DNA of 64,000 nt. Origin: a virus. Shown one piece after another: positions 1-64,000 of this stretch. Both the position numbers and the translations under genes were made by a program. The stretch is taken from the IMG/VR virus record IMGVR_UViG_3300024346_000009; one strand, given 5' to 3'. How positions within the stretch are numbered: position 1 is the stretch's first letter; every line of letters begins with the position of its first letter. The notes below the pieces were generated by a model. That model saw only the letters and a list, made by a program, of their open reading frames with translations. It was not told the origin of the DNA and did no database searches.

Positions 1-10
1 AGTTAGCATA

Positions 11-256
11 ATGGCAAGAGTAGCAAGAATTGGTGATAAAGACACCAGGAATGACACGAAGAATATTGGAAGTTCTACCGTTTTTGCAAATGGGATTGGT
101 GTTGTTCGTATTGGAGATAGGGACACACGAATGGATACAATGGTAGAGGCAAGCTCTACTGTCTTTGCAAATGGAGTTAGGGTTTGTAGATTAGGAGATA
201 AGGACACAAGAAACGATAGTATCCGAGAGGGAAGCTCAGACGTGTTCGTGGGCTGA
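11..256 (+). CDS. PAAR-like tail spike tip protein (gp5.4-like)
   Basis: Three repeats of (V/A)xRxGD...(G/A)SSxVF(A/V)NG ending VFVG; directly upstream of gp25. Confidence 0.8.
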   Translation: MARVARIGDKDTRNDTKNIGSSTVFANGIGVVRIGDRDTRMDTMVEASSTVFANGVRVCRLGDKDTRNDSIREGSSDVFVG

Positions 257-264
257 TATAAATA
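257..264 (+). promoter_or_regulatory. T4-type late promoter
   Basis: TATAAATA between spike gene and gp25. Confidence 0.6.
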
Positions 265-269
265 TAAAC

Positions 270-665
270 ATGGCAACCAGAACTACAAGACAATACTCTG
301 ACTTTAACCTTCTCTTTACAAGACATCCCGTCACTGGAGATGTGGCAAAGAAGAATGATGAAGAATCAGTTAAAGCTTCTCTTAGGAATTTGATTTCTAC
401 GAAGCACTACGAGCGTCCCTTTCACCCTGAAATAGGGTGTCAAATATACAGTATGTTGTTCGAGAACTTTACCCCTGTAACAGTACAGGTTATGAAGCAA
501 ACCATTTTTGATGTAATTAACAAATTTGAACCAAGAGCTACAGTATTAGATGTTAATATTCGGGATAGATCAGATCAAAACCAGATTGATCTTGATATTA
601 TTTTTAGATTAAATAATTCAGATAAACCTATTACTTTAACAACCTTCATTACCCGAGTAAGATAA
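270..665 (+). CDS. gp25: Baseplate wedge subunit gp25
   Basis: YSDFNL..HP.TGD, ERPFHPEIG, FEPR motifs; precedes gp6. Confidence 0.92.
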   Translation: MATRTTRQYSDFNLLFTRHPVTGDVAKKNDEESVKASLRNLISTKHYERPFHPEIGCQIYSMLFENFTPVTVQVMKQTIFDVINKFEPRATVLDVNIRDRSDQNQIDLDIIFRLNNSDKPITLTTFITRVR

Positions 666-2512
666 TGTCAAATTTAAGAATTGCAGAGCTCGACTTTGAT
701 CAGATCAAGCTTAATTTAAAAACCTTCATGGAAGCTCAGGATGAGTTTACAGACTATGATTTTGAAGGATCCAGCCTATCGGTGTTAATGGATTTGTTAG
801 CTTATAATACTCATTATAATGCCTATCTCGCTAACATGTTAATGAATGAAATGTTTCTTGATTCTGCAGTTAAAAGATCTTCTGCTGTTTCTATTGCCAA
901 GCATTTGGGCTATACACCGACATCTGTTCGAGGTGCTGTAGCAGATTTAAGTGTAGTTATTACAAGCCCTACCGGTCTCCCTCCTACATTAACAATGGAT
1001 CGGTACACCCAGTTTACATCTACAATCGATGGTACAGCATTTACATTCTCTACAAATGCTGCAGCAACTGCACTTAGAGTTGGTACTACCTATACGTTTC
1101 CTTCTGTGGAGGCTATTGAAGGAAATGTCTTAGCATATAATTATGTTGCTACCGATATAACACCTGATACAAAGTATGAGATACCAAGCACCGGGGTTGA
1201 TACTACCACCCTACAGGTAACAGTACAGACGTCTGCAACAGATACAACAACAAGTATTTACAATCTTGCCACTGATATAACAGGTATTGATGGTACCTCA
1301 AAAATATTCTTTCTCGAACAAAACAGCCAGGAAAAATATCAAATATACTTTGGTGATGGTATTATTGGTAAAAGCCTAACCGCTGGTAATATTATTACCG
1401 TACGTTATATAGTATCCTCAGGAACATCAGCTAATGTATCTGGTACAACAAGCCAGTCTTTTACCGCATTGGGAAGTATTGGTGGTGCGGCCTCAGTAGC
1501 GGTTACTGTTAACAGTAACTCCTCTGGTGGTGCAGACGCTGAAAGCATTTCATCAATTAAGTTTAACGCACCAAAGGTAAATGCTGCAGGAAATAGGCTT
1601 GTGACAGCAGCAGATTATGAAGCGTTAATTACCGCCCAGTACACCAACTTTGAATCAGTATCGGTATGGGGAGGAGAAGAAAACGACCCACCTATCTACG
1701 GTAAAGTTATTATATCTTTGAAACCATTCAATGGGTATACTATTTCTGATGATACAAAAGATGCAATTATTAGAAACACGTTAACCAACAAAAAAGTATT
1801 AGCTATTCAACCTATGTTTGTTGACCCGGTGTATCTGTACATCAACCTTACGACAAACGTTACATATAATCCATCCATTACCACACTTACTGCAGATGGT
1901 GTAAAGGCATTAGTTGACGATGCCATTACTAATTATTTTTCAACTGAACTACAAAAATTTAATAAATCATACAATCAATCAACTTTAATCGGTAGTATCC
2001 GGGATGCAAACCCTGCAATTACATCTGTTAAATTAATTGAAAAATTGCAAAGAAGACTTACAGTTGTTTTAAATATACCAAATGTCTATAGCGCTGCCAC
2101 ATCTATTAAATATAGAAACTCTATTCAACCGGGCTATGTATCATCAAGTTACTTTTATGTGGTAGTTGGAGGTGTAAGTGTACTCGTACAAATCGTTGAT
2201 TCACCTGATGACTCACCTCCAGATATCAATGGAATGGGTACATTAAAACTTGTTAATGCTGTAACGGGGGCTACGGTAAACACCAACATAGGTACTGTAG
2301 ATTACAGGAATGGTATATTAAGTATAACCGAAATAACCCCTACAGGTTTCCCTGTCGATATTAAAGAAATAAACATTACGTGTGGTCTACAGACTACGGG
2401 TATAGATTTAAGTATATCTAAAAATGAAATCTTTGTTATTGACGACTCAACACTAAATGCTCTTGGTGGTCTAGCAGCAGGTGCTGTTATTAACATGACA
2501 GCAACAGTATAA
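665..2512 (+). CDS. gp6: Baseplate wedge subunit gp6
   Basis: ELDFDQIK, FTDYDFEGS, LAYNTHY, FLDSA..RSS, FGDG..G, WGGEEN.PP.YGKV. Confidence 0.93.
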   Translation: MSNLRIAELDFDQIKLNLKTFMEAQDEFTDYDFEGSSLSVLMDLLAYNTHYNAYLANMLMNEMFLDSAVKRSSAVSIAKHLGYTPTSVRGAVADLSVVITSPTGLPPTLTMDRYTQFTSTIDGTAFTFSTNAAATALRVGTTYTFPSVEAIEGNVLAYNYVATDITPDTKYEIPSTGVDTTTLQVTVQTSATDTTTSIYNLATDITGIDGTSKIFFLEQNSQEKYQIYFGDGIIGKSLTAGNIITVRYIVSSGTSANVSGTTSQSFTALGSIGGAASVAVTVNSNSSGGADAESISSIKFNAPKVNAAGNRLVTAADYEALITAQYTNFESVSVWGGEENDPPIYGKVIISLKPFNGYTISDDTKDAIIRNTLTNKKVLAIQPMFVDPVYLYINLTTNVTYNPSITTLTADGVKALVDDAITNYFSTELQKFNKSYNQSTLIGSIRDANPAITSVKLIEKLQRRLTVVLNIPNVYSAATSIKYRNSIQPGYVSSSYFYVVVGGVSVLVQIVDSPDDSPPDINGMGTLKLVNAVTGATVNTNIGTVDYRNGILSITEITPTGFPVDIKEINITCGLQTTGIDLSISKNEIFVIDDSTLNALGGLAAGAVINMTATV

Positions 2513-2515
2513 GCA

Positions 2516-4513
2516 ATGGCTACAACAAGAATTCGGGATAAGATATCGACGCTGGTTAGAAACCAGCTGCCGGAGTTTATTCGTTCCGATTACCCACTTT
2601 TTGTAACATTTATTGAAGCCTATTATCGATTTCTAGAACAAGATCAAGGTGCTCTTGAAATTGTACAGAATGCTAAGTCATACAACGATATCGATGTAAC
2701 GGCTGAGTCTTTTGTTAATTATTTTCTTGCTAATTATGCACAAAATATTCCACACTCTGTATTAACTAATAAAAGATTAGTTATAAAGCGGGTTCGTGAC
2801 TTATATGAATCTAAAGGTAGTGAGATATCTTTTAAGCTACTATTTCAACTTCTTTACAACGAACCGGTATCGCTTAGTTACCCATACGATAATGTACTAC
2901 GAGCTTCTGCTGGTACATGGGTGCAAAAAACTACCGTTCGTGTACTAATGTCTGAGGGTAGTGCTGAGGATATTGCAGATCGATATCTCGATTTAACTAA
3001 AAATAATTTAAACTATCGCACATCTATAATTAATGTCAAATTAATTATACCAGATTTATATGAACTAACTTTAAACCAGAATGAACTTGGTCCATTTGAA
3101 GTAGATGATGTTGTTACAGTTAATGACGGGAGTGACATTATTTTTGAAGGTGCTATTTCAGGTACAACATCTGGACATACTGTACTTACACCGGGACAAA
3201 ACTTTAGAGTAGCTCAAATATTTAACGTTAATATTGGCGGTGCGATAGGTACCCAGCTTCAAGTACTCGCAGTTGATAGTAATGGTGGTATTACAAAGAT
3301 AAGAATTATAAGTTTTGGATACAATTTTGATAGGGATGTAAGTGTTAACTTGTATGCAAATAGTAGTATTGCAACAGTTACACAAGGTAAAAAATCAAAC
3401 ACTTTAGGGTTTGTAGATAGGCTTAGAATTTTAGGTGGATTTAGTGTAGGGGACCCTAATCGATATTTTGACACAGACTATAACACAGATGCAGGATTAC
3501 CGTATACTGGTAAGTCCTTTGGTGATGTAAGTACAACAACAACAGTATCAGCGGGGACAGCTGATACAGATATTGACGACACAATTGCTACTGTCTCATT
3601 AAGATTAGGAGCCATTGGTAGATTTCCTGGCGCGCACACTACAAATAAAGGATTCTTATCAGATGATGTAATTAGACTGCCTGACGATAAACTTTATCAA
3701 CCATTTGCATACCAAACAGAATCAACTTTAGAAATTTCTACTTTTTATGATGTTGTGCAGAAACTTATACACCCCGCAGGGCAAAAGCTGTATAACACTC
3801 GCGTTCTAGAAAACAGTATAGATGTGACTGCAAATGTCAGTGTGGTATCTAGTTCGAACATATTTACAGAGTTACGAGACGTATTTACAACACTTGAAAC
3901 AACAAGCTGGCATCTCACAAAACCATTAAGCGATGAAGGTACAGTTACAGAGAGTAAAGTCATTACGCTGTACACAGGCTACGCTGATGGTATTTTTGTT
4001 GATGAAACTGCTAGTTTAAATACAAGTGTAAGTAAAACAGACGATGTTAATATTGTTGATTCTATAACCAATCTACTAATAACCCTTCACATTAACCCGT
4101 TTGACCAAGCAGGTACTGAATCAGTTGCGTCAGTAGAAGACGCACCATACATAGTTTTCTTGGTCGCAATGGTTCCTGATTATGCCAGCGCAACTGATGT
4201 ACCGGTTATAAATTTTACCGCAGCCTATACCGATGAGACCGTTATATTAGACACAGCAGTTAACACAATACAAAAATTACTTGAGGATTCTATAGAGGTA
4301 ACTGAGTCATTAAGCGCTAATACTATAAAGCCCTTATCAGATGAAATTATTACTGATGAAGAGCATGCTAAGGCTATTAATTCTAGTATAAATAATACCG
4401 ATAGCATACTTACAGCAACTGATACAGCGTCATATATAGTATTAGACTATGCAGACCCTGCAGAAATATACTTTGATGAATCATATGCTGGTTCAATATA
4501 TCCATTAACATAA
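2516..4513 (+). CDS. Baseplate wedge initiator, gp7-like, with acidic repeat C-terminal extension
   Basis: QLPEFI..DYP.FV.FIEAYY, Y.SKGS..S.KLLF, YQPFAY...HPAG motifs; follows gp6. Confidence 0.7.
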   Translation: MATTRIRDKISTLVRNQLPEFIRSDYPLFVTFIEAYYRFLEQDQGALEIVQNAKSYNDIDVTAESFVNYFLANYAQNIPHSVLTNKRLVIKRVRDLYESKGSEISFKLLFQLLYNEPVSLSYPYDNVLRASAGTWVQKTTVRVLMSEGSAEDIADRYLDLTKNNLNYRTSIINVKLIIPDLYELTLNQNELGPFEVDDVVTVNDGSDIIFEGAISGTTSGHTVLTPGQNFRVAQIFNVNIGGAIGTQLQVLAVDSNGGITKIRIISFGYNFDRDVSVNLYANSSIATVTQGKKSNTLGFVDRLRILGGFSVGDPNRYFDTDYNTDAGLPYTGKSFGDVSTTTTVSAGTADTDIDDTIATVSLRLGAIGRFPGAHTTNKGFLSDDVIRLPDDKLYQPFAYQTESTLEISTFYDVVQKLIHPAGQKLYNTRVLENSIDVTANVSVVSSSNIFTELRDVFTTLETTSWHLTKPLSDEGTVTESKVITLYTGYADGIFVDETASLNTSVSKTDDVNIVDSITNLLITLHINPFDQAGTESVASVEDAPYIVFLVAMVPDYASATDVPVINFTAAYTDETVILDTAVNTIQKLLEDSIEVTESLSANTIKPLSDEIITDEEHAKAINSSINNTDSILTATDTASYIVLDYADPAEIYFDESYAGSIYPLT

Positions 4514-4528
4514 ACATAAGGAAAAAAC

Positions 4529-4978
4529 ATGTTTACAGAGTCAATCGCCTTAAGTGGCAAATTAAAAATTGTAGTACTTGATCAATTCGGTAGTACGAAG
4601 GATGAAAGAGATTTAGATAACCTGGTAGTAACAACAGGTAAAAACGTTATAGCTTCTAGAATGGCTGGTAACACCACCGCTCTTATGAGTCGAATGGGTG
4701 TTGGTACCGGTAGTACTGCTGCCCTTGTTTCTGATACTTCACTCGGTGCTGCTATAGCATCGGGTAATGTTGTCTTAGATTCTTCAACAGCATCAAACAA
4801 CACTATTACATATGTAGCTACATTTCCTGCAGGTACAGGAACAGGTGCTATCACAGAAGCTGGTATCTTTAATGGGTACCCTGGTGTAGGTTCTATGCTT
4901 TGTAGAACAGTATTTTCTGTAGTTAACAAAGGCGCTAGTGACGTTATTGTTATTACCTGGACTGTAAGTATTTCCTAA
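4529..4978 (+). CDS. Virion structural protein (tail-collar/baseplate adaptor type)
   Basis: NLVVTTG, GAITEAGIFN, MLCRTVFSVVNK, ITW motifs typical of phage tail-collar-like proteins. Confidence 0.55.
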   Translation: MFTESIALSGKLKIVVLDQFGSTKDERDLDNLVVTTGKNVIASRMAGNTTALMSRMGVGTGSTAALVSDTSLGAAIASGNVVLDSSTASNNTITYVATFPAGTGTGAITEAGIFNGYPGVGSMLCRTVFSVVNKGASDVIVITWTVSIS

Positions 4979-4979
4979 T

Positions 4980-7112
4980 ATGTCTTTTTTACTTAAAGAT
5001 ATCTTCCATACATCGCTTGCGGAAACGGTATACGAAGATATTATAGCAGGTCGCTCGATCTACCATTACTTTATAGGTAGGACGTTGGTGTGGGGGGATG
5101 AGGTGACCCCAGAATCCCCTGAGTCTGCTGATAGTTATGAATATGATACTCGTAACAGTATCTTAAGTATAAAGAAAATTAAATCTACAGATATCTCTTT
5201 GGTTGTACCACGTCGCGACTGGGTCACCGGGTCTATATACGATCAGTATGACGGTGAGTACTCAGCAGACTATCCTGCCACCTCTGGCGCAACCAGTATA
5301 AAGGCAGCAACATTTTATGTATTAAATTCAGCATTTAATGTTTATAAATGTTTAGACAACAACAATGGTGCTGCGTCTACATCAGAGCCTACCGGGACTG
5401 ATTTTACTTCATCAACTTATGCCGATGGTTATATTTGGAAATATCTTTATACCATACCACTCTCGCTAAAGAATAGATTTCTTACATCTACATACATGCC
5501 AGTTCAAAAATCAATTCAAAACCAGTATTATTCCGGTGGTGAGGTTGATTTAGTTGTTGTTGATTCTCCTGGCACAGGATATCTTGGTAATGCTGCTGTA
5601 ACACTGACCGTCAATGGTAGGTTTAACAGCGGCACAGGTAATATAACAGCCACATTAAGACCGGTGTTAAACGAGACAGGCCAATTTATAGATGTACTAG
5701 TTGATAATGCTGGAGGTAACTACAGTAATGCCTCTATTGTGATTAATGATACCCGAGGCACTGGTACAAGCTACTACAAGGGATTGAGCAACGTTCTAAT
5801 ATCTAACGTTGGTGCTTCTTACTCAGCAGCTGCAATCGCCAACACTGCTGTGTCCATGGTGACTACAGGAAGTAGTCAGCCAGGGTCAAATGCTAGAGTA
5901 ACTCTAAATTTTAGCAACGCGTTTTTATCTGGTGTTACGATCGTTAATAGGGGTAGTGGGTATAATACTGCAGTTATTGCTAATACAACTTTAAGTATAA
6001 CAACTACTGGTAATTCACAACCAACTATAAACGCCCAGGTAACACCGTTCTTTACAAGTACAGCTGTTTTAACACCAGTTATATACAATAACCAAATTAG
6101 TAAAGTACTTATTGAAGACCAGGGTATTGATTACAGCGCAAACAACCAAACGTTTATAAATTTAATTGGAGATGGCACAGGTGCTGCTCTTACACCATTT
6201 GTAAATGCCGCAGGTCAAGTTGAAGATATAATTATTGAATCTAGAGGCAGTGGTTATACATACCTTGATGTTCAAATTGTAGGTGATGGTACAGGTGCTA
6301 ACGCTTATGTTGATTTATCAACCGGGGATTTAAATACTCAGCAAAGTACTGTAGAGTTGTCTGCAGTAGACGGAGCTATTCACGCTTTGAGAGTAACGGC
6401 TGCAGGTAATAATTACACCACAGCATCTATTTCCCTAACAGGAGATGGAAGTGGATTTGTGGGTACACCAGTTATCTATAATAATACTATAAGTTCAATT
6501 ACTGTAACTAACCCAGGATCGGGGTACACATTTGCAGATGTTACCCTAACAGGTTCAGCAGGAAGCGGTAATGCTAATGTTACAGCTATTCTTTCACCTG
6601 CCGGGGGCCATGGGCTTAATCCTGTTAGAGAGTTATTTGCTGATGCTATTATGTTGTTTTCAACTATTAATGATGAAAAAAATCAAGGCATTTCTATTGT
6701 AAATGATTACAGGCAGTTTGGTGTTATTAAAGATGTAACCCAATATTCTAATTCTAAGATATTTGCAAATATTACAGGTAGTTCAAGCTTTTTAATATCA
6801 GTTAATTCGGTTGGCTCTCTAGCTAGAGATACAGTTCTGCAACTAGCTAGTGATACATCTAGAGAATTTGATGTAATTGAAACTGTTACAACTACAAATC
6901 AAATTTTACTTAATTCTAAAAACAACTATATTCCACAAGAAGATGATGTACTAAATGATGTTATTACTAATATTGACTACACTGTTGTATCAATAGATAG
7001 ACACCCCACTATAAATAAGTTCAGTGGTGAGTTGCTGTACGTGGATAATAGAACAGCGGTAAGCTACAGTGATGAACAGCTTGTAAAGTTAAGAACAGTA
7101 ATAAAATTATAA
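4980..7112 (+). CDS. gp8: Baseplate wedge subunit gp8 with inserted GSGY repeat modules
   Basis: VYKCLDNNNG..ST.EPT, DGYIWKYLYTI, NDYRQFG, SGELLYVDNR, C-terminal RTVIKL. Confidence 0.82.
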   Translation: MSFLLKDIFHTSLAETVYEDIIAGRSIYHYFIGRTLVWGDEVTPESPESADSYEYDTRNSILSIKKIKSTDISLVVPRRDWVTGSIYDQYDGEYSADYPATSGATSIKAATFYVLNSAFNVYKCLDNNNGAASTSEPTGTDFTSSTYADGYIWKYLYTIPLSLKNRFLTSTYMPVQKSIQNQYYSGGEVDLVVVDSPGTGYLGNAAVTLTVNGRFNSGTGNITATLRPVLNETGQFIDVLVDNAGGNYSNASIVINDTRGTGTSYYKGLSNVLISNVGASYSAAAIANTAVSMVTTGSSQPGSNARVTLNFSNAFLSGVTIVNRGSGYNTAVIANTTLSITTTGNSQPTINAQVTPFFTSTAVLTPVIYNNQISKVLIEDQGIDYSANNQTFINLIGDGTGAALTPFVNAAGQVEDIIIESRGSGYTYLDVQIVGDGTGANAYVDLSTGDLNTQQSTVELSAVDGAIHALRVTAAGNNYTTASISLTGDGSGFVGTPVIYNNTISSITVTNPGSGYTFADVTLTGSAGSGNANVTAILSPAGGHGLNPVRELFADAIMLFSTINDEKNQGISIVNDYRQFGVIKDVTQYSNSKIFANITGSSSFLISVNSVGSLARDTVLQLASDTSREFDVIETVTTTNQILLNSKNNYIPQEDDVLNDVITNIDYTVVSIDRHPTINKFSGELLYVDNRTAVSYSDEQLVKLRTVIKL
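7010..7017 (+). promoter_or_regulatory. T4-type late promoter
   Basis: TATAAATA near the end of gp8, about 105 nt before the next gene. Confidence 0.55.
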
Positions 7113-7122
7113 TAGGTAAAAG

Positions 7123-10100
7123 ATGGCAATTAATTTCAATACCAGCCCGTACTACGATGATTTCGCTGAAAGCGATAACTTCCATCGTATATTATTTAAA
7201 CCGGGCGCAGCTGTTCAAGCCAGAGAGCTAACACAACTTCAGACAATTCTCCAAAATCAAATTGCTAGATTTGGTCAGAATATATTTAAAGAGGGATCGG
7301 TAGTTATTCCCGGCCAACAAATGTTTGATAAGTTTTACAGCTACGTAAAACTAACCGATACATACAACACCACCAATTCGGATGAAATGATAGTTGATCT
7401 GGTTGGAGCCATTGTAACAGGTCAAACAACAGGTGTAACAGCACGGGTTGTAAATTACGCGGTTGCAACCACTACAGACCCATCCACCATTTACGTTAAG
7501 TACACGGGTTCAGGTACAGATAAAGAAACTGCAGTATTTGCTAATGGAGAAGTTTTATCGTTTACATACGGAACTAATAGTACTACAACACTTCAAGCTG
7601 CAGCCTCTTCTGCTACCGGTAAGGGTGTTTCATTCGCTGTGGCGGCAGGTGTTATTTTTATTAAGGGTGCTTTTGTATACTTTGCAGATGAAACAATAAT
7701 TATTTCCAAGTATAGTGACAGTCCCAGTCAATCTGTTGGCTTTTTAATTACAGAAGATATTATAACATCGGATGAAAGTGATGCATTACTAGATCCTGCT
7801 GTTGGCTCTTATAATTATTTTGCACCTGGCTCAGACCGTTATCATATTGGGCTATCCCTTCAAGCAAGAACGTTTCCTGAAGCCAGTACAGCTGACAGCA
7901 ACTATGTAGAGCTCTCGAGAATAGAAGATGGCGTAACAATATATCAAAAACTAGTTTCAGAGTACAACGTCCTTGGTGATACTCTTGCTCGTAGAACATT
8001 TGATGAATCGGGTAATTATGTAGTTAAACAATATAATCTTGAAAATATTGAACATTTAAGAACAACAACTACAGGTGTACGAGATGGTCTCTATTCTGCA
8101 AATGGTGGTGGTAACTCAAGTCTAATCGCCAGCGTTATTTCTCCTGGAAAAGCATACGTGCTTGGGTATGAGTTAGAGAATATTAAAACCAAATATGTAG
8201 CCAGCACAAAAGCTAGAGACTTTGTTGAAGTTAATAACAGTACCGTGTCTACCCTAATTGGTAATTACATAACACTTTCAAACCCATACTCCATCCCTGA
8301 TCTAGCTACACTTGATACTGTTGACCTCTATAACCGATATACGACTACATCAGGAAGCACCTCTGGTACAAAAGTAGGTACGGCGCGAATTCGTGCTATT
8401 GAATACATTTCTGGTACAAACTATACAGCCTACCTCTTTGATATTAATATGCTTACCGGCTATTCTTTTACTAAAGATGTTAAGCATGTATATTATAACA
8501 ACGCCGGGTTCGTAGATTTTACATCCAACATCTCACCAACTCTTGCCACCATTACTGGTACTGTTTCCACTACAAATGCTAGCAATATTATTACAGGTAT
8601 TGGTACAAAGTTTAATACAGATCTAAGAGCTAATGACTATGTAACTATCAATGGTAATGTTTCTATTATTAGTTACGTTGTGAGTGATACGACAGTTTAT
8701 GCTGGTGCAAATTTGGTCGGCAATATTGCTGGAATTAGCGCATCAAAACATACTGCTGTTATAACAAATACTTCATTGGAGAATGATCCAACTTATTTGT
8801 TTGAATTCCCATTCTCTACAATTAAAACAGTTGACCCAACTAACGTTGAAACATCATTCCATACAAAGCGTATATATGATAGAACGTTAAGTGTAGGTAA
8901 TGTATCTATAACAGCAGGAACAGATGAAGTGTTTGCTCCTTATGCAGCAACCAGCTACACTGTTGTAAATAAGACCGATGGATCATATATTGATCTTACA
9001 GGTAAGATTACTCGGTCAGGTTCCCCAACAGGTAAGATCGCTTCATTTGCACTCGGTGGTGGGTTAGGTTCAAACGATGTACGAATTATTGCTACAGTAG
9101 CAAAGACAAACTCTGCTGCAGATAAGAAAACAAAGACAATTGTACTAAGTTCTACTGTAGACTTTACAAGCAACATTACTGCAACTGCAACAGTGTTATC
9201 CCTTGGTCAAGCAGATATCTACGCTGTATCTAATATAAAAATGTCATCTAATGCATTTGGTACAGCCTATCTTGAAACCAATGCAATAGATATCACCTCA
9301 CGTTATACTATTGATAATGGTCAAAGAGCTTCACATTACGCTGTTGGTAAGGCTGTACTAAAGCCTGGACAACCTACTCCAATTGGGCCTGTAAGAATTA
9401 CCTTTGATTACTTTACCCACTCTAGCGGTGATTATTTCTCCGTTAACTCGTATAGTGATATTGATTATAAAGATATACCAACATTTACCTCGGGTGCTAA
9501 GACATACCAGCTAAGAGACTGTTTAGACTTTAGGCCTAGAATGGATACAAATGGGACAACGTTTACAAGTCCATCTGAATTCTTAGATCAAAGCGTCGAT
9601 GTTCTTACCGACTATAGCTACTACTTACCTAGAACAGATAAAATTGTTTTAAATTCAGCTGGTGAAATCTCCTCTATACGAGGAGTTAGCTCCCTTACCC
9701 CTCAAGAGCCTGCAACACCTCAAAACTCAATAGCACTATTCATCCTTGCGCAGAAGCCTTACGTGTTTGATGTGAAGAATGACATTAATGTAACGGTTGT
9801 GGATAACAGGCGTTATACGATGAAGGATATAGGTAGACTTGAAAATCGAATTAAAACACTTGAATACTATACTACACTTTCATTGTTAGAAACAGACACA
9901 TCCTTATATCAGGTTAAAGATACTCTTGGCTTTGATAGATTCAAAAATGGATTTGTTGTCGATAACTTTACCGGTCATAAGGTTGGTAATGCACTAGATA
10001 CAGACTATAAGATATCAATGGATTTTACCAATGGTGTTTTGCGACCACAGTTTGAACAAAGGAATTTTAGACTTAAAGAAATTTCTACTACAACCGGTCA

Positions 10101-13100
10101 AAGAACATCAAATAATTATGCTATTACAGGAAATATTGCTACATTAAATTACTCAAGTAATATATTTGTTGAATGTAACGTTGCTTCTAGAGTAGAAAAT
10201 ATTAATCCTTTCAGTGTCGTTAGCTACACAGGCTCAATTGTCTTAGATCCCCCATCAGATGTGTGGTTTGATACAACAAGAGTACCTGAAGTACATATTG
10301 ATAAAGAGGGCAATTATAGCACATTACTTTCATCTGCTCAATCTTCTGGTCAATATGGTACCGTATGGGGATCATGGTTAACAAATTTTTATGGTGGATC
10401 GTATGTTGATGAAAGACAGGGGACTACATTTGATGTAAAGCAGTCCATTGATACTGTTACAAACAATGATGTACAGATCAGCCAGACAGTAATACCAAAG
10501 ATGCGAAATGTAAGCATTAATTTTACTGGTACCGGAATGAAGCCTAATACTAAGGTACAAGTTTATTTTGAAAATTATAAAGTAACAGACTTTACAACAG
10601 GTACAACTGTAACCGGTAACGTTGCTGCTCAGGCTAATTCCTTCCTAGCAGGATACATTACTAACAAAGGTAATATCTTTACTGATGCTGCTGGTGTTGT
10701 AAACGGGACATTTGCTTATGATGCATCCCGCTTTAACTTCTCTACTGGTGAAAAAATCTTTAGACTTACAGACTCACCTACAAATGGAAATGATAGTGAG
10801 ACGGCAGCTGAAGCAAAATTCAGTACATCTGGTCAACTGAAGACATTACAAAATCAGATTATTTCAACAAGAAATGGGTATACAACTGCTGAAGCAGTTT
10901 TTGATCGCCGTGCATCATCTTATGTTGAACCACCTGTAGCTGGTGGTGGTGGTGGTGGTAGTGGCGGAGGTGAAGAGGATGGTGGGGGTGATGACAATAC
11001 AGAAGAAGAACAAGCAGCAACACCAACCCCAGGTCTTACGTATGCCGATATTATATACGGAGGAGCACTTGGTAAGATGCCTGATGAAAAAGGTACTGCT
11101 GCCTTTGTAAAGCAGGGTAATTTCTCAACCATTTCTACCTCGTTAGCTGCACTTAGCGGTGCTGGTAAAACAATTTTAGCAAGTTTCATACAAGCAGATG
11201 GTAGGGGTATTGATGGTAAAAATATTATCGCGACTTGGGATGCAGTCTCTGCAACTATGACCCCAGACGATAAGACTGCAACGCTTGCTGCTTACAACGC
11301 TATCAAAACTGTTTGTGAAACAACAGTCGCTAATAAGGAAAATACATCTAAAGGATTAATTGCTGACTGGACCAATGTTGGTAGTACAACCGCACAAGCT
11401 ATATCTTATACTGCTGCTCAACTTACGGTAGCATTGTTAGCTGACTCTGCAATTCCTGCAAAAACAGGTACAGGGGAAGCCTGGGGCCCAGTAGGGTCAG
11501 GAGATAGTATTGCCGAGATAGTTGCAGCAGTAAATGCAAACCCCGATCGTGCTACTGCAAAAATAGCTGTAACTTCTCCTGCAGGCCAAACTACTGCAAG
11601 GGATTGTTGGGCAAAGGATCCGCTGGCTCAAACATTCATTGTGTCTGGTAATCCTACGATTATGACAGGTGTTGACTTATTCTTTTATGCAAAAGATACC
11701 AGTGCACCAATGTATGTTGAATTGCGTACAGTTGTTAACGGATCACCATCTCAAGTAGTCGTTCCATTCTCAAGAAGAGTCGTTACACCAGCTGAAATTA
11801 CCACTACTGAAGACGGTACTGTTGCAACCTATCTAGCTTTTGATGGCTTAGTTTATCTTGAGCCAGGCGAGTATGCGATAGTCCTTCTAACCAGTTCTAT
11901 CAATTATAGAGTTTGGATTTCACAGGTAGGTGAGACAGATATTAATACTGGTAGAGTAATTAACGATCAACCGTTTGTGGGTGTCTTATTTAAATCACAA
12001 AACGCATCATCGTGGGAAGCTAATCAGAGTCAAGATCTTAAATTTAGACTATACAACGCTCAATTTACAAGTAATACTCCTGCTACTATTGACTTTGAAA
12101 TTGATGCGGATGAATATCAGAATGCAGTCCTTGATATTGACCCATTAGAATTTTACCCAACCAGTAGTGTTTTAAAAGTATACCACCCTAGCAATGGTTT
12201 TGTTAATGGGTCAACAGTTAAGATTCGTAATATAAAGGGAGATGGTTCCAAAATAGCGGTTGTAAACAGCGGTAATATTCGCGGTATTAACGTTGCCACA
12301 ATTGATAATGTTGCGTTTACAGTGTCAAATGTTAAACCTAACTCCTATACTATTATTATGCCAGCGGCCTCTACTAATACTACAATCGTAAGAGATGGGG
12401 GTACAGGGGTGGTCGCTCAACAGGACTTCCTATTTGATGCTATATACCCTGCAATATCAGCTCTTGAATTTGCAAGTACCTCTTCAGTTCTCAGTATCAA
12501 GGGTGTTGATAAGGGGTACACACCTCAAACATCATTTACTCAACTTAGCGGTGCTGGTACTACAGAGTTACTTACTACAGCCTCTATCCCCAGTGCTGTG
12601 AATGTAACTAATAATCTATCTGGTGCAAGACCACTTACATTGAGACTGACCTTGAATAACACTTCAGGTAGTCTATCTCCAATAGTTGATATGGAACAAT
12701 TATCGGCAGTGTTTATTAAAAATCAAGTTAATAATCCTTCTTATTCTTCTGAAAATCTTACAGCAGATATTGTTACCGTTGCCAACAGTGCTGCAATATT
12801 TTTTACAAACGCCTCAACCACAACCGGTTATATCAGCATAGTATCAACAGCGGATAAAGCAAATGTTTCTGGCATTGTAAAGGGAACTACAATAACAGTG
12901 TCCAATACAACTGCTAATAGCGGGGTGTTTAGAGTATTAGATGTAGTAGATGCAGGCGCAAATATTTTAGTTGCAGGTACTATTACAACAGCATCCGCTG
13001 GTAACGTAATTAGTATTACAAACGGCCGTAGTTTTATTGCTGAAGAAGCTGCTACTGGTGGCACTGCTCTTGCCAAATACATAACCAAACAGGTTGATTT

Positions 13101-13401
13101 GGTTAATCCATCCACCTCGATTAACTTCAGATTAGATGTTGCAAAACCTGCTAATGCTTACGTAAAAGTTTATTACAAGACAAAGCTTACTGGTGAATCC
13201 ATTAATCTTAATACCAAAGAATACACTGAATTAACAGGTCTGGATATACCAGATTCTTTAAGTGGTGAATATACCGAAATTACAGGACAAGTTGATAGCT
13301 TGATTCCATTCTCCTCAGCCGTATTTAAAATTGTATTACTATCTGATGACTCAGCGGATATTCCAAAGTGTAAGAACCTCAGAGTGATTATGTTAGCATG
13401 A
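7123..13401 (+). CDS. Large virion structural protein (DUF4815/VrlC-like)
   Basis: PYYDDF...F.RILFKPG.AVQARELTQLQTILQNQI, LARRT.DESG.Y, RRYTMKDIG.LE.RI..LEYYT.LSLLE, DPLAQTF, LFKSQNA.SW. Confidence 0.82.
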   Translation: MAINFNTSPYYDDFAESDNFHRILFKPGAAVQARELTQLQTILQNQIARFGQNIFKEGSVVIPGQQMFDKFYSYVKLTDTYNTTNSDEMIVDLVGAIVTGQTTGVTARVVNYAVATTTDPSTIYVKYTGSGTDKETAVFANGEVLSFTYGTNSTTTLQAAASSATGKGVSFAVAAGVIFIKGAFVYFADETIIISKYSDSPSQSVGFLITEDIITSDESDALLDPAVGSYNYFAPGSDRYHIGLSLQARTFPEASTADSNYVELSRIEDGVTIYQKLVSEYNVLGDTLARRTFDESGNYVVKQYNLENIEHLRTTTTGVRDGLYSANGGGNSSLIASVISPGKAYVLGYELENIKTKYVASTKARDFVEVNNSTVSTLIGNYITLSNPYSIPDLATLDTVDLYNRYTTTSGSTSGTKVGTARIRAIEYISGTNYTAYLFDINMLTGYSFTKDVKHVYYNNAGFVDFTSNISPTLATITGTVSTTNASNIITGIGTKFNTDLRANDYVTINGNVSIISYVVSDTTVYAGANLVGNIAGISASKHTAVITNTSLENDPTYLFEFPFSTIKTVDPTNVETSFHTKRIYDRTLSVGNVSITAGTDEVFAPYAATSYTVVNKTDGSYIDLTGKITRSGSPTGKIASFALGGGLGSNDVRIIATVAKTNSAADKKTKTIVLSSTVDFTSNITATATVLSLGQADIYAVSNIKMSSNAFGTAYLETNAIDITSRYTIDNGQRASHYAVGKAVLKPGQPTPIGPVRITFDYFTHSSGDYFSVNSYSDIDYKDIPTFTSGAKTYQLRDCLDFRPRMDTNGTTFTSPSEFLDQSVDVLTDYSYYLPRTDKIVLNSAGEISSIRGVSSLTPQEPATPQNSIALFILAQKPYVFDVKNDINVTVVDNRRYTMKDIGRLENRIKTLEYYTTLSLLETDTSLYQVKDTLGFDRFKNGFVVDNFTGHKVGNALDTDYKISMDFTNGVLRPQFEQRNFRLKEISTTTGQRTSNNYAITGNIATLNYSSNIFVECNVASRVENINPFSVVSYTGSIVLDPPSDVWFDTTRVPEVHIDKEGNYSTLLSSAQSSGQYGTVWGSWLTNFYGGSYVDERQGTTFDVKQSIDTVTNNDVQISQTVIPKMRNVSINFTGTGMKPNTKVQVYFENYKVTDFTTGTTVTGNVAAQANSFLAGYITNKGNIFTDAAGVVNGTFAYDASRFNFSTGEKIFRLTDSPTNGNDSETAAEAKFSTSGQLKTLQNQIISTRNGYTTAEAVFDRRASSYVEPPVAGGGGGGSGGGEEDGGGDDNTEEEQAATPTPGLTYADIIYGGALGKMPDEKGTAAFVKQGNFSTISTSLAALSGAGKTILASFIQADGRGIDGKNIIATWDAVSATMTPDDKTATLAAYNAIKTVCETTVANKENTSKGLIADWTNVGSTTAQAISYTAAQLTVALLADSAIPAKTGTGEAWGPVGSGDSIAEIVAAVNANPDRATAKIAVTSPAGQTTARDCWAKDPLAQTFIVSGNPTIMTGVDLFFYAKDTSAPMYVELRTVVNGSPSQVVVPFSRRVVTPAEITTTEDGTVATYLAFDGLVYLEPGEYAIVLLTSSINYRVWISQVGETDINTGRVINDQPFVGVLFKSQNASSWEANQSQDLKFRLYNAQFTSNTPATIDFEIDADEYQNAVLDIDPLEFYPTSSVLKVYHPSNGFVNGSTVKIRNIKGDGSKIAVVNSGNIRGINVATIDNVAFTVSNVKPNSYTIIMPAASTNTTIVRDGGTGVVAQQDFLFDAIYPAISALEFASTSSVLSIKGVDKGYTPQTSFTQLSGAGTTELLTTASIPSAVNVTNNLSGARPLTLRLTLNNTSGSLSPIVDMEQLSAVFIKNQVNNPSYSSENLTADIVTVANSAAIFFTNASTTTGYISIVSTADKANVSGIVKGTTITVSNTTANSGVFRVLDVVDAGANILVAGTITTASAGNVISITNGRSFIAEEAATGGTALAKYITKQVDLVNPSTSINFRLDVAKPANAYVKVYYKTKLTGESINLNTKEYTELTGLDIPDSLSGEYTEITGQVDSLIPFSSAVFKIVLLSDDSADIPKCKNLRVIMLA

Positions 13402-13634
13402 AGTTAAAGGTTGAAGGCCACCCTGGGTTGGTGAGAGATTCTCACAGCAAGGCTATAATTATGCAAGATTCTGATAGTTTTAAAGCATATCAGGCTGAAA
13501 AACATTTTAGAGAGAATATGTCTCAGGTTAATACCACAACACGAGAAGAGATAAATAATTTAAGAGAAGAGATGCATGAAATAAAAGAACTTCTTGGTTT
13601 ACTATTTCATAAAATCGATCAAAAAAAGGTTTAA
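13398..13634 (+). CDS. Small conserved protein with coiled-coil tail
   Basis: KVEGHPGLVRD..S.AII motif; overlaps upstream stop (ATGA). Confidence 0.6.
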   Translation: MKLKVEGHPGLVRDSHSKAIIMQDSDSFKAYQAEKHFRENMSQVNTTTREEINNLREEMHEIKELLGLLFHKIDQKKV

Positions 13635-13640
13635 AAACAA

Positions 13641-14057
13641 ATGGCAGCTACATTAACACTTAGAGTCCCAACAGGGGTACCTCTTACCAATCACGAGGTT
13701 GATAATAACTTTACTGCCCTTAATACGTTTGGTAATACTATTAATAGTAACGTAGGGGTGATCTCCAACCTCACAACCACAGCCAATGGTAACATTGTTG
13801 TTGCAATTAACTCTATTAAAAGTGGTAATTTAAGCCAGTTTGGAACAACCACATCTGCACAACTTATTTCGATTATTACTGATGAAACTGGTACAGGTAA
13901 TATTGTATTCAGTAATAGCCCAGTTCTGGTAACTCCTAATATCGGTACACCTAGTTATTTGGTATTAACTAATGCCACAGGGCTTCCTGTCGCCTCGGTG
14001 GTGGGTGGAGCATCAACAGGTAAGGCTATTGCGATGGCAATGGTATTCGGTGGATAA
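13641..14057 (+). CDS. Short fibre/anchor protein
   Basis: PLTNHEVDNNF baseplate-anchor motif, DETGTG fibre module, C-terminal GKAIAMAMVFGG. Confidence 0.6.
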   Translation: MAATLTLRVPTGVPLTNHEVDNNFTALNTFGNTINSNVGVISNLTTTANGNIVVAINSIKSGNLSQFGTTTSAQLISIITDETGTGNIVFSNSPVLVTPNIGTPSYLVLTNATGLPVASVVGGASTGKAIAMAMVFGG

Positions 14058-14088
14058 ATATACAACTAATGTCATCAAGGAAAATTAA

Positions 14089-14460
14089 ATGACCGCTCCC
14101 AATATCGTTAACGTAGCAAATATTACTGCCAAGCACCAGCTTAGCTCCCTCACCACCACTGCTGCTACAAGTATCATAAGTAATGCCTCCGGCTCCAGTA
14201 AGGTATTAAAAGTTAATAACCTGGTTATTGCAAATAATTCAGCATCTACTGCTACCGTAACAGTATCAGTTAATGATGTTGCAGCAGGTGGCGGTAATGC
14301 ATTCCATCTAATATATCAAGTAGGTATTGCACCGAACACCTCACTTGCTGTTATAGATAAATCGGTTGCAATCTATCTTGAAGAAGATAAAAGTTTAGTT
14401 GCAACCGCTGGTACTGCAAGTGTACTAAAAATTAATGCTTCGTACGAAGAATTGAGTTAA
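14089..14460 (+). CDS. Small beta-rich virion protein (fibre connector)
   Basis: APNIVNV start, IYLEE.KS, SYEELS end; SD AAGGA. Confidence 0.55.
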   Translation: MTAPNIVNVANITAKHQLSSLTTTAATSIISNASGSSKVLKVNNLVIANNSASTATVTVSVNDVAAGGGNAFHLIYQVGIAPNTSLAVIDKSVAIYLEEDKSLVATAGTASVLKINASYEELS

Positions 14461-14464
14461 TATC

Positions 14465-14845
14465 ATGGCAAGAGTCATTGGTAACAGTACCCTTCCCCAC
14501 TTAAGGGAGCAAGTGCAGGCGGTAGCTGCAAGCACCGCCACTACAAGTATTAATCTCAGTACAGGTGGAAATCCGAGTATATTTAAAGTAACCCTTTCGT
14601 CAAATACAACTATTACCTTTACTAACCCACCGGTACTTACATCATCCACCGACTCCTTCTCCTGGACAATGATGGTTGTAAATGATGCAACCGCTGGTAG
14701 GACACTTGCGTTTGGTAACACAATAAAGTGGGCAGGTGGTATTGTACCTTCTAGAACCACAACTGGCAATGCTATAGATATATGGACTTTTTTCTACGAA
14801 AATTCTGTATATTACGGTTCACTATCAATTATAAATGCTAATTAA
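14465..14845 (+). CDS. Fibre distal/adaptor domain protein
   Basis: TITFTNPP...GRT..F..IKWAGG..P..T.....DIWTF pattern of fibre C-terminal domains. Confidence 0.55.
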   Translation: MARVIGNSTLPHLREQVQAVAASTATTSINLSTGGNPSIFKVTLSSNTTITFTNPPVLTSSTDSFSWTMMVVNDATAGRTLAFGNTIKWAGGIVPSRTTTGNAIDIWTFFYENSVYYGSLSIINAN

Positions 14846-14858
14846 ATAGGTTTTTATA

Positions 14859-16136
14859 ATGAAATTATCTCGCGGGCTTGGAAAAGAAAAAACTAATGTT
14901 GGGGTAAAAACCAGCACCACGTTTAACGCGCCTGGAAATTACGTTGCCCCTTACGGTAAGACGGTTGTAAGGGTTGGTGGTCGTGGGGCGTCAGGGGCAA
15001 ATCCTACGTACGCAAGTACCAATCCAGTTGTACCTGGTAATACTAATACATATTCGTATGGAGGTGGTACTCCCTTAGGTAGTAATCCAGTTGTACCTGG
15101 TAATACTAATACATATTCGTATGGAGGTGGTACTCCCTTAGGTAGTAATCCAGTTGTATATGGTAATGAAAATACTTATGGATATAGTGGTGGTACTCCC
15201 TTAGGTAGTAATCCAATTGTACCTGGTACTCAAAATACTTATGGATATGGGGGTGGTACTCCCTTAGGTAGTAATCCAATTGTATATGGTAATGAAAATA
15301 CTTATGCAGTAGGTGGCGGCAATTACTCAACAATGAACGTTGGTTCTTATACTCCTAGTTATGATAATTATAATCCAGTTGTACCAGGTACAGTAGTTGG
15401 TACACGGTACATATGGTTTGGGTATAATCCACGTAACGGACCACCGGCCGCGTTCGAAGATAATTATATATCCTATGACGAGTTTCCAGGAATATCCTCC
15501 TCAGGCTATCCCCCAACAAACTCTACTGGCGCAAACGGTACTACACATACAGAATATGATCAGTACTTTAATCCCAGCTCAGGCGGTAATTACGCAACTA
15601 CTAATGCCGACGTATATACCCCCGGCAACTATGTTTATAATCCTATAACTGGTGGTAACCCTACGGGTGTTTATAATCCAAATTCCGGTGGTAATGCTAC
15701 TTTTAATCCTATAACCGGTGGGAATCCAACAGGTAATTATAATCCAAATTCCGGTGGCAATCCTACTTATAATCCTATAACAGGTGGTAACCCTACGGGT
15801 GTTTATAATCCAAATTCCGGTGGCAATCCTACTTATAATCCTATAACTGGTGGTAATTACGCAAATACTAATCCAAATTCCGGTGGCAATCCTACTTATA
15901 ATCCTATAACCGGTGGTAATTACGCAAGTACTAATCCAGCTACCGGTGGTAATGATAATTACACCGTTGGTGCTGCTGGCGGTAGCAGCAATATACAAGG
16001 GGTAACATTTCCAGGAGGCGCCAGTGCTGCTCTTGCACCGGTGGTTGCCCAAACTACAACCAACGTCTCGTATACTGAGGCGGGGATATCCATTACGGTA
16101 CCAACTGGTGGCTATGTGACAATAGATAATATATAA
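14859..16136 (+). CDS. Asn-Pro-Gly repeat protein, putative adhesin/stalk
   Basis: Two in-frame repeat arrays flanking a unique core; ends resemble the shell of Gly-rich adhesin domains. Confidence 0.6.
   Translation: MKLSRGLGKEKTNVGVKTSTTFNAPGNYVAPYGKTVVRVGGRGASGANPTYASTNPVVPGNTNTYSYGGGTPLGSNPVVPGNTNTYSYGGGTPLGSNPVVYGNENTYGYSGGTPLGSNPIVPGTQNTYGYGGGTPLGSNPIVYGNENTYAVGGGNYSTMNVGSYTPSYDNYNPVVPGTVVGTRYIWFGYNPRNGPPAAFEDNYISYDEFPGISSSGYPPTNSTGANGTTHTEYDQYFNPSSGGNYATTNADVYTPGNYVYNPITGGNPTGVYNPNSGGNATFNPITGGNPTGNYNPNSGGNPTYNPITGGNPTGVYNPNSGGNPTYNPITGGNYANTNPNSGGNPTYNPITGGNYASTNPATGGNDNYTVGAAGGSSNIQGVTFPGGASAALAPVVAQTTTNVSYTEAGISITVPTGGYVTIDNI
15021..15335 (+). repeat. 63-bp coding tandem repeat, 5 units (NPVVPGNTNTYSYGGGTPLGS)
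   Basis: Units start at 15021, 15084, 15147, 15210, 15273; first two identical in DNA. Confidence 0.92.
15639..15962 (+). repeat. 66/63-bp coding tandem repeat, 5 units (NPITGGNPTGVYNPNSGGNPTY)
   Basis: Three 22-aa plus two 21-aa units visible in DNA and protein. Confidence 0.92.
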
Positions 16137-16234
16137 TCAACTAACGTTAGTATAGGCTAACAGTTAACCATTTTTAAAGTGAATCTTGTCATATGTATTA
16201 TGATGGGTTCCTGTGATGTAATTTATAACTAAAG

Positions 16235-16858
16235 GTGATAATTATGAGAAATATTGACCTGTATGTCCCACCGTACGAGCCATTTTGTATTTTTAACGAA
16301 TGCTTTGCCCCAGAAGACTGTGATAGAATTATTGAGCACGGTGAGCTTGCAGAATTTAGTCGAGGTGCTATTGGAGGCTCACGCGAGAGCCCAGAGGGTG
16401 AAACTAATGACGAGGTTCGTATTACTGACATAGTATGGTTACAGCCAGATGAGGATAAGAAGTGGATTTTTGAGCGGATGAATGAGGTTGCAACCAGAGT
16501 TAATTACGACAAATTTCAAGTAAAGCTGGCAAGATTTGATGGGTTTCAATATTCAAAGTATGACGTAGACGGACATTACGATTGGCATACAGATATACTT
16601 AATCAGCAAAAATGGGGTGGTCCGGCAGGCTGGCTTCAGCGTAAGTTAACCTTCAGTGTATTCCTAAATGATCCTGCGGACTATAAGGGTGGTGAGCTTT
16701 TACTTAACTTAGGTAGTCAAACAAAACCACTCTCTTTTAAACCAAAAAAAGGTGATGTAGTTGTCTTTCACTCCTATATTCCTCATAAAGTAAAACCTGT
16801 TACCGCCGGGGTTAGAAATAATCTTGTGACGTGGGGTATGGGGAGTAAGTGGGTATGA
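16235..16858 (+). CDS. 2OG-Fe(II) oxygenase (prolyl-hydroxylase/PKHD-like); true start may be ATG 16244
   Basis: HYDWHTD (HxD), RKLT, GGEL, H.VKPVT.G.R..LV.W. Confidence 0.9.
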   Translation: MIIMRNIDLYVPPYEPFCIFNECFAPEDCDRIIEHGELAEFSRGAIGGSRESPEGETNDEVRITDIVWLQPDEDKKWIFERMNEVATRVNYDKFQVKLARFDGFQYSKYDVDGHYDWHTDILNQQKWGGPAGWLQRKLTFSVFLNDPADYKGGELLLNLGSQTKPLSFKPKKGDVVVFHSYIPHKVKPVTAGVRNNLVTWGMGSKWV

Positions 16859-17586
16859 ACTTAAGGCTTTTCTTTAAATCAGAACTTATAGAATTCTACT
16901 GTGAACCTAAATACTTCGGTGTTATTCCCGAACCAGTTCCTGCATACAAGATGATGCCCGATTGGTTTAAAAAGATTCCACCAACAATAGATACACATAG
17001 AGATACTTTTGGTGCTAAGGTAATGACAGCCAAAAAATGTTTGCCTCTTGTAGACGCAATGTCTGTTGGTTTTATTATTCCAACTTTTGGTGATGTAAGT
17101 ATAAGAACAAACAAGACAGGTGCATTAATTGATGCCCCTGTAAATTCCTCTACACGAGATCCTGTGGCACAATTCCATGATATAGCCCAGCTTGGAGGAA
17201 AGACATCTCCAACATATCCAGGCCCGGCAGTTAAATTTATTAATAAATGGGTTATAAAGACAGCACCAGGTTACTCTACCTTATTCATTCCCCCCTTAAA
17301 TCATATCGAACCAAGATTTACCTGTTTGTCTGGGCTGGTAGATACCGATAGGTATCCCAAGGAAGTTAACTTTCCTGCTATTTGGCATTTAAAAGATTAT
17401 GATGATGTAGTACTAGCTGGTACCCCACTGGTAACTTGTATCCCAATTAAGAGGGCGGATGCAGAGCGTAAGGCCTCAGTCCGGGTAATGAGTGAAAAAG
17501 AAGCATCAGAGATAGAGAAAATACATAAAAGTCAAATGAACCGTCGTAGTTACTATAGTAAAGAATTAAGGGAACCAAGATCGTGA
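16849..17586 (+). CDS. DUF6065-like / trimeric dUTPase-fold-like protein, paralogue 1
   Basis: P.WFK, KKC.P..DAM..G.IIP, KF.N.W.IKT.PGYS.LF, G.VDTD, GTPL...IP.KR. Confidence 0.55.
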   Translation: MGMNLRLFFKSELIEFYCEPKYFGVIPEPVPAYKMMPDWFKKIPPTIDTHRDTFGAKVMTAKKCLPLVDAMSVGFIIPTFGDVSIRTNKTGALIDAPVNSSTRDPVAQFHDIAQLGGKTSPTYPGPAVKFINKWVIKTAPGYSTLFIPPLNHIEPRFTCLSGLVDTDRYPKEVNFPAIWHLKDYDDVVLAGTPLVTCIPIKRADAERKASVRVMSEKEASEIEKIHKSQMNRRSYYSKELREPRS

Positions 17587-18335
17587 GTATATTTACTAAC
17601 CTTTATAATAAGTTATTTAAAGAAGAAGTTCCAACGTTTAAATTTAAATCCCACATAGGGGATTACTCTATTGCGACCCCAGTAGTAGCAGCTGCAAAAA
17701 TAAAAGCAGATTGGATGAATAGACAGCCGGCTAATAAAAAGTTTACTGCGTGTCCAGGGATGCAGGACTACTCAAGTGCTGGTTATATTATTACTGCCCA
17801 TTGCGATTATGAAATAAAGGCTAATGGAAGCGGGGTTGTGGTTAAGGTTGGTCATGGTGTCGGACCCAAGGATACTGCAGAACGGTTTCAAGCTCAAAAC
17901 TTTGAACATGCACTGGTGGAGGGTTGGGCAAAAATAGAAAAAGTAAAGAAAGCATCATTAAAAATACCCCAGCCATGGTTCATAGAAGCAAAGCCTGGAT
18001 ATTCAGCATACGTTCTACCGGCGTTAATGCATTCCGATTTTTTAGATAAGATTTTTATATACCCTGGAGTAGTTGACTTTGATAAATATCATACAATCAA
18101 CCTTGTATTTTCAGTAATTAAAGAATGTGAGTTTGTTATACCAGTTGGTACCCCAATCTTACATATATTACCTTTTAAGCGCGAGGAAATGACAGCAGTT
18201 TGTGGAAAAGCAACAGCACATGAGGCAGACAAAGCGGTTCATAATTTTGCCTCTAGGCTTAATCATTATTACACGAGATACTTACATAGCAAGAAGTCAT
18301 ATAAGATGACATGTCCATACGAACATAGAGAGTAA
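17583..18335 (+). CDS. DUF6065-like / dUTPase-fold-like protein, paralogue 2
   Basis: CPGMQDY...GYII, PW.IEA.PGYS, PGVVDFD, GTPILHILPFKR; alignable by eye to the upstream paralogue. Confidence 0.55.
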   Translation: MSIFTNLYNKLFKEEVPTFKFKSHIGDYSIATPVVAAAKIKADWMNRQPANKKFTACPGMQDYSSAGYIITAHCDYEIKANGSGVVVKVGHGVGPKDTAERFQAQNFEHALVEGWAKIEKVKKASLKIPQPWFIEAKPGYSAYVLPALMHSDFLDKIFIYPGVVDFDKYHTINLVFSVIKECEFVIPVGTPILHILPFKREEMTAVCGKATAHEADKAVHNFASRLNHYYTRYLHSKKSYKMTCPYEHRE

Positions 18336-18338
18336 AAA

Positions 18339-18788
18339 ATGGCAAATACTAAATGGTATTATTTGTGCAACCTACAAGACAAGGTTGCCCTTGAGTACAC
18401 CCTAATTCCTGCAGTATGGGGTAACATCACTGGACTCTCAGATGCGTCTGATGTGACACTGGCCGATCTTGCATGGAGTAATAATCCGGACCGAGGATTT
18501 CTTACTCCTGAAGCTACTTCAAGTGCAGGTATCACCGTTAGCGGTTCAGTAACAGCCTTAGCCACAGAGGTAGCAAAAGAGTTAATTCGTAAGAGAAGAA
18601 ATACACTTCTAGCTAAAACCGATGCTGATGTTACCATTGATAGATGGAACAGTTATTCAGATGAAAAGAAGACAACAATAGCTACCTACAGACAAGCATT
18701 GAGAGACATGACGTCAACACCGGATGTATTTTATCCGGTATATCCTGCAATTCCCGCAGAGCTGGCATACTTAGTTAGTGTTACTTAA
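18339..18788 (+). CDS. Tail fibre assembly chaperone/adaptor
   Basis: IRKRRNTLLAKTD...YRQALRD...YPAIP motif. Confidence 0.75.
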   Translation: MANTKWYYLCNLQDKVALEYTLIPAVWGNITGLSDASDVTLADLAWSNNPDRGFLTPEATSSAGITVSGSVTALATEVAKELIRKRRNTLLAKTDADVTIDRWNSYSDEKKTTIATYRQALRDMTSTPDVFYPVYPAIPAELAYLVSVT

Positions 18789-18811
18789 CCCGTAGACTCA
18801 ATAACTTACTG

Positions 18812-18819
18812 TATAAATA
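18812..18819 (+). promoter_or_regulatory. T4-type late promoter
   Basis: Intergenic TATAAATA. Confidence 0.75.
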
Positions 18820-18866
18820 ATACATAGCTTAAGCCGAGTTATACTTCAACAACAAAGGAAACGAAG

Positions 18867-19298
18867 ATGGCAATTAAAGTAGGCGGAACAACCGTCGTAG
18901 ACGATTCAAGAAACCTGGTATCCGCCACAATGGGTACTGGTACCACAGTTGATGGCACTGATGCTGTTGGCTTTAGAAACCTTCCTGTAAACAGTCAAAG
19001 TGCAGCATACACAACGGTGCTAGCAGACTCAGGAAAAATTATCTTCCACCCCGCTTCAGATGCTAACGCAAGAACATTCACTATTCCTGCAAATGGTACG
19101 GTAGCATACCCCATTGGTACTGCTATTGCCTTTATTAACATGACATCCCAAGTAGTTACAATTGCAATTACAACCGATACAATGTACCTAAGTTCTGCTG
19201 GTACCACCGGTTCACGCAGTCTTGCACAATACGGCTCTGCTACAGCAATTAAAATGACAGCAACAACTTGGTTAATTTCAGGTAGCGGGCTGACGTAA
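18867..19298 (+). CDS. Short fibre tip/adaptor protein
   Basis: MAIKVGGTTVVDDSRN start; TIPAN..VAYPIGT, LAQYG.AT..K....W..SG C-terminal domain. Confidence 0.6.
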   Translation: MAIKVGGTTVVDDSRNLVSATMGTGTTVDGTDAVGFRNLPVNSQSAAYTTVLADSGKIIFHPASDANARTFTIPANGTVAYPIGTAIAFINMTSQVVTIAITTDTMYLSSAGTTGSRSLAQYGSATAIKMTATTWLISGSGLT

Positions 19299-19299
19299 T

Positions 19300-20217
19300 A
19301 TGAGTGGTTCCATTCTAGCAGCGGTAAGCAATCACAGAAGTTTTACTCTACCCTCTGTTGCGCCTTCTGCTGTAAATTACCTTGTAGTGGCTGGAGGAGG
19401 CGGTGGTGGCGCACATGATGGCGGAGGTGCCGGCGCTGGCGGATTTAGGTCTGGAAATTCTTTTGCTATTAGCGGCTCTTTTAATGTGACTATTGGTGCT
19501 GGCGGAACAGGATCACCCTCAGGTGGTGCAACGGCTGGAACAAATGGTTCTAACTCTGTAATGAGTACTATAACTTCTGCTGGCGGTGGATATGGCGGTT
19601 GTGGTTATTCTGGTGGAAATCACATCCCGGCTAATTCAGGTGGTTCAGGCGGAGGTGGTACATCTTTAATTGGTGGCACTTCTTATGGCGGTGCTGGAAA
19701 TACACCTGCAACATCACCAAGCCAAGGAAATAATGGTGCTGATTGCACCACAGCGGCAGATTATCCCGCTTCAGGCGGAGGCGGCGCAGGCGCAGTTGGC
19801 AACCCAAATGTTGGGGGTGCAGTTGCTGGTGCTGGTGGTGCTGGAGCGGCTAACCCAATTACAGGTTCAACAACTGGCCAGTTAAGTGGCGGAATTTACT
19901 ATTTAGCTGGTGGCGGTGGTGGCGATAAGCCTCCAACTTGCACAGGTGGTGCCGGTGGACTTGGCGGTGGCGGTGCTGGTGCAACTACTTTTTCTGAACC
20001 AGGCGTAGCTGGAACTACTAATACAGGTGGTGGCGGGGGAGGCTCTCAAAACTTAGCAGTCGCTGGCGCTGGCGGCTCTGGTGTTGTGATTATTTCCTAT
20101 TCATCAACATTTTCTGACTTTACATCTATTGGTGCAGGATTAACTTATGCAAAAACTACTGCGAGTGGAAATACAATCTATACATTTACTGCCGGTACCG
20201 GTAGTATTTCTTTGTAA
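19300..20217 (+). CDS. Glycine-rich adhesin-like protein A
   Basis: VNYLVVAGGGGG...GGSGVVIISY polyglycine domain. Confidence 0.7.
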   Translation: MSGSILAAVSNHRSFTLPSVAPSAVNYLVVAGGGGGGAHDGGGAGAGGFRSGNSFAISGSFNVTIGAGGTGSPSGGATAGTNGSNSVMSTITSAGGGYGGCGYSGGNHIPANSGGSGGGGTSLIGGTSYGGAGNTPATSPSQGNNGADCTTAADYPASGGGGAGAVGNPNVGGAVAGAGGAGAANPITGSTTGQLSGGIYYLAGGGGGDKPPTCTGGAGGLGGGGAGATTFSEPGVAGTTNTGGGGGGSQNLAVAGAGGSGVVIISYSSTFSDFTSIGAGLTYAKTTASGNTIYTFTAGTGSISL

Positions 20218-20226
20218 GGGATTAAT

Positions 20227-21054
20227 ATGAGTGGATCAATTTTAGCAGCGGTAAGCAATCACAGAAGCTTTGCTTTGCCTTTTAATGTTGACTACCTTGT
20301 AGTCGCCGGAGGCGGTGGTGGTTCAGGAGGCGGGGGCGGGGCAGGTGGTATGTTAACCGGTACTACAGTACTAGCCGGTTCTTACACTGTCACGGTAGGT
20401 GCTGGTGGAAATCTAGGCGGGCAAACCAGCGCAAGTGCTAGCCCTGGAACAAACTCTTTAATAACCGGGTTTACTGCAATAGGTGGGGGATATGGTGGGG
20501 GTGCATACGCTGTAACTAACGGTGGTAACGGTGGTTCAGGTGGTGGTGGGTCTATTGGATCACAATCAGCTGCAGCGGTTGCAACTGGTGGGACGGCTAC
20601 GGCTGGCCAAGGTAATGCTGGTGGTGTAGCAACTAATACTGGTGTTTACCAAGGTTGGATTGCAGCAGGCGGTGGTGGTGCTGGTGCAGTAGGGGCCAGT
20701 GCAACAAATCGTGATACAGGGAACGACGCTCCTTATGGAGCCTTAGGTGGTGCAGGGGCTGCATCGAGTATTACAGGTTCTGCTGTGACATATGCAGCTG
20801 GTGGTCAAGCTTATTATTCAAGTACAGTTAGCGCAGATGGCACCGCAAACAGAGGAAATGGTGGTGGGGGTGCTAGGGGTCAAAACGCTGGAAGTAACGG
20901 ATGGAATGGTGGATCTGGTATTGTTGTTCTTTCTTATCCGTCATCATTTGCCGACCTTACATCAATTGGTGCTGGTTTAACTTACACCAAAACCACATCG
21001 GGCGGTAATACAATTTACACATTTACTGCTGGCACTGGCACAGTAGCTGTTTAA
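20227..21054 (+). CDS. Glycine-rich adhesin-like protein B
   Basis: Same N- and C-terminal shell as protein A, divergent core. Confidence 0.7.
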   Translation: MSGSILAAVSNHRSFALPFNVDYLVVAGGGGGSGGGGGAGGMLTGTTVLAGSYTVTVGAGGNLGGQTSASASPGTNSLITGFTAIGGGYGGGAYAVTNGGNGGSGGGGSIGSQSAAAVATGGTATAGQGNAGGVATNTGVYQGWIAAGGGGAGAVGASATNRDTGNDAPYGALGGAGAASSITGSAVTYAAGGQAYYSSTVSADGTANRGNGGGGARGQNAGSNGWNGGSGIVVLSYPSSFADLTSIGAGLTYTKTTSGGNTIYTFTAGTGTVAV

Positions 21055-21071
21055 TTAATTAAAGGAATATC

Positions 21072-21446
21072 ATGGCACATTACGCATTTTTAGATTCAAA
21101 TAACATTGTTACTGAAGTTATAGTAGGTAAGGATGAGGGTGAGGGCGGTATTGATTGGGAGCAGTACTACGGTGATTTCCGCGGTCAAACTTGCAAACGT
21201 ACAAGTTATAATACCTATGGGGGTGTTCATTTAAATGGTGGTACACCATACCGTAAAAACTATGCAGGTATTGGTTTTACCTATGACTCAGAACGTGATG
21301 CATTTATTCCTCCTAAACCATTTGCAAGTTGGTCGTTAAGTAACACAACTGGTTTATGGGAATCACCAGTTCCACACCCCTTAGATGATGACTTCTATGT
21401 GTGGGATGAAGCTACGCTCCAATGGAATCAAGTTGTTACAGCTTAA
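21072..21446 (+). CDS. Conserved partner of Gly-rich adhesins (fibre assembly-type)
   Basis: MAHYA.LD.NNIV..VIVG, RTSYN, RKNYAGIG..YD..RDAFI.PKP..SW, YVWDE. Confidence 0.6.
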   Translation: MAHYAFLDSNNIVTEVIVGKDEGEGGIDWEQYYGDFRGQTCKRTSYNTYGGVHLNGGTPYRKNYAGIGFTYDSERDAFIPPKPFASWSLSNTTGLWESPVPHPLDDDFYVWDEATLQWNQVVTA

Positions 21447-21473
21447 TCATAATTAATATAATTTCTATATAAT

Positions 21474-21848
21474 ATGAAGACTTTTGAATTAGGTTATTTT
21501 GGAAACATTTGGGTCAAGCAAAACGTTTTTGACCATGCTGGTGAAGTTCATGAGGGGCATTTTCATAAATTTGACCACGTGACCCTGCTAGTATCTGGTA
21601 AGGTTAGTGTTCAAATTAAAGATAATCCTATTAAAGAATTTACAGCTCCAACGTTTATTGTGATTCGTAAAGAACACCAACACCAGTTTACTGCACTTGA
21701 AGAAAACACCATATATTACTGTGTTTATGCGCTGCGGGATATAGATGGTAATGTAATGGAGATATTTGGTGATGAACATGATCCTGAGTTTGCAAGTACC
21801 AGACGTAAGGATTACTGGGTCCACGGGCTCAGAGCACCTCAGGGTTAA
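21474..21848 (+). CDS. Cupin-fold protein
   Basis: H.H.FDHVTLL..G.V.V, AP.FI.I....H.F.ALE. Confidence 0.72.
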   Translation: MKTFELGYFGNIWVKQNVFDHAGEVHEGHFHKFDHVTLLVSGKVSVQIKDNPIKEFTAPTFIVIRKEHQHQFTALEENTIYYCVYALRDIDGNVMEIFGDEHDPEFASTRRKDYWVHGLRAPQG

Positions 21849-21888
21849 TTTAAAGAATAAAAATTTTAATTCTTTTTTAATAAATTAC

Positions 21889-21910
21889 AAAGGACCTACA
21901 GGGTCCTTTT
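21889..21910. terminator. Intrinsic terminator-like hairpin
   Basis: AAAGGACC-TACAG-GGTCCTTT(T), intergenic, just before a late promoter. Confidence 0.6.
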
Positions 21911-21912
21911 CC

Positions 21913-21920
21913 TATAAATA
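21913..21920 (+). promoter_or_regulatory. T4-type late promoter
   Basis: Intergenic TATAAATA. Confidence 0.8.
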
Positions 21921-21942
21921 ATACCGTAAATAAGGGTGTTAC

Positions 21943-22278
21943 ATGGCCGGTATATCAAATCTAACAATAGATCAAGGTGCAACGTATTCAGTTAATATAA
22001 CTGTAAACGATGATACCGGGACGGCGAGAAACTTAGCCGGATATACTGCTCGTTCCCAAATGAGAAGATCGTATTACACATCAGCCAACACTGCTTTGAC
22101 TGTGACCATTACAAGCCCCTCTACCGGTGAAATATCTCTTACCCTAACTGCCGCTCAAACTGCAAACGTTAGGGCAGGTCGTTATGTTTATGATTTAGAA
22201 CTTGTTAATGCAAATGCTGCAACAGTGGAGAGGGTAGTGGAGGGTATTATAACCGTATATCCTGAAGTAACAAAATAA
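21943..22278 (+). CDS. Ig-like virion adaptor protein (BppU-N-like)
   Basis: NL.IDQGAT, L.GYT..SQMR.SY, GRYVYDLE, RVVEG..TV.PEVT. Confidence 0.62.
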   Translation: MAGISNLTIDQGATYSVNITVNDDTGTARNLAGYTARSQMRRSYYTSANTALTVTITSPSTGEISLTLTAAQTANVRAGRYVYDLELVNANAATVERVVEGIITVYPEVTK

Positions 22279-22577
22279 TGGCTGTTTCAGTACAATCATC
22301 TACCAGTACATCGGTTACAATTCAACCCACAGCGGGTAGTGTACCAATTACAGTTACATCACCTAATAATTCATCTATTGCAATTAATCAGGGTGGGGCA
22401 TCTCCTGCAGGTGTAATAGTTAGAAAATCAACAGGTGGTACTTTGAATTCACTTGGTGACGTAGTCACCGCTGCCATTGAAGATGGTTATATTATAGTAT
22501 ATGACTCTGAGACTAATAAATGGGTATCGCAATCTGTAGCATCAGCTATAACGTCAGTAGACGGCGGATACTACTAG
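22278..22577 (+). CDS. Short fibre linker protein
   Basis: L..LGDV....DG..IVYD....KW module; ends DGGYY. Confidence 0.55.
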   Translation: MAVSVQSSTSTSVTIQPTAGSVPITVTSPNNSSIAINQGGASPAGVIVRKSTGGTLNSLGDVVTAAIEDGYIIVYDSETNKWVSQSVASAITSVDGGYY

Positions 22578-22594
22578 AATAATAAAGGAATAAA

Positions 22595-25500
22595 ATGGCC
22601 GGTACAATTATCCAGATAAAGCGGACAGCTAATATAACTGCTCCGACGATTACGGACTTAGAGGAGGCGGAACTTGCGTATGCACAAGACGTATCAAATT
22701 CAGGTGCAAACGCTATACTGTACATTGAGTCCCTTGATAGTGGCTCAAACCCTGTAATTCATAAGGTCGGTGGTAAATACTACACCGATATTGTAGACCG
22801 TGCTAACAATGTAAGTGTTGTAAATACCCTGGTAAAGAGAGATGCATCAGGTAATTTCTTTGCAGGTAATATTTCTGCAGCTCTCTTTGGGCAAGCTAAC
22901 TCCGCTGTAATTGCAAATACAGCTAATGCCTTAACTACTGCAAGAGATATCGGGCTTGCTGGCGATTTAACTGGTAATGTGTCTTTCGATGGATCCGGTA
23001 ATGTAACGTTAACAGCAACGATTGCAGCCAACTCAGTAGCGCTAGGTGCTGATACTACTGGTAGTTATGTTGGTAATGTATTAGCTGGTACAGGACTAGT
23101 AATTATTGGAGACACCTTTACTGTAACTAACAGTGGGTCAAGCGCATACACGATTAACAGTTCAAGTAATCCTGCTCTTACCCTCTATCGTGGATTTACA
23201 TATACATTTAATGTCTCGGCTTCAGGTCATCCGTTCTGGATTCAAAGTGTATCAGGAGCATACAGTTCAGGTAACTTATACAGCACAGGCGTAACGAACA
23301 ACGGTACTCAAAATGGTACTATTACTTTTGTAGTACCTGCTAATGCACCTGCTACATTATACTATGTCTGTCAGTACCACAGTGGTATGGCAGGTACAAT
23401 TAACGTTCTTACATCCAGTGAGAATGCAAATATAACCCTTGCTCTTGGAGCCTCAGGTGTTACAGCTGCTACATACGGTAGCTCAACTCAAGTCCCCGTA
23501 GTTACAGTTGATCAATACGGTAGAGTTACCTCTGTATCAAATGTTAATATTGGAGCTGCAGCGAATGTCTCTTCATTCACAGCTACAGGTAATTCTTTTA
23601 CAATCGGTACTTATGATGGTGGTTCTTTTACCGCCAATTTACAGTTAGACTCTATTAGACTAGGAACTGATACAACAGGCGCATATGTAGGTAATCTGAT
23701 AGCAGGTACAGGCATTACGATAACTGGTTTAGGTAATGAAGGTACAACACCTACTATTAATAATAATGGCGTACTAACAGTTGGTGGTGTGTCAGGTACT
23801 GTATCTAATGCTCAATTAGTCACTAGTGTTTTAGCAAGCGGGATTAATACAAACAACGTTGCTGAAGGCGCAAACTTATACTATACGGATGCACGGGTTT
23901 ATTCTGCTGTTACAGGCAACTTGGCACTAAAAGCAAATACTGCTGATTTAACAACCGCCAATGTAGTTGAGTTAACTAACCAATACTTTACAAATGCTAG
24001 AGCTGTTACTGCGGTTACAGATAGTTTAGCAGTAAAAGCAAATATTGCTGATCTAACGACTGCCAATGTTGCTGAAGGTACAAATCTCTACTTTACCAAT
24101 GCCCGTACATATTCTAATGTAATAACTACCCTTACAACTTCAAATGTAGCAATTGGAACAGCCGGTGGTAATACTACTGTTACAGGTGAATTAACTGTAG
24201 CAGGTAACATAACAGTTAATAATCTTTCTGTACTTGGTACTCAGACGATAATTAATTCAAATACTATCAGCATCAACAATGCTTTTGTATTTGAAGGTAC
24301 AACCGATAATAACTTTGAGACAACGCTTACTGTAGCAGATCCAACAGCGGATAGAACTATCACTTTACCAGATGCATCCGGTACCCTCGCACTTACCAGT
24401 AGCAGTTTAAGTGATTTTGGTTCAACAAATTCATTACAACTATCTCAAGTCATTACAGATGAAACTGGTACAGGTAACCTTGTATTTTCAACATCTCCTG
24501 TACTTGTTACACCAAATCTAGGTGTACCGTCTGCTATCACTCTAACGAATGCAACAGGTTTACCACTTGCAGGTATAAGCAACCTAGGTGCAAATCAAGC
24601 CACCTTACTTGCATCTAACGCAATAACAGGTATTACAGCAGGTGTTTATGGTAATACCACAAGTATTCCTTCTATTACTGTTGACCAATACGGTCGGGTT
24701 ACATCAATAACCAGTAATACTGTATCTGCGGCCTCCGTATCTGCTTTTACTCGTAGTGGTAATACGTTTACAATAACAGCAAGCGGGGTAGATTACTCCG
24801 CTAATATTGCTGGTTCAGATATCCCTGTTGGTACTGCCACCCTGGGTAACCTAATTAGTAATGCAGTAACACTTACGGTTGGTTCGACAATGGCCAACAG
24901 TATTGCACAATTAAATCAAGTACTAGGTAAACTGGTACCTGCTTCACCTCCTGCATTCCCAAGTAGTGCAACTTTAACAATGAGTTCTTCTACTACTTCA
25001 AGTAGAATGGCTGGTGGGTTTACCCAGTTCTATAATTCATCAGCTAATACCTCGGTTGCACCTGGTACAACAATTGCTGCTAGAAGAGCAGCCGCCTACG
25101 TAACATCTACTGTGGGTGATTCAGGTCCTGGTGATAGTGGTACATTAACATTGTATTTGAATGATGTATCTGCAGGTTCAAGAGCATTTACTTCCGGTAG
25201 TGATAATGGAACGTATGGTGCTAATTTAGTTATTGCCGACAACGTAGACTACGCAACCAAGACAGGAGCTGCAGCAGGGTTCTGGGAAAGTTTTGATGCT
25301 AATGGATCTGGTGTTGCTAAAACTGGTTGGAATAGTGTTTACATTACCCACTCCGGTGCAGGTACTACGAGTACCTTAACCTGGTACTACGATGATAGCA
25401 ACCCCGCTGCTCCAACGTTTACTAATAAAACGTTTACAGAAACCTCTAATGTTCAGATTTATTCCAGTACTGTTCCACATTACACAAGCGCAACTCAATT

Positions 25501-26434
25501 CACCTTAGCCGCAAATGTAAACAACTTAAGTGGAAATACATATCCAACCTCTGACACGTTTATTACAAGTTCAGCAGGGGGTGCCTTCCAAGCACCCACA
25601 ACACTCACATATTCTGCTGCAGGTGTTACTACACCTCTGACGCAGAACTTGTATGTTGGTTCAGGTGATGTTGCAATTTCTACAACTGCTCTTATTACGA
25701 CAGGTTTTGGTTCATCGGCAGGTGGTCCATCTCTTGCAAGTACCAATGGGTATAATGCAAGTGGAAGTCAGTCATTCATAGTATCTGGTACACCAACGAT
25801 ATTGTATAAGACGGGTACAGCTGGTACAATGGAAGAGACAACTCTTACCTTTGGATCAGCGGTAGGTGTAGGATCAGGGTTAGCAGCACGCATTATTAAT
25901 CCTGGTTCAACAGATAACCCATCGTTCTCAGCAAGTGCAGCTGTATTTAACAGCCAGTCAAGTACACTACAAGTATACGATGCCACTATTGTTGCGGGCA
26001 CCTTAAAGCACGATGTTACAAATTACGCAACCGGGTATATTCCAGTTGGTCCTAACCTCAGTTCAGGTAGATCAGGGGATCAATACTTTACGTTTAAATT
26101 TGTAAGAACATCACTATCCAAATTTGATATTCAATTTACTGGTACAATTGCTGGGTTATGGGTTGCAGTACCAGGTAGTTCGATAGACTCAGCTGCATCA
26201 GCCACAAATGGATGGGTGAGTATGGCAACAGCATTCGTAGCAGGTGTTCCATCTGTTGGCTGTGCAACTGGTGGTACTGTAACGTTAAATTCTGCAGTTA
26301 CAAATCATAGAAAGACTTGTACATTCGGAACTGTTTCAAGTTCTGATACTGCAACTAATGAAGTTTATATAAGAATAAAACTTACGAGCGGTCAGTCAGT
26401 ATCGGCTCTAACCCTACAAACATCGAGTAATTAA
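22595..26434 (+). CDS. Long tail fibre-like protein with inserted cupredoxin-like domain
   Basis: IQIKR N-domain, FDGSGNV and NLY(Y/F)T(N/D)AR repeats, FEG..D..ET.L...DPT.DRTITLPD module, HPF...YVCQYHSGM. Confidence 0.72.
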   Translation: MAGTIIQIKRTANITAPTITDLEEAELAYAQDVSNSGANAILYIESLDSGSNPVIHKVGGKYYTDIVDRANNVSVVNTLVKRDASGNFFAGNISAALFGQANSAVIANTANALTTARDIGLAGDLTGNVSFDGSGNVTLTATIAANSVALGADTTGSYVGNVLAGTGLVIIGDTFTVTNSGSSAYTINSSSNPALTLYRGFTYTFNVSASGHPFWIQSVSGAYSSGNLYSTGVTNNGTQNGTITFVVPANAPATLYYVCQYHSGMAGTINVLTSSENANITLALGASGVTAATYGSSTQVPVVTVDQYGRVTSVSNVNIGAAANVSSFTATGNSFTIGTYDGGSFTANLQLDSIRLGTDTTGAYVGNLIAGTGITITGLGNEGTTPTINNNGVLTVGGVSGTVSNAQLVTSVLASGINTNNVAEGANLYYTDARVYSAVTGNLALKANTADLTTANVVELTNQYFTNARAVTAVTDSLAVKANIADLTTANVAEGTNLYFTNARTYSNVITTLTTSNVAIGTAGGNTTVTGELTVAGNITVNNLSVLGTQTIINSNTISINNAFVFEGTTDNNFETTLTVADPTADRTITLPDASGTLALTSSSLSDFGSTNSLQLSQVITDETGTGNLVFSTSPVLVTPNLGVPSAITLTNATGLPLAGISNLGANQATLLASNAITGITAGVYGNTTSIPSITVDQYGRVTSITSNTVSAASVSAFTRSGNTFTITASGVDYSANIAGSDIPVGTATLGNLISNAVTLTVGSTMANSIAQLNQVLGKLVPASPPAFPSSATLTMSSSTTSSRMAGGFTQFYNSSANTSVAPGTTIAARRAAAYVTSTVGDSGPGDSGTLTLYLNDVSAGSRAFTSGSDNGTYGANLVIADNVDYATKTGAAAGFWESFDANGSGVAKTGWNSVYITHSGAGTTSTLTWYYDDSNPAAPTFTNKTFTETSNVQIYSSTVPHYTSATQFTLAANVNNLSGNTYPTSDTFITSSAGGAFQAPTTLTYSAAGVTTPLTQNLYVGSGDVAISTTALITTGFGSSAGGPSLASTNGYNASGSQSFIVSGTPTILYKTGTAGTMEETTLTFGSAVGVGSGLAARIINPGSTDNPSFSASAAVFNSQSSTLQVYDATIVAGTLKHDVTNYATGYIPVGPNLSSGRSGDQYFTFKFVRTSLSKFDIQFTGTIAGLWVAVPGSSIDSAASATNGWVSMATAFVAGVPSVGCATGGTVTLNSAVTNHRKTCTFGTVSSSDTATNEVYIRIKLTSGQSVSALTLQTSSN

Positions 26435-27997
26435 ATGGCAGTTTCAGATACACAAAAAGTTGACTTACTTTATAAAAAGTTATTTGGTGTAGCTAAGACC
26501 GAGCTTGCTACTAATAAGAGTGCCAGCGGGGAACCTAATGCTAGCCCCCTGATCCTTAGGGGGGACACAGTTTGGGCTCAGTCAGACAATATCCCAGGTA
26601 CTGCAGCAGCAGTAACGGATATTGTACAAGCATATCTAACTACATCAAGAATTGAATGTACGGCAGACACATCTTCAACTCCTATTGGTGGTGTATACCC
26701 AACCTGGAAGACCAATTTAACTGATTGGATTCCTCCTGAATTTGGCTCTACCTATTTTATATCGGTATACGCTGATACCACTGGTACAGCTAACCCCACA
26801 ACTACTACACCCCTATCCGATTCGGGTATAGGAGGAGTTGGTGAGTGGTATTTTGATTATTCAGCAGGTATCTTAAACTTTATTGGTGGTACAATACCGG
26901 CTACCCTAACGGGTGCAAAAAAGTTGTTTATAACTGGGTATCGATATATTGGCTTAAAGGGATTATCAACTACACTTTTTGGACACTCATCAACAGCCAA
27001 CGTAGCTCTACTTGCCAACGTTGCTAACGTTGCACTTATTGCTAACGTTGCAACTATTGCCAACGTTGCCGTATTAGCTAACGTAGCCCTTATTGCTAAC
27101 GTTGCAACTATTGCAAACGTAGCCGTACTAGCCAATGTGGCCACTATTGCCAATGTAGCGGTAACCGCAAATGCACTAACCGTAGCTAGAACCATCACGT
27201 TAGGTGGGGATGTATCTGGTAGTGTAGAGTTTGATGGGTCAAGTAATGTAACATTAACGGCAACGATAGCGGCAGACTCTGTTGCACTTGGCACTGATAC
27301 TACTGGGGACTATGTTAGTACTATTACCTCAGGGACAGGAATTGGAGTTGCATCAGGTACGGGTGAGGGTTCAGCTCCCACCATTACCAACACAGGTGTA
27401 GTTTCTCTAACGGGTTCAGCAAATCAAGTATCTGTAAATACCAGTAATGGAAGTGTTACAGTAGGTCTACCAAACGATGTAATTGTAAACAATAATCTTA
27501 CTGTTGAAGGTAATCTTTTTGTTAGAGGCACAGCGGTTACCTTAAGCACAGCAGCTGTAACCATTAATGATTCGCTGGTAAGATTTGGTAATGCTAATCC
27601 TGCCAACTCACTTGATATAGGTTTTTATGGTGAGTTTGTTTCAGGCGCAACTACAAAATATACAGGTCTGTACAGAGATCATGACGATGGTAAATACAGA
27701 CTCTTTAGAGATTCTACTGTCAACCCTACAGGCAACACAGTCAGTACAGCTGATTCAGGATATACAATTGCATCACTTGTAGCTAATTTAACAGGTGGTA
27801 CTGTATCGGGTCTAACAGCTAACATTAATGTCGGTGATGGTGGTACGGGCCGTGGGACATTTACCTCAAATGGTATTCTTTATGGTAATGCAACCGGTGC
27901 ATTAAATGTAACAGCTGCAGGAACGTTCGGACAAGTTCTCTCCGTTGATACAAACGGCCTGCCGGTTTTTGGGCGTCTGGATTGCGGTACGTTCTAA
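26435..27997 (+). CDS. Fibre-like protein with ANVAxx hexapeptide shaft
   Basis: QKVD.LYKK N-domain, WYFDY.AG.L.F, ANVA repeats, DIGFYG, ends LDCGTF. Confidence 0.65.
   Translation: MAVSDTQKVDLLYKKLFGVAKTELATNKSASGEPNASPLILRGDTVWAQSDNIPGTAAAVTDIVQAYLTTSRIECTADTSSTPIGGVYPTWKTNLTDWIPPEFGSTYFISVYADTTGTANPTTTTPLSDSGIGGVGEWYFDYSAGILNFIGGTIPATLTGAKKLFITGYRYIGLKGLSTTLFGHSSTANVALLANVANVALIANVATIANVAVLANVALIANVATIANVAVLANVATIANVAVTANALTVARTITLGGDVSGSVEFDGSSNVTLTATIAADSVALGTDTTGDYVSTITSGTGIGVASGTGEGSAPTITNTGVVSLTGSANQVSVNTSNGSVTVGLPNDVIVNNNLTVEGNLFVRGTAVTLSTAAVTINDSLVRFGNANPANSLDIGFYGEFVSGATTKYTGLYRDHDDGKYRLFRDSTVNPTGNTVSTADSGYTIASLVANLTGGTVSGLTANINVGDGGTGRGTFTSNGILYGNATGALNVTAAGTFGQVLSVDTNGLPVFGRLDCGTF
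26993..27178 (+). repeat. ANVA(xx) peptide repeat, about 10 copies
   Basis: ANVALLANVANVALIANVATIANVAVL...; synonymous codons vary between copies. Confidence 0.88.
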
Positions 27998-28004
27998 AAA
28001 CGTG

Positions 28005-28012
28005 TATAAATA
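28005..28012 (+). promoter_or_regulatory. T4-type late promoter
   Basis: Intergenic TATAAATA. Confidence 0.78.
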
Positions 28013-28042
28013 TGTGATAGTACTATTCTTTATGAGGTAATT

Positions 28043-28387
28043 ATGGACGAAGAGCAGAAGCAATTTTTTAATGTCATTATTGAAAAAACTAATCAGAGAT
28101 TAAACTCCCTACAGGCACAGGTCATTGTACTTGAGTCTCAATTGCAAATGGCTGTTGATGAGAGGGATGCGTATAAGAAGTATGTAGAGGGTGTACCTCA
28201 ACAAAAAGCAGTATCTTTAGAAGCCCAGAATACAATATTAGATCTAGAGAAAAAATATAATGCAGTATTACAAGATAACGCAATACTACAGCAAAGGGCA
28301 CGGTCAGCAGGTACTCAAGAACAAAATGAAACCTTAGCACATGAGGTTAGGAGACTTCAGGGTATAGTTGACAAGATGTCAAAATAA
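28043..28387 (+). CDS. Coiled-coil protein, possible fibre chaperone
   Basis: Q/E/L-rich heptad pattern; SD GAGG; own late promoter. Confidence 0.5.
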   Translation: MDEEQKQFFNVIIEKTNQRLNSLQAQVIVLESQLQMAVDERDAYKKYVEGVPQQKAVSLEAQNTILDLEKKYNAVLQDNAILQQRARSAGTQEQNETLAHEVRRLQGIVDKMSK

Positions 28388-28394
28388 ATAAAAG

Positions 28395-28760
28395 ATGTCA
28401 ACTGAAATACAATTAAAACGGTCCTCCACGCCTGGTCAAATCCCGGCTACGGCTAATGTTTTGGTTGGAGAACCACTGGTTAATCTTGCAGATAAGATAT
28501 TATATACTAAGGATAGTAGCAATAATATTATTGTTGTTGGCTCTGGTACAACCAGTAATATTTCAGAAGGCACAAACTTATATTTTACACAAGGACGCGC
28601 CCGAGCAGCTTTTCAAGCGGGTACAAACATCACAATTGCTGATGGTGTTATATCTTCTACCGCAACTGGAAATAATAATAATTTTGAATTTGATTACGGC
28701 TTTATTTACGATGCTACACTTTCATATGTTATTTCCCCAATCGATTACGGGTCAGTTTAA
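28395..28760 (+). CDS. Short fibre linker
   Basis: IQLKRS..PG..P...GE..VN.AD.ILY N-domain, NLYFT..R repeat, DYG C-terminal motifs. Confidence 0.6.
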   Translation: MSTEIQLKRSSTPGQIPATANVLVGEPLVNLADKILYTKDSSNNIIVVGSGTTSNISEGTNLYFTQGRARAAFQAGTNITIADGVISSTATGNNNNFEFDYGFIYDATLSYVISPIDYGSV

Positions 28761-29338
28761 TGGCAATCCAAACCCAGTTTAGAAGAGGTAATACATACTC
28801 ACATAGTTTATTTACCGGTGCATCCGGTGAAATAACTGTAGACTTGGATAAAAAGGTTGCTGTCATTCATGACGGTGCACAGGTCGGTGGCTTTCCGCTG
28901 GCCTTAGCCTCCTACACAGGCTCAGCATTTGCTCAAGCTAATACAGCATTAACAATCGCTGGGTTAGCATTTACAGCTGCAAACGTTGCGGGTGCCTATA
29001 CTGTGACAGGCGTACAGGGTAATGTCACAAATGCTCAAATATCAGCAGGGGTAACATCATCAGGGTTACTTACAACTGCTAATGTAGCTGAGATAACGAA
29101 TCTCTACTTTACAAATACAAGATCCAGATCTGCTATTTCTATGGCAATCGGTAATGTATATGGTAAGGGGGAGTATGATAATACTACAGGGGTAATTTCA
29201 ATACTAGCCGCAAATGTAACTGTAGCAAATATAGCACCTTTAAATCCATATATCGGAGATAAGTGGATTGAAGCAGGAAATGCTGTTGCATATCTTTACT
29301 TTAATGACGGTAGTAGTTTTCAGTGGGTCGAGATCTAG
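28760..29338 (+). CDS. Short fibre linker with Mtd-N-like domain
   Basis: QFRRG.T..H..FTGA.GE.TVD.DK....HDG...GG.PLA. Confidence 0.65.
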   Translation: MAIQTQFRRGNTYSHSLFTGASGEITVDLDKKVAVIHDGAQVGGFPLALASYTGSAFAQANTALTIAGLAFTAANVAGAYTVTGVQGNVTNAQISAGVTSSGLLTTANVAEITNLYFTNTRSRSAISMAIGNVYGKGEYDNTTGVISILAANVTVANIAPLNPYIGDKWIEAGNAVAYLYFNDGSSFQWVEI

Positions 29339-29353
29339 CTAGACACATTATCT

Positions 29354-29361
29354 TATAAATA
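29354..29361 (+). promoter_or_regulatory. T4-type late promoter
   Basis: Intergenic TATAAATA. Confidence 0.78.
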
Positions 29362-29401
29362 ATAGCAAGCAGCACCTAAAATAATTAATTAAGGAATAAT
29401 A

Positions 29402-31468
29402 ATGCCATCGATCAATTTTCCATCCAGTCCCGCACTAAACGATGTATATGCGTTTGGCGGTAAGACTTGGGTATATAATGGAGCTGCTTGGGCTCTACAG
29501 GTAGTACCTCTTACAACTGCCAATGTAACTGAACTAACTAACCTATACTTTACCGACGCAAGAGCAAGAACAGCTATTTCGGTAACGGGTTCTGGTTCTT
29601 ATGATAATACAACTGGTGTCATTACTGTTACAGGTGGTGTTACCTCTGTCGGTGGTGCTTCTGGTACCATATCCAATGTACAGCTTGCATCCGCTGTATC
29701 CTCTACCGGTATTTTAACAACTTCAAACGTTGTTGAAGGTACCAATCTCTATCATACCACTACTCGGGCACGTGGTGCTCTTTTAGGTATTAATGGTATT
29801 ACATACGGTACATCTACTGGTAATATCGAGCTGTCTGCATCAGGTGTCTCTGCTACTACATACGGTGGTACTACTCAGATTCCAGTTCTGACTGTTGATA
29901 CTTTTGGTAGAATTACTTCTGCATCTAACATCACATTAACAAGCGGTGTTTCCTCAGTCAACGGTAGAACTGCTGCGGTTGTAGGGCTTGCAGAGACCGC
30001 AAACGCTCTGTCCCAGTTTGCTGCTACAACATCTGCAGAGCTAGCTGGTGTTATTTCTGATGAAACCGGTTCCGGTGCATTAGTATTTGGTACAAGCCCT
30101 GCAATTACTACCGCCTTAACTACTCCTAGCACAACTTTTGCTCTTGTCAATACTACAGCTACAACGGTTGATTTTGCTGGTGCAGGTACAACAGTTAATA
30201 TTGGTGCGGTAACAGGTAATACCAATATTAGAAATAGCTTGGTTGTTGCTGGTAACCTTGTTGTTCAAGGTACAACCACTACAGTTTCATCAACAACATT
30301 GGATGTCTCTGATAAGAACCTTACATTGGCAAAGGGTGCTGCTGATAGTGCAACCGCTGATGGTGCAGGTCTTACGATCGATGGAGCTGGTGCAACACTA
30401 AACTACGTACACGCTACAACCGCATTTACATCCAGCCAAGACCTTGATCTTGCTTCTGGTAAAGCACTAAAAATTAATAATACCAGTGTACTTAATGGTA
30501 CAACTCTTGGGTCAGGTGTTGTTAATTCCAGTCTAACATCTGTGGGCACAATTGGTACAGGTACATGGCAAGGTACATCAATTGGAACTGCATATACAGA
30601 TGCTAAAGTTACAGCGGTCGGTGGCGCAGTCGGTGCTGTTTCTAATGTAGAACTAGCGGCCGGTATTACATCTTCAGGGGTATTAACAACTGCCAACGTC
30701 GCAGAGGTTACAAACCTGTATTATACACAAGCAAGATTTGATACCGCCCTAGGTAACAAGACAACAGCAAACGTTGCCGAAGGTTCAAATCTTTACTTTA
30801 CAAATGCAAGATCACAAGCCGCACTTACCGTTACTGCAGGTAAAGCCTCATACGTAGGTGGTACACTAACGGTTACAGCTGCAAATGTTAATGTATCCAC
30901 CACTGCTCCATCCTCGCCAAACATTGGTGATGTATGGATTGATGATGATGCTAAATCATTCCTATATTTCAACGACGGTTCAAGTAATCAATGGGTTGAG
31001 CAAGCAACTGGTACATTTGTGGGATCAGGTGGCGGTGGTGTTACAGTATCTGATGATGTGGCTACTAATTCTACCTATTATCCTACATTAGCAACCATTA
31101 CCTCTGGTACGCTATCAGCAGCCAAAGTATCAACAACCAAGCTAACGTTTAATCCATCGTCCGGGTTGTTAACCTCTACTGATTATAACTCATCATCAGA
31201 TAAGAGATTAAAAAAGGGTATAAAGACTGTTGATTCTGCCTTAACAAAGGTTGAAGCACTGCGCGGTGTATCCTTTACATGGAAAGACAGTAACACAAAA
31301 GCAATTGGTATGATTGCCCAGGAAGTACAAGATGTATTGCCTGATGTGGTAACTACAGATGATGATGGTTACCTGGGTATTAAGTATACCAACGTGATTG
31401 GTGTTTTGGTTGAAGCTATTAAAGAGTTGAAAGCAGATTTCGAAGCCTATAAAAAAACACATCCTTAA
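29402..31468 (+). CDS. Tail fibre with C-terminal intramolecular chaperone (peptidase S74) domain
   Basis: SDKRLKK.I...L.GV.F.W...G.IAQEV..VLP.VV...Y..IGVLVEAIKEL from about 31196. Confidence 0.85.
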   Translation: MPSINFPSSPALNDVYAFGGKTWVYNGAAWALQVVPLTTANVTELTNLYFTDARARTAISVTGSGSYDNTTGVITVTGGVTSVGGASGTISNVQLASAVSSTGILTTSNVVEGTNLYHTTTRARGALLGINGITYGTSTGNIELSASGVSATTYGGTTQIPVLTVDTFGRITSASNITLTSGVSSVNGRTAAVVGLAETANALSQFAATTSAELAGVISDETGSGALVFGTSPAITTALTTPSTTFALVNTTATTVDFAGAGTTVNIGAVTGNTNIRNSLVVAGNLVVQGTTTTVSSTTLDVSDKNLTLAKGAADSATADGAGLTIDGAGATLNYVHATTAFTSSQDLDLASGKALKINNTSVLNGTTLGSGVVNSSLTSVGTIGTGTWQGTSIGTAYTDAKVTAVGGAVGAVSNVELAAGITSSGVLTTANVAEVTNLYYTQARFDTALGNKTTANVAEGSNLYFTNARSQAALTVTAGKASYVGGTLTVTAANVNVSTTAPSSPNIGDVWIDDDAKSFLYFNDGSSNQWVEQATGTFVGSGGGGVTVSDDVATNSTYYPTLATITSGTLSAAKVSTTKLTFNPSSGLLTSTDYNSSSDKRLKKGIKTVDSALTKVEALRGVSFTWKDSNTKAIGMIAQEVQDVLPDVVTTDDDGYLGIKYTNVIGVLVEAIKELKADFEAYKKTHP

Positions 31469-31473
31469 TACGT

Positions 31474-31481
31474 TATAAATA
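31474..31481 (+). promoter_or_regulatory. T4-type late promoter
   Basis: Intergenic TATAAATA. Confidence 0.75.
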
Positions 31482-31482
31482 T

Positions 31483-31518
31483 ATCAGGGAGTGAGTAAGA
31501 ACCTCCCTGATTTTTTTT
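31483..31518 (+). terminator. Terminator/attenuator-like hairpin
   Basis: ATCAGGGAG-11nt-CTCCCTGAT followed by a T-run. Confidence 0.6.
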
Positions 31519-31526
31519 GAAAGAAT

Positions 31527-34500
31527 ATGGCTTTAAATTTTCCTTCCACCCCAAGTGCAAACGCCGTATATACGTACAATGGTAGATCCTGGACGTATAA
31601 CGGCAATGCCTGGGCGCTGACGACAGCTGTCCTTGATACATCGGTAATTCCTGAGAGTGGAAACTTATATTTTACAAACGCTAGAGTTGTATCAGCTCTA
31701 ACCGCCGGCCAAAACATCACCCTAGATGGTAATGGTAGAATTAATGCCTCTGTATCTGGTGGAGGGGGTGGGGGCAATGTTGACTCTGTTGCAGGTGCAA
31801 CAGGTGCTGTATCTAACGTTCAAATTGCAGCTGCCGTATCTTCTTCAGGTATCTTAACAACTGCTAATATTGTTGAATTAACTAATTTATATTATACCCA
31901 AGCAAGATTTGATACTGCCTTAGGTAACAAGACAACGAGTAATGTTACCGAAGGAGCAAATTTATATTTTACAGATGCAAGAGTTTATTCTAATGTAACG
32001 TCACTTGGTTATATCACCTCAAGTGCATTATCTGGATACGCAACCAATACCCAGCTTGCCTCCTTTGCAACTACAACCAATGTATTATTAAAGTCTAATA
32101 TTACGGATTTAACAACAGCAAATGTTGTTGAACTGACCAATTTATACTTTACTAATGCACGTGTTTATTCCGCCGTTACCGGCAACTTAGCATTAAAGTC
32201 AAATGTAGCAGACCTGACGACCGCTAACGTATCTGAATTAACTAATCTGTATTACACTAATGCAAGAGTTTATTCTGCTGTTACTGGCAACCTGGCTCTT
32301 AAATCCAATGTTGTGGATCTAACGACATCTAATGTATCTGAATTAACTAACCTGTATTACACTGATGCAAGAGTCTATTCTAATGTCACTCAAAGATTGG
32401 CTAGCCTCGATACTAATGTCATACCAAGTGTATCAGAGGTATATAGCTTAGGTTCACCATCCTTTAAGTTTAAGGATCTTTATCTATCAGGTAATACCAT
32501 TTTATTGGGTGCTACTACACTGTCAAGTACAGATGACGGTCTGACTGTAAGTTCTATTAGGTCTAATGTCTGGAATGGTTTATATACCTCCAACGTTGTT
32601 GAAACAGCAGGTAACCTTTACTATACTAATGCTAGAGTTTATGCCGCGGTTACAGGAAATCTGGCTCTTAAATCTAATGTTGTAGATCTTACGACTGCTA
32701 ATGTAACAGAACTAACCAATCTTTACTATACCAACGCGCGCGTATATTCTGCGGTTACAGGCAACTTAGCTTTAAAATCAAATGTAGTAGATTTAACGAC
32801 AGCAAATGTAGCTGAACTAACTAATCTGTATTATACTGATGCAAGAGTCTATTCCGCGGTTACTGGTAATTTAGCACTTAAGTCAAATATAGCAGACCTA
32901 ACTACAGCCAATGTAACTGAGTTAAATAATTTATACTTTACAAATGCAAGAGTTTATTCTAATGTAACATCACTTGGTTATATTACATCAAGTGCGCTAA
33001 CTGGTTATGCGACCAATACCCAATTAACTTCTTTTGCTACTGTTTCGAACGTATTACTAAAAGCTAATATCACTGATCTCACAACAGCTAATGTATCTGA
33101 GTTAACCAACCTATACTTTACTGATGCAAGAGTTTATTCCGCGGTTACTGGTAACCTGGCCCTTAAATCGAATGTATCCGATCTTACAACAGCTAATGTA
33201 TCTGAATTAACTAACCTCTACTTTACCAATGCAAGAGTTGTATCAGCCCTAACTGCAGGTCAAAACATCACCCTGGATGCTAATGGCAGAATTAATTCTA
33301 CCGCTACTGGTGGTGCAGGGGGTAGTGTTGACTCTGTTGCTGGTGCAACAGGTAATATATCAAACGTACAACTAGCAGCCGGTATTACATCCTCAGGTAT
33401 CCTAACTACTGCCAATGTAGCTGAACTAACTAATCTATATTATACTAATGCCCGTGTATATTCTGCAGTTACAGGTAATTTAGCTTTAAAATCAAATATA
33501 GCAGACCTAACTACAGCCAATGTAGCTGAACTAACTAACCTATATTACACAGATGCAAGAGTATATTCTAATGTATCAGCGCTTGGTTACATTACTACTG
33601 CTTCACTATCAGGGTATGCTACAACCTCATATGTAGGGAATGCACTTGCAAACTTAGTTGCTTCTGCTCCTGCCTCACTTGATACACTTAATGAATTAGC
33701 AACAGCATTAGGTAATGATAATAATTTCTCAACAACAGTACTTACCTATATTGGTACAAAAGCAAATACTGTCAGCTTGACAACAGCCAACGTATCTGAA
33801 CTAACCAATTTATACTTTACAAATGCAAGATCTATTGCAGCACTAACTGCAGGTCAGAGCATTACTATAGATGCTAATGGTAGAATTAATTCCTCAGCTG
33901 TTGGTGGCTCATCCTATGGTGATTCAAACGTCGCACTACTAGGTTATGCTACTAATGCCAACGTTGCATTAAAGGCTAATACCGCCGACCTTACCACAGC
34001 CAATGTTGTAGAGTTAACCAATCTGTACTATACTAACGCACGAGTATATTCGAATGTAGTGTCTATCGGCTATATTACTTCAAGTGCATTATCTGGATAT
34101 GCGACTAATAGTCAACTTGCATCTTACGCAACTAATGCGCAACTAACCTCTTACCAAACACTTGCTAATGCAACTTTAAAAGCTAACGTTACCGATCTTA
34201 CAACTGCTAATGTTGTTGAGTTAACCAATTTATACTTTACAAACGCAAGAGTTTATTCTGCAGTTACAGGTAACTTGGTATTAAAAGCCAATATTGCTGA
34301 CCTTACAACAGCAAATGTTACTGAAGTTACCAACTTATACTTTACAAATGCAAGAGTCTATTCTAATGTAACGTCCCTTGGTTATATTACCTCAAGTGCA
34401 CTAACTGGTTATGCAACTAATACTCAATTAACTTCTTATGTAACCTCAGCTAGTCTAACAACAGCCAATGTATCTGAACTAACTAATTTATACTTTACAA

Positions 34501-35555
34501 ACGCAAGAGTTTATTCTGCAGTTACAGGTAACTTGGCATTAAAAGCCAATATTGCTGACCTTACAACAGCAAATGTTACTGAGCTAACTAATTTATACTT
34601 TACCAACGCAAGATCAATTGCGGCCTTGACAGCAGGTCAAAGTATTACTATAGATGCTAATGGTAGGATTAATTCCTCAGCTGTTGGCGGTGGCGGTGGT
34701 TCGACCTATGGTGATTCAAACGTAGCAGCGCTAGGGTATGCAACAAATGCTAACGTTGCATTAAAAGCCAATATTACAGATCTCACCACGGCAAATGTTA
34801 CCGAGGTTACAAACTTATATTACACACAAGCAAGATTTGATACCGCTCTAGGTAACAAGACAACGAGTAATGTTACCGAAGGAACAAATTTATACTTTAC
34901 AAACGCAAGAGTTTATTCTGCAGTTACAGGTAACTTAGCATTAAAGTCTAATGTAACAGACTTAACGACAGCAAACGTATCCGAGTTAACAAATCTGTAT
35001 TATACTAATGCCAGAGTCTATTCTAATGTAACGTCGCTTGGTTATATTACAGCAAGCTCATTATCAGGCTATGCAACTAATACACAATTAGCTTCTTTTA
35101 TAACTTCAGCTAGCCTGACAACAGCGAATGTATCTGAACTAACTAATCTGTATTTTACAAACGCAAGAGTTTATTCATCCTTAACTGCAGGTGCAGGTAT
35201 ATCAATATCCAGTGGTACAATAAGTGCTGCACCTAGAATTGTTGCAATTACTGATGCAGCCTCGGTAACCATTGACGGTGATACAACAGATATTGCCACT
35301 CAAGTTAATACCCAGGCTGTAGGTACACTCACTATTAATGCTGTAACCGGTACATTAAGTAATGGCCAAAAGATTATTTTTAGACTACAATCTACGAACG
35401 TCCAAACGTTTAGCTGGAATGCTGTCTTTGTAGGATCAACTGATCTGGCTCTACCAACGGTATCATCGGGTGCCAGTAAGTATGATTATGTAGGGTTCAT
35501 GTACAATACGACTGCATCAAAATGGCAGTTGTTGGCTAAGAATTTTGGGTTTTAA
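31527..35555 (+). CDS. Long repeat fibre protein
   Basis: Many LTTANVxELTNLY(F/Y)T(N/D)ARVYS repeats, AP..LDTLNELA.ALG.D.NF module, C-terminal tip domain. Confidence 0.78.
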   Translation: MALNFPSTPSANAVYTYNGRSWTYNGNAWALTTAVLDTSVIPESGNLYFTNARVVSALTAGQNITLDGNGRINASVSGGGGGGNVDSVAGATGAVSNVQIAAAVSSSGILTTANIVELTNLYYTQARFDTALGNKTTSNVTEGANLYFTDARVYSNVTSLGYITSSALSGYATNTQLASFATTTNVLLKSNITDLTTANVVELTNLYFTNARVYSAVTGNLALKSNVADLTTANVSELTNLYYTNARVYSAVTGNLALKSNVVDLTTSNVSELTNLYYTDARVYSNVTQRLASLDTNVIPSVSEVYSLGSPSFKFKDLYLSGNTILLGATTLSSTDDGLTVSSIRSNVWNGLYTSNVVETAGNLYYTNARVYAAVTGNLALKSNVVDLTTANVTELTNLYYTNARVYSAVTGNLALKSNVVDLTTANVAELTNLYYTDARVYSAVTGNLALKSNIADLTTANVTELNNLYFTNARVYSNVTSLGYITSSALTGYATNTQLTSFATVSNVLLKANITDLTTANVSELTNLYFTDARVYSAVTGNLALKSNVSDLTTANVSELTNLYFTNARVVSALTAGQNITLDANGRINSTATGGAGGSVDSVAGATGNISNVQLAAGITSSGILTTANVAELTNLYYTNARVYSAVTGNLALKSNIADLTTANVAELTNLYYTDARVYSNVSALGYITTASLSGYATTSYVGNALANLVASAPASLDTLNELATALGNDNNFSTTVLTYIGTKANTVSLTTANVSELTNLYFTNARSIAALTAGQSITIDANGRINSSAVGGSSYGDSNVALLGYATNANVALKANTADLTTANVVELTNLYYTNARVYSNVVSIGYITSSALSGYATNSQLASYATNAQLTSYQTLANATLKANVTDLTTANVVELTNLYFTNARVYSAVTGNLVLKANIADLTTANVTEVTNLYFTNARVYSNVTSLGYITSSALTGYATNTQLTSYVTSASLTTANVSELTNLYFTNARVYSAVTGNLALKANIADLTTANVTELTNLYFTNARSIAALTAGQSITIDANGRINSSAVGGGGGSTYGDSNVAALGYATNANVALKANITDLTTANVTEVTNLYYTQARFDTALGNKTTSNVTEGTNLYFTNARVYSAVTGNLALKSNVTDLTTANVSELTNLYYTNARVYSNVTSLGYITASSLSGYATNTQLASFITSASLTTANVSELTNLYFTNARVYSSLTAGAGISISSGTISAAPRIVAITDAASVTIDGDTTDIATQVNTQAVGTLTINAVTGTLSNGQKIIFRLQSTNVQTFSWNAVFVGSTDLALPTVSSGASKYDYVGFMYNTTASKWQLLAKNFGF
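31855..35180 (+). repeat. Imperfect coding repeat of about 35 aa (LTTANVSELTNLYFTNARVYSAVTGNLALKSN)
   Basis: More than 20 degenerate copies; shared with ORFs at 22595, 28395, 28760, 29402. Confidence 0.88.
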
Positions 35556-35573
35556 ATTATTAAGGAGTAAATT

Positions 35574-35846
35574 ATGGCAGATATTATCAATAACGTCAAC
35601 GGGATGGTACAGATTATTTTTGAGAGAACTACAAGTGATGGATTAAAATATAGAGATTCATTATTGTTTGCTCAATCCGCATATGATAGTATGACCCCAG
35701 AATCAATTTCTGCATTACAACAGGCAAAATTTGAACGGTGGGTTGCCATGGTAACCGGTACAGCCGTTGATGAGCCAGAACCCGTTGATGAATCAGCTCC
35801 TGTTGAAGAAGCAGCACCAATTGATGACCCAACTGTAGAGACATAA
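35574..35846 (+). CDS. Small acidic fibre-associated protein
   Basis: SD AAGGAG; acidic Pro-rich tail; lies between fibre tip and adhesin. Confidence 0.55.
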   Translation: MADIINNVNGMVQIIFERTTSDGLKYRDSLLFAQSAYDSMTPESISALQQAKFERWVAMVTGTAVDEPEPVDESAPVEEAAPIDDPTVET

Positions 35847-35848
35847 CA

Positions 35849-38800
35849 ATGGCAGCAAAATATTGGCTATTAGCTGGTACAGGTACCTGGTCAACAATAA
35901 CTACACCGTGGCGCACTGCTGATGCCGGTTCAACCCTGGTCGCTGCCCCAACATCTGTCGACGATGTATATTTTAATACTGTTAACCCCGGAACTGTTAC
36001 CCTATCTGGTACCCTGAGCTGTAAGAGTTTAAACATTAACACCGGTAGTGCAATGACCTTTACTGGCACCGGTACCGTGCAAATATCAGGTAATATAACA
36101 GTTCCAAGTAATATTACCTGGAATGGTACGGGTAATATGAACATAGTTGGTACTAACATTACTCACGAAATTTACTTCGTTCCTGCTACAGGGGGACCAC
36201 CCCTTGCGTTATCCGGAGCGGGGGGTGTGCATAATTGGAATTCTGGGTATACAACCAGACTATTAACATCAGCCTTCAGTTTCGCTGGTGCCCAAACCGG
36301 TGCTGTACTTAATATGAATGACAATACATTCACAGTTGGCACCTTTACTTCCTCCGGTACTTCTTCCAGAACAATTAATTTTGGAGGCTATAGCGGTGCC
36401 ATATACACTGTTACAACCACAGCCGCTACTGTTAATGTAAATTGCGCTGATGCTACTTTACTGACTGTTACGGGTACGGCAAATTTATATGCCACAATGA
36501 ATGTAAGCCGTGTTTTTTCCCTTGGTACCACATCATCCACAGCATTTCAAACCACTGGGTTTAATTTAACCATAATTAGCGGGGCTAGTACAGTTCTTAT
36601 AACTACAGCAGGTTGGGTAAGAAACCTCAATCTTTCAGGCTATACCGGCCTCATTACAGCTGTAACTACCCTTAACATAACTACAGCTTTCTCGGCACCG
36701 GACACGGGTGGCGCACTTACAGGGCTTAATATTACAACAAGAGGAAGCGTTGGCGAGGTTTATTTTTACGGAAAAGGTAGGACTCTAGGTGCAATTGTCT
36801 TTAATATGGGTGCACTTACAGCGGTGTATTGTGATAGTTTCAATTGTTTAACAATTACCCAGACCTCTGGGTACATAGATTGGTATTATGCTACAATAAT
36901 CTGTTCATCAACTATTTCATGGACTGGTACAGCGGCTAACTCATTATGGACAAATGGCGTAACAATTTCCTGTACACAATTCAATTTATCAGGTGCTACA
37001 GCTTACATTGAAATTGAATTCATGACTATAAATTGTTCGTCTGGTGTAAGCCATACCAGCGGAACTCTTAGACTAAAAGATGGTGCACTTAATTTAGGTA
37101 ACGGTACCTCTACTGGTAGCTATGTTTTTGGCGGCGGTACTCTCGACCTAAATGATCGGGTACTGACGGCAATAAATACATTTTCTTCATCTGCCTCAAG
37201 TACCCGAACAATCAGTACCGGTACGTATAACACCGGCTACATAGTGTGCAGGGCAGTCCAGATGAGTACCCTTACAGGTTTTACTTGGACGAATGGGAAC
37301 GTGGGGTTTTTTGAAATTAGTGCAACTGCAACCGCAGCAACGTCCGTTATTCTCAACGTTGGAGTATCCGCCGCCGGTCTTACGGCCACTAATAGACCTA
37401 GTGTTAGATTTACTACCCTCAACGTTGGAATATCTGGTCCTAATATTAATGGCTATTTTGACACTTTAGATTTTGGAACAATAGACACTTCTGTTGGTGC
37501 GCCAACATTTTGTAATGCTAGAAACTTAGTCATATCAGCAACTGGTAATTTTACTGCATTTAATGCAACCATTGGTACTAGTACCACAGGGGCAGGCTTT
37601 TGGGGTAATAACAATCTTATAGGTTCCTTGACGGTAACTGGTACTTTTGGTACGAATGTGGGTATGTATGGCACGTGCCGTGTGACAAACTGGACTACCC
37701 AGTCTGGTGATCTATTTTCTTCGGCTTACCCGTACGGTTATGACAGTATAATTGTGACGGGTTCCTGGTCATGGAATAGCACTAATTTTAGAATACATCA
37801 AACCCCGTACGAGTCTGCGCCAGACATTACATGTGTAACATGCAGTTTATCAAACACAACTTGGAACCCACAATGGCCTACAAATTTTACTTGTACAGGT
37901 ACCATTAATGTTAGTCTCGCTGCTCAATTTTATCAAGGAGCTTCTGCGAATGGTTTTAATACCTGTACAAGTATAAATCAATCTGGGACAGGAAGTTTGG
38001 TAAATTTGACGGGATTTATTTTAACTGGGGGTTATACCCATACTGCAGGAACACTAAATTTAAACGGGTATAATTTAGATATTGCTACAACTTACAGCGC
38101 CACTGGTAGTCTAACTAGAGTTTTAAATTTCGGTGGTGGGTTTATAGTTCTCAACTCCACAGGCAGTAGTGCTTTAAGTGCCACATCTATTACAAATATG
38201 ACAACCGACCAAACAGGTGGGTTTACTACAACAGGTGGTGCCAGCCGAAAAAATATTGATTGGGGATCAACTGGTGGTTCAATTGCCAATGCAGTATCTT
38301 TTTATATGACAGGAGGTGGTGGTTTATATCCAAATATTACTACTGGTAGTTGGTTCAAGGTACTTGACCTATCAGGATTAGATAACTCCTCCACAACTGC
38401 AACCGCTAGATCTATTAATATTACCGAGGGGTTAATTCTTCCTCCAACTGGTGGAGGTGTTAGTTATAATTTTAGTAATTGGACTGTTGTGTTTCAAGGA
38501 CCTACACTTGCATCAGGTATAACGGGTTATTTAAATTTAAATGATAATATAAATCAATCAACAGGTACGTTAGCGTCATTAGCGTTTAATATGACAGGTA
38601 CAGTACGTTTAGACACTGAAGTATCCGTTGGCCCTTCTGGGTCAAGTGTTACGGGGATAACAACACTTACCCAGGGCACTCTTGACATGAATGGGCAAAA
38701 TTTATACACTAATACTTTTTCCTCTAGCAATACAAATACAAGAGCAATCCTGTTTAGCGGTAACATATACATAACCTCCACCAACAGCGCTGGTCCTATA

Positions 38801-40651
38801 ACCATGACCAATGCTACTAACTGTACCATTGCACCAGGTTCAGCTGGTGGTTTTTTTGTAGCCATGAATATAAATAAATTAATGGATTTTGGTTCTTCCG
38901 GGGGCAATCTGCAGCCATTTGCCCCTAATCTTACTTTTACAGTCCAAAGTAGCGCAGCAGTCATCCCCGTACCTACCTTTGTTTCAGGCAGCTATTTTGG
39001 TGCCTTAGATATATCAGTTTCCTCGGCTACCATACCTTTTGCCAATTTAAATGCTACGTCTATAAATTTAGGGACTGGTAATTACTCTAGTATCCTCCTC
39101 ACGATGTATGGAACAGGTTCTATTTCAGCTCCTGTGGACCAACAACTTGGAGGGTTAACAATAGGTAATGGAAGCGCGATAACAACAACTTTAAATGTAA
39201 GTTTAAGGGCAACCCAACTTGTTGTTGCTAATGGTAGTACACTAAACACACAAGGGTACTCTTTAACCTCTGTTACTAATCAATTAATAGGTGATATACA
39301 ATTAGGCGGGGGTACGTTTGCGGCAGGTACTAGTGTCACCCATGTCTTAGGTACAGTGTCATTACAAGGTGGTATACTTAGTACCGTGGGTTATACGCTT
39401 ACAACGGGTACAATAGATTTAGGTACAGGTGGAACTTTAAGTACACAAACGTTTACTTCATCAAGTTCATCTTCAAGAGCCATTAACGGGACAGGTACGG
39501 TTAATTGTGCAGGTAATTGGTCGGTGACAAATGGTGCTACCTTTACCAAAGATTCCAATTACACATTAAACATGAGTAGCACAAGTGCGAAGACATTTGC
39601 AGGTGGTGGGGGAACGTACGGAAACCTTGTACAAACCGGCGCTGGTACCTTAACTATTACAGGATCTAATACATTCAATGATGTACAGCAGAATTTAGTA
39701 GCACCCGCTGCTGCCAGCCAGGCGTTATATGATACACCTGGGTGGTATTTCTGGACTGTCCCGGCTGGGGTTTACAGTATCAGTGCAGTAGCAATTGGAG
39801 GGGGAGGGGGAGCTTTCTGGGGTCCTGGACATCTTTCCAGCTCACCTGGAGGAGGCGGTGGGGGGCTATCTTACGGTAACTCCATGTCAGTATTCCCTGG
39901 CCAAGTTCTTACAGTGATTGTTGGAGCTGGAGGTGATGGGAGAGCAAATGGACCTTCTTTAACTTACCCTAATCTTGGAAATTCTGGAGGAACAAGTATC
40001 CTGAGTAGCAGTAATACCCCGTGGATATCCGGTGGAGGGGGTGTAGCGGGTACTTACCAAACCACCACTTCTAACCCTGGAGGTGCAGGAGGTGCCAGTG
40101 GTGGTACTTTACGCACAGGGGGATTTGCCGGGGGCTCAGGAGGCTCAGTTAGTGCTGACAATATGCCAGGAGCCGGTGGTGGTGGTGCCGGGGGATATTC
40201 TGGTGTGGGTGGTAGTGCTACTGCTGTAACAGTTGTAACTGGTCATGCAGGTAATGCAGCAGCAGCCGGCGGAGGGGGAGGGGGCTCGGGTGGCTCTGGT
40301 AGTACAGTTCAATTTGGTGGTGCTGCAGGTGGTGGAGTAGGTGCACAGGGCATAGGATCCACTGGCGCAGGTGGTCCAATAAGTAATCTCTTGAATTGGT
40401 ACGATGGTGGTGGAGGTGGAGGATCAGGAGGCGCCGTAGGAGGAGGTCCAGCTGATGATGGATCCATTGGTCAAGAGGGCGCCGGTAGAGGTGGAGGATA
40501 CGGGGGTGGAGGTGGAGGCGGTGCAGATGATGGTACTGCAGCAGAGGGTAATAATTGGCACGTAGGAGGATCACCATTTGGCGGTCACGGTGCTGTTCGT
40601 ATTATATGGGGTACCGGACGTTCTTTCCCAAGTGCAGCAGCAGATGTATAA
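35849..40651 (+). CDS. Giant beta-helical adhesin-like protein with C-terminal polyglycine domain
   Basis: Repeated GTL(D/N)(L/M)N...FSSS...R.I modules, GAGTLTITGSNTF strand, then TVPAGV.SIS.VAIGGGGG...GAVRIIWG. Confidence 0.7.
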   Translation: MAAKYWLLAGTGTWSTITTPWRTADAGSTLVAAPTSVDDVYFNTVNPGTVTLSGTLSCKSLNINTGSAMTFTGTGTVQISGNITVPSNITWNGTGNMNIVGTNITHEIYFVPATGGPPLALSGAGGVHNWNSGYTTRLLTSAFSFAGAQTGAVLNMNDNTFTVGTFTSSGTSSRTINFGGYSGAIYTVTTTAATVNVNCADATLLTVTGTANLYATMNVSRVFSLGTTSSTAFQTTGFNLTIISGASTVLITTAGWVRNLNLSGYTGLITAVTTLNITTAFSAPDTGGALTGLNITTRGSVGEVYFYGKGRTLGAIVFNMGALTAVYCDSFNCLTITQTSGYIDWYYATIICSSTISWTGTAANSLWTNGVTISCTQFNLSGATAYIEIEFMTINCSSGVSHTSGTLRLKDGALNLGNGTSTGSYVFGGGTLDLNDRVLTAINTFSSSASSTRTISTGTYNTGYIVCRAVQMSTLTGFTWTNGNVGFFEISATATAATSVILNVGVSAAGLTATNRPSVRFTTLNVGISGPNINGYFDTLDFGTIDTSVGAPTFCNARNLVISATGNFTAFNATIGTSTTGAGFWGNNNLIGSLTVTGTFGTNVGMYGTCRVTNWTTQSGDLFSSAYPYGYDSIIVTGSWSWNSTNFRIHQTPYESAPDITCVTCSLSNTTWNPQWPTNFTCTGTINVSLAAQFYQGASANGFNTCTSINQSGTGSLVNLTGFILTGGYTHTAGTLNLNGYNLDIATTYSATGSLTRVLNFGGGFIVLNSTGSSALSATSITNMTTDQTGGFTTTGGASRKNIDWGSTGGSIANAVSFYMTGGGGLYPNITTGSWFKVLDLSGLDNSSTTATARSINITEGLILPPTGGGVSYNFSNWTVVFQGPTLASGITGYLNLNDNINQSTGTLASLAFNMTGTVRLDTEVSVGPSGSSVTGITTLTQGTLDMNGQNLYTNTFSSSNTNTRAILFSGNIYITSTNSAGPITMTNATNCTIAPGSAGGFFVAMNINKLMDFGSSGGNLQPFAPNLTFTVQSSAAVIPVPTFVSGSYFGALDISVSSATIPFANLNATSINLGTGNYSSILLTMYGTGSISAPVDQQLGGLTIGNGSAITTTLNVSLRATQLVVANGSTLNTQGYSLTSVTNQLIGDIQLGGGTFAAGTSVTHVLGTVSLQGGILSTVGYTLTTGTIDLGTGGTLSTQTFTSSSSSSRAINGTGTVNCAGNWSVTNGATFTKDSNYTLNMSSTSAKTFAGGGGTYGNLVQTGAGTLTITGSNTFNDVQQNLVAPAAASQALYDTPGWYFWTVPAGVYSISAVAIGGGGGAFWGPGHLSSSPGGGGGGLSYGNSMSVFPGQVLTVIVGAGGDGRANGPSLTYPNLGNSGGTSILSSSNTPWISGGGGVAGTYQTTTSNPGGAGGASGGTLRTGGFAGGSGGSVSADNMPGAGGGGAGGYSGVGGSATAVTVVTGHAGNAAAAGGGGGGSGGSGSTVQFGGAAGGGVGAQGIGSTGAGGPISNLLNWYDGGGGGGSGGAVGGGPADDGSIGQEGAGRGGGYGGGGGGGADDGTAAEGNNWHVGGSPFGGHGAVRIIWGTGRSFPSAAADV

Positions 40652-40663
40652 TAGAGTATAGTC

Positions 40664-40966
40664 ATGGCAACAATTACTTTTACAGCAGGTACAACTACAA
40701 CGGTAACGGATTTTACCCTATCCGGTACGGCTGGAAATTTAGTAACGATAAACAGCTCGTCCCAAGGCACCCAGTTTACGCTATCTAAAGCCTCTGGTGC
40801 TGTATCTGTTGATTATATAAGCATTGAAGATAGTAATGCTACAGGGGGCGCAACCTGGGCGGCTGGAGGAAATTCATCCAATGTAAATAATAACTCTGGA
40901 TGGACATTTGGAGCTGCTCCTCCCCCCTCGTACGCGATAACAGGCCAGTTCATGGCATTCTTTTAA
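40664..40966 (+). CDS. Small beta-rich protein, probable detached C-terminal cap of the adhesin
   Basis: ITFTAGTT, SGTAGNL.TI.S, DSNATGGA.W.AG.NS....NN.GW.F, ends FMAFF. Confidence 0.55.
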   Translation: MATITFTAGTTTTVTDFTLSGTAGNLVTINSSSQGTQFTLSKASGAVSVDYISIEDSNATGGATWAAGGNSSNVNNNSGWTFGAAPPPSYAITGQFMAFF

Positions 40967-40983
40967 TTACCAGTCTTATTATC

Positions 40984-40991
40984 TATAAATA
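40984..40991 (+). promoter_or_regulatory. T4-type late promoter
   Basis: TATAAATA upstream of gp13. Confidence 0.8.
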
Positions 40992-41017
40992 TAGCGTGTA
41001 ATTTAGGAAACCAATAA

Positions 41018-41971
41018 ATGTCATCACCATCATCCAGGCAAAATCTCATAGATTACTGCTTTAGAAAACTAGGTCACCCAGTTATTGAAATTAACGTTGA
41101 TGATGACCAGGTTGAAGACCGAATTGATGAAGCATTTCAATATTACCGAGACTTCCACTACGATGCGGTTGAGAAGGTTTATCTGAAAGAACTAATTACC
41201 GCCTCGCTACTTCAAATTGTAGGGGTTAATGCTGCATCTTTTACTAATGGGGAGCTTATTACCGGTGCTACCTCGGGGGCTACTGGATATATACATTCTA
41301 ATATAGCGTCAAACAGAATGTATATCTTTAAGATAACAGGTACATTTACCGTAGGTGAAACATTTACAGGTGCCCAATCCGGTATATCCGCTGTCGTACA
41401 AACTATTACTCTTGGTAATTATGACAATCAGTATATAACTCTTCCTGACTCTGTTATAGGGGTTGAAAGAATATTACAGTTGTCTAACAATATTAACGGT
41501 ACAGGTATGTTTAACGTCCAGTATCAACTGATGTTGAATAATATTCAATCCCTGACAAATACAGACATAATATATTATTCACAACTTAAAACTCACTTAA
41601 ACTTAATTAATGACCTGCTGACAGGTCAGAAGCCTATTAGGTTTAACCGTCATATGAATCGTATGTTCATAGACTTTAACTGGCAAATGGATGTTGAGGT
41701 TGGAGATTACATAATCATTGAAGCGTGGAGAACACTTAACCCTGATGACTACACCGATGTATATAATGATGGGTTCTTAAAGAGGTACTGTACTGCGTTG
41801 ATTAAACAGCAATGGGGTATTAATATGAAGAAGTTTGAAGGAGTACTACTTCCTGGCGGTGTTACCTTAAACGGTCAGAAGATATACGATGAGGCTGTTG
41901 AAGAGCTTGAGATTCTTAAGAAGGAAGTACAGGATACATACATGCTTCCTGTAGACTTTTTTACGGGTTGA
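41018..41971 (+). CDS. gp13: Neck protein gp13
   Basis: LG.PVIEINVDDDQVEDRIDEA, QWG.N..KF.G..LPGGVTLNG. Confidence 0.93.
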   Translation: MSSPSSRQNLIDYCFRKLGHPVIEINVDDDQVEDRIDEAFQYYRDFHYDAVEKVYLKELITASLLQIVGVNAASFTNGELITGATSGATGYIHSNIASNRMYIFKITGTFTVGETFTGAQSGISAVVQTITLGNYDNQYITLPDSVIGVERILQLSNNINGTGMFNVQYQLMLNNIQSLTNTDIIYYSQLKTHLNLINDLLTGQKPIRFNRHMNRMFIDFNWQMDVEVGDYIIIEAWRTLNPDDYTDVYNDGFLKRYCTALIKQQWGINMKKFEGVLLPGGVTLNGQKIYDEAVEELEILKKEVQDTYMLPVDFFTG

Positions 41972-42007
41972 AGGATTTAGATCCTTATCTCACCAACCTA
42001 CCAATGC

Positions 42008-42036
42008 ATTATACATGCAAGGCAATAGAAAATCAA
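42008..42036 (-). promoter_or_regulatory. Antisense sigma70-type promoter
   Basis: Minus strand TTGATT-17 nt-TATAAT in the gp13/gp14 gap. Confidence 0.6.
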
Positions 42037-42053
42037 CGTAGATATTCCAAATA

Positions 42054-42797
42054 ATGAGTACAAATTTTTATTTTCAATCTGGTATACCTGGAGGCAGGTC
42101 ATCCGAACAAAATCTTATAGAAGATTTAATGATCGAGTGCCTGAAAATATACGGGTTTGATACTTTTTATATTCCAAGGGCAGCAGTAGCAGAGGATGAT
42201 ATTCTGGGAGAAGATGCTCTCAATAAGTACGACAGTGCATATGCATTAGAAATGTACATGCAAAACGTAACTGGGTTTGAGGGTGATGGGGATCTGATGT
42301 CCAAGTTTGGGGTTGAAATTCGTGATACAGCTACCTTTTTAGTTTCAAGAAGAAGATGGGATGAGGTTATAGCAAGGTCCGGGGATGCTGTTCTAACAAC
42401 AAGACCGGCAGAGGGTGATATAATTTACTTCCCTCTAACAAAAGCATACTTTGAAATCAAATTTGTTGAGTCAACAGACCCCTTCTTCCAAGTTGGTAAA
42501 CTTTACGTTTATAAACTCCAATGTGAGTTAATGCAGTTCTCTTCAGAGAGATTTAATACCGGTGTATCTGAGATCGATGATATAGCAGCCGGTAAATCTA
42601 TGGATATGAATGAGTATAATGTATTATTTGAGTCAGGCGATAGGTTCTTACTTGAATACTACTCTCCGTCAAGTTTAATTCTACAAAATTATACCATGGA
42701 AGATATTATTCCTAATTCTCAAAACGAGTCATTTACCGGTGAGATTTCGGTTCTAGATTTCTCTGAAACTAACCCGTTTGGTGAAATAAATGCTTAA
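42054..42797 (+). CDS. gp14: Neck protein gp14
   Basis: EQNLIEDL..E...YG, SKFG.EIRD, RP.EGD.IYFP, PFFQ.GK, FSE.NPFG. Confidence 0.93.
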   Translation: MSTNFYFQSGIPGGRSSEQNLIEDLMIECLKIYGFDTFYIPRAAVAEDDILGEDALNKYDSAYALEMYMQNVTGFEGDGDLMSKFGVEIRDTATFLVSRRRWDEVIARSGDAVLTTRPAEGDIIYFPLTKAYFEIKFVESTDPFFQVGKLYVYKLQCELMQFSSERFNTGVSEIDDIAAGKSMDMNEYNVLFESGDRFLLEYYSPSSLILQNYTMEDIIPNSQNESFTGEISVLDFSETNPFGEINA

Positions 42798-43542
42798 TCA
42801 GAAGTTTTACTGGGGTACAGTTCGGAAGTCTATCGTTGCATTTGGTAACCTATTTAACAACATTCACATAGACAGAAGAGATGATGCAGGGACTGTTATT
42901 CAAAGTCTTAAGGTACCTCTATCGTATGCGCCTAAGAACAAGTTTCTGGCTCGTATAGCGGCTCAGCCAGAATCGTTCACACAGAGTTTTCAAACCTATC
43001 TTCCTCGAATAGCTTTTGAGATGACAGGGTTAGCGTATGATCCAGGTAGAAGAATAAGTCTTGTACAACAGAATAGGGCTGCCAACAGTACCTCCACAAC
43101 ACTTAATGCCCAGTACGCGCCTACCCCGTATAATATAAATATGCTTCTATACGTCTATACTAAGAATCAAGATGACGGGTTGCAAATTATAGAACAAATC
43201 TTACCATACTTTAATCCTGACTTTAATCTATCACTCAACGCCATGCCAGCGCTTGGCATTAAAAATGATTTACCTGTAATCTTAGATAGCATTAGTTATG
43301 AGGATGAGTATGAAGGGGATTTTACAGCTAGAAGAGCAATTATATGGACATTATCCTTTACTCTGAAGCTTAACTTCTACGGGCCTATTAATAAACAGAG
43401 TCTTATTAAGACTACAACAGTTAACTCTTTTACGGATTCTGCTCTTTCAAATAAACAACAAACATTTACCTCTTCGGTAGATCCAACTGATGCTGTACCT
43501 GGTGATGATATTAGTACAATTGATTCTTTTGTGGACTTTTAA
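42790..43542 (+). CDS. gp15: Tail sheath stabiliser/completion protein gp15
   Basis: FG.LFNNI, KVPL.Y.PK.KF, LPR..FE, LQI.EQILPYF.P. Confidence 0.93.
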   Translation: MLNQKFYWGTVRKSIVAFGNLFNNIHIDRRDDAGTVIQSLKVPLSYAPKNKFLARIAAQPESFTQSFQTYLPRIAFEMTGLAYDPGRRISLVQQNRAANSTSTTLNAQYAPTPYNINMLLYVYTKNQDDGLQIIEQILPYFNPDFNLSLNAMPALGIKNDLPVILDSISYEDEYEGDFTARRAIIWTLSFTLKLNFYGPINKQSLIKTTTVNSFTDSALSNKQQTFTSSVDPTDAVPGDDISTIDSFVDF

Positions 43543-43973
43543 TGAAATCTTATAATATTCCTATTCCTGAATCAGCCCCGCTTAACGGCCCGGCTTGTAC
43601 AATTACCTGTGTGTCTAATATTTTTATTAAGCAGCTTTTTTATAAAAATACAGGAGACCGGAATGACCCGCACAAGCATCTGCATGATCATGTAACCCTA
43701 TTAGGTGCAGGTGCTGTTGATGTAAGAATTGATGGGGAAGTAACTCATTTTAAAGCCCCTGCAATTATATTTGTATCGGCGGACCAGCTACATTACTTTA
43801 CAGCTACAGAGGATAACACCGTATGTTATTGCATTCATGGAATACGAAGTACCGATGGGTCAGGTGATATATTAGATCCATCTATGATCCCTGCAGGCAC
43901 ACGAACCATGACGGGAACCGGAATCGGACCAAATGGTCGTGTCATTGCTGAATCCATAATTGGTTCAAGATGA
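43542..43973 (+). CDS. Cupin-fold protein inserted between gp15 and gp16
   Basis: H.H.HDHVTLL..G.V.V, AP.II......H.F.A.EDNT..YCIH. Confidence 0.72.
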   Translation: MKSYNIPIPESAPLNGPACTITCVSNIFIKQLFYKNTGDRNDPHKHLHDHVTLLGAGAVDVRIDGEVTHFKAPAIIFVSADQLHYFTATEDNTVCYCIHGIRSTDGSGDILDPSMIPAGTRTMTGTGIGPNGRVIAESIIGSR

Positions 43974-44386
43974 ATTCTTTAAATAAAATAAATGATGTTT
44001 TTAATATCAACACCGACGTTGATATGCCTAATACTACCGCACCGTTGGTTAACTACCAGCCAAAAGAAATTGATCAAGAGGATGACTTCCAGTTAGCCCG
44101 AAATACACTTCGGGGTCTTATAAACAAGAATGAAGACGTATTGACAGAGTTAATTCACATATCCAAGAACTCTGAACATCCTAGGGCCTTTGAGGTTGCC
44201 GGGCAACTTATAAAGACTCAAACCGAAATAGCTAAAGAGTTAGTAGGACTCCATAAGACTAAAAAAGACATTACCAAAGAGACCCCACAAAGTGTCAAGC
44301 AGCAAAATAATATTGTGTTTGCTGGTTCAACCTCTGACCTAATGAAGATGATAAACGGCGAGAAGACAAGAATATCCAATGGATAA
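43970..44386 (+). CDS. gp16: Terminase small subunit gp16
   Basis: SEHPRAFEVA..L.K, NNIVF.GSTSDL.K. Confidence 0.9.
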   Translation: MNSLNKINDVFNINTDVDMPNTTAPLVNYQPKEIDQEDDFQLARNTLRGLINKNEDVLTELIHISKNSEHPRAFEVAGQLIKTQTEIAKELVGLHKTKKDITKETPQSVKQQNNIVFAGSTSDLMKMINGEKTRISNG

Positions 44387-46031
44387 TAATAGCTATAATG
44401 GTAATGCGCTGCTTAAGCCAATTGGCTATAACATGCAGTTTACTACCGATCAGGTTAAAGAGATATTTAAGTGTAAAGACGACCCAATATATTTTATAGA
44501 AAACTATTGCTACATTATATCGTTAGATAGAGGCTTAATTCCCTTCATACTTTATGAGTGCCAAAAAGAAAAAGTAGGTGTTATTATGAATAACCGTAAA
44601 GTTATTCTAATGGAAGGAAGACAACAGGGTAAGACAATTACTTCGGCTGCCTGTATCTTACACTATACTCTATTTCAGTCTAATAAGACAGTGGCTATTC
44701 TTGCTAATAAATCGGCAGCTTCTAGAGAAGTATTATCTCGCTACCAAATTATGTACGAGAACTTACCTCTGTGGATGCAGCAAGGGGTGAAGACATGGAA
44801 CAAGGGTGATGTGGAGTTAGAGAACGGTTCAAAGATCTTTACCTCAGCTACCTCAACCTCTGGTATTCGAGGTAAATCAGTTAACTGGTTGTATATTGAT
44901 GAGGCAGCTATTGTTCCTAATAATGTTGCAGAAGAATTCTTTACCTCTACATACCCAACTATTATGGCTGGAGAAACAACAAAGGTGTTGCTTACCTCCA
45001 CTCCTTTAGGTTATAATCATTTTTGGAAGTTCTGGAATGATGCGGTTGAGGGTAGAAATGGATTTACCCCTATGCAGATTACCTATGATAAAATTCCAGG
45101 TAGAGATGCAAAGTGGGCGGCAGAACAAAAAGCTTTATTGGGTGAACTTAAATTTAACCAAGAAGTGCTTTGTGTATTCCTAGGTTCATCTAATACTTTG
45201 ATTGCAGCGGATACAATAGGTAAGATGTCCTCCAAGAGTTTTGTACACTCTAAGGATGGTTTAGATGTATTGGTAGAGCCTTCACCAGGGCGTATGTACT
45301 TTACAACAGTAGATACGTCAAGGGGTGTTGGAGGGGACTATTCAGCTTTCTGTGTGGTTGACTGTACAGAATATCCATTTACCGTTGTAGCTAAATATAG
45401 AGACAATAAAATTAGCCCGCTGTTGTATCCAACTATTATACACAAGGTTAGTAAAGATTACAACAATGCTTATATTTTAGTTGAAATTAATGATATTGGT
45501 CAACAAGTGGCTGATATTATTCATAACGACTTAGAGTATGAAAATATGATCTGGGTGGGAAGTGATCCAAGGTATGGCCAGGTAATGTCAAGCTCTGGAA
45601 GACACTCAAATTTAGGTGTTAGAACAACCAAACAAATTAAAAGAATAGGCTGTGCTACTCTTAAATCCCTTGTAGAAGGAAATAAGTTACTTGTATTTGA
45701 TAAGGATATTATATCCGAATTTTCAACCTTTATTGAGCACAATGGGACGTTTGAAGCTGATGAGGGTTATCATGATGATTTAACCATGACATTGGTTCTG
45801 TTTGCGTGGGCAACCAACGATGTTATGTTTAAAGATCTAATGAATACAAGTAATAGACAGGCACTTTACAGCTCACAGATTAAGTCCATAGAGGAAGAAT
45901 TGACCCCGTTTGGTTTTATTGATAATGGACTTCCAGAGGAATTACAGCCAGAGGTAATAGATGGGGACTTATGGCTATCGGATAAATATCAAAACGATTT
46001 TAAAGAATTTTTAAAAGAAAAGAGCTGGTAA
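44379..46031 (+). CDS. gp17: Terminase large subunit gp17
   Basis: RQQGKT Walker A, YIDEAA Walker B, STP.G.NHF, DTSRG.G.DYSA, HDDL.M. Confidence 0.96.
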   Translation: MDNNSYNGNALLKPIGYNMQFTTDQVKEIFKCKDDPIYFIENYCYIISLDRGLIPFILYECQKEKVGVIMNNRKVILMEGRQQGKTITSAACILHYTLFQSNKTVAILANKSAASREVLSRYQIMYENLPLWMQQGVKTWNKGDVELENGSKIFTSATSTSGIRGKSVNWLYIDEAAIVPNNVAEEFFTSTYPTIMAGETTKVLLTSTPLGYNHFWKFWNDAVEGRNGFTPMQITYDKIPGRDAKWAAEQKALLGELKFNQEVLCVFLGSSNTLIAADTIGKMSSKSFVHSKDGLDVLVEPSPGRMYFTTVDTSRGVGGDYSAFCVVDCTEYPFTVVAKYRDNKISPLLYPTIIHKVSKDYNNAYILVEINDIGQQVADIIHNDLEYENMIWVGSDPRYGQVMSSSGRHSNLGVRTTKQIKRIGCATLKSLVEGNKLLVFDKDIISEFSTFIEHNGTFEADEGYHDDLTMTLVLFAWATNDVMFKDLMNTSNRQALYSSQIKSIEEELTPFGFIDNGLPEELQPEVIDGDLWLSDKYQNDFKEFLKEKSW

Positions 46032-46050
46032 TTGTACAAAGTTTGATATT

Positions 46051-46058
46051 TATAAATA
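46051..46058 (+). promoter_or_regulatory. T4-type late promoter
   Basis: TATAAATA upstream of gp18. Confidence 0.85.
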
Positions 46059-46108
46059 TACATGTATAAAAATTTGTTATGACAGAATAACATTATAAGG
46101 AGAAAAAG

Positions 46109-47794
46109 ATGGCATTTCAGCTTTCACCAGGAGTTCTGGTAACCGAGAAGGACCTCACATCGGTCGTTCCCGCAGTTGCTACGACAGCCGGCGGCTTTGC
46201 TGGCGCCTTCCAATGGGGACCTGTAGCGCAGGTTACCACAGTAGATTCGGAAAATAATCTCGTATCGAGATTTGGTAAACCAAACGATACGACTTTTCAG
46301 TCGTTTTTTACGGCAGCCAACTTCCTATCTTATGGTAACAACCTACAAGTAATCCGCGTTGTGAATGAGTCAGCAGCAAGAAACGCAAAGGCTACCGCCG
46401 GCGCAACCGCTGTTATAGTAAAAAACGAAGATCACTACAACGCTACGTATTCAGCAGGCGAAGCGGCGGTGGGTGAGTGGTCAGCAAAATACCCAGGCAC
46501 ACTAGGAAACTCAATTAGAGTCTCTATGGCTGACGGTAATACCTTTTCAACATGGGCCTATGCAAGTAACTTTGATGCTGCTCCTAGCACCTCAGCTTAC
46601 GTCTCTGGTGTAGGTGGTTCACACGATGAAGTTCATATTATTGTCGTCGATATAAACGGTCTCTGGACCGGTACTGCAGGCACTGTTCTTGAAAGATTCC
46701 CATTCGCTTCTAAAGCAGTTGATGCTAAACAATCTGATGGTACATCATCCTTTTACAAACAAGTTGTAAATGATCAATCTGAATATGTTTGGTGGATGGA
46801 TCATACAGCAACTGTTGGAGGAGGCACATCATGGGGCTCATCTGCAAATGCTACAGCCTTTGCTAACCTAACGTCTAATGTAACAATGACCCTAACTGGT
46901 GGTGTATCTTCAGATGCTCCTACAGACGGTAACATTACATCTGCTCTTTCAGTATTCGCTAACGATGAATTGTATGATATTTCGTTGATCCCTCTAGGTG
47001 CTGCATCTTCTACTGTAGCTAATTATGCTATCAGCAGTGTTGCTGAAGTAAGAAGAGACGTAATTGTATTTGCATCACCTGAACTGGCCGATGTAGTAAA
47101 TAACGCAGGCGCAGAAGCTACTGATATCGTTACATTCCGCGATTCACTTACATCTAGTTCTTATGCTGTACTTGATTCTGGTTGGAAATATCAATACGAT
47201 AGATACAACGACAAATATCGTTGGATTCCGTTGAATGGTGATACCGCTGGTACTGCTGTTCGTACAGACTTCCAAGCCGATCCTTGGTTCTCACCCGCTG
47301 GTTTCAATCGCGGTCAAATCAAGAACGTTGTTAAGCTTGCCTATTCACCTAGCAAAACCGATCGTGATACACTTTATAAAAAGGGTGTAAATCCAATCGT
47401 TTCGTTCCCAGGTAATGGTGTAGTACTATTCGGTGATAAGACGTTGTTGGCTAAACCTTCAGCATTCGATCGTATTAACGTTCGTAGATTGTTTATTGTG
47501 CTTGAAAAAGCAATTGCAACAGCCGCTAAGTTCCAACTCTTTGAATTCAACGATGGATTTACTAGAGCTCAATTTAGAAATCTTGTCGAGCCGTTCTTAA
47601 GAGATGTACAAGGTCGCCGTGGTATTACCGACTTTAAAGTAGTTTGTGATGAGTCTAATAACACCGGTCAGGTAATTGATCGCAACGAATTCGTTGCTGA
47701 CATCTTCATCAAGCCTGCTCGTGCGATTAACTTCATACAGCTCAACTTTATTGCAACCCGTACCGGTATTTCTTTCGAAGAAGTCGGCGCTTAA
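46109..47794 (+). CDS. gp18: Tail sheath protein gp18
   Basis: SPGV.V.E.D, F.WGP, PW.SPAG..RG, FDRINVRRLF, IKPAR.INFI.LNF.A. Confidence 0.96.
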   Translation: MAFQLSPGVLVTEKDLTSVVPAVATTAGGFAGAFQWGPVAQVTTVDSENNLVSRFGKPNDTTFQSFFTAANFLSYGNNLQVIRVVNESAARNAKATAGATAVIVKNEDHYNATYSAGEAAVGEWSAKYPGTLGNSIRVSMADGNTFSTWAYASNFDAAPSTSAYVSGVGGSHDEVHIIVVDINGLWTGTAGTVLERFPFASKAVDAKQSDGTSSFYKQVVNDQSEYVWWMDHTATVGGGTSWGSSANATAFANLTSNVTMTLTGGVSSDAPTDGNITSALSVFANDELYDISLIPLGAASSTVANYAISSVAEVRRDVIVFASPELADVVNNAGAEATDIVTFRDSLTSSSYAVLDSGWKYQYDRYNDKYRWIPLNGDTAGTAVRTDFQADPWFSPAGFNRGQIKNVVKLAYSPSKTDRDTLYKKGVNPIVSFPGNGVVLFGDKTLLAKPSAFDRINVRRLFIVLEKAIATAAKFQLFEFNDGFTRAQFRNLVEPFLRDVQGRRGITDFKVVCDESNNTGQVIDRNEFVADIFIKPARAINFIQLNFIATRTGISFEEVGA

Positions 47795-47809
47795 TAAAGG
47801 AGAGTAGAA

Positions 47810-48385
47810 ATGACAACTTTTAACGTAGAACGCTTCAAATCAGCGCTAACCAACGGTGGTGTACGCCCTAACCAATTTGCCGTCCAACTTTCATACCCTA
47901 CGTATGTTACTGGCCAGTCAATTGCTGTTGCTCGGTCCCCATTCTTGGTATCTGTAGCTGAGTTACCTGGTCAAACAGTTAACCCTGCTATCATTCAATA
48001 CAGAGGTCGTGAAGTAAAATTCGTCGGCGATCGTGTATTTGCACCATGGACAATTACTGTATTAAATGATTCAGAGATGTCTATTAGAAACGCTGTTGAA
48101 CAGTGGATGGGTGGTATGGAAGATAACGTCTCTAAATTCGGCAGACTACAACCTGCCCAATATCAGCGCGATCTTGACATATTTCAATTGGATAGAAATG
48201 GTAACATTCTAAAGTCTTATAAACTTATGGGTGCATTCCCTGTCGATCTATCACCTGTTGGACTAGACTTTGGGGCTAATGACCAAATCTCTACATTCAC
48301 CTGTACATTCCAATATCAAACCTTTACATCAGCAAGCAACGCGCTGGGTAGTATTGTTAATGTTGGTGGAATTTTTAACAAGTAA
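47810..48385 (+). CDS. gp19: Tail tube protein gp19
   Basis: GG.RPN.F, ELPG, GR..K..GDR.F..W..TV.ND, QLDR.G. Confidence 0.95.
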   Translation: MTTFNVERFKSALTNGGVRPNQFAVQLSYPTYVTGQSIAVARSPFLVSVAELPGQTVNPAIIQYRGREVKFVGDRVFAPWTITVLNDSEMSIRNAVEQWMGGMEDNVSKFGRLQPAQYQRDLDIFQLDRNGNILKSYKLMGAFPVDLSPVGLDFGANDQISTFTCTFQYQTFTSASNALGSIVNVGGIFNK

Positions 48386-48419
48386 TCTGGTAAGTACCTT
48401 AACTACATAAACATACATA

Positions 48420-50024
48420 ATGGCAATTAATCTTTTTGGATTTAAAATTGGGCGTGAAGATAAGCAACAAGAGTTAAAGAGCCAATCCTTTATAACTCCT
48501 GTTGCTGATGATGGTACCTCTACGGTATCTGCTGGTGGATACTTTGGAACATATGTCGATATTGACGCGTCAGCTCGGTCTGAATCCGAGCTGATTTCGC
48601 GTTATCGAGATATTGCTAGCTATCCTGATGTTGATAATGCAATTGAAGAAGTTATTACAGAGGCGATTGCCGCTATTGATAGTGAGGAGCCGGTTAAGTT
48701 AGATCTTGAAAGCTTAAATTTATCAAAAAATATTAAGAATTCTATTAACGCAGAATTTGAAGAAATTTTAAATTTATTAGATTTTAAAGATAAAGCACAC
48801 GACATATTCAGACGTTGGTATGTAGATGGTAGACTATACTATCAAAAAGTCATTAATCCTGCACAGACCAAAAAAGGTATTCAGGAACTAAGATATATTG
48901 ACCCCCGTAAGATTAGAAAAGTACGCGAGGTTAAGAAAGATAAGCTACCTTCTGGGGTAGAGGTTATTAAGTCAATAGATGAGTTTTTCATCTATAATGA
49001 GCGGGGGCTTGCAATCAACCCCGGCTCAGCTCCTAACCCCAGTAATGGGATTAAGATTACGCCAGATACAATTACATTTTGTCCATCTGGTCTCTTAGAC
49101 TTAGACCGTAATGTTGTGATTGGTTATTTAAATAAGGCCATAAAGCCCGTTAACCAATTAAAGATGATGGCAGACTCCTTGGTCATATACAGACTGAGTA
49201 GAGCACCTGAGAGAAGAATATTCTATATTGATGTAGGTAATCTTCCTAAGTTAAAAGCCGAGCAATACATGAAAGACATCATGGCGCGGTATCGCAATAA
49301 GATCATTTATGATTCTACCACAGGTGAGATTAAAGATGATCGTAAATTTATGACCATGCTTGAGGACTTTTGGCTCCCAAGACGTGAAGGCGGTAGGGGT
49401 ACAGAGATTACTACACTACCAGGTGGAGAGAATTTAGGGCAGATTGCTGATATAGAATACTTTCAAAACAAAGTATATCAGGCACTCAATGTACCTACAT
49501 CTAGATTTCAACAGCAGTCAGGTTTTAACTTTGGACGTGCTGCAGAGATTTCTAGAGATGAGTTAAAGTTTGCTAAGTTCATTAGCCGCATACGTAGAAA
49601 ATTTAATTCGTTATTTGATGATCTCTTGCAGACCCAATTAATTCTTAAGGGTATTATTACTGCAGAAGACTGGGATGATATTAAGCCAAAGCTTAACTAC
49701 AAGTATGCTCAGGATCAGTATTACCAGGAGATGAAAGAGGCAGAAAATCTTAGAAATAGATTAGATGTGCTTAATCAAATGACACCTTATGTTGGCGTAT
49801 ACTTCAGTAAGAGTTATGTTCGTAAGAATATCTTAAAATTATCCGATAATGATATTGATCAAATAGAGCAGGAGAATAAAGAAGACCCTCCTGAACTACA
49901 GCCTGGAATGCCAGGTGCTGATCAAGCAATAGCACAACAACAACAAGATGCAGCACAACAACAAGATGCTGCACCACAGGAACAAGACGAGCCAACTGAA
50001 CAAGAAGCTGCCCTGCGCAGATGA
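48420..50024 (+). CDS. gp20: Portal protein gp20
   Basis: FRRWYVDGR, IYRLSRAPERRIFYIDVGNLP, EDFWLPRREGG.GTEI.TLPGG. Confidence 0.97.
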   Translation: MAINLFGFKIGREDKQQELKSQSFITPVADDGTSTVSAGGYFGTYVDIDASARSESELISRYRDIASYPDVDNAIEEVITEAIAAIDSEEPVKLDLESLNLSKNIKNSINAEFEEILNLLDFKDKAHDIFRRWYVDGRLYYQKVINPAQTKKGIQELRYIDPRKIRKVREVKKDKLPSGVEVIKSIDEFFIYNERGLAINPGSAPNPSNGIKITPDTITFCPSGLLDLDRNVVIGYLNKAIKPVNQLKMMADSLVIYRLSRAPERRIFYIDVGNLPKLKAEQYMKDIMARYRNKIIYDSTTGEIKDDRKFMTMLEDFWLPRREGGRGTEITTLPGGENLGQIADIEYFQNKVYQALNVPTSRFQQQSGFNFGRAAEISRDELKFAKFISRIRRKFNSLFDDLLQTQLILKGIITAEDWDDIKPKLNYKYAQDQYYQEMKEAENLRNRLDVLNQMTPYVGVYFSKSYVRKNILKLSDNDIDQIEQENKEDPPELQPGMPGADQAIAQQQQDAAQQQDAAPQEQDEPTEQEAALRR

Positions 50025-50037
50025 GTAAGGTAGCCCT

Positions 50038-50045
50038 TATAAATA
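50038..50045 (+). promoter_or_regulatory. T4-type late promoter
   Basis: Intergenic TATAAATA. Confidence 0.8.
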
Positions 50046-50061
50046 ATAAACGGAGAAAATA

Positions 50062-50268
50062 ATGGATAACACAGAAGCAATTAGCAATATGATAGACGAT
50101 ATCTTAGCGGGTAATAATACCGAGGCTAAAGAGGTGTTTGATAATATTGTTTCAAATAAGATGACTGATGCTCTGGATGTTAGAAAAACAGAATTAGCGC
50201 AAGCAATTTATTCTAATGAAAAAGTAGAAGACGAAGACGAAGTAGAAGACGAAGAAACTTCCAACTAA
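50062..50268 (+). CDS. Prohead core protein, gp67-like
   Basis: Small, acidic tail, immediately after portal. Confidence 0.65.
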   Translation: MDNTEAISNMIDDILAGNNTEAKEVFDNIVSNKMTDALDVRKTELAQAIYSNEKVEDEDEVEDEETSN

Positions 50269-50277
50269 GAGAAAAAA

Positions 50278-50685
50278 ATGGCTATTTCAAAATATATCTT
50301 AAAGAAATCCAGGCGCCAGGCGGCTGTTAAGATTGTATCTACGGATGCAAATACAATTAATATTACATACGCTGATGTAAAGTATGCTGATCAAACTATT
50401 CCAAACGCAACAGCTGGTAATTTATTCTGGCCAATAACTGATATTCTATATGATGTACCAGCTCCTGCCTCGATTGTGCGCGGAGGTAATTTAGTTTTTT
50501 CAATGAGTGCCGGACAGGAATCTCTCAGCTTTACCCGAGACCTCGGTGTTGCTCTTGATGAACAGGCTCATGCTAACGTAACTATAAACACCGGTGCTGG
50601 TAACAGCTCTATTATTGTAGTGTTCACTAAGGGTGAAGGCTTTAACGATCCTAATCGTCAAATTCTAGAAGATAGGGACAGATAA
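50278..50685 (+). CDS. Hypothetical head-region virion protein
   Basis: Between gp67-like and gp21; overlaps gp21 start. Confidence 0.5.
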   Translation: MAISKYILKKSRRQAAVKIVSTDANTINITYADVKYADQTIPNATAGNLFWPITDILYDVPAPASIVRGGNLVFSMSAGQESLSFTRDLGVALDEQAHANVTINTGAGNSSIIVVFTKGEGFNDPNRQILEDRDR

Positions 50686-51329
50686 TGAAATTATTTACAG
50701 AACAACTTTCAGACGTACAATATCTTGTAGAGAAAAAAGAAGACGGAACAAAAAGCGTCTTCATCGAAGGTATCTTTATGCAGGCTGAAAAGCCTAATAA
50801 AAATGGTCGTATGTACCCTATGGGTATTATGGAAAAAGAGATCGAACGGTATCAGGATCTCATTAGAGACAAAAGATCTTTAGGTGAACTGGGTCATCCT
50901 CCTAACCCCCAGATTAACCTTAATCAGGTATCTCACCTCATTACAGGTCTTAAGTTTGAGGGTACCGATATATACGGCAGAGCTAAAATCTTAGAAACCC
51001 CAATGGGTAAGATTGTTAGAAACTTTATTGAAGAAGGTGTTGGGCTCGGGGTATCCTCACGAGGTCTTGGATCCCTAAAAGAGCGAAACGGTATTAATGA
51101 GGTGCAGGATGACTTTCATTTGGCTACCGTAGACATAGTTGCCGACCCAAGTGCACCTGATGCATTTGTGCAGGGCATTATGGAGTCAGCAGAATGGATA
51201 CTTGAGAACGGCGCATGGAAATCTATTCAAATAGAACAAGCACAGCAAGTAATTAGATCTACTTCTAAAGCAGATCTAAATAAAGTTAAATTACAAGTAT
51301 TTGAGTCATTTTTAAGAACTATCAAGTAA
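50685..51329 (+). CDS. gp21: Prohead protease gp21
   Basis: IEGIFMQA...N.NGR.YP, LGELGHP, GVSSRGLGSL, DIVADPSAPDA. Confidence 0.96.
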   Translation: MKLFTEQLSDVQYLVEKKEDGTKSVFIEGIFMQAEKPNKNGRMYPMGIMEKEIERYQDLIRDKRSLGELGHPPNPQINLNQVSHLITGLKFEGTDIYGRAKILETPMGKIVRNFIEEGVGLGVSSRGLGSLKERNGINEVQDDFHLATVDIVADPSAPDAFVQGIMESAEWILENGAWKSIQIEQAQQVIRSTSKADLNKVKLQVFESFLRTIK

Positions 51330-51337
51330 CTAATTCT

Positions 51338-51345
51338 TATAAATA
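51338..51345 (+). promoter_or_regulatory. T4-type late promoter
   Basis: TATAAATA upstream of gp22. Confidence 0.82.
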
Positions 51346-51377
51346 ATAACGTTAACAAACTCTTAGGAGAAAACAGG

Positions 51378-52469
51378 ATGTCAGTCGAAGCAAAAATACA
51401 AGAATTGTTAATTCGTGCAAACGAATCTAAACAATTAACTGAAGATACGTCATTAGACGAAGCTTCAGAAACAGCTGTTGCAGCAGATGGAAAGCTAACC
51501 GCTAATACATCAAAAGATACTTCAAAGTCAGGTCAAGGTTCTGGCCAAGGTGATGCAACCCAGCCCATGCAAGGATCTTCAAAGAAAGCTGACTTCGATG
51601 AAGTTTCAGATGCTACTGGTAAAAACAGTGTCGCTGCTAAAGCCTCTAAAGAAGCAAATCCCTTGCCTATGAAGGGTGATGCTAAGTCTGTTAAGACACA
51701 AGCATCCGAAGAGGTAGAAGTAGAAGAAGAAGATGTTATTGCTGAGGAAGATATTTCAACTCAACTTAATCTTATCTTCGGTGAAGATCTATCAGAAGAA
51801 TTTAAAGCAAGAGCATCATCCATATTCGAAGCTGCTGTTATTGCTCGAGTGAACAGCGAGATGGACGATGTAACTACAAGACTTGAAGAGCAAACTGCTG
51901 TTCAATTGCTTGAGTTTAAAGAGACATTAGTAGAAAAAGTTAATGGCTATCTCAACTACGTTGTTGAGCAGTGGATGGAAGAGAATCAACTTGCTGTTGA
52001 ATCTGGTCTCCGTACTGAAGTTGCTGAAGACTTTATTGAAGGTCTCAAGACCCTATTCCAAGAACATTACATTGACGTACCTGCAGAAAAGTACGATGTA
52101 ATGGCAGAAATGGAAGCCACATCTAGCGACCTATCGGACAAGCTAGACGAAGCTATTACATTAAATATTGAACTCGCTAAAGAACTAAGTGAACTAAAAC
52201 GCACCCAAGTTTTTGAAGAGGGTACAAAAGATCTAGCCGCTACAGAAGTTGAAAAACTTAAGAAACTTGTAGAGGGGGTAGAATTTGACTCCGAGGAGCT
52301 GTACAAGGAAAAAGTTGCTGTTATTAAGGAAAACTTCTTCCCCAAGACATCATCTAAATCCCCTGAACAAGTTCTTGTAGAAGAAAGCGGCACCTCATCT
52401 GCTTTTGAAGATAGTAGCACGATTAACAGATATGCTCAGGCAATATCTAGATCAGTCAAGTCCCGTTAA
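51378..52469 (+). CDS. gp22: Prohead scaffold protein gp22
   Basis: LSEEFK..A..IFEAAV, YL.YVVE.WM.EN..A.E.G.R.E. Confidence 0.93.
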   Translation: MSVEAKIQELLIRANESKQLTEDTSLDEASETAVAADGKLTANTSKDTSKSGQGSGQGDATQPMQGSSKKADFDEVSDATGKNSVAAKASKEANPLPMKGDAKSVKTQASEEVEVEEEDVIAEEDISTQLNLIFGEDLSEEFKARASSIFEAAVIARVNSEMDDVTTRLEEQTAVQLLEFKETLVEKVNGYLNYVVEQWMEENQLAVESGLRTEVAEDFIEGLKTLFQEHYIDVPAEKYDVMAEMEATSSDLSDKLDEAITLNIELAKELSELKRTQVFEEGTKDLAATEVEKLKKLVEGVEFDSEELYKEKVAVIKENFFPKTSSKSPEQVLVEESGTSSAFEDSSTINRYAQAISRSVKSR

Positions 52470-52471
52470 AC

Positions 52472-52479
52472 CATAAATA
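52472..52479 (+). promoter_or_regulatory. Late promoter variant (CATAAATA) for the capsid gene
   Basis: One mismatch to TATAAATA, in the expected position before gp23. Confidence 0.6.
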
Positions 52480-52510
52480 ATATAACATTCCAATTTTTAA
52501 GGAGAAGGTA

Positions 52511-53851
52511 ATGTACCTATCAGAGACAATCCAACAGAAGTGGGGCGCAATTCTTAACCACGCCGATCTTCCAGAAATCAAAGACTCATACAAGAGAACG
52601 GTTACAGCCATTCTTTTAGAGAACCAAGAAAAAGCGCTTCGCGAAGACCGCACAATGCTGAGCGAACTAGCACCATCCAATAACATTGGTGACGGTACTG
52701 CTGGTGTTGCTAAGTACGACCCTATCATGATCGGTCTCGTACGCCGTGCAATGCCTAACCTAATGGCATATGACATCTGTGGCGTTCAGCCAATGACAGG
52801 CCCAACAGGCTTGATCTTCGCTATGCGTTCCACATACGGTAATGCCCGCTCTATGGCTGGTATGACTGAAGCGTTGTACAACGAAGCCGATACCGACTTC
52901 TCGTCTTCTTCCTTCAACACAGCTGCTGCTGGTGATGGTACTCCAAAGAACGGCACACACGCTGGTTCTGATCCTGTTGCAGCCTCTGGCTACACAACTG
53001 GTGGCGGTATGACTACTGCTGAAGGTGAAGCATTGGGTGATGCATCTGCTAACTCTTTCGGACAAATGGGCTTCTCAATTGACAAGACCACAGTTACAGC
53101 TCGCACACGTGCTCTGAAAGCTGAATACACTCTTGAACTTGCTCAAGACTTGAAAGCTGTTCACGGTCTTGATGCTGAGAGCGAATTGTCCAACATTCTT
53201 TCACAAGAAATTATGTTTGAGATTAACCGCGAAGTTGTTCGTACAATCTATGGCGTTGCTAAAACAGGTTCACCTGCTACTGCTACTGCCGGTACATTCA
53301 ACCTAGACGTTGACTCTAACGGTCGTTGGTCAGTTGAGCGTTTCAAAGGTCTGTTGTTTAACATCGAACGTGATGCTAACCACATTGGTCAAGATACTCG
53401 TCGTGGTAAGGGTAACTTCATCGTCTGTTCTTCAGACGTTGCATCCGCCCTCGCAATGGCCGGTGTACTAGACTACACTCCTGCTCTATCTACAAACTTG
53501 AACGTTGATGATACAGGCAATACATTTGCCGGTGTTCTAAACGGTCGCTTCAAGGTGTACATTGATCCGTATTCTGCTAACCTAGGTTCTGCCAGCCAGT
53601 TCTACATGGTTGGTTACAAAGGCACTTCGCCTTATGATGCCGGTCTATTCTATTGCCCTTACGTTCCATTGCAAATGGTTCGCGCAGTTGATCCTAACAG
53701 CTTCCAGCCAAAAATTGGCTTCAAGACTCGTTACGGAATGGTTGCTAACCCCTACGTTACTACATCTAACGGTGGTGAATCCGATGCATCCATCTTCACC
53801 GCTGGTCGTAACCAATACTATCGTAAGACTAAGGTTACTAACTTGATGTAA
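52511..53851 (+). CDS. gp23: Major capsid protein gp23
   Basis: GVQPMTGPTGLIFAMR, RALKAEYT.ELAQDLKAVHGLDAE.EL, YCPYVPL, FQPKIGFKTRYG. Confidence 0.98.
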   Translation: MYLSETIQQKWGAILNHADLPEIKDSYKRTVTAILLENQEKALREDRTMLSELAPSNNIGDGTAGVAKYDPIMIGLVRRAMPNLMAYDICGVQPMTGPTGLIFAMRSTYGNARSMAGMTEALYNEADTDFSSSSFNTAAAGDGTPKNGTHAGSDPVAASGYTTGGGMTTAEGEALGDASANSFGQMGFSIDKTTVTARTRALKAEYTLELAQDLKAVHGLDAESELSNILSQEIMFEINREVVRTIYGVAKTGSPATATAGTFNLDVDSNGRWSVERFKGLLFNIERDANHIGQDTRRGKGNFIVCSSDVASALAMAGVLDYTPALSTNLNVDDTGNTFAGVLNGRFKVYIDPYSANLGSASQFYMVGYKGTSPYDAGLFYCPYVPLQMVRAVDPNSFQPKIGFKTRYGMVANPYVTTSNGGESDASIFTAGRNQYYRKTKVTNLM

Positions 53852-53900
53852 TCTAAAGCCGTCGATAAGAACGGATCCTAGCTCGCGGGCTGGGTTAAAG

Positions 53901-53925
53901 GGGAGCAGAAATGCTCCCTTTTTTT
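53901..53925 (+). terminator. Rho-independent terminator after gp23
   Basis: GGGAGCA-GAAA-TGCTCCC followed by T7. Confidence 0.9.
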
Positions 53926-53928
53926 CGT

Positions 53929-53936
53929 TATAAATA
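53929..53936 (+). promoter_or_regulatory. T4-type late promoter
   Basis: TATAAATA right after the terminator. Confidence 0.8.
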
Positions 53937-53954
53937 TTGAAAAGGAAACATAAG

Positions 53955-54542
53955 ATGTTTACAGCAAATCTCAGTACCGTACTAAATGACATAACCAGTG
54001 TTACAACAGCCCCGGTTACAAATTACCTTAGACCGAATGCATTTCGGTTTACTATCAAAGACATTCCCGGGGTAGCATACTCATGCCAGTCAGCAAACCT
54101 ACCTTCCCTGGCACTTGGATATACAACACAACCAACACCCTTTCTTGATATCCCACACGTTGGTGATAAAAATGCTTTTGGAGACTTTACCATTCGGTTT
54201 TTAATATCAGAAACTATGTCAAATTATATAGAATTATATGATTGGTTAGTGGCACTTGGCTTCCCTAACGACTATAATCAATATAGAAATTTTACTGGTG
54301 ATCGGTTAAATAGATTTCCGTTCGTAAAGAATGCTAGGGGTGCCCCGGAGGCTGTAGCCTATTCTGATGGTACCCTAACTATTCTTGACAGTAATAATAT
54401 TCCTAAAACTAATATAAATTTTAAGGATATGTTCCCAACATCTATTGAGGCGTTAGATTTTGATATCACCTCGTCTTCGGTGGAGTATTTCGTAGGTATA
54501 GCTTCATTTAAATATAAGTTATTTGAGATTGAAGGTTTGTAA
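53955..54542 (+). CDS. gp3: Tail tube terminator/completion protein gp3 (start reassigned to ATG 53955)
   Basis: NYL.P..F.F, CQ.AN.P, F.I.E...NY.E.Y.W, SD.TL.IL.SNN, F.D.FP; SD AAGGA before 53955. Confidence 0.85.
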   Translation: MFTANLSTVLNDITSVTTAPVTNYLRPNAFRFTIKDIPGVAYSCQSANLPSLALGYTTQPTPFLDIPHVGDKNAFGDFTIRFLISETMSNYIELYDWLVALGFPNDYNQYRNFTGDRLNRFPFVKNARGAPEAVAYSDGTLTILDSNNIPKTNINFKDMFPTSIEALDFDITSSSVEYFVGIASFKYKLFEIEGL

Positions 54543-54563
54543 TTTTACATTTTTGGAGATTTT

Positions 54564-55436
54564 ATGGCACAAAAGAAAATTGAATTGAGTTTGGATGAAG
54601 TTCGCAAGAACAAGTTTTTTATTGCTACACCATGTTATGGTGGTCAGCTTAATGAGCCCTACTTTAGGTCTGTAATTAAGATGATGACATTCTTTAACCA
54701 GCATCAGATCCCTCTTGCCTTTGGTACGATTGCTAATGAGTCTTTAGTTACTCGAGCAAGAAATGTGCTGCTAGCTTATTTCCTTGCATCTGATTATTCC
54801 CACTTACTCTTTATCGACGCCGATATTGAGTTTCAAACAGAAGATGTACTTAAACTATATGCACATGACAAAGATGTTGTTGTAGGTGCATATCCAAAGA
54901 AAGGTGTAGCCTGGGATAAGATTAGATCTAATCTAACTGATCCAGCTAATAAAGATAGAGAAATGTCTGACCGCGATATGGCATCGTTTGGTTCTGACTA
55001 CGCTATTAACTTCCAGTTCCTTGATAAAGAGACAAAGACTATTGGAGTAGAGAACGGACTCGTTAAATTACACGATGCTGGTACAGGCTTTATGATGATT
55101 AAGAGAGAGGCTATTCTTAAGATGATTAAGGCTTATCCTGAGTTTAAGTATAATAATGACGTCAACATTAACAATGACAGTCTCAAAGATAAATTCTATG
55201 CCATGTTTGATACGATGATTGATCCGATCGATCGTAGATATCTTTCGGAAGATTATACCTTCTGTCGCCGCTGGCAAGCCATTGGTGGTGATATCTGGCT
55301 TGATCCTTCTATCTCTTTAAACCACTACGGTCATTTCTGCTTCCAGGGTAACCCCGAGGCTATTATTAACTTTAACTCCACCGCCCAACCTGACGTTCCA
55401 AAGGTAGATACTATCACACTTGATCTTCCTGATTAA
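54564..55436 (+). CDS. GT-A fold glycosyltransferase
   Basis: IATPCYGG, ESL..RARN, LLFIDADI (DxD), GTGFM.I.R, YLSEDY.FC, L.H.G. Confidence 0.8.
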   Translation: MAQKKIELSLDEVRKNKFFIATPCYGGQLNEPYFRSVIKMMTFFNQHQIPLAFGTIANESLVTRARNVLLAYFLASDYSHLLFIDADIEFQTEDVLKLYAHDKDVVVGAYPKKGVAWDKIRSNLTDPANKDREMSDRDMASFGSDYAINFQFLDKETKTIGVENGLVKLHDAGTGFMMIKREAILKMIKAYPEFKYNNDVNINNDSLKDKFYAMFDTMIDPIDRRYLSEDYTFCRRWQAIGGDIWLDPSISLNHYGHFCFQGNPEAIINFNSTAQPDVPKVDTITLDLPD

Positions 55437-55448
55437 GTAGTATATAAT
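55420..55448 (+). promoter_or_regulatory. Sigma70-type promoter for uvsY-uvsW
   Basis: TTGATC-17 nt-TATAAT. Confidence 0.7.
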
Positions 55449-55453
55449 ACATT

Positions 55454-55894
55454 ATGAAATTAAGTGAACTGCAGGAAGAATGGGTAAAGGATGCCCCTAT
55501 TGATCAAACAAACCTTGGTCAAGAGGCGGCAAGGGTGCCCACCCTTCATGCAAAGTATCTTTCAATTCTTTCTAAGACAAAACTTCAATTACGCAAAGCG
55601 GAGTCTGATTATCTCAACACCAGAAGAATGAAGTATAAATTTTATCGCGGTGAGTTAACCCGGGTAGAGCTAGAGGATCTTGGATGGGATCAATTTCAAG
55701 GTAATAAGCCTCTAAAGAATGAGATGGACGAGTTCTTGCAATGCGATCAACAGTTACTTGAATTGCAAGATAAACATGAGTATTATAAGACTGTCATCTA
55801 TACGTTAGAACAAATCATTCGCTCAATCAACTCTAGAACTTGGGATGTAAAGACAACCTTAGAGTGGACTAAGTTTACGAACGGCATGATGTAA
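55454..55894 (+). CDS. uvsY: Recombination mediator UvsY
   Basis: W..D..ID...L..E....P.LH.KY, Y.G, I..R.W..K...W.KF..G; precedes uvsW. Confidence 0.9.
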   Translation: MKLSELQEEWVKDAPIDQTNLGQEAARVPTLHAKYLSILSKTKLQLRKAESDYLNTRRMKYKFYRGELTRVELEDLGWDQFQGNKPLKNEMDEFLQCDQQLLELQDKHEYYKTVIYTLEQIIRSINSRTWDVKTTLEWTKFTNGMM

Positions 55895-57381
55895 TGGCGG
55901 ATATTTCGATAAAGAAAAAAAACGAAGTATATCTAACTGTCCAATCCGATCCTTCTATTGCGCAGGAACTAGTAGATCACTTCTCCTTTGATGCCCCTGG
56001 CGCAAAGTTTCACCCCCTCTACAGAAACAAACTCTGGGATGGGAAGATTAGACTCTTTTCAATGTTTACAAAAGAGTTATATTGTGGTCTATTAACATAC
56101 CTCGAACACTTTGCCGAAGTAAATAACTACACCATTGATTACGAGCAGTATGTTACCCAGGCAGATGCCATCACGCCTGATATAGTAAAAGAGTTTGTCA
56201 AAACGCTTGACATCTCGCTCCCAAATGGAGCAGAGATACGGGACTATCAACTTGATGCTATTCACCATGCTATAAAAGATGCAAGAGCCCTTCTCCTATC
56301 TCCCACAGGCTCTGGTAAGTCACTTATCATATACTGTCTGATTAGGTGGAATGAAAAGTTTAAACGCCGACAACTTATTTTAGTTCCTACCACATCATTG
56401 GTAGAGCAGATGTATACAGACTTCCAGTCTTATTCGATGAATAATGGTTGGAAGTCATCTGAGAACTGCGGCAGAATATATTCTGGGCATGATAAGCATA
56501 CCGATATGCCTGTTATCATATCTACATGGCAATCTATCTATTTGATGCCTAAGCAATTTTTCGCTGACTTTCAGGTCATATATGGTGATGAAGCTCACCT
56601 GTTCAAGGCAAAATCCTTAACCAGTATTATGCACAAATGTGTTAATACACCTTATCGAATAGGTACAACAGGTACCCTTGATGGAACAAAAACCCACAAG
56701 CTAGTATTAGAAGGTATCTTTGGTCCAGTATATAAAGTTACTACTACTAAACAGTTGATGGATAATGATCAATTGGCTGAGTTAAGAATATTTGGTATAG
56801 TTCTTCAGTACCCTGATGATGTAAAGAAGGGTAACAAGGATAACAAGTATCCTGATGAAATGGACTTCCTTGTACAGTATGAACCAAGAAACAAATTTAT
56901 ACGAAATCTTGCACTAAAACAAGAGGGAAATACCCTGGTTTTGTTTCAATTTGTAGAGAAACACGGTAAGATCCTCTATGATATGATCAATAATAAGGAC
57001 TCAGAAAGAAAAGTATTTTTTGTACATGGAGGTACTGATACTGAGCAAAGAGAGAACATTAGACGTATCACAGAGGGAGAGTCAGATGCTATTATTGTTG
57101 CAAGCTATGGTACTTTTTCAACAGGCATAAATATCAAGAACCTACATAATATTATATTCGCATCACCTACAAAGTCTCGAATTCGTAACCTGCAATCAAT
57201 TGGTAGGGGGTTAAGGAGAGGGGAAGAGAAGGTATTTTGTAACTTATATGATATTGGGGATGATCTGACATGGAAGACCAGGAAGAACTTTACCCTACAT
57301 CACATGATTGAGCGTATAAAGATTTATAACGATGAACTTTTTGATTACAAATTAATTAAGGTCGATCTTAATGTACAGTAA
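55894..57381 (+). CDS. uvsW: DNA helicase UvsW
   Basis: WDGKIRLF, SPTGSGKS, DEAH, G.TGT, ASYGTFSTGINI, QSIGRGLR. Confidence 0.96.
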   Translation: MADISIKKKNEVYLTVQSDPSIAQELVDHFSFDAPGAKFHPLYRNKLWDGKIRLFSMFTKELYCGLLTYLEHFAEVNNYTIDYEQYVTQADAITPDIVKEFVKTLDISLPNGAEIRDYQLDAIHHAIKDARALLLSPTGSGKSLIIYCLIRWNEKFKRRQLILVPTTSLVEQMYTDFQSYSMNNGWKSSENCGRIYSGHDKHTDMPVIISTWQSIYLMPKQFFADFQVIYGDEAHLFKAKSLTSIMHKCVNTPYRIGTTGTLDGTKTHKLVLEGIFGPVYKVTTTKQLMDNDQLAELRIFGIVLQYPDDVKKGNKDNKYPDEMDFLVQYEPRNKFIRNLALKQEGNTLVLFQFVEKHGKILYDMINNKDSERKVFFVHGGTDTEQRENIRRITEGESDAIIVASYGTFSTGINIKNLHNIIFASPTKSRIRNLQSIGRGLRRGEEKVFCNLYDIGDDLTWKTRKNFTLHHMIERIKIYNDELFDYKLIKVDLNVQ

Positions 57382-57805
57382 GCTATTAAAGTTAACCAAT
57401 GGAGATAATTTAATTGTCTCTACCGAAGACAACTGTTTGGATCTGCACGAGAAGAAGTACATTACTATTACAGATCCTGTAGAGATTACTAGTATGCGAT
57501 TCCCTCATGGCAATATGGTTGTTGAGACTTTTGTTATGTCTAAGTGGATAAAGATGGCAACGGATAGTGCAATGCAAATCCCCGTAGCAAGTATCTTGAT
57601 TGCAGTAGACGTAATTGAAAAAGCCGATACGCAGTACAAAGAGTTTTTGTTAGAGTATGTTAAAAGAGATAATGAATTAGAGAATGCAGATATAGAAGTA
57701 CCCGATACGGGGGTTGAATTAGAGAAGTTTTATAAAATGTTAGCGAATTCCGAGGAGGAAGAAGATGATAGTCGGCCAAGTAGTGGAACGCAAACCGTCC
57801 ACTGA
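57371..57805 (+). CDS. Conserved hypothetical protein (Sm-like N-terminus) between uvsW and gp55
   Basis: LKL.NG...I, ..P..I, W pattern; conserved position. Confidence 0.55.
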   Translation: MYSKLLKLTNGDNLIVSTEDNCLDLHEKKYITITDPVEITSMRFPHGNMVVETFVMSKWIKMATDSAMQIPVASILIAVDVIEKADTQYKEFLLEYVKRDNELENADIEVPDTGVELEKFYKMLANSEEEEDDSRPSSGTQTVH

Positions 57806-58343
57806 AAAAAAAGCACCAGCACATTACGTTGATAATAAAAAATTCTATGAAGCTTTAGTCGAGCATCGTCGAGGTATAGATGAGGCAAAAGTAAAAGGTG
57901 TTGAGCCTCCTCGTGTGAGTGAGTATATTGGAGAGTGCTTTCTTAAGATTGCCACCCACCTATCGTACAAAGCCAACTTCATTAACTATACCTATAAGGA
58001 TGATATGATATCCGATGGTATTGAGAACTGTCTTACTGCTGTTGCAAAATTTGATCCAGCTCGCGGTACAAATCCTTTCGCATACTACACCCAGATTACA
58101 TTCTTTGCCTTTGTACGCAGAATACAAAAAGAAAAGAAACAGCAAGCAACCAAATACAAGTTACTTGAAAATGTAGATATTGATATGATACTGTCCCAAT
58201 CAGAGGGGAACGAAGAGTTTGCAAACAGCCTGGTTGAGATGATACGTAAACAAGTAGACATGATTGATATCGATCGCCGTACAGTACCTAAGGCTAAAAA
58301 GAAAAAGGTAAAAGAAGACGAAGGTACTCTTGACATAGAGTAG
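57765..58343 (+). CDS. gp55: Late-transcription sigma factor gp55
   Basis: HYVDNK.F, YIGECF.KIA..LS...NF.NY...DMI.DG.ENC, NPFAY.TQI...AF.RRI.KEK. Confidence 0.96.
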   Translation: MIVGQVVERKPSTEKKAPAHYVDNKKFYEALVEHRRGIDEAKVKGVEPPRVSEYIGECFLKIATHLSYKANFINYTYKDDMISDGIENCLTAVAKFDPARGTNPFAYYTQITFFAFVRRIQKEKKQQATKYKLLENVDIDMILSQSEGNEEFANSLVEMIRKQVDMIDIDRRTVPKAKKKKVKEDEGTLDIE

Positions 58344-58358
58344 AAAGTAGTATATAAT
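58330..58358 (+). promoter_or_regulatory. Consensus sigma70 promoter
   Basis: TTGACA-17 nt-TATAAT. Confidence 0.85.
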
Positions 58359-58363
58359 AGGGC

Positions 58364-58678
58364 ATGCCTACAAAAGTATACTATTATATTAAAGATAAAG
58401 AAGGATACGCCTCTGAGGATAAGACCTATCATAGCATCCCAGAAGATGAGGACGGCCTTTTCTTGTGGCAGCACATTAATAAGGCTCGCAAGCAGGCTGG
58501 GGTCCCCCGTGAACGTTTCTTTATAATTAATACCTCTTGTTCTCCCCGTAAGAAGTCAACTTGGATTAATCCCGACTGGCCTCCTGCACCCTTTCCTAAA
58601 CTGAAAAAAACTAGACTGGCCTTCGGTAGATATGTTATCGAGAAACCACCAGAACCAGTTGATCCAGACTTTGACTAG
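58364..58678 (+). CDS. Hypothetical protein
   Basis: ORF directly behind a consensus promoter; no family recognised. Confidence 0.55.
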   Translation: MPTKVYYYIKDKEGYASEDKTYHSIPEDEDGLFLWQHINKARKQAGVPRERFFIINTSCSPRKKSTWINPDWPPAPFPKLKKTRLAFGRYVIEKPPEPVDPDFD

Positions 58679-58688
58679 CCTATATAAT
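58659..58688 (+). promoter_or_regulatory. Sigma70-type promoter of the deazaguanine operon
   Basis: TTGATC-18 nt-TATAAT, same TATATAAT core as the other promoters. Confidence 0.65.
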
Positions 58689-58692
58689 GTAC

Positions 58693-58748
58693 AGTGCCAT
58701 CCCACTTAAACTATGTAGCTGTCCTTCCAGCTATCCAATAACTAGGAG
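58693..58748 (+). ncRNA. Candidate tandem mini-pseudoknot leader (preQ1-riboswitch-like)
   Basis: Two hairpins with 6-nt loops, each followed by AACT and a triplet complementary to its loop; the second pairs with the SD. Confidence 0.45.
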
Positions 58749-58753
58749 TATAA

Positions 58754-58924
58754 ATGTTCAAATTTGATCTACATCCAGATCCCGCTTGGCATGCTCGTAT
58801 CAGCTTTGTAAAAAGCGGACTTCGGGTAATTGCCGGTCTCTTCCTTATTTCCAGTAGCTTACTTGGCGCTGGTATCTTTTTAATCCTTGCTGAAATCCTT
58901 GGCGTTGCAGAGGAGCTTGTCTAA
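58754..58924 (+). CDS. 56-aa membrane protein absent from the ORF track
   Basis: SD AGGAG; MFKFDLHPDPAWHARISFVKSGLRVIAGLFLISSSLLGAGIFLILAEILGVAEELV; stop overlaps queE ATG (TAATG). Confidence 0.75.
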   Translation: MFKFDLHPDPAWHARISFVKSGLRVIAGLFLISSSLLGAGIFLILAEILGVAEELV

Positions 58925-59772
58925 TGGCTAAACTTAAAGTAGCAGAGTTGTTTTATTCTATTCAAGGAGAGGGTAGATTTATGGGAGTACCGTCTGTATT
59001 CCTACGAGTCTTCGGGTGTAACTTTACGTGCGGTGGGTTTGGTATGCCCAAGGGCGAGGAAAGTAAGGAGCGGGATTATGCAGCAGCTGAAGTTAAAAAG
59101 TATCTATCTTATAAAGATCTTCCTCTTGTCAGTACAGGCTGTGATAGCTATGCTTCTTGGGATCCTCGGTTTAAGCATCTTAGCCCTGTACTCGATACTA
59201 ATAGTATTACCTATTCAATTATGGATATACTACCGCACAAGAGGTGGGAAGACGAACATCTTGTAATTACAGGTGGTGAGCCTTTGCTAGGATGGCAGCG
59301 CGCTTACCCCGATCTATTGGATCATGATAGTAATAAGAGATTAAAAGAGTTAACGTTTGAGACAAATGGTACACAGGATCTAACCAGTGAGTTCCGTAAG
59401 TACTTAAATGATAACTGGACAAAGACCCGTAAGGATCAACTCACCTTCTCCGTATCACCTAAGCTATCAGTGTCTGGTGAAAAGAAAGAAGAGGCAATTC
59501 TTCCTGATATTGTTACTATGTATGAATGGTTTGGATATACGTATCTTAAGTTCGTAGTAGCTACTCAGGAGGATGCGGATGAGGCAGAGGAAGCTGTAAA
59601 TGCATATCGTAAGAGTGGATTTAATGGGCCAGTATACCTGATGCCGCTTGGTGGGGTAGAGTCTGTCTACTCTCTTAATAATCGACGGGTTGCGGAGCTA
59701 GCAATGAAGAAGGGTTGGAGATATTCTGATCGTCTACAGGTACCGCTTTTTAAAAACGAATGGGGAACATAA
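58924..59772 (+). CDS. queE: 7-carboxy-7-deazaguanine synthase (radical SAM)
   Basis: ELFYSIQGEG, FLR.FGCN..C...CDS (long insert before third Cys), ITGGEPL, ETNGT, SVSPKL. Confidence 0.9.
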   Translation: MAKLKVAELFYSIQGEGRFMGVPSVFLRVFGCNFTCGGFGMPKGEESKERDYAAAEVKKYLSYKDLPLVSTGCDSYASWDPRFKHLSPVLDTNSITYSIMDILPHKRWEDEHLVITGGEPLLGWQRAYPDLLDHDSNKRLKELTFETNGTQDLTSEFRKYLNDNWTKTRKDQLTFSVSPKLSVSGEKKEEAILPDIVTMYEWFGYTYLKFVVATQEDADEAEEAVNAYRKSGFNGPVYLMPLGGVESVYSLNNRRVAELAMKKGWRYSDRLQVPLFKNEWGT

Positions 59773-59775
59773 AAA

Positions 59776-60453
59776 ATGAGTTTAACTAAAACTAAAACTG
59801 ATGCCGAACTAGGCTATAAGGTTGAGGAATATCTAAAATCTAAAGGTGTTCATACACCTATCGTTATTGATAAGCTTCTTGTAAAAGAAGATGCTAAGAT
59901 CAAACGTATTGAGAAGCACTTTGGCGCTATCATGGACATCCTCGGGCTTGACCGAGAGGATGATTCATTAATGGATACTCCAAAGAGGGTAGCTAAAATG
60001 TATGTAAATGAAATCTTCTGGGGCTTGAAACCAGAGAACTTTCCAAAGTGTACTGTCATCGATAATAAGATGGGGTACGATGAGATGGTAATCGAGAAGG
60101 ACATTACATTGATGTCTAACTGTGAGCACCACTTTGTTACTATCGACGCTAAAGCCCACATTGCTTATATTCCTAAGGATAAGGTATTAGGTCTATCGAA
60201 AATGAATCGTATTGTAGAGTACTTTGCCCGTCGCCCTCAGGTACAGGAACGTATTGCCGAGCAAATCTACCATGCGCTCAGTTTTATTCTCGATACCGAA
60301 GATGTGGCAGTTGTAATCGAGGGAGTTCATTACTGCGTAAAATCGAGAGGGGTTGAAGATCATAACTCCTATACCATGACTGCAAAGCTCGGTGGATGTT
60401 TTAAAAGTGAGCCCGATTGCCGTGCAGAGTTTATGTCTCTAATTAAGAATTAA
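59776..60453 (+). CDS. folE: GTP cyclohydrolase I
   Basis: TPKRVAKM, CEHHF, GLSK.NR.V..F.RRPQVQER, H.CV..RGV. Confidence 0.96.
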   Translation: MSLTKTKTDAELGYKVEEYLKSKGVHTPIVIDKLLVKEDAKIKRIEKHFGAIMDILGLDREDDSLMDTPKRVAKMYVNEIFWGLKPENFPKCTVIDNKMGYDEMVIEKDITLMSNCEHHFVTIDAKAHIAYIPKDKVLGLSKMNRIVEYFARRPQVQERIAEQIYHALSFILDTEDVAVVIEGVHYCVKSRGVEDHNSYTMTAKLGGCFKSEPDCRAEFMSLIKN

Positions 60454-60456
60454 ATT

Positions 60457-60891
60457 ATGACCTGGTATGCAAACTCTGAAGGCCGGTATGGGGCTAGTGG
60501 AGCCAAGGGTGACCTTGGTGAAGCAATCGTACAAGATTATTGCAAGACTAATAACATATTATTTGAAGATAAGAATGATATTAACAGTCAAGTAAATCTT
60601 AAAATAGATTGTATCATTGATGGCATTCCTGTAGATGTTAAGTCAAACTACTCCAGGGGTACCCTCTGTATAGAGCTGTATACCAAAAGAAGAGGGGCGG
60701 GGTGGTTCTATACTACTTCTGCTGAACAAATTTACGGGGTAGATGTGGATACTAAAGCGATTTACCGCTATAATATAGAGGAAATGCTAGCTTACATAAT
60801 TGCGAATAAAACCCGCGCAAAGAGAACCGAGAAGGGTGATGTTCTTATGTGGGTACCTGTTACAACCGATATTATTGAGAAACTCCAATGA
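60457..60891 (+). CDS. PD-(D/E)XK nuclease-like protein
   Basis: G..GE helix, ID, VDVK, then .IE. and GW motifs. Confidence 0.6.
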   Translation: MTWYANSEGRYGASGAKGDLGEAIVQDYCKTNNILFEDKNDINSQVNLKIDCIIDGIPVDVKSNYSRGTLCIELYTKRRGAGWFYTTSAEQIYGVDVDTKAIYRYNIEEMLAYIIANKTRAKRTEKGDVLMWVPVTTDIIEKLQ

Positions 60892-61769
60892 AAATTAGCC
60901 ATGAATCCCCGCTTTCTCTTCTTCGTACTTCTCGTACTTACAACGACTATGATTACGCTCTTGTCCACTTGTTCGACACTGAACCCGCGTACTACAAATT
61001 CTTTAAAGAGTCTTTAGCAATAGGTAGAAAGGTTTTGCTTGACAATTCTATCTTTGAACTAGGTACAGCATTTGATCCAGAAAAATATGCGCATTATATT
61101 AGAACTCTTAAACCGACAGAGTATATTATTCCTGACGTGCTTGAGAATACTATTGGTACAATGGATAGTGCTCTTGACTTTGTAGAAAAGTATCCCGATC
61201 TACCAGGAAAGAGGATAGGAGTTGTTCAGGGTAAATCATACTCAGATCTTGTTGAGTGTTATGAATATATGGATAATATTATCGATGTAGATAAGATCGC
61301 TATATCATTTGACTACTCTTATTATCTCCAGCGTTGCCCTCATCCTAATAAATGGATGGGCTACACATTGGGGCGAGCACAAACTTTAACTAGGTTATTA
61401 AAAGATGGCGTTATTAATAAAGACAAGCCGCATCACCTCCTGGGTTGCGCGCTCCCGATTGAGTTTATGTTCTACCGCGAGGGGTTTGACTGGATTGATT
61501 CGATCGATACTTCCAGCCCTGTGGTTCACGGGCTTCTCAATATTGCTTATCAGCCTGGCGGTCTGGTTAATAAACAATCAATCAAACTCGTCGATCTTCT
61601 TAACTCCGTACCCGATGCTAACCAGATGAGAATGATTAAGCACAATGTAATGATGTTCAGTACATTTGTAAGGGGAGAGCCTAAGTCACAAAAAAGCCAT
61701 ACAGATAGTAGATACGATGTAGGTCCATGGACTACTGATCAAGAAAAATATCAGCCCGCAGAAGCATGA
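60888..61769 (+). CDS. dpdA: TGT/DpdA-like deazaguanine transglycosylase (divergent TIM barrel)
   Basis: LLDNS.FE, IPDV, GVVQG, HHLLG, SIDTS motifs in TGT order; within que cluster. Confidence 0.68.
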   Translation: MKISHESPLSLLRTSRTYNDYDYALVHLFDTEPAYYKFFKESLAIGRKVLLDNSIFELGTAFDPEKYAHYIRTLKPTEYIIPDVLENTIGTMDSALDFVEKYPDLPGKRIGVVQGKSYSDLVECYEYMDNIIDVDKIAISFDYSYYLQRCPHPNKWMGYTLGRAQTLTRLLKDGVINKDKPHHLLGCALPIEFMFYREGFDWIDSIDTSSPVVHGLLNIAYQPGGLVNKQSIKLVDLLNSVPDANQMRMIKHNVMMFSTFVRGEPKSQKSHTDSRYDVGPWTTDQEKYQPAEA

Positions 61770-61770
61770 T

Positions 61771-62310
61771 ATGTGGGTTGTATTTTTTAGTCAGACAGGG
61801 TCAGAGATAGTAGAGTTGTGTGAAGCACTAGGTCGTAAGCCTGATCTCATTGTTACAAATAATTTTGAGAGTAAAATTAAGTTCAACCCTGGTGTTCGTA
61901 ATTTAAGAGTACCCATCATGTCTGCCAGTCACGATGGGTTAATGAATTATTTTAAAAATCAATCTATATATAATCCTGCTAAGACTATTATCACCCTACA
62001 CGGTTACCTACGGATTATATCACCTGACATATGTGACAAGTATGAAATATACAACGGGCACCCTGCTGCCATTAATCTATACCCTGAATTAAGAGGAAAG
62101 GACCCTCAAGAAAAGGTGTGGCAAAATATGAGAAATTATCCTATAATAGGCAGTGTTGTGCATAGATGTACAGCTGTACTTGATGCAGGTGAGATCGCTG
62201 GGGTAGTTAATGTATTTAATGAATGTACGTCAGTGTATGCACTATATCAAAAATTAAAAGATACATCGCTTGAATCATGGGTAACGTTTATGAGAGGTAA
62301 GTCGGTATGA
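61771..62310 (+). CDS. PurN-like formyltransferase (candidate preQ1 formyltransferase)
   Basis: FFSQTGS, LHGYLRI, NGHPA, G.VVH......D.G.I. Confidence 0.8.
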   Translation: MWVVFFSQTGSEIVELCEALGRKPDLIVTNNFESKIKFNPGVRNLRVPIMSASHDGLMNYFKNQSIYNPAKTIITLHGYLRIISPDICDKYEIYNGHPAAINLYPELRGKDPQEKVWQNMRNYPIIGSVVHRCTAVLDAGEIAGVVNVFNECTSVYALYQKLKDTSLESWVTFMRGKSV

Positions 62311-62840
62311 AAATTGGATTGTCAGGTGCTCAATCTGTAGGCAAGACAACGTTGTTGAATGCTTTAAGATCTGAGAGAGGTCTGTTGGGATTTACCGTAT
62401 GTGATGAGGTAACTAGAAGGGTTAAGGGATACGGTCTTCCTATTAATGAGGAGGGTACCGATATTACGCAGATGCTAATTATGCAGGAGCATATTATAAA
62501 TGTATTCATGCATGATAATATTATTACCGATAGGACTGCGTTGGATGGATTAGTATATACATCGTACTTGCATCGTAAGAATAAGGTTTCGCTTGAAACG
62601 TTAATCAAGTCGCGTGCTATCTTTAATAAAGTATGGCCAATGTATAACCATGTATTTTATATTGAACCGGAGTTTGATTTAGTTGACGACGGGATACGAA
62701 GTGTTAATAAGCAGTTTAGAGATGAAATTGCAGATCTATTTGAAATGGTTATTGAGAAAGAGAAGCTATCTGTAACGCGTATTAAGGGTTCGGTAAGAGA
62801 TAGGGTAACAACGATTATTGAAATATTGGAAGGTAGATAA
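62307..62840 (+). CDS. P-loop nucleotide kinase (NadR/thymidylate-kinase-like)
   Basis: GAQSVGKTT, DR..LD...Y, DDG.R. Confidence 0.75.
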   Translation: MKIGLSGAQSVGKTTLLNALRSERGLLGFTVCDEVTRRVKGYGLPINEEGTDITQMLIMQEHIINVFMHDNIITDRTALDGLVYTSYLHRKNKVSLETLIKSRAIFNKVWPMYNHVFYIEPEFDLVDDGIRSVNKQFRDEIADLFEMVIEKEKLSVTRIKGSVRDRVTTIIEILEGR

Positions 62841-63760
62841 TGAGTAATCAAGATGAACTGAATAAAATTGTAGGCGTTCACTTAGGCAAAGCTGGTGATG
62901 GATCAGCAGTTAAACCGTATATTACCCCTGATGCAGTAGATAAGACATTACTGGTAGCTGTTCCGCGCTACCTAAATCGTACCGCTTATGATATTCAAGA
63001 GGGCGCTCTTCCCTTCCTAGGTATGGATGCCTGGAACGCATACGAGTTTTCTACTCTTACGAAGAGTGGTTTCCCTGTATCTGGTTGGCTTAAGTTTACC
63101 TATAATGCAAGTAGCCCTAATATCGTTGAATCAAAATCTGTAAAGCTCTATCTTAACTCATATAATATGGCAAGGATCATTAGATCACATAATGAGTTGT
63201 GGATGATTGAGGATCAAATTAAAGCACATCTAAGCGAGACTGTAGGTGATGATGTTCAGGTCTTTTTGCGTATCGGTGATATTGATACTGTTAGACCTAT
63301 GAATGGTGACTTCGTATCATTAGAGTCATATTGTAATGTTTCAAAGATGAATTTTGATCGTTATAATGAGAGCGCAGATATTTTAGAAGTTGTACCAAGT
63401 ATTGGCCGCTATGAGAGATGGAGATCATACTCCCTGCGATCAAATTGCCGGGTGACTAATCAGCCTGACTGGGGCGATGTGTATGTTCATATTAAAGGTG
63501 AAACATCTGTTACCCCAGAGTCCTTACTCCAATATATTGTATCAATGAGAAAAGAGAATCACTTCCATGAAGAAATTGCTGAATGCATTTATAAAAGATT
63601 GTTTGACCTTCTTAACCCTGAGGAGTTATTGGTTACCTGCTTATATACTCGTAGAGGGGGTATTGATATTAATCCTACTCGTGTTTCCAGTAGCCTTCTT
63701 TACAGCCTAGCTCCTGTTATTGATACATTTAATTTCTGTACTAAGACTGCAAGACAATGA
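62840..63760 (+). CDS. queF: NADPH-dependent preQ0 reductase QueF (bimodular type)
   Basis: D.WNAYE, VESKS.KLYLNS, SNCRVTNQPDWG, FHEE, YTRRGGIDINP.R. Confidence 0.92.
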   Translation: MSNQDELNKIVGVHLGKAGDGSAVKPYITPDAVDKTLLVAVPRYLNRTAYDIQEGALPFLGMDAWNAYEFSTLTKSGFPVSGWLKFTYNASSPNIVESKSVKLYLNSYNMARIIRSHNELWMIEDQIKAHLSETVGDDVQVFLRIGDIDTVRPMNGDFVSLESYCNVSKMNFDRYNESADILEVVPSIGRYERWRSYSLRSNCRVTNQPDWGDVYVHIKGETSVTPESLLQYIVSMRKENHFHEEIAECIYKRLFDLLNPEELLVTCLYTRRGGIDINPTRVSSSLLYSLAPVIDTFNFCTKTARQ

Positions 63761-63975
63761 AAATAACTGGACCTGATCCTAACGTCAACGAAATTTGTAA
63801 TGAATTTGAGTCAAGAGCTTGTCATGGGTTTGATAAGTATGGTGTAACGACTGAGCGCACCGATTTAGATTTAATGCAATGGATTCAGCATCTCAAAGAA
63901 GAGTTAATGGATGCTGTTGTATACATCCATCGTATTCAAAAAGAATTGAAAGAGAAACAAGATGACTTCAAATGA
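63757..63975 (+). CDS. Small all-alpha NTP pyrophosphatase (MazG-like) candidate
   Basis: G..KYG.T..R.DL...W..HL.EELMD...Y. Confidence 0.5.
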   Translation: MKITGPDPNVNEICNEFESRACHGFDKYGVTTERTDLDLMQWIQHLKEELMDAVVYIHRIQKELKEKQDDFK

Positions 63976-64000
63976 AGCGCTGGCATTACTGCCCGATGTA
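63962..64000 (+). CDS. Start of next gene, truncated by window edge (possibly queC)
   Basis: ATG overlapping the previous gene, open to the edge (MTSNEALALLPDV); identity is from context only. Confidence 0.3.
   Translation, partial: MTSNEALALLPDV

Follow-up and report, generated by a model that had tools for sequence, protein, structure and literature searches.

The stretch of DNA analysed here, hereafter the window, is the 64,000 nucleotides of IMG/VR virus record IMGVR_UViG_3300024346_000009, and all positions refer to it. A tightly packed 7-deazaguanine operon lies on the + strand at 58924-63760, with genes assigned through Pfam and PHROG matches. It begins with a queE-like radical SAM gene (58924-59772, PHROG 2076) and continues on the same strand with folE (59776-60453), a 144-aa ORF, a 293-aa protein matching phrog_19058, formyltransferase-like and then P-loop kinase-like genes, and finally queF (62840-63760), which ends the operon. 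A DpdA/TGT-like identity for the 293-aa protein is a suggestion from an earlier, sequence-only reading of this DNA. The leader in front of this DNA-modification operon contains, within 60 bases, two copies of a tiny putative pseudoknot that covers the ribosome-binding site.

Upstream of the que region, a profile match identifies a T4 gp55-type late sigma factor gene (57765-58343). The T4-type late box TATAAATA has 15 + strand sites in the window, located in gaps before structural genes (for example at 257, 18812, 21913, 28005, 29354, 31474, 40984, 46051, 51338 and 53929), and overall 16 matches were counted against 9.2 expected. Late boxes before structural genes and a gp55-like late sigma factor are consistent with one another, and together they place the window in a T4-like phage.

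The first cistron under the putative control is a 56-aa ORF on the + strand (58754-58924, start codon at 58754), predicted to encode a membrane mini-protein, the product of which matched no Pfam or PHROG family. The mini-protein has a conserved N-terminal part resembling PDPxWH(A/R)xISFxKS followed by a hydrophobic segment, and in many phage loci the gene that comes first behind the motif encodes a homologue. Because the stop codon of this ORF overlaps the queE start (58924) in the sequence TAATG, translational coupling from the ORF to queE is plausible. The other loci carrying the motif have the same gene order downstream, with genes that overlap or abut, so that coupling can extend control from the first cistron to later ones. 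Shared among these operons are queE, queD, folE, the 267-293-aa protein, formyltransferase, kinase, queF and queC; they specify a pathway leading from GTP through preQ0 to preQ1 (the last by way of queF), plus tailoring enzymes, and queF is present in most operons visible over sufficient length. Many of them also encode phosphoribosyltransferase-like, P-loop kinase, MazG-like and class-II amidotransferase-like proteins beside queC, a set that could serve nucleotide-level handling of the modified base. For clusters 7, 13 and 16, family names rest on sequence motifs and annotated neighbours.

Both units of the leader are on the + strand. Unit 1 (23 nt, 58693-58715) reads AGTG / CCATCC / CACT / TAAACT / ATG, where a 4-bp stem P1 (AGUG/CACU, 58693-58696 with 58703-58706) closes the loop CCAUCC (58697-58702), a linker ending in AACU (TAAACT) occupies 58707-58712, and the AUG at 58713-58715 forms the 3' strand of a second helix, P2, by pairing with the loop bases CAU (58698-58700). 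Unit 2 (33 nt, 58716-58748) reads TAGCTG / TCCTTC / CAGCTA / TCCAATAACT / AGGAG. Its P1 (UAGCUG/CAGCUA, 58716-58721 with 58728-58733) could gain a seventh, G.U pair (58715/58734), its loop is UCCUUC (58722-58727), its linker consists of UCCAAU plus AACU (TCCAATAACT, 58734-58743), and the AGG (58744-58746) of the Shine-Dalgarno sequence AGGAG (58744-58748) pairs with loop CCU (58723-58725). The 3' P2 strand of unit 1 abuts P1 of unit 2, so there is no linker between the units. Although unit 1 has no Shine-Dalgarno sequence within it, the whole architecture and all junction bases are kept; its outermost P1 pair is A-U in the window and C-G in relatives. The sequence-only reading had parsed both units in this way, and that parse agrees with the window base for base.

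A sigma-70-like promoter (TTGATC-18-TATAAT, + strand, 58659-58688) matching 10 of 12 consensus positions precedes the units, and the promoter block GCCTATATAAT, conserved in relatives, ends 4 nt 5' of unit 1. Its sequence suggests a better fit to sigma-70 than to the T4-late type. If the -10 is read as TATAAT (58683-58688), the canonical start falls at ~58695 and would truncate the 5' P1 arm of unit 1; an alternative overlapping -10, TATATA (58681-58686), places +1 at ~58693, the first P1 base. At L112 and L313-L315 a perfect TATAAATA is followed by 5 nt and then P1, and a late-type reading again puts +1 on the first P1 base. In most loci no more than a few bases separate the beginning of P1 from the predicted transcription start. 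The covariation of the outermost pair of the 4-bp stems (C-G, A-U, G-C) argues that this pair is part of the transcript. A perfect sigma-70 consensus (TTGACA-17-TATAAT) is also found at 58330-58358, preceding a 104-aa ORF (58364-58678), and no terminator lies between this promoter and the que leader; read-through transcripts could thus carry both units intact.

Single-sequence folding of the 82-nt leader gave an MFE of -11.5 kcal/mol with z = -0.55 against shuffles, no better than chance, and the case therefore rests on comparison with other phages. The hairpin of unit 1 alone has an energy of -1.2 kcal/mol and that of unit 2 of -6.1 to -7.5 kcal/mol, within a range across units that runs from about -1 to -2 kcal/mol (4 bp) up to about -9 kcal/mol (8-9 bp). 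That the leader folds no better than its shuffles, and that the stem of unit 1 is only 4 bp long, would fit a chance pair of small functionless hairpins. The comparison refutes this, as at least 64 distinct conserved and covarying instances occupy the same genomic position in two QueE lineages, and we give the chance explanation practically no weight.

These versions of the motif, at least 64 in number, come from uncultured T4-like phages. The consensus unit consists of a 4-9 bp hairpin whose loop is fixed at 6 nt (NCCUUC), an A-rich linker that varies, AACU and AGG(AG); counted from the start of P1 to the end of P2, units are 23-37 nt long. Every loop has 6 nt, made up of a variable L1 base (C, U, A or G), CCU, one further base and C, and the linker L3 spans 4-20 nt, A-rich and of variable sequence. 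Among IMG/VR relatives with the 56-aa ORF or queE as first gene the element recurs with different stems, mostly as a single unit and sometimes in tandem. A structure-aware text scan of the fetched loci located it only in leader position before the first gene of the que operon. When a second QueE lineage was collected by protein, independently of the motif, 12 of the 16 loci having upstream DNA contained it.

A stem-agnostic pattern (CCTTCCA-N6-20-AACTAGGAG) searched against IMG/VR gave 111 matches. Approximately 56 have a stem of 4-9 bp, and all of these are located before que-operon genes, 4-8 nt from the start; approximately 55 are stemless, none with que-operon context. The genes behind the stem-bearing matches are queE (two lineages), queD/PTPS, flavodoxin, the 56-aa ORF and, once, a Ugd-like gene followed by queE. 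The sequence-only reading stood to fall if the motif were missing before other phage que genes; it is clearly not missing, as it precedes que genes in many phages.

Individual positions were then left free in separate scans. When neither the middle P2 base nor the triplet that follows was specified (GTGNCNTYCCACGTAAACT), the 23 matches in promoter context had CCU with AGG (15) or CAU with AUG (8) and no discordant combination, while six matches outside promoter context showed no complementarity. The compensatory change between loop and triplet that had been noticed between the two copies in the window is thus seen as the same complementarity in 23/23 in-context matches. With the last loop base fixed and no constraint on the other five or on the 5' arm (CCACGTAAACTAGGAG), all nine distinct in-context matches consisted of CGTG plus (C/G)CCTTC, and two chance matches differed. 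With the four bases before the Shine-Dalgarno sequence free (GTGCCCTTCCAC-N4-20-AGGAG), AACT was recovered in 61/61 distinct in-context matches, whereas 26 chance matches carry other tetramers. Two further features pointed out from the window alone, the AACT tail and the C that ends the loop, are accordingly general, the former as AACU before AGGAG in those 61 matches and the latter as an invariant base in 59/59 aligned units. Invariant unpaired bases such as the last loop C and AACU are typical of a binding pocket.

Covariation was measured in an alignment (A1) of 59 units that were selected for stem and P2, so that the stem-agnostic and free-position scans are the real controls. The covariation score of P1 was 0.391 against 0.092 in shuffles, with 0 of 500 shuffles as high, and fell to 0.015-0.084 when the partners were slid. 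RNAalifold, with no structure supplied, predicted the same P1. The two loop-adjacent pairs of P1 are fixed as G-C and U-A, the third pair from the loop is GC in 45 units and CG in 12, and the fourth, which is never unpaired, is GC in 21, CG in 15, AU in 14, UA in 6 and GU in 1. Loop positions 2-4 and the triplet after AACU pair in 100% of cells, the middle pair being CG in 52 and AU in 6, although the AGG of single units is constrained anyway as a Shine-Dalgarno sequence, which limits the weight of the P2 pairing. An alternative P2 register, CUUC:GGAG, was rejected; it fails in unit 1 and in the tails of L005 (AGGAA), L113 (AGGUA) and L160 (AGGAU). Scaling of tail length with stem length was also dropped as evidence, the correlation being weak (rho 0.20, p 0.11).

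In addition to the window, the tandem arrangement is found in nine other distinct loci (L001, L008, L011, L016, L079, L113, L197, L209 and L224), where each unit has its own P1, loop, AACU and P2. The first unit of the tandem has CCU/AGG in L113 and L209 and CAU/AUG in eight others, and the change between CCU:AGG and CAU:AUG probably traces to one event inherited by related tandems. Most loci have a single unit, and the tandem arose secondarily in the lineage to which the window belongs. Two separate single units ~220 nt apart, one before the 56-aa ORF and one before queE, are present in L045/L141, and L160/L164 have two separate sites ~570 nt apart, in L160 before queD and before queE. From this placement, the two-site phages appear to control individual cistrons separately instead of through a tandem.

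The motif is specific to one operon. A covariance model (R1) run over the 64-kb window had unit 2 as its sole strong match (42.6 bits), with unit 1 matched partially (15.3 bits) and everything besides unit 2 at or below 16 bits. In each of three phage genomes of 156-163 kb, estimated as 91-100% complete, R1 found exactly one strong match. The sequence ACTAGGAG has a single occurrence on the + strand of the window; the motif tail is thus not the usual ribosome-binding site of this phage. The restriction to deazaguanine operons proposed from the window is borne out by the position of the motif before que operons and by its one strong match per genome. A general ribosome-binding site or general promoter-proximal element is ruled out by the one-per-genome R1 matches and the single ACTAGGAG. 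An N4-type hairpin promoter, a terminator and DNA-level readings were also discarded, there being no U tract, a fixed 6-nt loop, coupling to the Shine-Dalgarno sequence and start codon, and one occurrence per genome.

The same data bear on whether the element might act without any ligand, as a 5'-terminal hairpin that stabilises the mRNA together with a weak pseudoknot setting a fixed or temperature-dependent level of translation. In most loci P1 lies near the predicted start, the usual place of 5' stabiliser hairpins, the loop sequence CCUUC looks like an anti-Shine-Dalgarno sequence, and a weak 3-bp P2 could be a tuner or thermometer. Yet neither the invariant 6-nt loop nor the unpaired AACU is required of a stabiliser or tuner, which would also not be limited to one operon per 160-kb genome, and unit 1 is conserved though it masks no Shine-Dalgarno sequence. 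A 3-bp P2 with no extra stabilisation would also be unlikely to compete with ribosomes. We consider this explanation improbable; that unit 1 is complete while hiding no Shine-Dalgarno sequence argues for sensing rather than plain masking.

Beyond these phages the motif was sought in several collections. A pattern scan of 185,579 bacterial and archaeal species, with one genome per species, gave one true copy, on a phage-like contig. This contig, FZLS01000081.1 (L202/L234), is 11.6 kb long and belongs to the Rhodobacteraceae bacterium Water_Bin34 MAG; its motif and queE start are identical to those of the IMG/VR phage contigs L171/L185. By this identity it is most likely a phage contig binned into the MAG, or a hint at the host. 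R1 run over ~300 sampled genomes of Gamma- and Alphaproteobacteria produced no real match; a 25.8-bit match in an alphaproteobacterial genome (L235) was rejected as spurious, since it falls within coding sequence and contains a large insertion. Near and distant BLAST searches against 50,697 phage records gave nothing relevant, and no cultured phage with the motif was found in this way. The nearest QueE is that of Synechococcus phage BUCT-ZZ01 (47.6%), where the motif is absent. On these searches the motif is restricted to phages, having so far been found in phages only.

Sister phages (L006, L009, L013, L015, L018, L021, L024 and L028) have the CTATATAAT promoter block and a short, unstructured queE leader in which the motif is absent. 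The motif is therefore dispensable, and by this comparison it is gained or lost between close relatives.

The closest known relative of the motif, judging from its architecture, is the type III subtype of the preQ1-I riboswitch, for which the E. coli yhhQ leader has been studied by crystal structure and ITC (JBC 2023, PMC10622847). Type III has a short pyrimidine-rich loop with a single-nucleotide L1, a 3-nt L2 and a specificity cytidine beside P1 that is 97% conserved, a variable-length linker, four or five adenines, and a P2 of U11-A28, C10-G29 and C9-G30, with seven canonical pairs in all (PMC10622847). The phage motif would likewise be an H-type pseudoknot in which loop pyrimidines pair with the 3' tail as P2. 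In every terminal unit this P2 joins loop CCU to the AGG of the Shine-Dalgarno sequence, the last loop base is a C beside the 3' strand of P1, a G-C pair sits atop P1, and the linker after P1 varies in length and sequence. The 23-nt phage unit also has seven canonical pairs. Like type III, the motif stands before genes of preQ0/preQ1 supply (queE, queD and flavodoxin, in an operon with folE, queF and queC), and with the Shine-Dalgarno sequence within P2 the control would be translational, which for the phage motif is a proposal.

There are also clear differences. The phage loop is 6 nt (NCCUUC) and that of type III 9 nt (UUCCCUCAC in E. coli yhhQ); the statement made from the window that preQ1-I loops are longer is thus true, but for the type III subtype by 3 nt only. 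L1 is one variable base in the phage motif and U6-U7-C8 in type III, and one L2 base precedes the specificity C in place of two. An invariant AACU precedes the phage P2, whereas type III has four or five adenines (AAAA in E. coli). The phage P1 can be as short as 4 bp, and the motif is often at the very 5' end of the mRNA, is sometimes in tandem, and was found in phages only. In type III, U6, U7 and C8 form triples with A27 and A28, and A27 reads preQ1 (PMC10622847). A27, U6 and U7 hold the minor-groove edge of the ligand in E. coli, where tail adenines including A26/A27 read it (PMC10622847). In the phage motif U and C replace A26/A27, and A27 has no counterpart; with A27, U6 and U7 changed or missing, the phage pocket must be built differently from that of type III. 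The best reading of these sequences is that of a minimised variant related to type III preQ1-I, and not a member of it. An unusually small, tandem, Shine-Dalgarno-occluding pseudoknot related to preQ1-I is what the sequence-only reading had proposed, and every computationally testable part of that proposal holds.

Searches of Rfam 15, a check recommended along with that proposal, with 801 nt and 81 nt (E up to 10) gave no preQ1-I (RF00522) match, all matches obtained being chance ones on the minus strand (porB, 17 bits). As a control, the E. coli K-12 yhhQ leader (L227 1165-1215; 141 nt, E up to 10) was searched in the same release, and the validated type III element went undetected; Rfam negatives thus cannot exclude type III-like elements. 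In the reverse direction R1 did not match the E. coli yhhQ element, just as the Rfam preQ1 models did not match the phage motif.

Other small RNAs are more distant. PreQ1-I types I/II (B. subtilis queC, T. tengcongensis and C. antarcticum; RF00522) share with the motif a small H-type pseudoknot, an A-rich tail in the P1 minor groove, a specificity cytidine, a Shine-Dalgarno sequence partly in P2 and que genes downstream. Unlike the motif, they have loops of 10-13 nt with purines and a P2 of other bases, and only the first two Shine-Dalgarno bases are sequestered (PMC10622847). The two phage units, 23 and 33 nt long, follow one another with no linker and have orthogonal P2 helices (CAU:AUG and CCU:AGG), which sets them apart from tandem riboswitches for a single ligand class such as glycine, although in both cases two aptamers of one kind, putative ones in the phage, precede a shared expression platform. 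Guanidine-II (mini-ykkC) also places two very small hairpins in series over the Shine-Dalgarno sequence, but its ACGR tetraloops kiss, while the phage loops CCAUCC and UCCUUC are not mutually complementary and each has its own tail partner; the gene context differs as well, and no Rfam match was obtained. A full-text literature search found no paper linking a riboswitch to phage deazaguanine clusters, and the word 'riboswitch' is absent from the main phage 7-deazaguanine papers.

We propose that the leader contains two serial miniature H-type pseudoknot aptamers, a pared-down relative of type III preQ1-I, which would act as a translational OFF switch for preQ1/preQ0. We put the probability of this reading at roughly 55%. 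The P1 hairpin would close the 6-nt loop N-CCU-U-C, the A-rich tail would run back along P1 to end in AACU, and the three bases after AACU would pair with loop positions 2-4 as P2. By analogy with type III, a 7-deazaguanine base, either preQ1 or the preQ0 from which it is made, would sit between P1 and P2, pairing with the last loop C and locking P2. In unit 2, and in the single unit of most relatives, P2 would contain the AGG of AGGAG, and bound ligand would hide the ribosome-binding site. Translation of the first cistron would fall and the coupled queE-folE-...-queF operon would follow, the outcome being end-product feedback on synthesis of the modified DNA base. As the operon encodes the preQ0/preQ1 route plus tailoring enzymes, feedback by preQ1/preQ0 is the natural reading. 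With no alternative hairpin to sequester the Shine-Dalgarno sequence, the default state would be ON. The P2 of unit 1, changed to CAU:AUG, would keep the units from cross-pairing, and its abutment on P1 of unit 2 may allow stacking and a sharper, cooperative response. Counting against this explanation are the hairpin energy of unit 1, just -1.2 kcal/mol, and the ~58695 start, which would cut its 5' arm. It would also be geometrically tight for one L1 nucleotide to span a 3-bp P2 and the ligand layer.

A riboswitch of the same fold might bind another ligand, such as guanine, 7-deazaguanine, CDG, a formylated or nucleotide derivative of preQ1 that the operon produces, or something unrelated. In place of the bases with which type III reads the ligand edge (A26/A27, U6/U7), the motif has the invariant C and U of its AACU tail and a variable L1, and substitutions in a pocket often alter what it binds. 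These operons also carry formyltransferase, kinase and phosphoribosyltransferase-like genes, which would place phage-specific derivatives in the cell. Against this, the loop-closing cytidine that gives guanine-like specificity is retained, and queF is found in most operons long enough to show it. Known preQ1-I RNAs also accept preQ1 and preQ0 alike. We hold a switch of ligand to be improbable. A bolder form of the idea is that the motif is a phage-restricted class of its own and, at 23 nt, the smallest natural aptamer, with an altered pocket that senses a phage-made deazaguanine other than preQ1 (for example preQ0, formyl-preQ1 or a nucleotide form) and, in this lineage, with two units stacked end to end in a cooperative rod. 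This we treat as speculative.

The pseudoknot could instead be the fold by which a protein recognises a translational operator, the protein being a repressor (of phage or host) or a pathway enzyme that acts on its own mRNA. T4-type phages do use RNA operators, including the gene 32 pseudoknot, and a protein might contact the bases that are invariant in loop and tail; the sequence-only reading had listed this option as well. No candidate RNA-binding protein co-occurs with the motif, however, and the first cistron can be queE, queD, flavodoxin or the 56-aa ORF. In unit 1, compensating substitutions affect two loop positions and one tail position while the junction bases are kept, a pattern that accords better with a small pocket at the P1/P2 junction than with a loop-reading protein. 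The motif also shares its P2 helix and specificity C with a proven small-molecule aptamer. An operator of this kind is doubtful, and we favour the preQ1/preQ0 aptamers.

If ligand binds, the unit, at 23-37 nt, would take the place of preQ1-I (~30-34 nt) as the smallest metabolite sensor among natural RNAs and would reveal how much of the type III fold can be dispensed with. RNAs of this length can be made chemically and lend themselves to ITC, NMR and crystallography, and the natural tandem with orthogonal P2 helices is a model for stacking minimal aptamers. The motif is also an annotation marker for deazaguanine operons in viral metagenomes. For the phages themselves, the proposed switch would be a virus-only riboswitch variant that controls DNA hypermodification, an anti-restriction trait, rather than tRNA modification, and by which phages would meter their own supply of modified base.
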